From: a virus
DNA: 64,000 nucleotides
IMG/VR virus record: IMGVR_UViG_3300020055_000012
Span: 1 to 64,000 of that record
Direction: 5' to 3' (one strand)
A program made the translations under genes and the position numbers. Each line of letters opens with the position of its first letter. The stretch's first letter is position 1. This document shows, piece by piece, positions 1 through 64,000 of the stretch. Under the pieces are notes generated by a model that was not told where the DNA came from, searched no databases, and was given only the letters and a program-made list of their open reading frames with translations.

Positions 1-2201
1 TTTCTGCATCTTATTTTGGAGAAGCTTATGAAGATAGTTTAAAACCTTTATTTACAGTAGTAGGAGGTAAAGACAATCTATTAAATTTTGAACTAGAAGA
101 AAAAATTATATTTGAAGCAACAGGGTCAACAGGCTCAACAAGCTCAACAGAAGGGGTAGAAACAAATCCTGAAGAACAAGAAAAAACAAATGAAGACGTT
201 GATAATTTAATGTCTGGAGGTACTGTTTCTGCTTCTACTGTATTTACTTATAGCTACAACTCAGACATTGTAGATGGTCCGCTTGGTTTAGAGATAGAAA
301 CTTATGTTTTTCCATTAGTAAACGGAGAAGAATCAGATGATTATCCTCCATTTACTAGATACACAACTTTAGAAGGTCCTTTAGGATACAGAACCATACC
401 ACAATTTGAATCTCAACTTCAAGAAGAAGCACAACAAAAAGGATTCACACCAGACAATGGAATAGTATATCCAAAAACGGATACAGTGGCTTACACTTAT
501 ACTGTAGTAGGAGAGCCTTTAGAATATTTTTTTACAAGAGAAATAGGAGGAAATACATTAGTTCCTAAAGTAATTAACACTGAAGAACAAGCAGACATTT
601 ATTTTAATGCTATTGAGTCTAACGAAAATGACGAGAGTTTAACTGTAAACCTTAAAGTTGAAAATAACAATCCTAACTTACCTACATTTGAAAAATTGTT
701 CACTATAAATCCAGACGATGCCGTGTATTATTTGTCAGACATAGAATCCGAGGTAGATAGTTTTGAAGAAAATTTAGTTTCAAATGGTGCAAATATTATT
801 ATAGATGAAAATACTGGTTTAACAAAACAATATCCTGCATCTGCCAAAAGTGTTATATTTAAAGTAGATAACAATGTAGGCTTACCATCATTTACAGCAA
901 GCACAACATCTGATAGTGCAACTGTTGCCGAAGCTTACAACAGCTTACGATTTAGTCATAGTGTTGGTTTTGAAAAAAATGGAATACAATACCCAGCAGA
1001 AGGAAGTACTATAACTCAACAGACAATAGTAGATGAAAATGGTAACGAAGTACAGATTCCAGTAATAGGAGAGCCTACTAATGAAGAGTCAGATTCTCTA
1101 GATAACATACCAGTTGGTAGTTTAGACGTTCCTTCAGGATTTCAGTTTAGTGCAATAACTTCAAGTATAGTAGCAGATTTACAAAATTCATTAGATGCAA
1201 TAGTAGACCTTAGTTTTAATCCTGCAGATATAGGTTTAACTAATATTCAATACTTAAACAAATATCTTTTACCAGAATTAATTATAGGAAAAAGAGAATT
1301 GGTTAGACAAATAACAACTATGTTATTTGGACCTAAAGAACTAATGAGCGAAGACCCAGAAATACAAGATAAACTATTAAATTCTGCAGCTTGTGGAGAA
1401 GCTATGTTTTCTGTAACAAACAATCCTAGTCAAACTGATAAAGATTTAGAATTTAATAGAATAGAGTTAAAAGAACAGTTAAAAAAAGGAAAAATTGAAT
1501 TAATAATATCTTGTCAAAAAGTAGAAATATCTTTACCAGAAAACTTTATAGAGGAATTTGATTTAGAATCTGCAGAAGTATTAGGAGTATCAGAAGCAGA
1601 CAGACCAAACCCAGCAACCTCTTTCACTTTGCTTTCAAATTTTATACAAAACGAAGTTCAAGCTCAGAGAAACGCTCAAGACGGAAATCAAGTTAAAAGA
1701 AGTTTCTTTCAAATATTAATAGAAAAAATACTACAATATGTTAGCGTTGCATTTTCTGTAAGTCCTGAAATAGAAACTGTATTTAATATTATTAATGTAG
1801 AGCTTTCTAAAACTGGTCAAGATGCCATAACTAATCCTTCTGAATTTTTGTCTAGTCCTTGTGATATAAATAATGCTTGTAAAAGTGGAGATGAAGAAGA
1901 GTTTAAAAAGAAGTCTGCATTTTCTCAAAGTTTAATAGACTCTCTTTATGCTTTAGTTTTATCAATGATATTAGAAAGGCTTTTAGCTGAATTAAAAATT
2001 AAAATTAAAAGAATAATACAACAAAAAGCTCAAGAAAAAATATTAAAATTAAGAAAGAGACTTTTAGAAAGATTTAAAGCTTTAGAATTTGTTGAAGGAG
2101 CGGCTAGTTCGGCTTCAAAAGCTGTTGCATTTCAAAATGCCTTTAATTCTAGTGGAATTCAAGATATATTTAATTTAGCAAATCAGAATAGAACTAATTA
2201 A
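1..2201 (+). CDS. Large acidic virion-associated protein, 5'-truncated by the window
   Basis: The frame is open from base 3 through the ATG at 210 to the stop at 2201. It lies in the baseplate gene block. Confidence 0.5.
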   Translation, partial: SASYFGEAYEDSLKPLFTVVGGKDNLLNFELEEKIIFEATGSTGSTSSTEGVETNPEEQEKTNEDVDNLMSGGTVSASTVFTYSYNSDIVDGPLGLEIETYVFPLVNGEESDDYPPFTRYTTLEGPLGYRTIPQFESQLQEEAQQKGFTPDNGIVYPKTDTVAYTYTVVGEPLEYFFTREIGGNTLVPKVINTEEQADIYFNAIESNENDESLTVNLKVENNNPNLPTFEKLFTINPDDAVYYLSDIESEVDSFEENLVSNGANIIIDENTGLTKQYPASAKSVIFKVDNNVGLPSFTASTTSDSATVAEAYNSLRFSHSVGFEKNGIQYPAEGSTITQQTIVDENGNEVQIPVIGEPTNEESDSLDNIPVGSLDVPSGFQFSAITSSIVADLQNSLDAIVDLSFNPADIGLTNIQYLNKYLLPELIIGKRELVRQITTMLFGPKELMSEDPEIQDKLLNSAACGEAMFSVTNNPSQTDKDLEFNRIELKEQLKKGKIELIISCQKVEISLPENFIEEFDLESAEVLGVSEADRPNPATSFTLLSNFIQNEVQAQRNAQDGNQVKRSFFQILIEKILQYVSVAFSVSPEIETVFNIINVELSKTGQDAITNPSEFLSSPCDINNACKSGDEEEFKKKSAFSQSLIDSLYALVLSMILERLLAELKIKIKRIIQQKAQEKILKLRKRLLERFKALEFVEGAASSASKAVAFQNAFNSSGIQDIFNLANQNRTN

Positions 2202-2226
2202 AAAATATTAAGATATATTTATAAAT

Positions 2227-2643
2227 ATGGGATGTATTAAGCCAAATAAAAAATTACAAAAATCTGAAGCTCTTGCTAACTTTGTATTATTTCTTTTTGA
2301 ATTTGATAGAGTTAGAATACCTAAATTAAGCTTGTTTGAAATACTTTTATCAGATGCTAGACCTGGACTAGACAGTGATTCTATATCTTCCAACATAATA
2401 TCTAGATTTCAAAAGGCAGGAATACCAAGCGGACCTCTTCCTGGGGGTGGTACAAACGTTATGGAAGAGTATACTAAAATAATGACAGAAGAAATAGTTG
2501 ACTCAATACAATCTGATATGAGAATAGATATAGCAGTTAATTCAGGTATGATTGTACAATCTAATGGAGGAAATGCAGGAGGGCCAGTAGCATCAGTAGG
2601 CTCTAATCCTTTGCCTCAAGGCGGAAACGCAGTTGCTACTTAA
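2227..2643 (+). CDS. Hypothetical structural protein (138 aa, Gly-rich C-terminus)
   Basis: ORF track; baseplate block context. Confidence 0.5.
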   Translation: MGCIKPNKKLQKSEALANFVLFLFEFDRVRIPKLSLFEILLSDARPGLDSDSISSNIISRFQKAGIPSGPLPGGGTNVMEEYTKIMTEEIVDSIQSDMRIDIAVNSGMIVQSNGGNAGGPVASVGSNPLPQGGNAVAT

Positions 2644-2653
2644 TTAATTTATT

Positions 2654-2821
2654 ATGGAAGAAACGGTCAAAAAATCAAAGACTCAGCTATTAAGAGAGTT
2701 ACAAAATGTAGTTGATGAATTTAATGAAAAAAAGAAATATGTAGATTCTATTTTAGATGAAATAGATTTACTAGAAAAAAAATATTATCAATTAGTTAGT
2801 GAAATAAAAGACAATAAGTAA
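2654..2821 (+). CDS. Small coiled-coil protein (55 aa, MEETVKKSKTQLLRELQ...)
   Basis: Read by hand: ATG 2654 to TAA 2821. It fills the gap exactly and abuts the next ATG at 2823. Confidence 0.6.
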   Translation: MEETVKKSKTQLLRELQNVVDEFNEKKKYVDSILDEIDLLEKKYYQLVSEIKDNK

Positions 2822-2822
2822 T

Positions 2823-3881
2823 ATGTTACCTGACGCTCTATCGAAATATATAACACATTCCGTACAACAACAAGTTGCAACTGCAAGTGATTCTCAAACT
2901 ACAAAGAATAAAATAATATACTATGCAGAAGTTTTGGACAATTCTGACGCCTCAAAAATGGGAAGAATTACTGTAAAAATAATAGATAAAGACGAAAATG
3001 GAAATATAATAGACGGAGGAAAAGACAAAGACAATCCAGAAGCAACAAGTGGAAGAGGAATAGTTGCTTTCCCACTTATACCAGACTTTTTTAGTTCAGT
3101 ACCAGAACCAGGAGAAATGGTATATATATTATTTGCAAATCCGTCAAAACCAGATAATGATAGATACTATATAGGGCCAATAAGAAGCGTTAAAAACCCA
3201 ACAACAAAAAGCGAAACACCATCTTCTGCAATAAAATTATTTAACAAATTAAGTTTTTTAGAAAAAAATAAAGCTCAGGCTGGAAATTCTTCTATTGTAG
3301 ACAATAATGAAAAGTATATATACATAAAAGGAAAAGAAGATTCTGATATTATATTTAAATCTAGAGAAGTCTTAATAAGAGCTGGTTCTATACAAGAAGG
3401 TTCTTCTACTTTTGAAAGAAATGAGGAAACTAAATGTTTTATTCAGTTAAGACAAGGTAGTACAGTTTTGCCAGGTTCACCTTTTGATTTAGCAGATAAT
3501 GTACAAAATTTTTCTCAAACTAATATTGTTGCTTCTAATATAAATTTAATATCTTCAGATGTTCAAGCAGCTAAAAATAGAAGATTAGATGAAAATGGAA
3601 ATTTAGAAAATAATTCTGTCTTTAAAAACATAGAGATTGACACAAATACCAGACTAGAAGTTTATGGAGAACAAGCAAAAAAATTACACCCTTTAGTCTT
3701 GGGAGACGAGTTAGAAAAGTTATTACAAATAATAATAAGATTTTGCCTAAACCATATACATCAGCCTCAAAACCCTGTATCTCCTGAATTTGATGAAGTA
3801 GATTATGTAGCTGATTTAAAAGCTTATCAAGAACCTAGTAAAATGGCTGAAATACTTTCGAATTCTGTTAGGACTAACTAG
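2823..3881 (+). CDS. Baseplate hub/central spike, gp5/VgrG-like
   Basis: N-terminal OB-fold-like pattern (D..KMGRITVKI...AFPL...PEPGEMVYILF) and a C-terminal HxH motif (NHIHQP). Confidence 0.65.
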   Translation: MLPDALSKYITHSVQQQVATASDSQTTKNKIIYYAEVLDNSDASKMGRITVKIIDKDENGNIIDGGKDKDNPEATSGRGIVAFPLIPDFFSSVPEPGEMVYILFANPSKPDNDRYYIGPIRSVKNPTTKSETPSSAIKLFNKLSFLEKNKAQAGNSSIVDNNEKYIYIKGKEDSDIIFKSREVLIRAGSIQEGSSTFERNEETKCFIQLRQGSTVLPGSPFDLADNVQNFSQTNIVASNINLISSDVQAAKNRRLDENGNLENNSVFKNIEIDTNTRLEVYGEQAKKLHPLVLGDELEKLLQIIIRFCLNHIHQPQNPVSPEFDEVDYVADLKAYQEPSKMAEILSNSVRTN

Positions 3882-5742
3882 TTCTAACTAATATATCTGT
3901 ATCAGGATATCTAATTTCAAACATAGACAAAGGAGTTGACAATATAGAGTTATCTATATAGTTTATTAAAGTTCTCCTAGCCCCAGAGTTATTTGTATTA
4001 CCATTTAAAGCTGCATTATTATTTAAAAACTCAGTAGGACCATTCGCTTGAGAAATTAAAGTAGAAGAGTATCTTCCACCATCTACATTATAAGCTTTAA
4101 TATCTACAACGTTTATTACACCAGGTATTTCTCTAATATTATCTGTTAATTGAGATATATAAATAGGTTGGTTCATCTCCCAATCATCAACATTAAAGTA
4201 CTTTTTCATACTTTCTAAAGCTTCTAATCTAATTTCGTTTGCATTATAACTTTTATCTGTTAACAAATCTATTTCAAACATTAAGTTAATAACTTTTGCT
4301 CCATTAATTTCAACAAAGTCATTTATTGACCTATACCTAGAAAGATATTCAACAATGTTATTTTTAAGAACGCTGGTAGAATCTTCAGTCAATTTACCAT
4401 TAGCATCTTTAGATATTATGTATAATTGGATTTTGTTATCATTCACTCTTCCACCAACTCTAAATGGAACTCCATATTTACCAGGCATTTGTTTAACTCT
4501 AGACATATAATCTTCTAATGTTATACATCTCTCTTGAGCTGCAAAATTACTTGATGCTCCATATCTTATTTCTTGAACGCTAGGAAGTCCTTTACCTCCT
4601 AAGGCTGGTATTATATTAGTGGCTCTAGTAGAAGATAAAACAGCATCATTTTTTTGTGCATCTACACCTAATATTAAAGCGTCTATATTTGATACAGAAC
4701 CTAAAACTCTACTTCCTATATTTGTTGACTCTCCACCTCCAATTCTATATTTTACAAATAAAGTATGGTCAGCTGGTAGTTTAGAGCCTAAAGAAGTATT
4801 GTTAAACATTTTTTTATAATTTATTTCTCCTGCATTTGTAACAGTTAAATTTTGCAAATACTCAGCATAAGCATCAACATTAGGAGTTCCTGAGCCAAAA
4901 GTTAGTGTACAACTTCCATCTGGAGCGAAATCTTTAGTAAACCTTCTATTAACTTCAATCCAACTAGCAAAAGAATTTAAAGAGTTTTCATCAGTAAATA
5001 TTTTATTATCTGCTAAATGTTCTACTTCATAATATTTAATATCAAAATCTTGATAATCAGTGTATGTAGGATTAAAAGTTGAATCAGTTGTAGGGTATGC
5101 AATTACATCTACAACTTCTATTACATTAGTTTCTGGTAAATTTACTTCTAAAAAAGCAGTATTAGAATCTTCTTCTGTTATAACTTTTCTAAGAATAGTT
5201 GTAGTACCAGCAACACAAAATTCTCTTTTAGTAATTTTATATTCTAATATATTTTGAGAAGCATCAAAAACTGGCTCAACAGTTCTGTTTGCAACACCAG
5301 TTTGTGAAAAGTCTGAAGAAAAATCTATTTCAAATTCTGTCTCAAAACTTTGACCTCCACCTTCAATACGCATACCAGGTCTATAAAGAGGTAAATACTG
5401 TTCGTCAGGACCTGTACTTATGGCAGGAACTCTAACAACTACATCTACTAGGGTGGAAGCACCTTTTCTTCCAGGAACTTTATATCCTAAAGTTTTTGCT
5501 AACCTATATGCAGAGCTTGGTTCACTTACTCCATCTAAGAAAAGTTCATTAAACCTTTTGTCTGTATAATAAGATAATAAATCAGAAACATATGCTAGTA
5601 AATCAACTAAAGCCATACCAGCACTACTTACATTAAAGTCTTGCCACTCTTCTGGGAAATATACTTTTAGTATTTTTTCTATATCTGCTGATATAGTATC
5701 AAAATCTCTATTCAAATAATTTTGTTTCTTTATTTCTGGCAT
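3874..5742 (-). CDS. Baseplate wedge protein, T4 gp6-like
   Basis: Motifs NYLNRDF, DLLAYVSDLLSYY, AKTLGYK, LTFGSG, YRIGGG and AQERCITLEDY are typical of gp6/baseplate J. Confidence 0.85.
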   Translation of the reverse strand: MPEIKKQNYLNRDFDTISADIEKILKVYFPEEWQDFNVSSAGMALVDLLAYVSDLLSYYTDKRFNELFLDGVSEPSSAYRLAKTLGYKVPGRKGASTLVDVVVRVPAISTGPDEQYLPLYRPGMRIEGGGQSFETEFEIDFSSDFSQTGVANRTVEPVFDASQNILEYKITKREFCVAGTTTILRKVITEEDSNTAFLEVNLPETNVIEVVDVIAYPTTDSTFNPTYTDYQDFDIKYYEVEHLADNKIFTDENSLNSFASWIEVNRRFTKDFAPDGSCTLTFGSGTPNVDAYAEYLQNLTVTNAGEINYKKMFNNTSLGSKLPADHTLFVKYRIGGGESTNIGSRVLGSVSNIDALILGVDAQKNDAVLSSTRATNIIPALGGKGLPSVQEIRYGASSNFAAQERCITLEDYMSRVKQMPGKYGVPFRVGGRVNDNKIQLYIISKDANGKLTEDSTSVLKNNIVEYLSRYRSINDFVEINGAKVINLMFEIDLLTDKSYNANEIRLEALESMKKYFNVDDWEMNQPIYISQLTDNIREIPGVINVVDIKAYNVDGGRYSSTLISQANGPTEFLNNNAALNGNTNNSGARRTLINYIDNSILSTPLSMFEIRYPDTDILVRTS

Positions 5743-5761
5743 ATCTTTATTATTTTTTTAA

Positions 5762-6169
5762 TTATTCTGATATATTATTATCTCTTGGAATATTTAGTGT
5801 TATTGAATCTTTTAGTTCGTAAAAACTTTGTATCTTAAAAAATATTTTTATTGATAAAAAATTTCTATCAGTTTCTGAAGTATCTTCAGAAAAGGTTATA
5901 TTTTCTATTGTAACTTGAGGTATAAACTCTTCTACTTTTTCTTCTATTTCTAATTTAAGTTGCTTTTTAGAAAAATCATCTAATGGCTCCATTAAATAGT
6001 CATAAACAGGAGAGTATAAATTGTTTCTCATGACCCTATGACCTCTTTTTGTGGTTAGCAAAGAAATTAAGTCATCCTTTAAAGCTTCATTTGTGGTTTT
6101 GTTTACATCAAATACTCCACCTTGTACTGTGTCTTTAAAAGGAAATTTTATGTTTATGCCTCTTGCCAT
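5762..6169 (-). CDS. Baseplate wedge subunit, gp25/GPW-like
   Basis: Likely start MARGINIKFPF at 6169; LLTTKRGHRVM motif; adjacent to the gp6-like gene. Confidence 0.8.
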   Translation of the reverse strand: MARGINIKFPFKDTVQGGVFDVNKTTNEALKDDLISLLTTKRGHRVMRNNLYSPVYDYLMEPLDDFSKKQLKLEIEEKVEEFIPQVTIENITFSEDTSETDRNFLSIKIFFKIQSFYELKDSITLNIPRDNNISE

Positions 6170-6275
6170 ATTTTTATTTATTATATAAATAAATAGTAAA
6201 AGCAAAAAAAATAAAGACTTTTTTCGAGCACTATTTAGATATATATAATAAATATGTTTTTTTAAATAAAATAAA

Positions 6276-7676
6276 ATGGGAAGATTTCGAATATATCCTA
6301 GCAAAAGCAATACAATAGCTAGTGGATTTTATGAAGCCTTTAATGCAGGCTATAACCCAGGGAGCATTCTTTGGTACGGAGGCAACTCTACTAGAGCTAG
6401 TATTTCAAGATATTTAGTACAATTTGATTTAGATGAATTGCAATCTAAAATAAACTCAAAAGAAATAAATCCAGACTTCGTTTCTTCTTACAGGCTTAGA
6501 ATGACAAATGTAGTTCCAGATGACGAATTATTAGAATCTGATTTTGAATTTGCAAAAAGAGCAAAAAAAATAGCAACTTCTTTTGATTTGATAGCTTTTC
6601 CTATAAATAAATATTGGGACCAAGGAAGAGGTTATGATTTGTTAGGTAGTGAATTTATAAAAACTTCAAGAGGAGATACAAATTTAACTGGATATTCTAA
6701 TTGGAACTATGCAACAAGTACAACTTTATGGGATGAACCAGGAGTTTTTACAAATCCAACAGGCTCAGTAACTCACTATTCTACTCAACATTTCGATAAA
6801 GGAGATGAAGATTTAGATATGGATGTTACAGACATAGTTAAAGATTGGTTGAGTGGAGGTTCTCAAAATAATGGATTTGCTGTAGCTTATGCTAGAGAGT
6901 ATGAATTAGACAGTGGAGATACTAGATATTTGTCTAGATTTTACACAGAAAAAACAAATAGTACTTTTAAGCCTTTTATAGAAGTAGTCTATGACAATCA
7001 AATAATTAGAGATGATAGAGTTAGGGTGGCTAACGATAGAACTTCAAGATTATTTTTAAGTGTTTATAGTGGAAATACATCTGCAAATTATTTTTCTGCA
7101 GGTACTGTTTCTATAAAAACAATGTCTAATGTTGATGTGTATACTGGTTTAACTCCAACATTATTAACAAAAGGTTTTTACTATGTAGATGTTTTAATGA
7201 GTGCAGCTACCAAGTCTCAAAGATACAAAGATGTGTGGAGTGACGTAACATTTAATCCGGGAGTAGATAAACAAAATTTTGAACAAACATTTCAAATTTT
7301 AGGCAGTTATTACACTAACTATCCAAAGAAAACAAATGATTATGTTGTAAGTTTATATGGAATACCTAATAATGCTATAATAAAGAAAGGGGAAGTGATG
7401 AGATTGTATGCAGACACTAGAGTTAATTATAGCACAAGAACTCCTAATGAATATTATGGACTAGAATACAGATTAGTAGAAAATCAAATAACTGAAGTTA
7501 TACCGTGGTCAGAATTTAATACAATAGTGTCAGAAAATTGCTCTCAATTTTTTATTGATGTGGACACTTCTTGGTTAATGGATAATCAAAATTATCAAAT
7601 AGAACTTAGAGTTAATGAATTAGGCACAAAAAAGGTTTTAAATGAAAGTGTTTATTTTGCTATTTCAATAGATTAA
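6276..7676 (+). CDS. Virion structural protein with a DNRLRE-like domain
   Basis: SRYLVQFDL, WDQGRG, DVTDIVKDW..G...NNGF and PFIEVVYD pattern. Confidence 0.55.
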   Translation: MGRFRIYPSKSNTIASGFYEAFNAGYNPGSILWYGGNSTRASISRYLVQFDLDELQSKINSKEINPDFVSSYRLRMTNVVPDDELLESDFEFAKRAKKIATSFDLIAFPINKYWDQGRGYDLLGSEFIKTSRGDTNLTGYSNWNYATSTTLWDEPGVFTNPTGSVTHYSTQHFDKGDEDLDMDVTDIVKDWLSGGSQNNGFAVAYAREYELDSGDTRYLSRFYTEKTNSTFKPFIEVVYDNQIIRDDRVRVANDRTSRLFLSVYSGNTSANYFSAGTVSIKTMSNVDVYTGLTPTLLTKGFYYVDVLMSAATKSQRYKDVWSDVTFNPGVDKQNFEQTFQILGSYYTNYPKKTNDYVVSLYGIPNNAIIKKGEVMRLYADTRVNYSTRTPNEYYGLEYRLVENQITEVIPWSEFNTIVSENCSQFFIDVDTSWLMDNQNYQIELRVNELGTKKVLNESVYFAISID

Positions 7677-7731
7677 AGTTGACTTTTTATAAATTTTGTT
7701 TATAAATTAATTATAGAGTTTTTTAAGTTTT

Positions 7732-10700
7732 ATGTCAGAAAGTATAAAGAAAATAACGGTTAATAGAGACATTCTTGTAGGAACATATTTTACAAATGTA
7801 GATATTGACCCTAGACTTTTAAGAAGACTTTTTAAATCAAGAGGATATACCAATACACCTATAACAGGACCTTGGAAACAAATTTTTGAAGAAGGTCAAG
7901 AAGCTTATGCAGTAATAGGAAATGACAATCAAGTAGTTGAACTTTTAGATAAAATAGACACTTCTTATTTTAGAAGAAAACCTTTAACTACAGAATATGA
8001 ATTTTTAGACAAACAAGAAGTTAAGAGTGTTATAAAAGGAAAAAAATATTCTGTAAAATACAATGATGTAATAGCAGATGTAAATCAAATAAATGCAAAA
8101 TCCGCATTCAATAACGAAGCTCAAATAATTTCTGGAGATAGTGGCTATACAGGAGTTTTCTTTCAAAGAGAAAAGCAAGAAGATTATAATGTAGACATAT
8201 CTTTAATAAGAAGTTATGATACATTAGATACGTTAAGTGTAAAAAACAATCCATTAGCATCATTTCCAGAGCAAAACTCAGATACAGGAGTTGTTATGGG
8301 AACTTTATATGCTAGACAAAAAATATCAGATGAAAGCGGAGAAAGAGTTAAGATACCCTTACAAAATGTTCCTGTTATAATATTTAATCCGTCTGACCAA
8401 TTTCCAACTGTAGCCTCTTTAGATGAAGAAGGAGATAGAATTACTCTTAATTTTATAGAAAATTCTAACATTCAAGATTATGCAGATGAATTTTCTTTTG
8501 TTACAGATTTTGGCTCTGAAAATGCAAGGAAAAAATTAGGTAGAAAACTAAAGCAAGGATTAGAAAATGTAAATCCTATACTAAAAAATAAAAACTCAAT
8601 AAATGTACCAGAACAATATTTGTACTCTACTGTTACAGATGAAAATGGAGAATTTATAATAGAAAATGTTCCTGTTGGAAATCAAATATTAATGTTTGAA
8701 GTTGATTTGTTAAAACAAGGTATGACAAAAGATGAGGTTCAATTTAACTTTTTTCCTTACCCAACATCTTCAGGCCCAAATGTTGATGCTGTTCCTCATT
8801 TTTATTTTAGACAAATACCAGTTGGGGTAAGACCTTCTTGGGGAACTTTTAGTACTGGCTATACACAAATTGATATAACTGCAAGTATAGATATGAGAAA
8901 GTGGAGTACATATTATGTCTCTCCAATAGCAAATGATGGTAAAAACTTATCAGAATTACTAGCATCAGGAAATTTTGACTCCTTAAATGTTCTTGTAAAA
9001 GACATGACAAAAGAAGGTTATCCACTAGTAAATGAAATGGTAGAGGTTTTAGATATATATAGTAGAGATGAAGCACAAAAGACTGGGTGGTTTAATCAAG
9101 TTCAAACAACAAAATATCAAGCTCAATTTAGAGGGGATGGATGGAAAGCTTTTAGGCTTCCCGCAAACTTATATGACCCTGAAGGTTACGCCTCTAAAGA
9201 TTCTGCAAGAAATGGACTGTCAAGCAGAAAGGGAGTTTGGCTTTCTGCTTATGAGATGAAAATGCTTTTTGGAGGAGATGTTGAAACTCCTCTTTATAGA
9301 GCTACAGGATTCTTAAGAAAAGAAATTACACAACAGACTGCCCTTCAACAAAAGGCTAGTCACTTTGACATAAATAGAGGACCAGGTTCAGGAAAGGAAG
9401 ATGCAACAGGTCAACCACCAGAAAGTTCCTTAAATCAATTTCCATACGAAAGACCTTGGACAATAAACTATCCAAACAAATATAGCATACCATCACAACC
9501 AAAAAATTCTGAAGGAAAAAATTATAATATAAAACTTCAGCCTAGATTCCAAGATGGAGATATGCCAGGCTTATTTATATATGAAGGCGAAGACGACAAT
9601 GTAGGTCATGGATACGCTACAATGATAGGTTTGGATTCAAACGAATTTTTGTTTAATAGATTTGGAACTGTAGTAACTAGATATAGAATTTATAAATATG
9701 AAAACAATTCAAGGTGGGATGATGAATGGTCTAACGGTTTTAGACCTTATTATCACCAAGGCAATTTTGGAACTGAAGCAAATTATGAAGTAAAAAATGG
9801 AGAGCAATATCAAAGGGTTGAGGCTGGGTTTTCTTATTGGCTAAAACCTGAAGGTTGGGGAAGAGTTCAATCTGAAGGATGGGGAGATTTTATGATGAGT
9901 TCAGATATAAATGATAAATATTCACTTCCTACTGAAGATTTTAGACCAAAAAGTTACTTACAGTCTGTAAGTTCTGTTTTTAGAGATGGAGAAAAATTAT
10001 ATTTAAATTTAGACGCAAGTCTACCAAATTGGTTACGAGCAGGAGCTTTAGATATTTATAGAGTAATAGATGATGAGCCAGAAGATTTAATAAATCCAAG
10101 ACCTCCTGAAATTGCCAAATTTATAAAAATAAACTGTGGTGATGTCTTAAAGGCAAACGATAAAGAAAATAACGATAGAACTGAATTGAGAATAGGTACT
10201 AAAAATAGACAAGTTAGTATTGCAACTGATATGACTATTGAAATAAAAAACCTTGGAAGTGTAGAGAGGTCAGTAGATGTTGGTGGTGTTAAAAAGTCAA
10301 TAGAACCTAATGGGGTGGCTGAATTTAATGTAACGACTGGCGCTCAGATTACATTAAGAACAAACACAGATTATGACGCTCTTGAAAATACATATGAAAA
10401 AGTGTCTTATCAAGTTAGATGTTTTACTTCAATAAAACGAGCAGGAGTAAGAAGTTCAAATTATCTTAACATTTATGAAGATGGTCAGCCCAATTCTACA
10501 GTACAAACTTTTTATTTTGTTACTCAAGTTAGCGGAGGTCAAGGAAATGTAAAATTGGATAGTGATAATAATTTTAAAAAATGTGGCGGTAACAATGGGT
10601 TTACTAGAAATGGTACATACTTTTTTAATGGAATTTTGGTAGAAGCTTCTGGAAAGTCTAATGCAACTATTGACCTTGACACTGTTTCTATAGAAACACA

Positions 10701-10740
10701 GTGTAGTACAGGTGGTTTTGGAATTAGAAGAACAAGTTAA
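7732..10740 (+). CDS. Large structural protein with a prealbumin-like (carboxypeptidase regulatory-like) fold
   Basis: GVVMGTL...IPLQNVPV and TVTDENGEFIIENVPVGNQ motifs. Confidence 0.5.
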   Translation: MSESIKKITVNRDILVGTYFTNVDIDPRLLRRLFKSRGYTNTPITGPWKQIFEEGQEAYAVIGNDNQVVELLDKIDTSYFRRKPLTTEYEFLDKQEVKSVIKGKKYSVKYNDVIADVNQINAKSAFNNEAQIISGDSGYTGVFFQREKQEDYNVDISLIRSYDTLDTLSVKNNPLASFPEQNSDTGVVMGTLYARQKISDESGERVKIPLQNVPVIIFNPSDQFPTVASLDEEGDRITLNFIENSNIQDYADEFSFVTDFGSENARKKLGRKLKQGLENVNPILKNKNSINVPEQYLYSTVTDENGEFIIENVPVGNQILMFEVDLLKQGMTKDEVQFNFFPYPTSSGPNVDAVPHFYFRQIPVGVRPSWGTFSTGYTQIDITASIDMRKWSTYYVSPIANDGKNLSELLASGNFDSLNVLVKDMTKEGYPLVNEMVEVLDIYSRDEAQKTGWFNQVQTTKYQAQFRGDGWKAFRLPANLYDPEGYASKDSARNGLSSRKGVWLSAYEMKMLFGGDVETPLYRATGFLRKEITQQTALQQKASHFDINRGPGSGKEDATGQPPESSLNQFPYERPWTINYPNKYSIPSQPKNSEGKNYNIKLQPRFQDGDMPGLFIYEGEDDNVGHGYATMIGLDSNEFLFNRFGTVVTRYRIYKYENNSRWDDEWSNGFRPYYHQGNFGTEANYEVKNGEQYQRVEAGFSYWLKPEGWGRVQSEGWGDFMMSSDINDKYSLPTEDFRPKSYLQSVSSVFRDGEKLYLNLDASLPNWLRAGALDIYRVIDDEPEDLINPRPPEIAKFIKINCGDVLKANDKENNDRTELRIGTKNRQVSIATDMTIEIKNLGSVERSVDVGGVKKSIEPNGVAEFNVTTGAQITLRTNTDYDALENTYEKVSYQVRCFTSIKRAGVRSSNYLNIYEDGQPNSTVQTFYFVTQVSGGQGNVKLDSDNNFKKCGGNNGFTRNGTYFFNGILVEASGKSNATIDLDTVSIETQCSTGGFGIRRTS

Positions 10741-10752
10741 AAGAGTCAATAA

Positions 10753-13686
10753 ATGAAAGAAAAAATAAAAATAGTATTAGGCAAAAAAGATGTTTTCCCT
10801 TACGAAAACAATGATACTTTTGTTAATTTAGAACTTTCCAGAGATTCTGATGAATTAGTAAATGAAATAATAAATAATAATTTTAATTTAAATGACCAAT
10901 TTATAAAAGAAAGAGAAAGGTCTTTAAAGTTTTGTGTTTATGGGATTTGTGAAGCTAATTTTGCAAATACTGAAAATACAAACATACAAATATCAACAAA
11001 TCATTTAGATTCAATTTATGCTCCTAAATTTAGCACAAACATAGAGCCTAAAGCTTTTCATAATATAAAAACTGTACCACTATCATACAATGGCAGACTA
11101 AGTAAAAACATATTTTTAAACAAAAAAAGTTCTTATTATTTTATTTTTGAATTAAGTCCTATTAGAATTAATAATTTAGGAGAAACTAAAGAATTAATTT
11201 TAAAAATAAGAAATGATAGAGATAAGGTTTATGCTAATATAAAAATCCCTTTTTTACATTATAATTCAGAAGGAGTTAAAATACCTTTTGGTACAGAAAC
11301 TGTAGAAATTGATTTAAATGGTAATCAAACTATTGTAGATAATGATTATAAATTTCTTTATGATACTCATTGGATTAGAGCAGATTTAAATTTGCTTAGA
11401 CCTCCTAAAGTTTCTTTTTTAAATTCTTTAGAAAATGAATTTATAAATAATGCAACTTCTTTATTACAAAACCCTCAAATACAAAACACTTCTAAAGAAG
11501 TTATAGATGAGCTTCAAAATTCTATAAATAATTCATTTCAGTCTACAGATATAAACAACGCTACTATAGAAGAAAGTTTTGGAAAAGTAGATGAAAATTT
11601 TTCAGAGCCATTTGAATTTTTTGTAAAACTAGATTATCCTAGTGTATATGGAATAGAAGAAGTCGATGTTATTGTAAAGGAAGATGGAACAGTAAGAAAC
11701 CCTAATAAAGATTTTATTTTTACAACTAAAACTTTAAAATGGGATATAGGAGAGCAATATAAAAAAGTATCAGTAGAAATTGTTGATGATTTATTTGTAG
11801 AAGATACAGAAAATGTAACGTTTGGGTTTAATAATTTTAAATATGTAGATGAGAGCGATACGAATAATGAATTCTTTTTAACAATAGAAGACAAAGACAA
11901 GCCTATACCTGTTAGGTTTGCAATACCTTCACAAGAAGTTCTTGAAGGCGACAAAACTCTTTCTATAGATGTTTTTCTGGATAGACCAATGAATGTTCCA
12001 AATCAAACAGTAACAGTATATGCTGATTTGGCTGAATCTACAGCTATAATCGGAGAAAATTTTTTAGGAACTGACTCTACAACTGTAAACACCACAGTTG
12101 AACAAGTTAACTATACAATAAATATAGATGTAAATACAAGAGTTCCGTTTCCTTCACTTTTTGGAGGTTCAAATAAGGCAGGTAAAATTGTAAGAAAAGA
12201 TGGTGGAAGTTTTTTAGATGATGGATTTTCTGTAGGTTCTGTAATAACATATAATTCACAAAAAAACGGAATTCCTATAGATACAAATTTAGAGATAAAA
12301 ATAATAGAAGTAACTACAGATACTTTACTTTTAGAAAATGATTCACTTTTTTATAGTAGATTTCCTAATAGAAATGAAAATATAGAAGCAAGCTTTTCTT
12401 TTGAATTTGAAAGAGAGATTTTTGGAAAGTTTGAAAAAGTAATTAGCCTTAGAGAAGGAGTTTCTAGTTTTAAGTTTGATATTGATATATTAAATGATTT
12501 TAGTTATTCTAACGATTTAAATATAAAATTAAAACTTAAAGACCCAACTCAAAACGCTATTATATCACCAGACGTTGAAAATGAGCATATCATAACCATA
12601 AAAGATTCAATGATACCAAATTTTACTAGATTTGTGATTCCTGGAAATAAAGAGAAGGGTTTTGGAATGTTTAGAATGAACGATTATTTACTAACAGAGA
12701 GGCAACAGTTAAATTTACTTTGTATAGACGCACCTCCAATAGTTCCGCCCAGTACTCTTACTCCTGGTGCTCTTACTTCAGATTTTAAATATACAATAAC
12801 TGTTACAAATTTAGGTGAACCTATATTTATTGAGGATGAATCTTTTAATATAGACCAAAAAGCTGAATCGATAGAATTATCTTTTCCAAAAGGAACAAAA
12901 TACGTTGGAACTAATGAGATTGTAACTTCATTTAATGTTGAAACTTATTCTACAAGTTCAACCAGCCAGCCAGAAATAAGTGCTGGATTTAAAACTGTAA
13001 AAATAGATTTGCCTTCTAATTTTGGTCTAAAAAAACAATTGAATCAATTTTTAAAAACTAAATATAAAATTCAAATAGAAGCAGAGCCTATTCAGTCTAC
13101 CAGCAGTTTTGCTAGTACTGTCGCTTTTGGGCAACAAACCACAGAGACAGCATTTATAAATTCTAGAAAATTTAGCAAAGTAACTATTGATTTAGACCCT
13201 AATGGAAACGAAGCTACACCTTTAGCTAAAAATTCTACATATTTCTTAACTAGTAGATTAGAATCTATTAATACTAGAATATTTAGAATTCCTACAGGCG
13301 TAGAGCAGACAGAAGTAGTTGATGAGAATGGAAATGTTATTACATTTAATCTTCCAACTAGCATACTTCGACCTAGAGATGAAATTGTAATACCAGCACT
13401 ACCACCTGTTACATCATCAAACATTCTAAAGAGAATAGAAATGAATGGAACTGTATTTTTGTCTGATGTATTTGAAAATCCTAATGTTAATCCTACAGGT
13501 TTTTTTGCAGGAGGAATTTTTGGAGAAACATACACTAAAGTTTTAGAAAGAAAATTTAGTAAATCACAAATAGAATACATAACATGTAGTGCCACTACTT
13601 ATAATGATACTCTTATACCTTGTGAAGCTTTTCCAAGTCCTTATACATCATCTCAAGAACAGTTTGATGCGTTACAATCTACATAA
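10753..13686 (+). CDS. Structural protein with Calx-beta/Ig-like domains
   Basis: DFIFTTKTLKWDIGEQYKKVSVEIVDDLFVEDTENVTF is a Calx-beta-like repeat, and a second degenerate copy follows. Confidence 0.55.
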   Translation: MKEKIKIVLGKKDVFPYENNDTFVNLELSRDSDELVNEIINNNFNLNDQFIKERERSLKFCVYGICEANFANTENTNIQISTNHLDSIYAPKFSTNIEPKAFHNIKTVPLSYNGRLSKNIFLNKKSSYYFIFELSPIRINNLGETKELILKIRNDRDKVYANIKIPFLHYNSEGVKIPFGTETVEIDLNGNQTIVDNDYKFLYDTHWIRADLNLLRPPKVSFLNSLENEFINNATSLLQNPQIQNTSKEVIDELQNSINNSFQSTDINNATIEESFGKVDENFSEPFEFFVKLDYPSVYGIEEVDVIVKEDGTVRNPNKDFIFTTKTLKWDIGEQYKKVSVEIVDDLFVEDTENVTFGFNNFKYVDESDTNNEFFLTIEDKDKPIPVRFAIPSQEVLEGDKTLSIDVFLDRPMNVPNQTVTVYADLAESTAIIGENFLGTDSTTVNTTVEQVNYTINIDVNTRVPFPSLFGGSNKAGKIVRKDGGSFLDDGFSVGSVITYNSQKNGIPIDTNLEIKIIEVTTDTLLLENDSLFYSRFPNRNENIEASFSFEFEREIFGKFEKVISLREGVSSFKFDIDILNDFSYSNDLNIKLKLKDPTQNAIISPDVENEHIITIKDSMIPNFTRFVIPGNKEKGFGMFRMNDYLLTERQQLNLLCIDAPPIVPPSTLTPGALTSDFKYTITVTNLGEPIFIEDESFNIDQKAESIELSFPKGTKYVGTNEIVTSFNVETYSTSSTSQPEISAGFKTVKIDLPSNFGLKKQLNQFLKTKYKIQIEAEPIQSTSSFASTVAFGQQTTETAFINSRKFSKVTIDLDPNGNEATPLAKNSTYFLTSRLESINTRIFRIPTGVEQTEVVDENGNVITFNLPTSILRPRDEIVIPALPPVTSSNILKRIEMNGTVFLSDVFENPNVNPTGFFAGGIFGETYTKVLERKFSKSQIEYITCSATTYNDTLIPCEAFPSPYTSSQEQFDALQST

Positions 13687-13719
13687 ACAAATAAATAAAT
13701 CATTAATATTTATTAATAT

Positions 13720-14037
13720 ATGGAAGATGTTCAAAGACATAAAATAAGAATAAATAAATTTGAAGGTGGTATTATAAGAACTGATGGAGTTATAGCGGAT
13801 ACTTACGATAAAGACTTCTATATAACTATATCTATATTTAAAGATATAACCATAAACGAATATGTAGATATTGAAATAGACCCTTTAAAAACAGAAGTTC
13901 AAAGACAATTTGTAAATCCTTATTTTATAGAGTTAGGATTTTTTAGAGATATAAAATCTGTAACACCAAAACAAAACTCAATCGACTCTTCAGTTGAGGT
14001 TAAAGCTCAAAAATATGGAATAAAAATAAATAAATGA
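13720..14037 (+). CDS. Hypothetical protein
   Basis: ORF track; operon-like spacing. Confidence 0.5.
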   Translation: MEDVQRHKIRINKFEGGIIRTDGVIADTYDKDFYITISIFKDITINEYVDIEIDPLKTEVQRQFVNPYFIELGFFRDIKSVTPKQNSIDSSVEVKAQKYGIKINK

Positions 14038-14849
14038 TTAGGAGGTATAAAATATTAAAAAACTTTGGAACTTTAGATGCACCTAGACCTGAGCCAACTT
14101 CTAAATTAATAAACCAATCTGGTTATTTAGTTTATGATAATGCATCAATAACTCCTAATCAATTAGTTGACGAAAACAATGTAATACAATATTTAGAAAA
14201 CCCAGACAATGCTAAGGTTACAAATGCATTTGTAGAATATTTAAGAAACGCACTAACACCAGAAGAGTTTGAATTTATATATACTAAACCTTATAAAGTA
14301 TATCCTCTATTAAATAATTATTACGAACAAAAGGTAAAACTTAACGAAAAGCCATCTGAATTTCTTTTGTATTATAGTTTGCTTTCTACAAAAAATGTAG
14401 AATTTAAGGATAACAATTTTGATTACGAAACTAAAGAAAGAATAAACAAATCTTTAAATAAACTTATACAAGTAAATAGTGGTTCTACAGAATTAGAAAT
14501 ACAATATGAAACACAAGGAAGTCGAGTAGACGGAAGCACTTATGACGTATTCCAATCTGCAGGACAAAATTTTGAATTAACTTCTGGAGATACGCAAGAT
14601 GATTATTATCTATATATACAAATAGACCAAAAAATAGGTCAAGTTTTATCAACAGATTATTCTAAATATTATGCAGACTGCATAGAAGATGGAGTTGTTT
14701 TAAAAAATTGTTTTGTAGATTTAAATAAAAAAACTGACCCTTTTGAAGTTTGGACTGATAACTTTTTTAATAGCACAAATAAACAAAGAGGTGGATTATC
14801 ACCAGCCAAAGGTTCAAAAAACTCTAAGTCTAGCAGTAGAAGGCGATAA
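14034..14849 (+). CDS. Hypothetical protein
   Basis: ORF track; ATGA overlap with the upstream gene. Confidence 0.55.
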   Translation: MIRRYKILKNFGTLDAPRPEPTSKLINQSGYLVYDNASITPNQLVDENNVIQYLENPDNAKVTNAFVEYLRNALTPEEFEFIYTKPYKVYPLLNNYYEQKVKLNEKPSEFLLYYSLLSTKNVEFKDNNFDYETKERINKSLNKLIQVNSGSTELEIQYETQGSRVDGSTYDVFQSAGQNFELTSGDTQDDYYLYIQIDQKIGQVLSTDYSKYYADCIEDGVVLKNCFVDLNKKTDPFEVWTDNFFNSTNKQRGGLSPAKGSKNSKSSSRRR

Positions 14850-14953
14850 ACAAATAACTCCTGAAGCTATTCAAAAATCTTATAAAACAAAAAACGAATA
14901 AATCTTTCAAAATATTTTTAATTCATTATATTTATATTAAATAAAAGATTGTT

Positions 14954-15838
14954 ATGAGTGTAGGTATATACGGTACTAAAAAACTTGCAGATGTTACTGC
15001 TGAAGATGTAGATATATTATATGCATATAGCCCAGATAGAGAGTCTACAGGTGAACTATCTTTTAAGCCATTATATGATACTATTAGTGAAAATGATTTG
15101 CTAAAAATGTTAGGCGCTGATGGAATGTATAAATTAAGACTACCATCAAATGTATTTACAGAATTAGGATTTTACTCAGTAGTAATAAAGCCAAAAACTT
15201 TTAGATTACAAATAACAGATTGTTCAGTTGTTGTTACAGAAGATGAAGTTGGAGTTCAAATTTCTAAAAAAGGAATTATAATACCTTCATCTCAATTTAA
15301 AAAAACAAATACTTTAGTTGGTTGGTCTATTGAATATATAGACAAGAATACTGGATTAAAAATAAAAAATTCTAATAAAATTATAACTAGTAGTGATTTA
15401 GTTTCTCCTGCAACAAATAACAATACTGTAAATAGAGGGGCAATTAGTTATGTGCTAGACCCAGCAGGAGCTAGTTTGTTTCTAACTGTAAGTCCAGACG
15501 AAGGAAGCTTGGTTTCTGGAAAGGGTGGAGGAAATATAGGTTCAGCTGGTCAAGAAATATTCTTAACCAATACTTATTTCGACCCAGTTCATATAGAAGT
15601 TGAAATGGTAGAGCATGATGTTAAAACTCTATCTTATGCACTTTATGGAAATACAACAAGAGATAATTCAACTGGTATATTAACTTATTTTGATGAGAAT
15701 GGAAATATCTACAGACAATATAACTTATATACTAGAAAGAAAGATTTCAATGATGGAAGTGTAGATATTAGACAAATTAGAGAAACTATTAATGTAAATC
15801 AAGATTTCAGAACAATATCACAAGGTCTTGATTCATAA
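14954..15838 (+). CDS. Hypothetical virion protein
   Basis: 294 aa ORF in the structural block. Confidence 0.5.
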   Translation: MSVGIYGTKKLADVTAEDVDILYAYSPDRESTGELSFKPLYDTISENDLLKMLGADGMYKLRLPSNVFTELGFYSVVIKPKTFRLQITDCSVVVTEDEVGVQISKKGIIIPSSQFKKTNTLVGWSIEYIDKNTGLKIKNSNKIITSSDLVSPATNNNTVNRGAISYVLDPAGASLFLTVSPDEGSLVSGKGGGNIGSAGQEIFLTNTYFDPVHIEVEMVEHDVKTLSYALYGNTTRDNSTGILTYFDENGNIYRQYNLYTRKKDFNDGSVDIRQIRETINVNQDFRTISQGLDS

Positions 15839-16474
15839 TTATAAACCTGTTCCGTAACAAATAATAGCAGTAGAACCAGACTTAATAAGAGTTACAGATG
15901 TATGTATATCACTACAAACATTTAATTGGCCGTTTGTTACACCGTTTAAGGTGTAATTAGACCCAAAAGGAACAGTTGCTCCAATTCTTACGCTTCCACC
16001 TGTGCCATCTTTTATTTTTATCATTTCGAATGTAGTACCTTCTGGCACTTTACTGCCAATCAGACTAGTTAAATTAAAGTTGTATTGCCCAACAGCGCCT
16101 CCTCCTGTTAAATCATCTTTAATAAAAATTACCTCATCTCCTAAAGTATATCCTTTTGTTGGGCTTGTGCTATAATCGCTATTAGTTATAGTAACTTGCC
16201 TAACGCTTTTAATTCTACCATTAGTTTTTGTTATGCCATTTACTGTTAAATCTTCTTGTATTATAGTGTCTCCACTTACTATTAAATCTTCTTCTATTGT
16301 AGTATCTCCAGATATTACAACGTCACCACTAACAGTACCTCCAGTAAGAGCTAAAAAAGAACCTTTAACATTACTTATATTTCTTGCTAAAGTTCTTTTA
16401 TTAACAGCATCTTTATCATATAAAGGGTCTGCTAAATTTTCTCCTCTATTATTTCCAAAATCTACTCTAGCCAT
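15839..16474 (-). CDS. Short tail fibre-like protein
   Basis: DPLYDKDAVNKR and LTGGTVSGD motifs plus a repeated SGDTxIxEDLxV. Confidence 0.5.
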   Translation of the reverse strand: MARVDFGNNRGENLADPLYDKDAVNKRTLARNISNVKGSFLALTGGTVSGDVVISGDTTIEEDLIVSGDTIIQEDLTVNGITKTNGRIKSVRQVTITNSDYSTSPTKGYTLGDEVIFIKDDLTGGGAVGQYNFNLTSLIGSKVPEGTTFEMIKIKDGTGGSVRIGATVPFGSNYTLNGVTNGQLNVCSDIHTSVTLIKSGSTAIICYGTGL

Positions 16475-16476
16475 AA

Positions 16477-18516
16477 TTATTTAAATAATATTTGAACTAT
16501 ACCATAATTTCCATCATAGTCTTTTATTGATTTTAGTACATGGTAATCAGTACCATTTATAGCCATACCATTAGTGTCAAAACTAACTTTATCAGTATTT
16601 ATTTGTTCAGAAGTTCTAACATGTAACTTTCCTAATAAACCAATTGGAGACCATTCTTTTCTTTCTTCTCTATCTTTATATTCTTGATTTATGTCAAAGT
16701 CTGGATTTATTCTAGGCACTTTTTTGTCTTTAACAAATTCTTTATCATCTAAATCTCCATTATATAAAACTCCTGAAACATTATTTCCTGAAGGATATTC
16801 TATATAAGCTGTTTCATTATCGCTTATATAAACTTCTGTTTGACCACTGTTTACCTTGTAAACCTTATAAGTATCTATTATATTTCTTCCAAACTCATCA
16901 GATAAGAATGTATTTTTCCATTTAAAAACTTGAGTATCAGCTATCACACCAGGGTGTGAAGAAACTATTCCTATTATATTAGAATTTCCAATTTCTATTT
17001 TATCATTAACTATAGATGCTGCATATCCATATCTTTTTTCGTTGTTTGGATTTCCATCATTCCATTCAAAATACTCAGCGTAATCTGCAGTACCTACACT
17101 TAAGCCGCCAAGCCAATACCCTGTAAAGCCTGTAGTATTGCAATCTAAAACTATTGTTCTTGCGCCAGAATCACCAGCTTGAAAAGATTCAATATAATTG
17201 ATATCCTCTGCAACAAAGTTTTCACCAGCGAGATATAAAAAATCTCTATTAGTACTATCATTAGCAATTACTACATTTCCACCTAAAGTGACCGCATTAG
17301 ACAACCCATTCCCTCCAGTAGGGCAAGCCAAGATGTTACTATCACCTCCTAAAATAATATTATTATCAAATCCAAACCCTCCAGATAAATCGTGGGACCT
17401 ATTTATATAATGGCTTTCTCCTCCAATTATAACAGTATTAGATTGTTCAGGGCCAGTAATAAGATTTAATAACCCTCCAACTATAGCAGAATTGTTTAAA
17501 TCAGGCTCGTTAGGAAGCCACCCAGAACCATTATATTTAGTAATCCTCTGTTGATTTCCTCCAATTATAACACAATTGTTTGTATAATTATCATTACTAT
17601 CTGTTGGTACTGTGGTAAAATTCGAACCAGAACCAATATTGTTAGTTCTACCACCTATAATTGAACCTCTATCTGAATATCCAACATAAGAGTCTATAGC
17701 GCTTAATATAGAACATGTATCAGAACGAAATATATCATTTCGGTTAGACCCAATATAACTAATAGAACCACCAACAATAGAAGACCTAGTAGCATTTGTT
17801 ATATAGCCAGCTGTTCCTGCCATTACTAAATTACCTTCGTTTAGAGGTGCAACCTTACCTACTGTACTTAGGGTATTTTCTATTTCAGACCTTCTTGAAC
17901 CAATTATAAAAGAACTAGTAGCACCACTAATCCAAGAATCATCAGAAGCAATAATAGCAGAATCGGTACTTACTGTATAATCAGTAATACCCGTTTCATC
18001 TCCATCTTCAATAAGACAATCTAATGAAGCAATTATAGATTGACCAGCACCCAGATTATTATCATTTGAAGCAATACTAGAATTTGAAGAAGCTAAAATA
18101 GTAACTTTATTAGCATAAGAGCTACCATCACTAGGATATACATTGCAGTTTTCTGAGTATATAAAACTATTATCAGACCTATTTATAGTATTTCCTGAAC
18201 CTCCAACAAAAGAATGGTCTGATTCCAATAAATTATTATTTGAACCCTCTACGTGTGTCGCGGTTGCACCAGCTATATCATTATCTGAACCAATAACTCT
18301 TGAATAGCTTGAAACTAATCCAATAGAATTTCTTGCTCCTTGAACCATGGTAAAAGAAGAAGATGTAGAATTTTCATCAGATGGAGAAGTTAAAGATAAA
18401 ACATCATAAAAAACAGTGCCACCAGTCCAAAAGCTATTAAGCTCAGTAATTGCATCGTTAACTTTAATTCTTCCTTCATTAAAAGTGTCACCAGTAAGTA
18501 ATATTTCAAAAGCCAT
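16477..18516 (-). CDS. Tail spike/appendage with a C-terminal Peptidase_G2-type autocleavage chaperone domain (paralog 3)
   Basis: SAIIGG/N-rich beta-helix repeats; ADYAEYFEWNDGN...RKEWSPIGLLGKL as in the phi29 gp12 C-terminus. Confidence 0.75.
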   Translation of the reverse strand: MAFEILLTGDTFNEGRIKVNDAITELNSFWTGGTVFYDVLSLTSPSDENSTSSSFTMVQGARNSIGLVSSYSRVIGSDNDIAGATATHVEGSNNNLLESDHSFVGGSGNTINRSDNSFIYSENCNVYPSDGSSYANKVTILASSNSSIASNDNNLGAGQSIIASLDCLIEDGDETGITDYTVSTDSAIIASDDSWISGATSSFIIGSRRSEIENTLSTVGKVAPLNEGNLVMAGTAGYITNATRSSIVGGSISYIGSNRNDIFRSDTCSILSAIDSYVGYSDRGSIIGGRTNNIGSGSNFTTVPTDSNDNYTNNCVIIGGNQQRITKYNGSGWLPNEPDLNNSAIVGGLLNLITGPEQSNTVIIGGESHYINRSHDLSGGFGFDNNIILGGDSNILACPTGGNGLSNAVTLGGNVVIANDSTNRDFLYLAGENFVAEDINYIESFQAGDSGARTIVLDCNTTGFTGYWLGGLSVGTADYAEYFEWNDGNPNNEKRYGYAASIVNDKIEIGNSNIIGIVSSHPGVIADTQVFKWKNTFLSDEFGRNIIDTYKVYKVNSGQTEVYISDNETAYIEYPSGNNVSGVLYNGDLDDKEFVKDKKVPRINPDFDINQEYKDREERKEWSPIGLLGKLHVRTSEQINTDKVSFDTNGMAINGTDYHVLKSIKDYDGNYGIVQILFK

Positions 18517-18534
18517 TTTTAATTTTTTTTATAA

Positions 18535-20514
18535 TCATTTAAATAACACTCTAACTATTCCATAATTTCCATCATAGTCTTTTGTTTTTTCTAAAACATA
18601 ATATGAACTACCATTTATAGCCATTCCATTAGCATCAACATCTACTTTGTTTCCTGTTATTTGTTCAGATGTTTTTACATATAATTTTCCTAAAAGCCCT
18701 ATAGGAGACCATTCTTTTCTATCTTTTCTTGCTATATATTCTTCATTTTTATCAAAATTAGGATTCATTCTTGGAAATGTTTTTGTTCTAACAAATTCTT
18801 TATCTGAATCATCTCCATCATAAAACTCTCCCATTATATCTATAGGTGAAGGTGGATAAGAATATTTATTATTATTTTCGTCTATATAAATTGTAGCATC
18901 TGTTTTGCCACTTATTTTTACTTCATAAACTTTATAAGTATCATAAATTATTCTATCAAAATCATCTTGTAAATAAGTTTCTTTCCATTGTAGACTGGCA
19001 GAATCTCCAACCACTGCTGGATTTGCTGATACAATTCCTAATATATTTGAATTTCCTATTTCAATTTTTCCTCCTACTAAAGAAACAAAATAACCAACTC
19101 TATCTTCATTAGAAGCGTTTCCATCGTTCCATTCAAAATATTCAGCATAATCGGCAGGACTACCAACGTTTATGGCATCTTCTAAAAGTCCTTGCCCATT
19201 GCTCATATTAAATCTAACTGTTTTATTTGCATAAGCAGCAGACCCAGCAGCGGCATAACCCATAATGATTTGGTTATCAGTAGGAGTTGTACAGCCAAAA
19301 AATCCACATGGACGTGTTAGAGTTCTAGAACTCGCTATCATAATGGTATTGGTAGACGCACTAATTGTACTGCTATTACAACCAATCATAACATTATTAT
19401 CATCCCCAGTAGTACCAAAAATCACACAATCATCACTTGCAATCATAACACTATTATCAGAAGCTGTAGTTGGATTACCGTCTAAGTATCCTACAGTACT
19501 ATTAAAGCTAGCAATAATTGCGTTGTTTTCACCTCCTTGTATACGATTTCGAGCACCACCTAGAATTACACCATGTTTAGCACCAGCAAAAGCTAAAGAA
19601 GCTCCATAACTATCTATTATATTTCTATTTCCTCCAATAATTGCAGAATCTTTACTAGAAAAAGCATCTGAAGCAGTATTTAATGTGTTCTTAATTTCAT
19701 TTCTATCACCCGCTAAAATTAAGCTATGTTCTAAAGTTTGACCTGTAGAACCTATAGATGAAACAATAGAAGATGTTGTACCAGTTCTTATTGCGTTTGG
19801 ACCTATACCTGAAACAGAAGACCCAGTTATACCACCTAGTATAGTACACCCTGCTGAATCAGAAATTTGATTATCATTACCGCCAGCAATAGCATTCCAA
19901 GCAAAAAGACCATTATCTTCATTATATATAGTATTTCCCCTACCTCCTAATATGCTATTATAACCAACTCCACCACCTCCTGAAACGTTGCTTTCAAGTG
20001 TATTAGATACACCACCACCAATAAAAGCCCATTCATTATTTCGTATAGTGTTTCCACTACCTACAAATATGGCAGTATGTTGAGACGCATCTGTACTATC
20101 TTCAACAATAGAATTTTGTTGTCCACCAACTATTGCTGTATATATAGAAGCAGTATTGTTATTTTCTCCAAAACAAAAAGAATAAGGTCTACTAGCAACA
20201 GAGTTTATTCCACCTGCAAAAGCGCTCCCACCAGCTGTGGTTCCCGAACCTATAGCATGACCATAACTTCCTGAAACAGTTGTTAACTCACCTTCAGCAA
20301 AAGCAAGACCAGATGGTGTTCCATTGGCAGTAGTCCCAGAGCCTGATGCGTAAGAATAATCTCCAAAAGCAGTATTAGCACTATTGCTAATAGCAACAAC
20401 AGAATAAGCACCAGTATTACCAGATGCCCAAAGACCAGTAGTAGCAGAAAAAGCACCATTAATTAAATCAACTGCTTCAAATGTAGTATTGCTTGTAATT
20501 ATTAATTCTGGCAT
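18535..20514 (-). CDS. Tail spike/appendage with a Peptidase_G2-type domain (paralog 2)
   Basis: Same architecture; PADYAEYFEWNDGN and RKEWSPIGLLGKL. Confidence 0.75.
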   Translation of the reverse strand: MPELIITSNTTFEAVDLINGAFSATTGLWASGNTGAYSVVAISNSANTAFGDYSYASGSGTTANGTPSGLAFAEGELTTVSGSYGHAIGSGTTAGGSAFAGGINSVASRPYSFCFGENNNTASIYTAIVGGQQNSIVEDSTDASQHTAIFVGSGNTIRNNEWAFIGGGVSNTLESNVSGGGGVGYNSILGGRGNTIYNEDNGLFAWNAIAGGNDNQISDSAGCTILGGITGSSVSGIGPNAIRTGTTSSIVSSIGSTGQTLEHSLILAGDRNEIKNTLNTASDAFSSKDSAIIGGNRNIIDSYGASLAFAGAKHGVILGGARNRIQGGENNAIIASFNSTVGYLDGNPTTASDNSVMIASDDCVIFGTTGDDNNVMIGCNSSTISASTNTIMIASSRTLTRPCGFFGCTTPTDNQIIMGYAAAGSAAYANKTVRFNMSNGQGLLEDAINVGSPADYAEYFEWNDGNASNEDRVGYFVSLVGGKIEIGNSNILGIVSANPAVVGDSASLQWKETYLQDDFDRIIYDTYKVYEVKISGKTDATIYIDENNNKYSYPPSPIDIMGEFYDGDDSDKEFVRTKTFPRMNPNFDKNEEYIARKDRKEWSPIGLLGKLYVKTSEQITGNKVDVDANGMAINGSSYYVLEKTKDYDGNYGIVRVLFK

Positions 20515-20520
20515 CTTAAT

Positions 20521-22509
20521 TTATTTAAATAATATTTTAACAACTCCATAACTTCCGTCATAAGGTTTTTTGTTTTCTAAAACATAATAATCGTTTCCAT
20601 TTATTGCCATTCCATTAGAATCAGCACTAACTGTTGCTCCTGTTATTTGTTCAGAAGTTCTTACATTTAATTTACCTAATAAACCAATTGGAGACCACTC
20701 TTTTCTTTCTTCTCTAGATAAATAATTTCTTTCTGGGTCATAATTTGGATTTATTATAGGAATACTTTTGTTTTCTACGAAGCTTTTCCTACTTATATCT
20801 CCACTATATAAAGTTCCTGGTACGTTTGTTGGATTAGGTGGCTCACTATAAACTTTATCATTAGAGTCTATATATATTTCTAATTCTTCATCCTCTAATT
20901 TGTAAATTTTATAATTATCATATACTCTATTGCTCCACTCATCTGTTATATACATTTCTTTCCACTTAAAACTAGCAGCATCACCAACAACAGCAGGAGT
21001 GGCTGATACAACTCCTACAATATTACTATTTCCTATCTCTACCTTTTCACCAATTAAAGAAGTAAAATAACCAACTCTATCTTCATCAGAAGGGTTTCCA
21101 TCGTTCCACTCAAAATATTCAGCATAATCGGCAGGAGCACCAGCATCAGCAGTACCTGTAAAATAACCTTGACCTACCGTTCCGTTGAATGCTACTTTAT
21201 TGTTGGTTGTTGATGGAGTGTTAGGAAGTACATCATCATATGCAAGCAACCAAGTGTTTCCACTAAATTGTTTATTTTTACCACCAGAACCCATAAGAAC
21301 AAAATTTCCTACTATACCACCACCACCAAAACCTTCAATTTTATTGTCGTAACCTCCTATTATTGCTGAATGTTGAATTGTATATTGAGAAGATGAATTT
21401 TTTTGACCTATTGTATTGCTAACTCCACCAATTATTGCACATTCTGTTACACCATAACCAAGTAAAGATTTTTGCGCTATAGTGTTTCCACTTCCTCCTA
21501 TTATTGCACTGTTATCAGTTCCAATAATTTCATTTCTTTGACCTGCTACTAAAACAACGTTTTCCGCATGCGCATTAGATATACCAGTAATTTCATTTGA
21601 TATAGCATTATTTGCTCCACCAATAATAGCTGAATTTTCAGAAGAAATATCTCCAGAAGAAGCAGGAGTTATACTACTACTATTTGAAGAGATAATTGAA
21701 CTAGTTAATCCTCCACTTATAATAGAATCTCTAGAGCTTATAATAGAAGAGGTTGTAGAACCAGATAATTTATTTCTGTAATCAATAACAGCGACAGCAT
21801 CACTACCTCCACCTACAATTATAGAGCCACCAGAATTTTCTATAATATTCTCAGAACCTGATATTATACCTGAACTTTCTACATAGCTATCATTTACAAT
21901 TCTTGTACCGCCAGCAGCAAAGTAAGTACCACCAACAATAAAACTATATTCAGAGTTTACAATATCAGAAAAAGGACCCGGTGATATCATAATATTTGCT
22001 GCTTCTGTTTTTCCAGCAAAAGGAGAAGTAATAGATTGACCTTGTTTAGAACCTCCAAAAATACCACTATTAAAAGTATCTACAGTTCTATTAAGCCCTC
22101 CTAATAATACAGAAGTTCCACCACTAGCTATATGATTGCCTCCATCAGCTTCGCCAAAACAAAAAGAAGTTACTCCTGTTGCTTGCAAAGAATCTACACC
22201 GTTATCAGGACCACCTCCTGCAAAAGATTGGTCACCTGTTGCCTCAGCTCCATAACCAAAAGCCCAAGAAGCAATACCGCTTGACAATGTATCTCGTCCT
22301 TGAGCATGGGAGTTTCTATTTGTAGCATCTGTTCCTGAGCCAAATGCTGTAGAACCATCACCACTGGCTAAATTTGCTGGCGAAGCTATTTGCTCAATAG
22401 AATTTACCCCAGTACCTCTTTCAAAAACATATGACGCAGCATCATTGGCATCATTAATTTTAATTCTACCTTCATTTACATTATCACCAGTTAATATTAG
22501 TTCTGACAT
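20521..22509 (-). CDS. Tail spike/appendage with a Peptidase_G2-type domain (paralog 1)
   Basis: Same architecture, with YadA-head-like repeats near the N-terminus. Confidence 0.75.
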   Translation of the reverse strand: MSELILTGDNVNEGRIKINDANDAASYVFERGTGVNSIEQIASPANLASGDGSTAFGSGTDATNRNSHAQGRDTLSSGIASWAFGYGAEATGDQSFAGGGPDNGVDSLQATGVTSFCFGEADGGNHIASGGTSVLLGGLNRTVDTFNSGIFGGSKQGQSITSPFAGKTEAANIMISPGPFSDIVNSEYSFIVGGTYFAAGGTRIVNDSYVESSGIISGSENIIENSGGSIIVGGGSDAVAVIDYRNKLSGSTTSSIISSRDSIISGGLTSSIISSNSSSITPASSGDISSENSAIIGGANNAISNEITGISNAHAENVVLVAGQRNEIIGTDNSAIIGGSGNTIAQKSLLGYGVTECAIIGGVSNTIGQKNSSSQYTIQHSAIIGGYDNKIEGFGGGGIVGNFVLMGSGGKNKQFSGNTWLLAYDDVLPNTPSTTNNKVAFNGTVGQGYFTGTADAGAPADYAEYFEWNDGNPSDEDRVGYFTSLIGEKVEIGNSNIVGVVSATPAVVGDAASFKWKEMYITDEWSNRVYDNYKIYKLEDEELEIYIDSNDKVYSEPPNPTNVPGTLYSGDISRKSFVENKSIPIINPNYDPERNYLSREERKEWSPIGLLGKLNVRTSEQITGATVSADSNGMAINGNDYYVLENKKPYDGSYGVVKILFK

Positions 22510-22586
22510 TTATTATTCTTTTTTATATAAATATTACTATCTATTTTTAATCTATTAATTTATTTACATAATTTAAAATGTAAATA

Positions 22587-24083
22587 CTATACAAAAATAC
22601 AATCTCCCACATCTGCAAAGGTTGTTCCTGTGCTACCCCACAATAAGTTTATTGTTAATTCAAGACCTGTTGTGTCTCCATCTATATCATAAGGTTGTGG
22701 TGTATCAGCATAACCAGGTTTTGTAACAGTAACTATACCAGCACCACCAGCAACATTGTTTACAGTATAATTACCATTAGAATCTGTAATTGCAGAGAAG
22801 CTTGTACCAGCACCACCACCTAAAGGCTCATTAGTTCCTGCTGAAATTGTAGTATCAGTTGTTGTATCAACTCCAACTTCTAAAACTGAAGTTGTTAATT
22901 GAACTGTAAATGTAACAGTAGCGCCAGAAACAGGACAACCATAGTTGTAGTCTTGGTAAACAGTTCCTTGAACTGTGTAAATTCCATCAGTATCTGTTAT
23001 AGCCGTTTCGTTTCTACCCCAGTTAGTTACGCTTTGTTTTACTCCAAATAAATTAATAACTTCTTTTGTGTTTCCAAGCCTATACAAAAAAGAAGAGTCA
23101 GGACTTAAAGTAACAGAAAATGTTCTTACAAAATCAGCTATACCTTCTTGTTTAGGTATATTAAAAGTACTAGCTCCTGTAAAAGTAGCATCTGTTAAAT
23201 CGTATGTAACTTGTAATTTATAATAATCTCCATCTGAAACGTTATTAAAACTAAAGATAGGAGAAAAAGTATCTAATTGACCTATTACGGTAGGACCTCC
23301 GTCTACCACATCTATATTTGGTTTTTGAGGAGCTGAAAAATAAGTAAAAGTAGCACCATTTGTTGTTAATCCTGAAAAAGTTCCTCCACTAATTATTGTT
23401 TGGTCTTTTTCTGTAGTAACTAAAAAGTTTCCATCTGAATTAAGACCAGAATATGAAAAGTCTACAGCAGAACCTCCGCTTAAAATTTTAAAACCACCTA
23501 AAGTCTTATCTCTTTCTTGTATAAATTCATATCTAGTATCTATAAAGTATTGAGCTTTATCTAAAAGCAGCTGTTCCGCAAAACTATTTGCTGGTTTTAC
23601 TATTTCAGGAAGAGTAAGAATATGAGTAGGAGTAGATATAGTATCTCCTGTTTCGTATAATGTTACTAAAGGAGTTCCTAACAAAGATGAAATGGTTTCT
23701 TTTGTTGGAGTAAAACCAGTAGAACCAGTAAAACTATTTATTTCATCTCCATCTTCATCTAAGTTTTGAACAACAAAATCATAAGTTGGAAAATCAACTC
23801 TGTATATATCATAAACAACATTTGTAATTCCTGAAAAAGAACTAGTATTTGCAGTATAATTGTATGTTAATGATTTTTGATTGTTTACATTTACAGAAAT
23901 ACCATCAACTACCTGTTGATAATATTTAAAAGTAGCACCTTGAAGATTGTACAAAGGCAAATTAAAAACTTTTGGCTCAACAGGTGGTTCAAATATTTTT
24001 GGTATAGTATTTTGTATAAATACTTGTGAAATACCATCGTTTTCACCAATAGTCCTAGATGTTATTACTTTATTTATTGACAT
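22587..24083 (-). CDS. Virion protein with a C-terminal prealbumin-like domain
   Basis: PVSGATVT...TDSNGNYTVNNV...VTKPGY. Confidence 0.5.
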   Translation of the reverse strand: MSINKVITSRTIGENDGISQVFIQNTIPKIFEPPVEPKVFNLPLYNLQGATFKYYQQVVDGISVNVNNQKSLTYNYTANTSSFSGITNVVYDIYRVDFPTYDFVVQNLDEDGDEINSFTGSTGFTPTKETISSLLGTPLVTLYETGDTISTPTHILTLPEIVKPANSFAEQLLLDKAQYFIDTRYEFIQERDKTLGGFKILSGGSAVDFSYSGLNSDGNFLVTTEKDQTIISGGTFSGLTTNGATFTYFSAPQKPNIDVVDGGPTVIGQLDTFSPIFSFNNVSDGDYYKLQVTYDLTDATFTGASTFNIPKQEGIADFVRTFSVTLSPDSSFLYRLGNTKEVINLFGVKQSVTNWGRNETAITDTDGIYTVQGTVYQDYNYGCPVSGATVTFTVQLTTSVLEVGVDTTTDTTISAGTNEPLGGGAGTSFSAITDSNGNYTVNNVAGGAGIVTVTKPGYADTPQPYDIDGDTTGLELTINLLWGSTGTTFADVGDCIFV

Positions 24084-24084
24084 A

Positions 24085-26616
24085 TTATTCTGGGTAAATT
24101 ATTGGTGTTAGCTGTGGAGGGTCTGCATAAGGTGTTGTGTTTAAATCTTCTTCAAATATACTTCCTGTAGCGTTTGCTAAATTTGTATTAGGCTCTAAAG
24201 ATGTAGGTAATGTAACTTCGAAATTAGAAATGTCAACAGTTCCTTCTGGATTTTCTGGTATTATTGCAGTTAAGTTATGAGTGTTAATTTCTTCGTCAAA
24301 ATTATTCTCTAAACTTACAGTAAAATCTGCAGCTTGTACAGTAGGCTCAAAAACAGGAGGTATATCTACTTTAAATTCAGAACCATCATTTATCCCAGGT
24401 CTATAAATAAATCTATGCCTATTAAATTCTGTATTTTTATAAACAGTACCATAAGAGTTTAGTATACTTGTTGAAGGTATAAAGAAAGGAACTAAATTTT
24501 GAAAATTCCTTTCTAGTAAATTTAAAAACTTTTCTAACTTTCTAAAAGTTAATCTATTAGACATGTTAGCATCTAAAAGCATATAAGTTATATAAATTTT
24601 CTTTAAATCCCTATAAGTACCAGTATGACCTTGTTGCCAGCCTAAAGTTTTTCTATTTCTTGGGTCTACATTTCTAGCATAAATATATTCTAACCAGTTT
24701 TGTATTGTCATTGCACTCATGTTAGGAGGAAAAACATCTTCTAACTCTTCTACTTGCCATTCAAAAGGAACTGTTAAGGCAGAAAAAACAGGAGCCAAGC
24801 TTCCCCATCCCCACCATCCATATCCTAATTCATACCAATCCATTACATCACATTCGATAGCTCTAGAAGACCTAAGGTCTACGTTAATTTCTTTTGTGTT
24901 TACTATATTTCTGGTATTACCTGATTTAATTTTTAGATTATCAACTTTTAGTGTTGGGTCAAATTCAGCCCCTAAGCTTTCTATAAAAAATTGCCCATCA
25001 CCTCTTCCTTTTCCTCCTAATTGGAATGGGGTTGAGTTTACATCTGGATAACCATCTGCCAATTGAGATGCGCCATCTATTAAAGTTCCATCTTCATCTA
25101 CAGCGCTATTATCTAAATTAAGCGAAGAAGTGATACTTCCACTACCGTCAACACCACCTTCTCCATCTCCTTCTAAGCTATCTAAAGCATTTGAAAGTAA
25201 ATTTTCTTGTACTTGTTTAACTTCATAAATAAATTCTTCTAAATTAAACAAACAATCCGGGGCTCCTAATAACTTAAAAATAAAATTTAAAGCATCTCTA
25301 GTTCCTCTTTTTTTGTAAAGCCAAACTATATTGTTTAACATTCTCCTCCAAAGCTCTAAATTATAATCATCATAAGACCTGCCCGTTTCATCAACCTCAC
25401 CAGCTAAATAATCTAGTATATTTTCACTACTAAAAGCGTTTGGCAATTTTGCTCCTAAAAGATTTGCTAATCTTACAACAAATTTATTAGGTATACTTTC
25501 AGAACCGTCATAACTAATTGAGTGTGCATAAGCTAAACCGTCTATATACTGTTTAATTTTATCAAACTCTTCTGCATATGTTATTGTTAGCTTTCTATAT
25601 ATTTGATTTTCTGAATCTAAATTAACAAAGTTTTCAGGAAGCATAGTCCTGAGCATTATGTCTGTTTTTTCTTGGTCAACACTTCTTGCTGAATTTAATA
25701 TAGAAGTTGCATAATTTTCAAATTCAAAACCATAACTATTTGGAGCAAAACCATCTATTGTTCTAGGCCAAGTAAATGTAACTCTCTCATAAGTATCAGT
25801 ATCTGGGCTTGGAACTAAAAAATTTCCACTATTAAGCAGTTGTTCTTCTAGATTAGAAATTGTTTTTTTGTACTGACCATATCTTGCTCTTGTAGGTCTT
25901 ATATATAATGGATAAGAAAATTCAGTAGAAGTAATAGGTTCTTCTGGGAGTAATATTCCTTCAATTGTAAATTCAAAATAATTTCCAAGAGAATAATTAT
26001 AAGAAATTATTTTGTGTATTACATTAACAAAAGTATCCCCAGTTATTGTACTTTGCGAATCTCCACTTAATTGAATTGCAAACTTATCGGTATCATTAAA
26101 TAAGTCAATTTCCATTTCGCTTTGTTCTGTACGACCAGAAACATATATAATGTTACCTTGGTTTGTAATTGAAGAAAAAGCAACTTTAAAGCTAGAAAAG
26201 TTTTGAACTAAATCGTGTGAATAATCATATATTGTTACTCCACTTGAAATCGATTGAGATAAAAAAGCATATGGAAAATTGTCTACTATACTATTTATAG
26301 CGTTTGCAACTTTTGTATAAAATGAACCAAAATAAGCATAACTTGTTGGCTCTTCTGGATTTAGGTTTAATTCATTTTCTTTTGTATTAACAATTCTTAA
26401 AACATCAAAATCTGTAGAATCTGAATTATTTATATTATAATATGAACTAAAAGATAGTTGTGAATCAGTATTATCTAAAAAGTTTTGCTGTACATCCCTA
26501 TCTAGCCTAAAATTACCAAAAGTAAAAACAGATTCAGAATTTGTAGCAGCGAACCTAACGTCCCTACCAGGTGTAGGATTTACATCCAAAGTTGTACCTG
26601 TATTTATAGATGCCAT
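24085..26616 (-). CDS. Baseplate/tail protein (phage tail I/gp7-like region)
   Basis: LANLLG...LWRRMLNNIVWLYKKRGTRDAL...LLG motif. Confidence 0.55.
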   Translation of the reverse strand: MASINTGTTLDVNPTPGRDVRFAATNSESVFTFGNFRLDRDVQQNFLDNTDSQLSFSSYYNINNSDSTDFDVLRIVNTKENELNLNPEEPTSYAYFGSFYTKVANAINSIVDNFPYAFLSQSISSGVTIYDYSHDLVQNFSSFKVAFSSITNQGNIIYVSGRTEQSEMEIDLFNDTDKFAIQLSGDSQSTITGDTFVNVIHKIISYNYSLGNYFEFTIEGILLPEEPITSTEFSYPLYIRPTRARYGQYKKTISNLEEQLLNSGNFLVPSPDTDTYERVTFTWPRTIDGFAPNSYGFEFENYATSILNSARSVDQEKTDIMLRTMLPENFVNLDSENQIYRKLTITYAEEFDKIKQYIDGLAYAHSISYDGSESIPNKFVVRLANLLGAKLPNAFSSENILDYLAGEVDETGRSYDDYNLELWRRMLNNIVWLYKKRGTRDALNFIFKLLGAPDCLFNLEEFIYEVKQVQENLLSNALDSLEGDGEGGVDGSGSITSSLNLDNSAVDEDGTLIDGASQLADGYPDVNSTPFQLGGKGRGDGQFFIESLGAEFDPTLKVDNLKIKSGNTRNIVNTKEINVDLRSSRAIECDVMDWYELGYGWWGWGSLAPVFSALTVPFEWQVEELEDVFPPNMSAMTIQNWLEYIYARNVDPRNRKTLGWQQGHTGTYRDLKKIYITYMLLDANMSNRLTFRKLEKFLNLLERNFQNLVPFFIPSTSILNSYGTVYKNTEFNRHRFIYRPGINDGSEFKVDIPPVFEPTVQAADFTVSLENNFDEEINTHNLTAIIPENPEGTVDISNFEVTLPTSLEPNTNLANATGSIFEEDLNTTPYADPPQLTPIIYPE

Positions 26617-26798
26617 TTATAAAACTTTTTTTTAATAAATATTACAGCAAAAAAAGTTATAAAATTATTTCTATTTTTTTTTATAATCTATTTATTGCTA
26701 AGGAAATTATTTTTTTTTAAAATATTATGTAATCAAAAGTTTACTTTAATAGTTTAGAAATTATATTATACTAAATTCCTTAAAAGAGTAAATAGAAA

Positions 26799-28847
26799 AT
26801 GGGATATATTTTAAATGAGCCTAAAACATTTATAAATGTTAAGCTAACAGATGAAGGTAGGAGACAACTTTCTTTAGGAAGTCTTAACTTTACTAGCGCA
26901 GTTCTTTCTGATAGAGAGATAAACTACGGTATAGATAGAACTGAAAAATATGATATATCTAATAATAGAATAATATCACCAGTAGACACCGAACCTGGAA
27001 TATCAATAAATTTTGACAATACTGACGCAATACCTTTGGAGGGAAATCAGTTAGTATCTGCAAAACAATTTGCAACAGGAGCAACTGGTAGTTATGGAAT
27101 GTTTACTGGCGTAACTATAAGTAGTGCAACAACTGCAATAGATACAACAAAAATATTAGGAAGCAATTTTAATACAATCACATATACTTCTTCACCTATG
27201 AGTGGAGGAACTTCTGTTGTATTAGATAACCCAGGAGGTTCATATTTTCCAAGTGCAGGAGATTTAGTTTTTATACCTTGGGAGCCAATACAAAATAGTG
27301 GAGCAACTTATACAAGTGCAGTAGTTCCATCTGGAAATCCTACAGTTTCTTTATGGTATAGAGTTACTGCAACAAGCGGTTCTGACACAATGTTTTTAGA
27401 TAGACCTACTCCTGATTTTGCTTCAGAAGCTAATGCTCAAACTATAAATGCATATTTTTATCCATATAATGGAGTAGAAACTTATTATGGAACTGGTTCA
27501 ACTGTTGACCCTCAAGTTTGGAATATGAACATAGTTAGAACTCAAAGCATAGAAGGTACTCCAATTTCAGCTAGTGGCTATACTTCATATGGCTCTATAG
27601 AATATAATGGAACTAAAGCTTATTTAGGTTTTGGTGGAAATATAAATGCTGTTGGAGTGTTACATTATACAAATGAGTTTACTGGAAATACTTATGCAGA
27701 ACAGTTTGTTGAAAAGTCAGTAAGAGTTGACTTGCCTTATATTATGTGGCACAATTCAGCTCAAAATAATGGAGGAGGTTTAAGTTTTGGGGTAACTCTT
27801 TATGACGTTCAGGGGGTAACTACAAACGATGTAATATCAAATAGTACATATAGAGACTTAAGAGATGGGGTGTCAAGTACTAGTAAAATAGTTGGTAGAG
27901 TTTATCATAAATTGAAATTAATAGTTATAACAGATGCTGAACTTTTAACAGCTATGTCATATAAGTCAAATAGAAACTATACTTTACCTGAATTAAATTT
28001 AAATCTATCATCAACTCCAAAGTTTCCGCTTACAACAACACAAGCAAGTGGTTTATGTAAGTCTGGTAAAACTTATTTTGTTACTTATATAACTGAAAGT
28101 AATTCAACATATTCTTCAGGTTCTACATTTGGATATCCTCAATCTTTACATTGTGGATACATACAGCAGATAGATGGAGAAACTGATGATAATGGAAATA
28201 ATCAATATTTAACAGCAACTTTTCCAACTAACTCATTTCCATATTTAAGAAGTAGCTCAAACATGGATGCTTCATCTTCTTTGTCTGGAACTGGTTGGAA
28301 TGCAAATAAAGTACAATTATTAGTAAGCGAACAAGATTTAGGAACAGACACTGAAGTTGTAACTTTAGAAGATGTTGCCCCAACAGAATGGAAGTTAATT
28401 TCATCTTCTGTTGGAAATGGAATATATACAGGAGATACTACAGATTTAACAATAGAGCCAAATAAATTAAATGGTTATCAATTTATAATATCTCAAGAAG
28501 ACTACGATAGTGGTACTACATATGTGTTAGATAGTGTTTTTACAACAAATGATGACAAAAGTTTAACAGGTCTTACGTTTGGGTGTGAATCATTTCTTTT
28601 TGGAAATGTAAAAGCAGATGCTTTATCTACAACTTACAAAACTGTAATAACAACATTTGCTAAAAATGATTCTTTCAATAGCTCAAACAATTCTACATAT
28701 GATGCTAACTTAGACGATAATACTTATATAACAGAAGTTGGAATATTAGACAATGCTGGTAATTTAGTAGCTGCTGGCAAACCTACTTATCCAATAATAA
28801 AAAATGAAGGAAGATTTTTAACCTTCCAATTACAAATAGACTTTTAA
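26799..28847 (+). CDS. Virion structural protein (baseplate/tail-collar-like)
   Basis: N-terminal KLTDEGRRQL and C-terminal YITEVGILD...LVAAGKP. Confidence 0.55.
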   Translation: MGYILNEPKTFINVKLTDEGRRQLSLGSLNFTSAVLSDREINYGIDRTEKYDISNNRIISPVDTEPGISINFDNTDAIPLEGNQLVSAKQFATGATGSYGMFTGVTISSATTAIDTTKILGSNFNTITYTSSPMSGGTSVVLDNPGGSYFPSAGDLVFIPWEPIQNSGATYTSAVVPSGNPTVSLWYRVTATSGSDTMFLDRPTPDFASEANAQTINAYFYPYNGVETYYGTGSTVDPQVWNMNIVRTQSIEGTPISASGYTSYGSIEYNGTKAYLGFGGNINAVGVLHYTNEFTGNTYAEQFVEKSVRVDLPYIMWHNSAQNNGGGLSFGVTLYDVQGVTTNDVISNSTYRDLRDGVSSTSKIVGRVYHKLKLIVITDAELLTAMSYKSNRNYTLPELNLNLSSTPKFPLTTTQASGLCKSGKTYFVTYITESNSTYSSGSTFGYPQSLHCGYIQQIDGETDDNGNNQYLTATFPTNSFPYLRSSSNMDASSSLSGTGWNANKVQLLVSEQDLGTDTEVVTLEDVAPTEWKLISSSVGNGIYTGDTTDLTIEPNKLNGYQFIISQEDYDSGTTYVLDSVFTTNDDKSLTGLTFGCESFLFGNVKADALSTTYKTVITTFAKNDSFNSSNNSTYDANLDDNTYITEVGILDNAGNLVAAGKPTYPIIKNEGRFLTFQLQIDF

Positions 28848-28864
28848 AATAATAAATTAATAAA

Positions 28865-29590
28865 ATGGGAGCAATAACATCAGCAACTACAGTTTACGCA
28901 ACAGCTTACCTAACAGAGTTAGGAAGAAAATACTTATTTCAAGACCAAAACAACCCTAGGTTTGTTGAGTTGTCTGACGGAACTCAAGTGGACAGATTAA
29001 AAGTAGAAAGGTTTTCTTTAGGAGACCCAGATGTAAACTATAAATTACCAGATTTGCCACAATCTGGAGATATTCCTGATTTGTCTGGTGAAAATGAAGG
29101 AAATATAACTGGTGCTAAAGGTAGAACTTTAACAAACTTAATAAGCCCAGGAGATGCGGTTTTAGGTAATGAGTTTGAAACTTTAGAATATACAACTAGT
29201 CAAAGAGATATAGTTGTTGATTTAAATAAAGATTTATCTAAATTACAAACAGTTATAACACAAGAACTTATAACTTTAATTGATAATGAACCTACTTTAG
29301 AAGCTATGTATGACGTTCTTCCAAAAGTGTTTGGGAATTTAGTAATGAAAGATAATGAGTTTGTTATAAATCTTTCAGAACCAGAAGGAGGAAATCCTGG
29401 ATATAGGATGAGAATAATCTATCCAAGCATAGAAGAAGATAGTAATATAGTTACTATACAGTTTGAAACTGCTACTGCAAAAACAGTAAAAAGGAAAGAT
29501 TTTGAAATGATTTCTAAAAAGATTTCTCCTACCAAGTTTGGAGCTAAAACAGTACCAGACCCAAATAACTTATCAGATTTAACAATTTAA
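28865..29590 (+). CDS. Virion structural protein
   Basis: N-terminal LTELGRKYL...FSLGDPDVNY is related to the start of the preceding ORF. Confidence 0.5.
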   Translation: MGAITSATTVYATAYLTELGRKYLFQDQNNPRFVELSDGTQVDRLKVERFSLGDPDVNYKLPDLPQSGDIPDLSGENEGNITGAKGRTLTNLISPGDAVLGNEFETLEYTTSQRDIVVDLNKDLSKLQTVITQELITLIDNEPTLEAMYDVLPKVFGNLVMKDNEFVINLSEPEGGNPGYRMRIIYPSIEEDSNIVTIQFETATAKTVKRKDFEMISKKISPTKFGAKTVPDPNNLSDLTI

Positions 29591-29602
29591 AAAAATAAAA
29601 TT

Positions 29603-30019
29603 ATGTCAAAAAATGTATCACCACCAAGAAAAGTAGCACAAGACTTTAGTCCTACACCTAGAACTAAAAGATTAGGGCCTATACCTGCTTTAAATGATAA
29701 GCCACCAGTGGAACAAGTTGTTTATGATGCAAATCAAAATGTTGTTTATAATGATTGGACAGTAATGAGCAACTTTGACGAAGGACTAAGACAAGCTCTT
29801 ATAAATTGGATAGACACAACAAAAGAAGGAAAAGTAGTTACAAGTACGACTGGCTCAACAAGAAGTAAAACTATTAACTTCCAATTTTATGGAAATCCAT
29901 CTAGAGACATGATAGGAAATGGAGATTTAGGAACTTTCTCATTAAATTTTAAATATACTAGAAGCATTATTAGACCTCTAGCATCAAGACCTGGGGCCGT
30001 TCCTCTTGTAACAAGATAA
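29603..30019 (+). CDS. Hypothetical protein
   Basis: ORF track. Confidence 0.5.
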   Translation: MSKNVSPPRKVAQDFSPTPRTKRLGPIPALNDKPPVEQVVYDANQNVVYNDWTVMSNFDEGLRQALINWIDTTKEGKVVTSTTGSTRSKTINFQFYGNPSRDMIGNGDLGTFSLNFKYTRSIIRPLASRPGAVPLVTR

Positions 30020-30042
30020 ATAAATAATTAAATAATAAAAAA

Positions 30043-31197
30043 ATGATTGCAGATTCTAGATTCACAAAAAAAGTAGACTCATATGTAGCTCTTCAACGAG
30101 AAAGTTCTCGAATAAAAGCTATGTCAGAGACTGAATTGGTATACACATTATGTGACAGAGATGATTTAACTAATAATAAAGGGAATTATTTTATGTCCTT
30201 TAATTTGCCATATAAGACATCAGCACTTCCGACAACTAGTGATATGTCTAAAATATTCCCAGAAATTCAACAGTTAAACGTTGACCAAATTATAATAACT
30301 CCTATACCAGCTAGTGAATATAGTGAGTTTATAGACGGTCAAACTATTAATTTTAGAGTTCCTGTTAGTGGAAGTACAAATCCTAATGCTCTATCAGGAG
30401 TTACATTAATATCTAGTACTTATAGTGCTGAGAAAGCTTTAAAGTCTGAATCAAACATTCTTATAGGAGACAATGTAGTATTTTTATTCTCTGATGATAT
30501 TAACAAGCCATATACTGGTAAAACTAGAAATGAATTAGATGAAGCAATAGATAATTCAACTAACACATCTTGGGACCCTACTGGAGAATATAAAGATAGA
30601 CCTGGGGCTGTTTCTTATACAGAAATAAGAGATTTTTATAACACCGACCAAAGAGCCAGTGCAAATTATGCAGTTACTGTTGATGCTGGTTATCCTGACA
30701 ATAGAAGTGGTTACAATTATGATATACCTTGTGGTTTTGCAGTTTTAGATAAAGGATATGTTGTTATAACTCACCCTCAAATTGTAAATAATTTTCCTTG
30801 GACTTCTGGCTTTACGGCAGACGGTTCAGCTTATGTTGATGATTTTAATGTAGGTAGTAAAACAAAAATACATTTTACTGGGAGTAATTTATCTGATTTA
30901 ACTTCTGAAGGCTCTTTGTTGTCTTTTAAAGATATAGATACATCATTTAAAATGACTTCAGTTTGCTTAGCTTTACCACAAGAATTTTATATATCTAACA
31001 ATAAAACTTGGGATTCCGATAAAGCTTTAGCTCAAATAGAAAGTGAAGAAGGTTTTGTCAATTTTGATTCTATATATGTAACGGAAGTTGGATTATATAA
31101 TCCGTTTGGAGAATTGATAGCTGTGGCAAAATTAAGTGAACCAGTTGAGAAAAACTATGTTAATGCCATAACTTTTGAAATAAACTTAGAAATGTAG
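30043..31197 (+). CDS. Virion structural protein
   Basis: C-terminal YVTEVGLYN...LIAVAKLSEPVEK is paralogous to the end of the 26799 ORF. Confidence 0.55.
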   Translation: MIADSRFTKKVDSYVALQRESSRIKAMSETELVYTLCDRDDLTNNKGNYFMSFNLPYKTSALPTTSDMSKIFPEIQQLNVDQIIITPIPASEYSEFIDGQTINFRVPVSGSTNPNALSGVTLISSTYSAEKALKSESNILIGDNVVFLFSDDINKPYTGKTRNELDEAIDNSTNTSWDPTGEYKDRPGAVSYTEIRDFYNTDQRASANYAVTVDAGYPDNRSGYNYDIPCGFAVLDKGYVVITHPQIVNNFPWTSGFTADGSAYVDDFNVGSKTKIHFTGSNLSDLTSEGSLLSFKDIDTSFKMTSVCLALPQEFYISNNKTWDSDKALAQIESEEGFVNFDSIYVTEVGLYNPFGELIAVAKLSEPVEKNYVNAITFEINLEM

Positions 31198-31218
31198 AAG
31201 TTATAAATTGTAATGTTT

Positions 31219-31246
31219 AAAGCCCGAATTATTTTCGGGCTTTTTT
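31219..31246 (+). terminator. Intrinsic terminator
   Basis: AAAGCCCGAA/TTCGGGCTTT stem followed by a T tract. Confidence 0.8.
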
Positions 31247-31288
31247 ATTTACTTTTTTTTACAAAAATGTATTTTAAAAAATAAAAAA

Positions 31289-50525: not shown

Positions 50526-50598
50526 CTCCTCGTAGCTTACCAAGGGAAGCCTCTGACTTTTAATCAGAAGAGAATAGGTGCAAGTCCTATCGGGGAGA
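50526..50598 (+). tRNA. tRNA-Lys(UUU)
   Basis: CTCCTCG/CGGGGAG; TCTGA-CTTTTAA-TCAGA; atypical T loop TGCAAGT. Confidence 0.82.
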
Positions 50599-50599
50599 C

Positions 50600-50683
50600 A
50601 AATTACAAAAGTTCGAAAATAAATATGGTGTTTCAGATAATGCAGTTAGAAAATGGTGTAAAAAATATAATATTTTAAAATAA
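50600..50683 (+). pseudogene. Start-less HTH-encoding gene remnant (KYGVSDNAVRKWCKKYNI)
   Basis: An open frame without a start codon between tRNA-Lys and tRNA-His; HTH-like pattern. Confidence 0.45.
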
Positions 50684-50691
50684 TAATATAT

Positions 50692-50766
50692 GGTAGGAAT
50701 AGCTCAGTTGGTTAGAGCATCGATTTGTGGTGTCGAGGGTCGTGAGTTCGAATCTCATTTCCTACC
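50692..50766 (+). tRNA. tRNA-His(GUG)
   Basis: G-1, GTAGGAA/TTCCTAC acceptor, C73; TCGAT-TTGTGGT-GTCGA. Confidence 0.9.
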
Positions 50767-50773
50767 CAATTAT

Positions 50774-50849
50774 GGTACGTTGGTCTAGTATGGTCTAGGA
50801 TGTCTGCCTGTCACGCAGAAGGTCATGGGTTCAAATCCCATACGTACCG
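50774..50849 (+). tRNA. tRNA-Asp(GUC)
   Basis: GGTACGT/ACGTACC; TCTGC-CTGTCAC-GCAGA. Confidence 0.9.
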
Positions 50850-50854
50850 CAAAA

Positions 50855-50931
50855 GACTCAGTAGCTCAGTTGGTTAGAGCATCTGACTGTTAATCAGAAT
50901 GTCGCAGGTTCGAGCCCTGCCTGAGTCGCCA
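50855..50931 (+). tRNA. tRNA-Asn(GUU)
   Basis: GACTCAG/CTGAGTC followed by GCCA; TCTGA-CTGTTAA-TCAGA. Confidence 0.92.
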
Positions 50932-50932
50932 T

Positions 50933-51007
50933 AGGAGTATAGCTCAGTTGGTTAGAAGCGCTTGCCTTACATGCAAGATGTCGGGGGTTCGAATCCCTCT
51001 ACTCCTA
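50933..51007 (+). tRNA. tRNA-Val(UAC)
   Basis: AGGAGTA/TACTCCT; CTTGC-CTTACAT-GCAAG. Confidence 0.9.
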
Positions 51008-51012
51008 CAAAT

Positions 51013-51085
51013 GGGGATGTAGCTCAGTTGGTAGAGCAATGGACTGAAAATCCATGTGTCGATGGTTCGATTCCATCCATTCCCA
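51013..51085 (+). tRNA. tRNA-Phe(GAA)
   Basis: GGGGATG/CATTCCC; ATGGA-CTGAAAA-TCCAT. Confidence 0.92.
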
Positions 51086-51088
51086 CTA

Positions 51089-51180
51089 GTGATGCTATAT
51101 GTATGTGGTACAATGTCTGCCCCAGTTGTTTAAATCTGCGGTAAAGGAGCAGAGACCGATGGAGCCACACATAGCATTAC
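51089..51180 (+). ncRNA. Unidentified structured RNA inside tRNA cluster 2
   Basis: The ends pair (GTGATGCTAT...ATAGCATTAC and TGTGG/CCACA), with an internal TCTGC/GCAGA hairpin. It is GC-rich relative to the genome. Confidence 0.45.
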
Positions 51181-51185
51181 TTTAT

Positions 51186-51259
51186 TGCGATGTAGCTCAA
51201 TTGGTTAGAGCGCAGGAATCATAACCCTGAGGCTGGGAGTTCAACTCTCTCCATCGCAA
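51186..51259 (+). tRNA. tRNA-Met(CAU), elongator-like
   Basis: TGCGATG/CATCGCA acceptor; CAGG-AATCATAAC-CCTG arm. Confidence 0.75.
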
Positions 51260-51273
51260 CAGTGTAAAATATA

Positions 51274-51342
51274 TGCGGGGAATGGTGGTCCAATGAAAGT
51301 CTCATAAGCTTACTCTGGTCAGTTCGATTCTGGCCCCCGCTA
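51274..51342 (+). tRNA. Non-canonical tRNA(CAU), initiator-like, with a shortened D arm
   Basis: T1:T72 mismatch, GCGGGG/CCCCGC acceptor, CTCATAA loop, GTCAG-TTCGATT-CTGGC T arm. Confidence 0.6.
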
Positions 51343-51349
51343 CTAAAAT

Positions 51350-51428
51350 TGCGATAATGGTGTAAGGAAGGTCTCATGAGCCTTTTTGGGAGATATCCCC
51401 CTGTCAAGTTCGAATCTTGAAATCGCAA
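51350..51428 (+). tRNA. tRNA-like RNA (CAU) lacking a D stem, with a long variable hairpin
   Basis: TGCGAT/ATCGCA; AAGGT-CTCATGA-GCCTT; GGGA-GATA-TCCC; TCAAG-TTCGAAT-CTTGA. Confidence 0.5.
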
Positions 51429-51480
51429 CAAAATTTTTAAAACTGTAAAAACTATAATATATTTATAAAAAAGATTAGGT

Positions 51481-51984
51481 ATGCAAGTATTAGTATTAAA
51501 CAACGCTTATCAGCCGATAAACGTAACAACTTTAATTAGAGGTTTTAATTTAGTATTCAAAGGTAAGGCAGAAATATTAGAGCATATAGCAGAAAAACCT
51601 ATTTTAACAGATAGAAAGAAATATAAAAGACCTACTGTAATAAGACTTTTAAGATATGTGGCTGTTCCTTTTAGAAAAGTACATTTATCAAGGCAAAACA
51701 TCTTTAGAAGAGATGATTATAAATGTATATACTGTAACAAATCAGGAGATGCCAAAAGTTTAACTTTAGACCACGTTCTTCCAAAATCTAGAGGAGGAGC
51801 AAACACTTGGATTAATCTAGTAAGTTGTTGCAGTTCTTGTAATGTTAAAAAAGGAGATAAAACACCTGAAGAAGCAGGAATGGTAATGAGTCATGAACCT
51901 TTTAAGCCAACTTATTTATATTTTGTTGAAAAATTTAAAAAAGTGCATGAGTCTTGGAATATTTATGTTGGAATAGTGCAATAA
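51481..51984 (+). CDS. HNH endonuclease (McrA-like/HNH_5)
   Basis: VLVLNNAYQP; RQNIFRRDDYKCIYC; LTLDHVLPKSRGG...WINLVSCCSSCNVKKG. Confidence 0.9.
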   Translation: MQVLVLNNAYQPINVTTLIRGFNLVFKGKAEILEHIAEKPILTDRKKYKRPTVIRLLRYVAVPFRKVHLSRQNIFRRDDYKCIYCNKSGDAKSLTLDHVLPKSRGGANTWINLVSCCSSCNVKKGDKTPEEAGMVMSHEPFKPTYLYFVEKFKKVHESWNIYVGIVQ

Positions 51985-52011
51985 AAAAAGGAGCTTAAAA
52001 AGCTCCTTTTT
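51983..52011. terminator. Bidirectional intrinsic terminator
   Basis: AAAAAGGAGCTT aaa AAGCTCCTTTTT. Confidence 0.8.
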
Positions 52012-52028
52012 ATTTTTTTAATCAACTT

Positions 52029-52250
52029 TTACTTTTTATTAGTAAAATGAAATACTGTTATTAAAGCAACTAGACCAATAAAGCCTCTTTCTCCAAATCT
52101 TGTAACAACTTCAATAATGTTGTCAATCACGCTCACTTGACCTAAGAATTGACCAAAAGCAACTTCTGCTAATACTGCCAACCCTACTAAAGTTACTAAT
52201 AACTGGCTGATACCTGATACCCAGGATTTTACTGTGTTTAAAATTTCCAT
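52029..52250 (-). CDS. Small membrane protein
   Basis: Two hydrophobic segments. Confidence 0.6.
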   Translation of the reverse strand: MEILNTVKSWVSGISQLLVTLVGLAVLAEVAFGQFLGQVSVIDNIIEVVTRFGERGFIGLVALITVFHFTNKK

Positions 52251-52289
52251 TTTGTCTCGTTTTTATTGTTTGGTTTTGTAGTTTGATGT

Positions 52290-52508
52290 TTATCCTTTAA
52301 ACATTCCTCCTACGGTTCTTAATCCTATTAAAGTACATCCTGCAATTAATGTTGGATTAAATAAGTCTTGACTTACATCATAGAATTGAAAACCATCTAA
52401 TACATAAGTCAGTCCACATAATGTTAAAAATACATTTCCCCAAAACTTTTTAGAAGAAACTTTACCATCTGTAGACTCTTTGAATAAGTCTGAAATAAAT
52501 TTTTTCAT
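52290..52508 (-). CDS. Small membrane protein (holin-like candidate)
   Basis: GKVSSKKF followed by two hydrophobic segments; close to the lysozyme gene. Confidence 0.5.
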   Translation of the reverse strand: MKKFISDLFKESTDGKVSSKKFWGNVFLTLCGLTYVLDGFQFYDVSQDLFNPTLIAGCTLIGLRTVGGMFKG

Positions 52509-52707
52509 TTTTTTAAATTTTTATAGTTATACCAAATAAATATTAGCTTTTAAATAAAATCGATTAATTATTTAAAGTAATTTTTTTACTCCGATTTATA
52601 AATAATACATGAAAATTATAAATTAAAATCACTTTTCAACAATCTTTTCTAGAGAATCTGTATAATATATTTATACCGTTTTTATGTTAAGAAGATGTAC
52701 TTTTTTG

Positions 52708-53685
52708 TTAGCTTTTTATAATGCCAGCAAGGGTTTTTAACCTATTTTTGTATGATTCAGAGACTATTTCATTACCCTTTTCTTTATTTAATAAAACAAT
52801 CATTTTATTTAAATCTTTACCAAACTTATCATATTCTACCTGTCTTCTCTTTTTTAAGCCTGGGTATTTTTTATAAGCTTTTTGGTTCATTTTTAAAATT
52901 TCATCTTGAGCTTCTAGATATTTTCCTTGCTTTATTAATTCCACAAAATCAGACCTTCTAAAAGCTCCTCTACCTCTATTATATGCTATAGAAACCATCG
53001 CATCATACATGTTTTGGTCTATTTTGTATATAACACCTTCATCGTCCCACTCTCTTAATTCATCATTTACAGCTTTTTCAGCAGTAGCAACATCTTGTCT
53101 TAAAAGTTCTTCTGCTTCTGATTTGCTTATTTCTTGACCTACTTTATATTTTGAATCTTTTATATCTTCTGCATGACCCCAACCAATAGTTATTTTGCCA
53201 TCTCCTATTTGGTATCCATCGCTTCTATATCCTTCTTCTTTTTTTAGAAAATCATATAACCAACTTGAAGATGAGTCTGGGGTTTCTATTATTTCAATTT
53301 CTTTTTCTATTTCTTCTTCTGGTTCTACATCTACTTTAGGAAATGATGAAGAAAGTGATATTTCATCTTTTATTTCTGGTGACTCTTGATTTATTACGTT
53401 TGAAATTGCAGAAGCTGCAGTAAATCCTAATAGTATAGATATTACATATCTAGCCAATTTTACTTTTAAATTTTTTGATAGGTATTTTATTTTTCTTAAA
53501 AAAACTTTTAAATATTCTTCTGCTTGAGTTGGGGTTTTTATATTTTCTGTTGATTTATTTAACTTTTCTTTTGTTAAGTCCCACACGAAATTTCTATCAT
53601 CAATTTGTTCAATTTCAGATATGACCGAAATAGCTTCACTTATATAAAAATCTATTTCGTTTAATATTTCTTCTTTTAATATCAT
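52708..53685 (-). CDS. GH24 phage lysozyme-domain protein with an N-terminal extension
   Basis: EEG...Y...DGKITIGWGH; QNMYDAMVSIAYNRG; PGLKKRRQVE; probable start MILKEEILNE. Confidence 0.8.
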   Translation of the reverse strand: MILKEEILNEIDFYISEAISVISEIEQIDDRNFVWDLTKEKLNKSTENIKTPTQAEEYLKVFLRKIKYLSKNLKVKLARYVISILLGFTAASAISNVINQESPEIKDEISLSSSFPKVDVEPEEEIEKEIEIIETPDSSSSWLYDFLKKEEGYRSDGYQIGDGKITIGWGHAEDIKDSKYKVGQEISKSEAEELLRQDVATAEKAVNDELREWDDEGVIYKIDQNMYDAMVSIAYNRGRGAFRRSDFVELIKQGKYLEAQDEILKMNQKAYKKYPGLKKRRQVEYDKFGKDLNKMIVLLNKEKGNEIVSESYKNRLKTLAGIIKS

Positions 53686-53928
53686 TATAATATATAATAT
53701 AAAAATAAGACTGCCCATAGTAGCGAGCTTTGAGCAGTCTCTGCAACCGAAGTTACAACGGTCCTAAACCGAATCTTAAATACCTTGCTCGTTAAACCAG
53801 TTATAGTCATCAAAGACTTCTTCTTCTTTTTCTTTGTCTTTTTTCACTTTAAAAATATATAAATTAAAATTAGTTACTTGTTTTTCAAAAACCACCTTGT
53901 ATACCATACATATCCTCTAGTTCTCTCT

Positions 53929-54360
53929 TTATAAATAATCAAATTCAATTTCTATTGTTTTGCGACTTCCATCTATTGTAACTGTAGTAGGAAAAATATG
54001 GCCAGTATCTGCTGTTTTTGTAATTTCCAATTTAAAATCTTCAATACTACCTCCATCAAAAACGTACAAATCATTAAACTCTTTTCTAATTTCTTCAGTT
54101 TCACCAGAATCTTCTCTGTATATATTAATATCTAATATTAATTTTTTTATTTTTATTGAGTCTGACTTAATTCCCCAACTTCTCTTTTCAAAATCTATAT
54201 CCCAGTGAATTTCAGCATAGCTTTTATCAAAAGAATCATCACCACCAATCATATCATTAAATCCATAAACATCTAAAGAAACCTCTTTTGTAATGTAAGG
54301 AACTTCACTAGATTCGCTTAAGGATTCTCTAATTAATTTTCTTAATTCTTTTTGTTTCAT
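53929..54360 (-). CDS. Hypothetical protein with a MKQKELRKLIRESLSE N-terminus
   Basis: ORF track. Confidence 0.55.
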   Translation of the reverse strand: MKQKELRKLIRESLSESSEVPYITKEVSLDVYGFNDMIGGDDSFDKSYAEIHWDIDFEKRSWGIKSDSIKIKKLILDINIYREDSGETEEIRKEFNDLYVFDGGSIEDFKLEITKTADTGHIFPTTVTIDGSRKTIEIEFDYL

Positions 54361-54452
54361 ACAAATAAATATTGTATTTTTTTGTAACTTTTGTATATTT
54401 GTATCGTTATATTTCTGAAATTAAAAATTTATTTATATTTAAGATATACATA

Positions 54453-54563
54453 ATGAAAAATTTAAAAACATATCGCAATATTGAACCGACCATTACAGGA
54501 ACTTGTCCTGCGTATGGCTGGAATAATACGGGTGTGTTTAATGATAGATTATATATGAAATAA
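54453..54563 (+). CDS. Putative attenuator leader peptide 3 (MKNLKTYRNIEPTITGTCPAYGWNNTGVFNDRLYMK)
   Basis: ATG at 54453. It contains all nine amino acids served by the downstream tRNAs and is followed by a terminator. Confidence 0.8.
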   Translation: MKNLKTYRNIEPTITGTCPAYGWNNTGVFNDRLYMK

Positions 54564-54587
54564 AATAATATTAAAATCAAAATACAC

Positions 54588-54617
54588 ACCCGGACCCAAA
54601 AAGGTTCGGGTTTTTTT
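54588..54617 (+). terminator. Attenuator terminator upstream of tRNA cluster 3
   Basis: ACCCGGACC caaaaa GGTTCGGGT TTTTTT, 12 nt before tRNA-Ala. Confidence 0.85.
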
Positions 54618-54629
54618 ATGCTTAAATTT

Positions 54630-54706
54630 GGGGAATTAGCTCAGCTGGCTAGAGCACTTGATTTGCATTCAAGAGGTCATCGGTTCGACTCCGTTATTCT
54701 CCACCA
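54630..54706 (+). tRNA. tRNA-Ala(UGC)
   Basis: GGGGAAT/ATTCTCC with G3:U70; CTTGA-TTTGCAT-TCAAG; CCA encoded. Confidence 0.92.
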
Positions 54707-54708
54707 AA

Positions 54709-54791
54709 GGAAGTGTTGAGCAATTGGTTGGCTCGCCTGTCTGTAAAACAGGTTCTTTTTAGACTTGAAGGTTCGAATCCTTCCACTTCCA
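54709..54791 (+). tRNA. tRNA-Tyr(GUA)
   Basis: GGAAGTG/CACTTCC; CCTGT-CTGTAAA-ACAGG; long variable region. Confidence 0.9.
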
Positions 54792-54797
54792 CAAAAA

Positions 54798-54869
54798 GCA
54801 AGATGTAGCTTAACTGGTAAAGCATCTGCCTTCCAAGCAGAGGACGGAGTTCGAATCTCACATCTTGCT
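54798..54869 (+). tRNA. tRNA-Gly(UCC), with an apparently 8-bp acceptor stem
   Basis: GCAAGATG/CATCTTGC; TCTGC-CTTCCAA-GCAGA; U73. Confidence 0.8.
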
Positions 54870-54951
54870 CTCTAGAGTAGTTTGCTGATTTAAGGTCTTA
54901 TAATCAGACGGGATGGTCACCTCTGTTTGAAGTGCAGTTAATAACCGTAAT

Positions 54952-55024
54952 ACGTCTGTAGTTCAATTGGTAGAATGACGGTCTCCAAAACCGTTGGTTG
55001 TAAGTTCGAATCTTACCAGACGTG
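54952..55024 (+). tRNA. tRNA-Trp(CCA)
   Basis: ACGTCTG/CAGACGT; ACGGT-CTCCAAA-ACCGT. Confidence 0.92.
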
Positions 55025-55030
55025 CAAATT

Positions 55031-55103
55031 CGGGGTGTGGCGCAGTTGGTAGCGCGGGGCGTTTGGGACGCTCAGGTCGTCAGTTCGAGTCTGGCTACCC
55101 CGA
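55031..55103 (+). tRNA. tRNA-Pro(UGG)
   Basis: CGGGGTG/TACCCCG; GGGCG-TTTGGGA-CGCTC. Confidence 0.92.
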
Positions 55104-55108
55104 CATAT

Positions 55109-55182
55109 ACGCCTATAGCTCAGCTGGTTAGAGCATTTGACTGATACTCAAAAGGTCAGTGGTTCAAATCCACTTAGGCGTA
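55109..55182 (+). tRNA. tRNA-Ile(GAU)
   Basis: ACGCCTA/TAGGCGT; TTTGA-CTGATAC-TCAAA. Confidence 0.9.
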
Positions 55183-55191
55183 CAAATAAAT

Positions 55192-55265
55192 GCTCCTATA
55201 GCTCAATTGAATAGAGCGCCAAACTACGGATTTGGAGGTTGAAAGTTTGAATCTTTCTGGGAGTA
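55192..55265 (+). tRNA. tRNA-Arg(ACG)
   Basis: GCTCCTA/TGGGAGT; CCAAA-CTACGGA-TTTGG. Confidence 0.88.
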
Positions 55266-55276
55266 CATATAATAAT

Positions 55277-55351
55277 GCCTCATTAGCTCAGATGGCTGAG
55301 AGCGACTGATTTGTACTCAGTAGGTCGGGGGTTCGAGTCCCTCATGAGGCT
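55277..55351 (+). tRNA. tRNA-Thr(UGU)
   Basis: GCCTCAT/ATGAGGC; ACTGA-TTTGTAC-TCAGT. Confidence 0.92.
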
Positions 55352-55360
55352 CTAAAATAT

Positions 55361-55435
55361 GGGCATATGACCGAGTGGTTTAGGTGCTGGATTGCAAACC
55401 CAGATACGCTAGTTCAAATCTAGCTATGCCCTCCA
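55361..55435 (+). tRNA. tRNA-Cys(GCA)
   Basis: GGGCATA/TATGCCC followed by TCCA; GCA anticodon; U73. Confidence 0.9.
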
Positions 55436-55436
55436 G

Positions 55437-55466
55437 AACTCCAATGATAAAAAGTTGGAGTTTTTT
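55437..55466 (+). terminator. Terminator closing tRNA cluster 3
   Basis: AACTCCAA...TTGGAGTT followed by a T tract. Confidence 0.7.
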
Positions 55467-55501
55467 GTTTATATTTGTAATATTATTATTACATTTACTT
55501 T

Positions 55502-55873
55502 ATGGGAACTGAATATGTTTTAGTTAGGGATGATAACAAGGAAATGTATGACCTTAGTAAGAATCCGCAAGGAATCGGAACTTGGTATGAAATGGAAAAT
55601 GCTTTTGATTCTAAAAGTGTATTGCTTGATGCACTTCCTAGTTGGGGTCATGTAAATAAATTCGTTATTAGTGATTTAGACTACCTAAAGGAATACATGC
55701 TTGAAGGTAGTGATTCTGATATATTAGAATACTGGAAAAATACTCTTGAAGATATATATGATTGGTCTGATGAAAAAGAGGTGTATATAGTATTTGAAGA
55801 GGTTGAATTCCAACTTAAAGACAAAGGATATAAAACAACAAGAAGTAGATTTAAAAAAAATAATAATGGGTAA
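55502..55873 (+). CDS. Hypothetical protein
   Basis: ORF track; TATATTTG box at 55470. Confidence 0.55.
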   Translation: MGTEYVLVRDDNKEMYDLSKNPQGIGTWYEMENAFDSKSVLLDALPSWGHVNKFVISDLDYLKEYMLEGSDSDILEYWKNTLEDIYDWSDEKEVYIVFEEVEFQLKDKGYKTTRSRFKKNNNG

Positions 55874-56264
55874 TTTAAAAGATAGAATATCTAAAGATTT
55901 TTTAGATGCATTTAAGTCTAAAAATTTAGAAAAGAAAAATTTTCTTGGAGTTGTAAAAGGTGAAATACAATTACAAGAAGGAAGAGGTGTAGAATCAACT
56001 GATGAAAATATTTTAAAAATTTTAAAGAAAATGGAAAAATCTTTAAAACAAACAAATACAGAAGATTCTAGTAAAGAATTAGAGTATATAACTCCATATT
56101 TGCCTGCACAAATGAGTGAAGAAAGAATTAAGGAAATTGTAACTAATTATATGCATAATGGGCTAAGTAATATAGGTCAAATAATGGGAGAATTTAATAA
56201 AAATTTTAAAGGACAAGCAGACAATAAAGTTGTATCAGAAATTATTAAATCAATATTAAACTAA
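55866..56264 (+). CDS. GatB/YqeY domain protein
   Basis: LKDRISKD..DAFKSK...VKGEIQ...YLPAQMSEE...GQIMG...GQADNKVVS; likely ATG at 55866. Confidence 0.85.
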   Translation: MGNLKDRISKDFLDAFKSKNLEKKNFLGVVKGEIQLQEGRGVESTDENILKILKKMEKSLKQTNTEDSSKELEYITPYLPAQMSEERIKEIVTNYMHNGLSNIGQIMGEFNKNFKGQADNKVVSEIIKSILN

Positions 56265-56273
56265 ACAATAAAA

Positions 56274-56558
56274 GTGTCAAATAACAAACCAAGCTGGCAA
56301 TCAAGATTTTATGTTTATTCAATGAGCATGGCAGAATTGGTTCGTTCTTATATTGCAAAAAAGAAAATGTCAACAGATGATTTAGCAAAAAAGATAAACA
56401 TATCTAAAAGACAATCAAAACATATGTTGTCTGGGTCTTATGATTTTTCTATAGAAGAAATAGCTAAATTAGAACTTCTTTTTTTAGGTCATTATGATAC
56501 TTATGAAAAAATATTATTGATAGAAAAAATATCAAAACAAGAGGATTCATCGCTCTAA
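56274..56558 (+). CDS. XRE/Cro-type HTH protein with a C-terminal YEKILLIEK motif
   Basis: MSTDDLAKKINISKRQSKHMLSG.YDFSIEEIAKLE. Confidence 0.7.
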   Translation: MSNNKPSWQSRFYVYSMSMAELVRSYIAKKKMSTDDLAKKINISKRQSKHMLSGSYDFSIEEIAKLELLFLGHYDTYEKILLIEKISKQEDSSL

Positions 56559-56791
56559 ATCAATTTGATAAGAGAGGAAACTCCAGACATCATTGCTTAA
56601 GGCAGGAGATAATGTAAAATACTTTTTACAAAAAGTATAAAAATTGTAAAATCTATTTTACTTTATTGATTGTACTGCCGAGGATGCAACACAAACAGAC
56701 CTAGCAGGTGAGCAATGCTAAGGGTCGGGTAAGTGGCCAATAGATAAATGATGAAATTAAAACAGAATCTGGGTTACGCTCGTTTTGATAT
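56529..56791 (+). ncRNA. rnpB: Compact RNase P RNA
   Basis: P1 ATATCAAAAC/GTTTTGATAT; P2 TTCATC/GATGAA; P4 halves GAGGAAACTCCAGA and AACAGAATCTGGGTTA; AGATAAAT element. Confidence 0.8.
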
Positions 56792-56792
56792 T

Positions 56793-64000: not shown

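What the first reader, a model, noticed from the sequence alone, without database searches (positions are those of the whole stretch)
54453..55435. Attenuator 3: a leader containing all nine specificities of the downstream tRNA array
Codons 6-23 (TYRNIEPTITGTCPAYGW) have 16 of 18 residues from {A,Y,G,W,P,I,R,T,C}, which is exactly the set of nine tRNAs that follow. The leader uses all four Thr codons and GC-rich codons that are uncommon in this genome (CGC, CCG, ACC, GCG, GGC, ACG), as if sampling host isoacceptors. CGGGTGTGT (54529-54537) pairs over 9 bp with ACACACCCG (54584-54592), which overlaps the terminator stem. The terminator ends only 12 nt before tRNA-Ala, leaving no room for a separate promoter.
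Basis: partly seen in the sequence, partly recalled or inferred. Interest (0 to 1): 0.88.

Follow-up and report, generated by a model that had tools for sequence, protein, structure and literature searches.

The report
Leader-peptide attenuator gating phage tRNA genes
A 36-codon mini-gene and a switchable transcription stop sit directly in front of nine tRNA genes of an uncultured salt-marsh phage. The mini-gene is spelled in the codons those nine tRNAs read, so the phage most likely makes these tRNAs only when ribosomes run short of them, a trp-operon-style control that I could not find described for tRNA genes.

Summary
The leader ORF (54453-54563), the 9-bp pairing 54529-37 / 54584-92 that overlaps an intrinsic terminator (54588-54617), and the nine tRNAs starting 12 nt later are all as described.

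- **Uniqueness:** among 55,873 stop-free six-frame windows of the 79-kb genome, the leader is the only 18-residue window with at least 16 residues from the nine-amino-acid set and all nine types present.
- **Codon match:** 12 of its 18 sensor codons are read by array-3 anticodons (P 2e-5). None are read by array 1 and one by array 2.
- **Family:** searches that specified only the RNA arms found the same switch in front of tRNA arrays in dozens of phage contigs. Across 11 unrelated leader types, 77 of 77 non-Met array specificities occur in their own leader, and 0 of 500,000 re-pairings score as well.
- **Structure:** the terminator stem covaries, and the antiterminator wins when its 5' arm is free in 16 of 18 members.
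- **Transcripts:** metatranscriptome contigs run from the leader across the terminator.
- **Precedent:** no Rfam family and no paper matched.

This scan has reported the same kind of element before on other phage DNA. The mechanism is inferred, not tested. I class it as a new variant of a known kind.

The parts
54394..54441 (+). Candidate promoter region: two Bacteroidota-type -7-like boxes, TATATTTG at 54394-54401 and TATATTTA at 54434-54441. The second lies 11 nt before the ATG.
   Evidence: Read from the sequence. The TATATTTA box sits 9-11 nt before the ATG in leaders 1 and 3 and in relatives L164, L177, L014 and L021. RNA contigs from two studies both begin at 54455. Promoter function is inferred only.
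54453..54563 (+). Leader ORF: 36 codons plus a TAA stop.
   Evidence: The ORF is kept open in all relatives, with its stop 20-32 nt after the first G of segment 2. There is no Pfam or PHROG family match.
54468..54521 (+). Sensor codons 6-23. 16 of 18 residues come from the nine amino acids of the array, and 12 of 18 codons are directly readable by the array's anticodons.
   Evidence: unique in the genome; 12/18, P 1.7e-5; 0/18 for array 1, 1/18 for array 2; rare codons.
54467..54475 (+). Candidate segment 1 (anti-antiterminator). It pairs with segment 2 in the full-length minimum-energy fold.
   Evidence: A CAYAU-like motif recurs at about +12 to +20 of the ORF in most leader types. The duplex energy is no better than shuffles, so this part is tentative.
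54529..54537 (+). Segment 2: the 5' arm of the antiterminator (CGGGTGTGT), inside codons 26-28.
   Evidence: GGGTGTG is shared by attenuator 2 and by the family members.
54584..54592 (+). Segment 3: the 3' arm of the antiterminator (ACACACCCG). Its last five bases are also the start of the terminator's 5' arm.
   Evidence: With segment 2 free, the 2:3 helix (about -17 to -18 kcal/mol) is in the minimum-energy fold instead of the terminator (-15.2).
54588..54617 (+). Intrinsic terminator: a 9-bp stem, a 6-nt loop and seven T.
   Evidence: The stem covaries across 23 distinct relatives: 96.6% of cells paired, 4 of 9 pairs with changes on both sides, covariation score 0.30 against 0.15 in shuffles, 0 of 500 shuffles as high.
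54630..55435 (+). Regulated genes: nine tRNAs (Ala, Tyr, Gly, Trp, Pro, Ile-GAT, Arg-ACG, Thr, Cys), with an 81-nt non-tRNA spacer at 54871-54951.
55435..55470 (+). Terminator closing the tRNA operon.
47590..47722 (+). Sister attenuator 1, with unrelated RNA arms. It has a 24-codon leader rich in ATA and AGA/AGG codons and a strong 1:2 helix, and lies before tRNA-Ile-TAT (followed by Arg-TCT and Met).
   Evidence: The leader, terminator and tRNA-Ile-TAT are absent together in relatives L023, L037 and L039. RNA contig 47599-47830 spans the leader, the terminator and the tRNA.
49369..49550 (+). Sister attenuator 2, a paralogue of attenuator 3 with the same GGGTGTG / ACACACCCG arms and an identical 20-nt 3' end. 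Its leader carries codons for Ser, Lys, His, Asp, Asn, Val, Phe and Met. It lies before two ORFs and array 2.

Best explanation
This is a ribosome-mediated (leader-peptide) transcription attenuator whose regulated genes are tRNA genes.

Proposed mechanism:
1. Transcription starts just upstream of the ATG at 54453, and a ribosome translates the 36-codon leader.
2. Codons 6-23 sample each of the nine tRNA specificities encoded downstream, mostly with codons that are rare in this phage.
3. If all are decoded quickly, the ribosome runs over segment 2 (54529-37) towards the stop at 54561 while RNA polymerase makes segments 3 and 4. Segment 2 is then unavailable, the terminator hairpin (54588-54611) forms, and transcription stops at the T-run, 12 nt before tRNA-Ala.
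4. If any sampled aminoacyl-tRNA is scarce, the ribosome stalls upstream of segment 2. Segment 2 pairs with segment 3, the terminator cannot form, and polymerase reads into the nine-tRNA array.
5. The new tRNAs relieve the stall, which closes a negative feedback loop on the tRNA supply.

Shown: the anatomy, its statistical specificity, its conservation with rewritten sensors, terminator covariation, and the thermodynamic competition between the two helices. Inferred: translation of the leader, transcription-translation coupling, the direction of the response, and that tRNA rather than amino-acid supply is what matters in vivo.
For: **Anatomy**
- The anatomy is exactly as described.
- The leader RNA folds better than all 200 shuffles, z -3.3.
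- With segment 2 free, the antiterminator replaces the terminator in the minimum-energy fold of this element and of 16 of 18 distinct relatives.

**Specificity within this genome**
- The sensor window is unique in the genome.
- Leader 3's sensor has 12 of 18 codons readable by array 3, 0 by array 1 and 1 by array 2. Leaders 1 and 2 likewise match only their own arrays.
- Leader 3 uses ATT and CGC where leader 1 uses ATA and AGA/AGG. This matches Ile-GAT and Arg-ACG in array 3 against Ile-TAT and Arg-TCT in array 1.

**Family**
- The search patterns specified only the RNA arms. They hit sites directly upstream of tRNA arrays in IMG/VR, metagenome and Bacteroidota-MAG contigs.
- In 11 unrelated leader types, 77 of 77 non-Met array specificities are present in the array's own leader.
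- The Fisher-combined enrichment is P 2e-14, and 0 of 500,000 random re-pairings score as well.
- Ser, Arg and Leu codons fall in the boxes read by the array's isoacceptors in 30 of 38 cases, against 24.6 expected.
- An unrelated leader with five alternating AAA/AAG codons precedes arrays made only of Lys-TTT and Lys-CTT tRNAs.
- The leader-1 module and tRNA-Ile-TAT are gained and lost together.
- The terminator stem covaries.
- The ORF stays open, with its stop always 20-32 nt after segment 2.

**Transcripts**
- Metatranscriptome contigs cover 54455-54632 (leader across the terminator to the 5' end of tRNA-Ala) and 47599-47830 (leader 1, terminator and tRNA-Ile).
- Contigs from two studies both begin at 54455.
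Against: - No experiment of any kind exists. Translation of the leader is not shown.
- The RNA evidence comes from assembled contigs of RNA libraries. These cannot prove ends, strand or absence of DNA.
- The 1:2 pairing of this particular element is weak and no better than shuffles.
- A ribosome at the stop codon does not physically cover segment 2. Termination therefore has to rely on timing and steric hindrance.
- Each tRNA is sampled by only one to four codons, so sensitivity is uncertain.
- Six of the 18 sensor codons (AAT, GAA, ACC, ACT, CCT, GGC) are not read by array-3 tRNAs under standard wobble rules.
- Relatives L164 and L177 carry an AAG codon without a Lys-CTT tRNA in the array.
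- Substitutions among close relatives stay in the set only marginally more often than expected: 31 of 50 against 24.6, P 0.047.
- The host is unknown, and transcription-translation coupling in it is assumed.
Confidence: 0.75

Rival explanations
1. The element is a leader-peptide attenuator, but it senses general translation stress or amino-acid starvation rather than the supply of the specific tRNAs. On this view the match to the array is a way of covering many amino acids, not a feedback on tRNA level.
For: Stalling at a codon cannot distinguish lack of an amino acid from lack of its tRNA. The only tRNA array in print that responds to translation state, the Anabaena trn operon, is induced by general translational stress.
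Against: Leaders within one genome differ and match only their own arrays, down to the isoacceptor codon box: ATT/CGC against ATA/AGA. A general stress sensor would not need that. Making more tRNA does not cure amino-acid starvation.
Confidence: 0.1
2. The logic is reversed or the control acts at a different step. For example, stalling masks segment 2 and causes termination. Alternatively, leader translation controls processing, RNA stability or Rho access rather than intrinsic termination.
For: A ribosome stalled at the last sensor codons (Gly22, Trp23) would reach into segment 2. The 1:2 helix of this element is weak, so an untranslated transcript may default to read-through.
Against: Most sensor codons lie more than 12 nt upstream of segment 2. 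The conserved overlap of the antiterminator with a covarying intrinsic terminator is the hallmark of classical attenuation. Sister elements 1 and 2 have strong 1:2 helices.
Confidence: 0.07
3. The ORF is not a sensor. The region is a constitutive, partly leaky terminator or a processing signal in front of the array, and the composition match is coincidental or a by-product of genome-wide codon bias.
For: Short ORFs are common in AT-rich DNA. The leader has no protein-family match.
Against: The window is unique in the genome. Specificity within the genome excludes a genome-wide bias. The family-wide match holds, with 0 of 500,000 re-pairings as good. The ORF and its stop position are conserved.
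Confidence: 0.04
4. The small peptide itself is the functional product, for example a factor acting on tRNA maturation or on the host, and it merely shares a promoter region with the array.
For: Close relatives conserve the peptide sequence.
Against: Peptides of different types are unrelated in sequence but share the RNA arms and the composition rule. The conserved residues Gly-Val and Thr-Tyr/His coincide with RNA segments 2 and 1. None matches a known peptide family.
Confidence: 0.03

Closest known systems
Multivalent leader-peptide attenuators of enterobacterial amino-acid operons (thr: Thr/Ile; ilvGMEDA: Ile/Val/Leu) and the single-amino-acid ones (trpL, hisL, leuL, pheL). Compared from textbook knowledge.
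   Same: A short translated leader rich in regulatory codons. An intrinsic terminator before the structural genes. A mutually exclusive antiterminator whose 5' arm lies at the end of the ORF. Use of rare codons as sensors, as in the leu leader.
   Different: The regulated genes are tRNA genes, not biosynthetic enzymes, so the output feeds back directly on the sensed quantity. Valency is far higher: nine specificities here and up to 16 in relative L192, each with one to four codons instead of runs. The element is in a phage. It has no sequence or Rfam relationship to those leaders.
pheST (pheM leader) attenuator of E. coli phenylalanyl-tRNA synthetase. Compared from own knowledge.
   Same: Leader-peptide attenuation applied to a component of the translation machinery rather than to amino-acid synthesis.
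   Different: It controls a synthetase gene with a single-amino-acid sensor, not tRNA genes.
T-box riboswitches
   Same: A terminator/antiterminator switch that responds to tRNA status.
   Different: A T-box binds uncharged tRNA directly, through a specifier codon and the T-box sequence, without translation. There is no T-box hit here at E up to 1, and there is an ORF instead of a Stem I.
Inducible trn tRNA array of Anabaena sp. PCC 7120 (PMC8421152; repressor TrcR, PMC10272220)
   Same: A supernumerary tRNA array that is kept off and switched on when translation is impaired.
   Different: Control is by a protein repressor binding direct repeats at the promoter. The paper contains no mention of attenuation, a leader or a terminator. 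The array is on a bacterial megaplasmid, not in a phage.

Membership tests
Leader-peptide (ribosome-mediated) transcription attenuators | A short ORF with start and stop codons immediately upstream of the regulated genes | tested here: met
   54453-54563. The ORF stays open in all relatives.
Leader-peptide (ribosome-mediated) transcription attenuators | The leader is enriched in codons cognate to what is regulated | tested here: met
   16 of 18 residues and 12 of 18 codons match. The window is unique in the genome. The family-wide re-pairing test gives 0 of 500,000.
Leader-peptide (ribosome-mediated) transcription attenuators | An intrinsic terminator between the leader and the structural genes | tested here: met
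   54588-54617. The stem covaries.
Leader-peptide (ribosome-mediated) transcription attenuators | A mutually exclusive antiterminator that shares bases with the terminator's 5' arm and has its own 5' arm in or near the end of the ORF | tested here: met
   54529-37 pairs with 54584-92. The antiterminator is favoured over the terminator in 16 of 18 members.
Leader-peptide (ribosome-mediated) transcription attenuators | An anti-antiterminator or pause helix (1:2) that includes or flanks the sensor codons | tested here: inconclusive
   54467-75 pairs with segment 2 in the minimum-energy fold, but no better than shuffles. The helix is strong in sister elements 1 and 2.
Leader-peptide (ribosome-mediated) transcription attenuators | The leader is translated, and read-through rises when the cognate charged tRNA is scarce | not testable with these tools
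   Only RNA contigs spanning the leader and terminator are available.
Leader-peptide (ribosome-mediated) transcription attenuators | The regulated genes encode amino-acid biosynthesis enzymes or synthetases (the classical scope) | tested here: not met
   The regulated genes are nine tRNAs. This is the point of novelty, not a flaw in the mechanism.
T-box riboswitch | Stem I with a specifier loop and the conserved T-box sequence; no ORF needed | tested here: not met
   No Rfam T-box hit or any other cis-regulatory hit on 54440-54620 at E up to 1.
Rfam leader families (His, Thr, Leu, Trp and Phe leaders, and similar) | A match to the covariance model | tested here: not met
   only tRNA hits and sub-threshold chance hits in 47400-55600.

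The most novel reading that the evidence does not exclude
Phage tRNA arrays are run as self-correcting homeostats. A multivalent leader peptide tests, codon by codon, whether the cell can decode what the array would supply, and it opens the terminator only when one of those tRNAs is limiting. This would be the first case of tRNA genes controlled by ribosome-mediated attenuation. It would be widespread, because unrelated RNA arms and peptides follow the same rule in this clade, and this scan has noted similar elements in other phage groups. A further possibility is that the switch lets phages answer host anticodon-nuclease defences by replacing cleaved tRNAs on demand.
Probability: 0.65. Interest if true: 0.9.

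Novelty: new variant of a known kind. Interest (0 to 1): 0.85.

Why it matters
Why phages carry tRNA genes, and when they use them, is an open question. How phage tRNA genes are regulated is almost unstudied. If this element works as proposed, it gives three things.

- **A direct, testable mechanism.** tRNA supply would be sensed by translation itself and corrected by transcription read-through.
- **An extension of a textbook mechanism.** Attenuation would reach a new class of targets, at a valency (9 to 16 specificities in one leader) never seen in amino-acid operons.
- **A natural reporter.** The leader shows which codons the phage treats as potentially limiting in its host.

It also yields a compact, modular part for synthetic biology: a promoter, a leader and a switch whose specificity is set by rewriting codons.

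Tried and rejected
- **No cultured relative.** Cultured-phage databases hold no close relative. DNA hits were to tRNAs only, and helicase identity was at most 31%.
- **The 1:2 helix.** Testing it by duplex energy against shuffles gave nothing significant in most members. I keep segment 1 as tentative.
- **Leader order against tRNA order.** There is no general colinearity (sum of longest common subsequences 55 against 58 in shuffles). Only the run A-Y-G-W of this leader equals the first four tRNAs, nominal P 0.002 in one of 11 tests.
- **The 81-nt gap between tRNA-Gly and tRNA-Trp.** I checked it for a hidden tRNA that could explain Asn9 or Glu11. It is conserved in close relatives but is not a tRNA by ARAGORN or Rfam.
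- **Protein families.** Pfam and PHROGs give no family for the leaders or the flanking ORFs. The only exception is a sub-threshold ArgL-like match for leader 1.
- **Read laying.** Stretches without cover, depth figures and most joints come from other organisms' tRNAs and were not used.
- **Literature.** Eight full-text searches found no description of attenuation of tRNA genes. The one paper holding 'tRNA operon', 'leader peptide' and 'attenuator' together proved irrelevant.

Full report
**What is there**

The window is the first 64 kb of a single 79,404-bp contig with 30% G+C. It holds a phage genome with no close cultured relative. Near-identical DNA occurs in salt-marsh metagenomes.

The genome carries 20 recognisable tRNA genes in three clusters. 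The finding concerns the third cluster. An ORF of 36 codons (54453-54563) is followed by an intrinsic terminator: stem 54588-54611 and T-run to 54617. Twelve nucleotides later come nine tRNA genes (54630-55435), closed by a second terminator at 55435-55464.

**Is it more than chance?**

- Background amino-acid frequencies put the nine-residue set at 39%. Random 35-mers reach '16 of 18 in the set, with all nine types in one window' with probability 1.3e-5.
- Among all 55,873 stop-free 18-residue windows in the six frames of the genome, the leader is the only one that does so.
- At the codon level, 12 of the 18 sensor codons can be read by the nine downstream anticodons under standard wobble. 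The background is 19.5%, giving P 1.7e-5. None can be read by cluster 1 and one by cluster 2.
- Leaders 1 and 2 show the mirror-image specificity for their own clusters.
- The same amino acid is written differently in the two leaders that share it. Leader 3 uses ATT and CGC, and its array has Ile-GAT and Arg-ACG. Leader 1 uses ATA and AGA/AGG, and its array has Ile-TAT and Arg-TCT.
- CGC is used once among 669 Arg codons of the long ORFs. The sensor as a whole is biased to rare synonymous codons, P about 1e-4.

A genome-wide codon bias cannot produce this pattern.

**RNA anatomy**

- Segment 2 (54529-37, inside codons 26-28) pairs over 9 bp with segment 3 (54584-92). The last five bases of segment 3 are the first five of the terminator's 5' arm.
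- With segment 2 free, the 2:3 helix (about -17 to -18 kcal/mol) displaces the terminator (-15.2) in the minimum-energy fold.
- In the full-length fold, a short stretch at codons 5-8 (54467-75) pairs with segment 2 and the terminator forms. The whole leader folds better than all 200 shuffles, z -3.3.
- That 1:2 helix is weak here and not better than shuffles. A CAYAU-like motif recurs at the same place in most relatives, and the sister elements 1 and 2 have long, stable 1:2 helices.
- Masking the RNA as a ribosome stalled at early sensor codons would leaves 2:3 formed. Masking it around the stop codon gives the terminator.

**Comparative evidence, the decisive part**

I searched public collections with patterns that specify only the RNA arms and the start of the T-run. 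Nothing about the ORF or about tRNAs was in the patterns. A large share of the hits lie directly upstream of tRNA arrays. They occur in IMG/VR phage contigs, in metagenome contigs, and in contigs binned with Bacteroidia/Bacteroidota MAGs. Phages related to this one by their helicase (47-87% identity) gave further loci.

The leaders fall into at least nine types with unrelated peptide sequences. Two more types use different RNA arms: leader 1 of this genome, and a Lys type. In each case the peptide follows the array behind it.

- **Lys type.** A leader with five alternating AAA/AAG codons stands before arrays consisting only of Lys-TTT and Lys-CTT tRNAs.
- **Other types.** A leader rich in His, Gln, Pro, Arg, Ala and Ser stands before exactly those tRNAs. 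A leader in relative L192 contains all 16 specificities of a 23-tRNA array.
- **Counts.** Over 11 types, 77 of 77 non-Met array specificities occur in the array's own leader.
- **Enrichment.** Over whole peptides, the combined P is 2e-14.
- **Re-pairing.** None of 362,880 (nine types) or 500,000 sampled (eleven types) re-pairings of leaders and arrays scores as well as the real pairing.
- **Codon boxes.** For the split codon families Ser, Arg and Leu, the leader codons fall in the box read by the array's isoacceptor in 30 of 38 cases, against 24.6 expected.
- **Module loss.** Relatives that lack tRNA-Ile-TAT also lack leader 1 and its terminator.
- **ORF conservation.** In every member the ORF is open and stops 20-32 nt after segment 2.
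- **Terminator covariation.** Four of nine pairs have changes on both sides, and 0 of 500 shuffles reach the covariation score. The outer four pairs were fixed by my search pattern, so they say nothing.
- **Weaker points.** Substitutions among close relatives stay within the set only marginally more often than expected. Two close relatives have an AAG codon without a matching tRNA.

**Transcripts**

Only assembled contigs of RNA libraries were available, so ends and strand are not proven.

- In one marine metatranscriptome, a whole contig equals 54455-54632. It runs from the leader across the terminator to the 5' end of tRNA-Ala.
- In the same run, another contig equals 47599-47830: leader 1, its terminator, and tRNA-Ile up to its 3' end.
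- A contig from a second study also begins at 54455.

This fits a start just upstream of the ATG, behind a TATATTTA box that recurs 9-11 nt before the ATG of several leaders. It also fits read-through transcripts that are then cut at the tRNA ends. The only -7-like box between the terminator and tRNA-Ala would start transcription inside the tRNA.

**Most likely mechanism**

This is classical attenuation with the tRNA genes themselves as the output.

- Fast decoding of the sensor lets the ribosome occupy segment 2 and the track to the stop codon while the terminator is made, so transcription ends.
- A hungry codon holds the ribosome upstream, the antiterminator forms, and the array is transcribed until the new tRNAs relieve the stall.
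- The rare codons and the isoacceptor-specific codon boxes argue that tRNA supply, rather than amino-acid supply, is what the design is tuned to.

All of these steps are inferred.

**Comparison with what is known**

- The closest systems are the multivalent thr and ilvGMEDA leaders and the pheST leader (own knowledge).
- No Rfam family, T-box included, matches the element.
- The nearest thing in print for tRNA genes is the Anabaena trn array. It is induced by translational stress, but through the repressor TrcR at its promoter, and the paper does not mention attenuation, a leader or a terminator.
- Eight full-text searches found no account of leader-peptide attenuation of tRNA genes.

**Earlier notes from this scan**

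This scan has already noted the same kind of element on other phage DNA: giant phages, Caulobacter phages and a marine Bacteroidota phage. It also noted the three elements of this window. I treated those notes as leads and tested the claims here independently.

**Verdict**

The mechanism is untested. I class it as a new variant of a known kind, of high interest.

Noticed in passing
window 47926-48209: tRNA-Arg-TCT is interrupted by a 207-nt insert in the anticodon loop (ARAGORN with introns). Relatives L023 and L037 have the gene without the insert. No Rfam group I intron hit at E up to 1. An RNA contig joins 47960 to 48168, skipping 207 nt, which could be a spliced or an intron-less form.
   Followed up: partly
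window 50114-50199: A tRNA-like structure with a sub-threshold tRNA-Sec match (30 bits against a cut-off of 47). It lies between the two ORFs downstream of attenuator 2 and is conserved in relatives L012, L176 and L178.
   Followed up: no
window 51087-51185 and 51262-51430: Stretches inside and after tRNA cluster 2 that look tRNA-like by eye, with CAT-type anticodon loops, but are called by neither ARAGORN nor Rfam. The phage has no recognised tRNA for Leu, Glu or Gln.
   Followed up: no
window 54871-54951: An 81-nt spacer between tRNA-Gly and tRNA-Trp containing a hairpin. It is almost identical in relatives L164 and L177 (identical except the first few bases) and replaced by unrelated sequence in L014. 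It is not a tRNA.
   Followed up: partly
window 54510-54521 versus 54630-55025: The last four sensor residues (Ala, Tyr, Gly, Trp) are in the same order as the first four tRNAs of the array. This is nominally unlikely (P 0.002), but no such colinearity exists in the other ten leader types.
   Followed up: yes
L017:1265-1400, L019:12481-12600, L184:6062-6190: A second, unrelated attenuator family. Its leader has five alternating AAA/AAG codons enclosed by a conserved 8-bp long-range helix, followed by a different terminator and an array of four Lys-TTT tRNAs plus one Lys-CTT tRNA. Its antiterminator is not obvious from folding.
   Followed up: partly
window 47876-47890 and loci L023, L027, L037: tRNA sub-clusters without a leader are preceded by a TAnnTTTG box followed by TCGTTA. 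This is a Bacteroidota-type -7 promoter element. Together with the Bacteroidia MAG contigs that carry the family, it points to a Bacteroidota host.
   Followed up: partly
L025:2896-4010 and L026:12083-13890: In some relatives the space between the helicase gene and the tRNAs holds three to six tandem copies of an ORF of about 80 codons with a conserved GWRLPTKDEL motif.
   Followed up: no
window 47590-47661: Leader 1 gives a weak, sub-threshold Pfam match to ArgL-like leader peptides (E 0.089). This probably reflects only its Arg/Ile-rich run.
   Followed up: no
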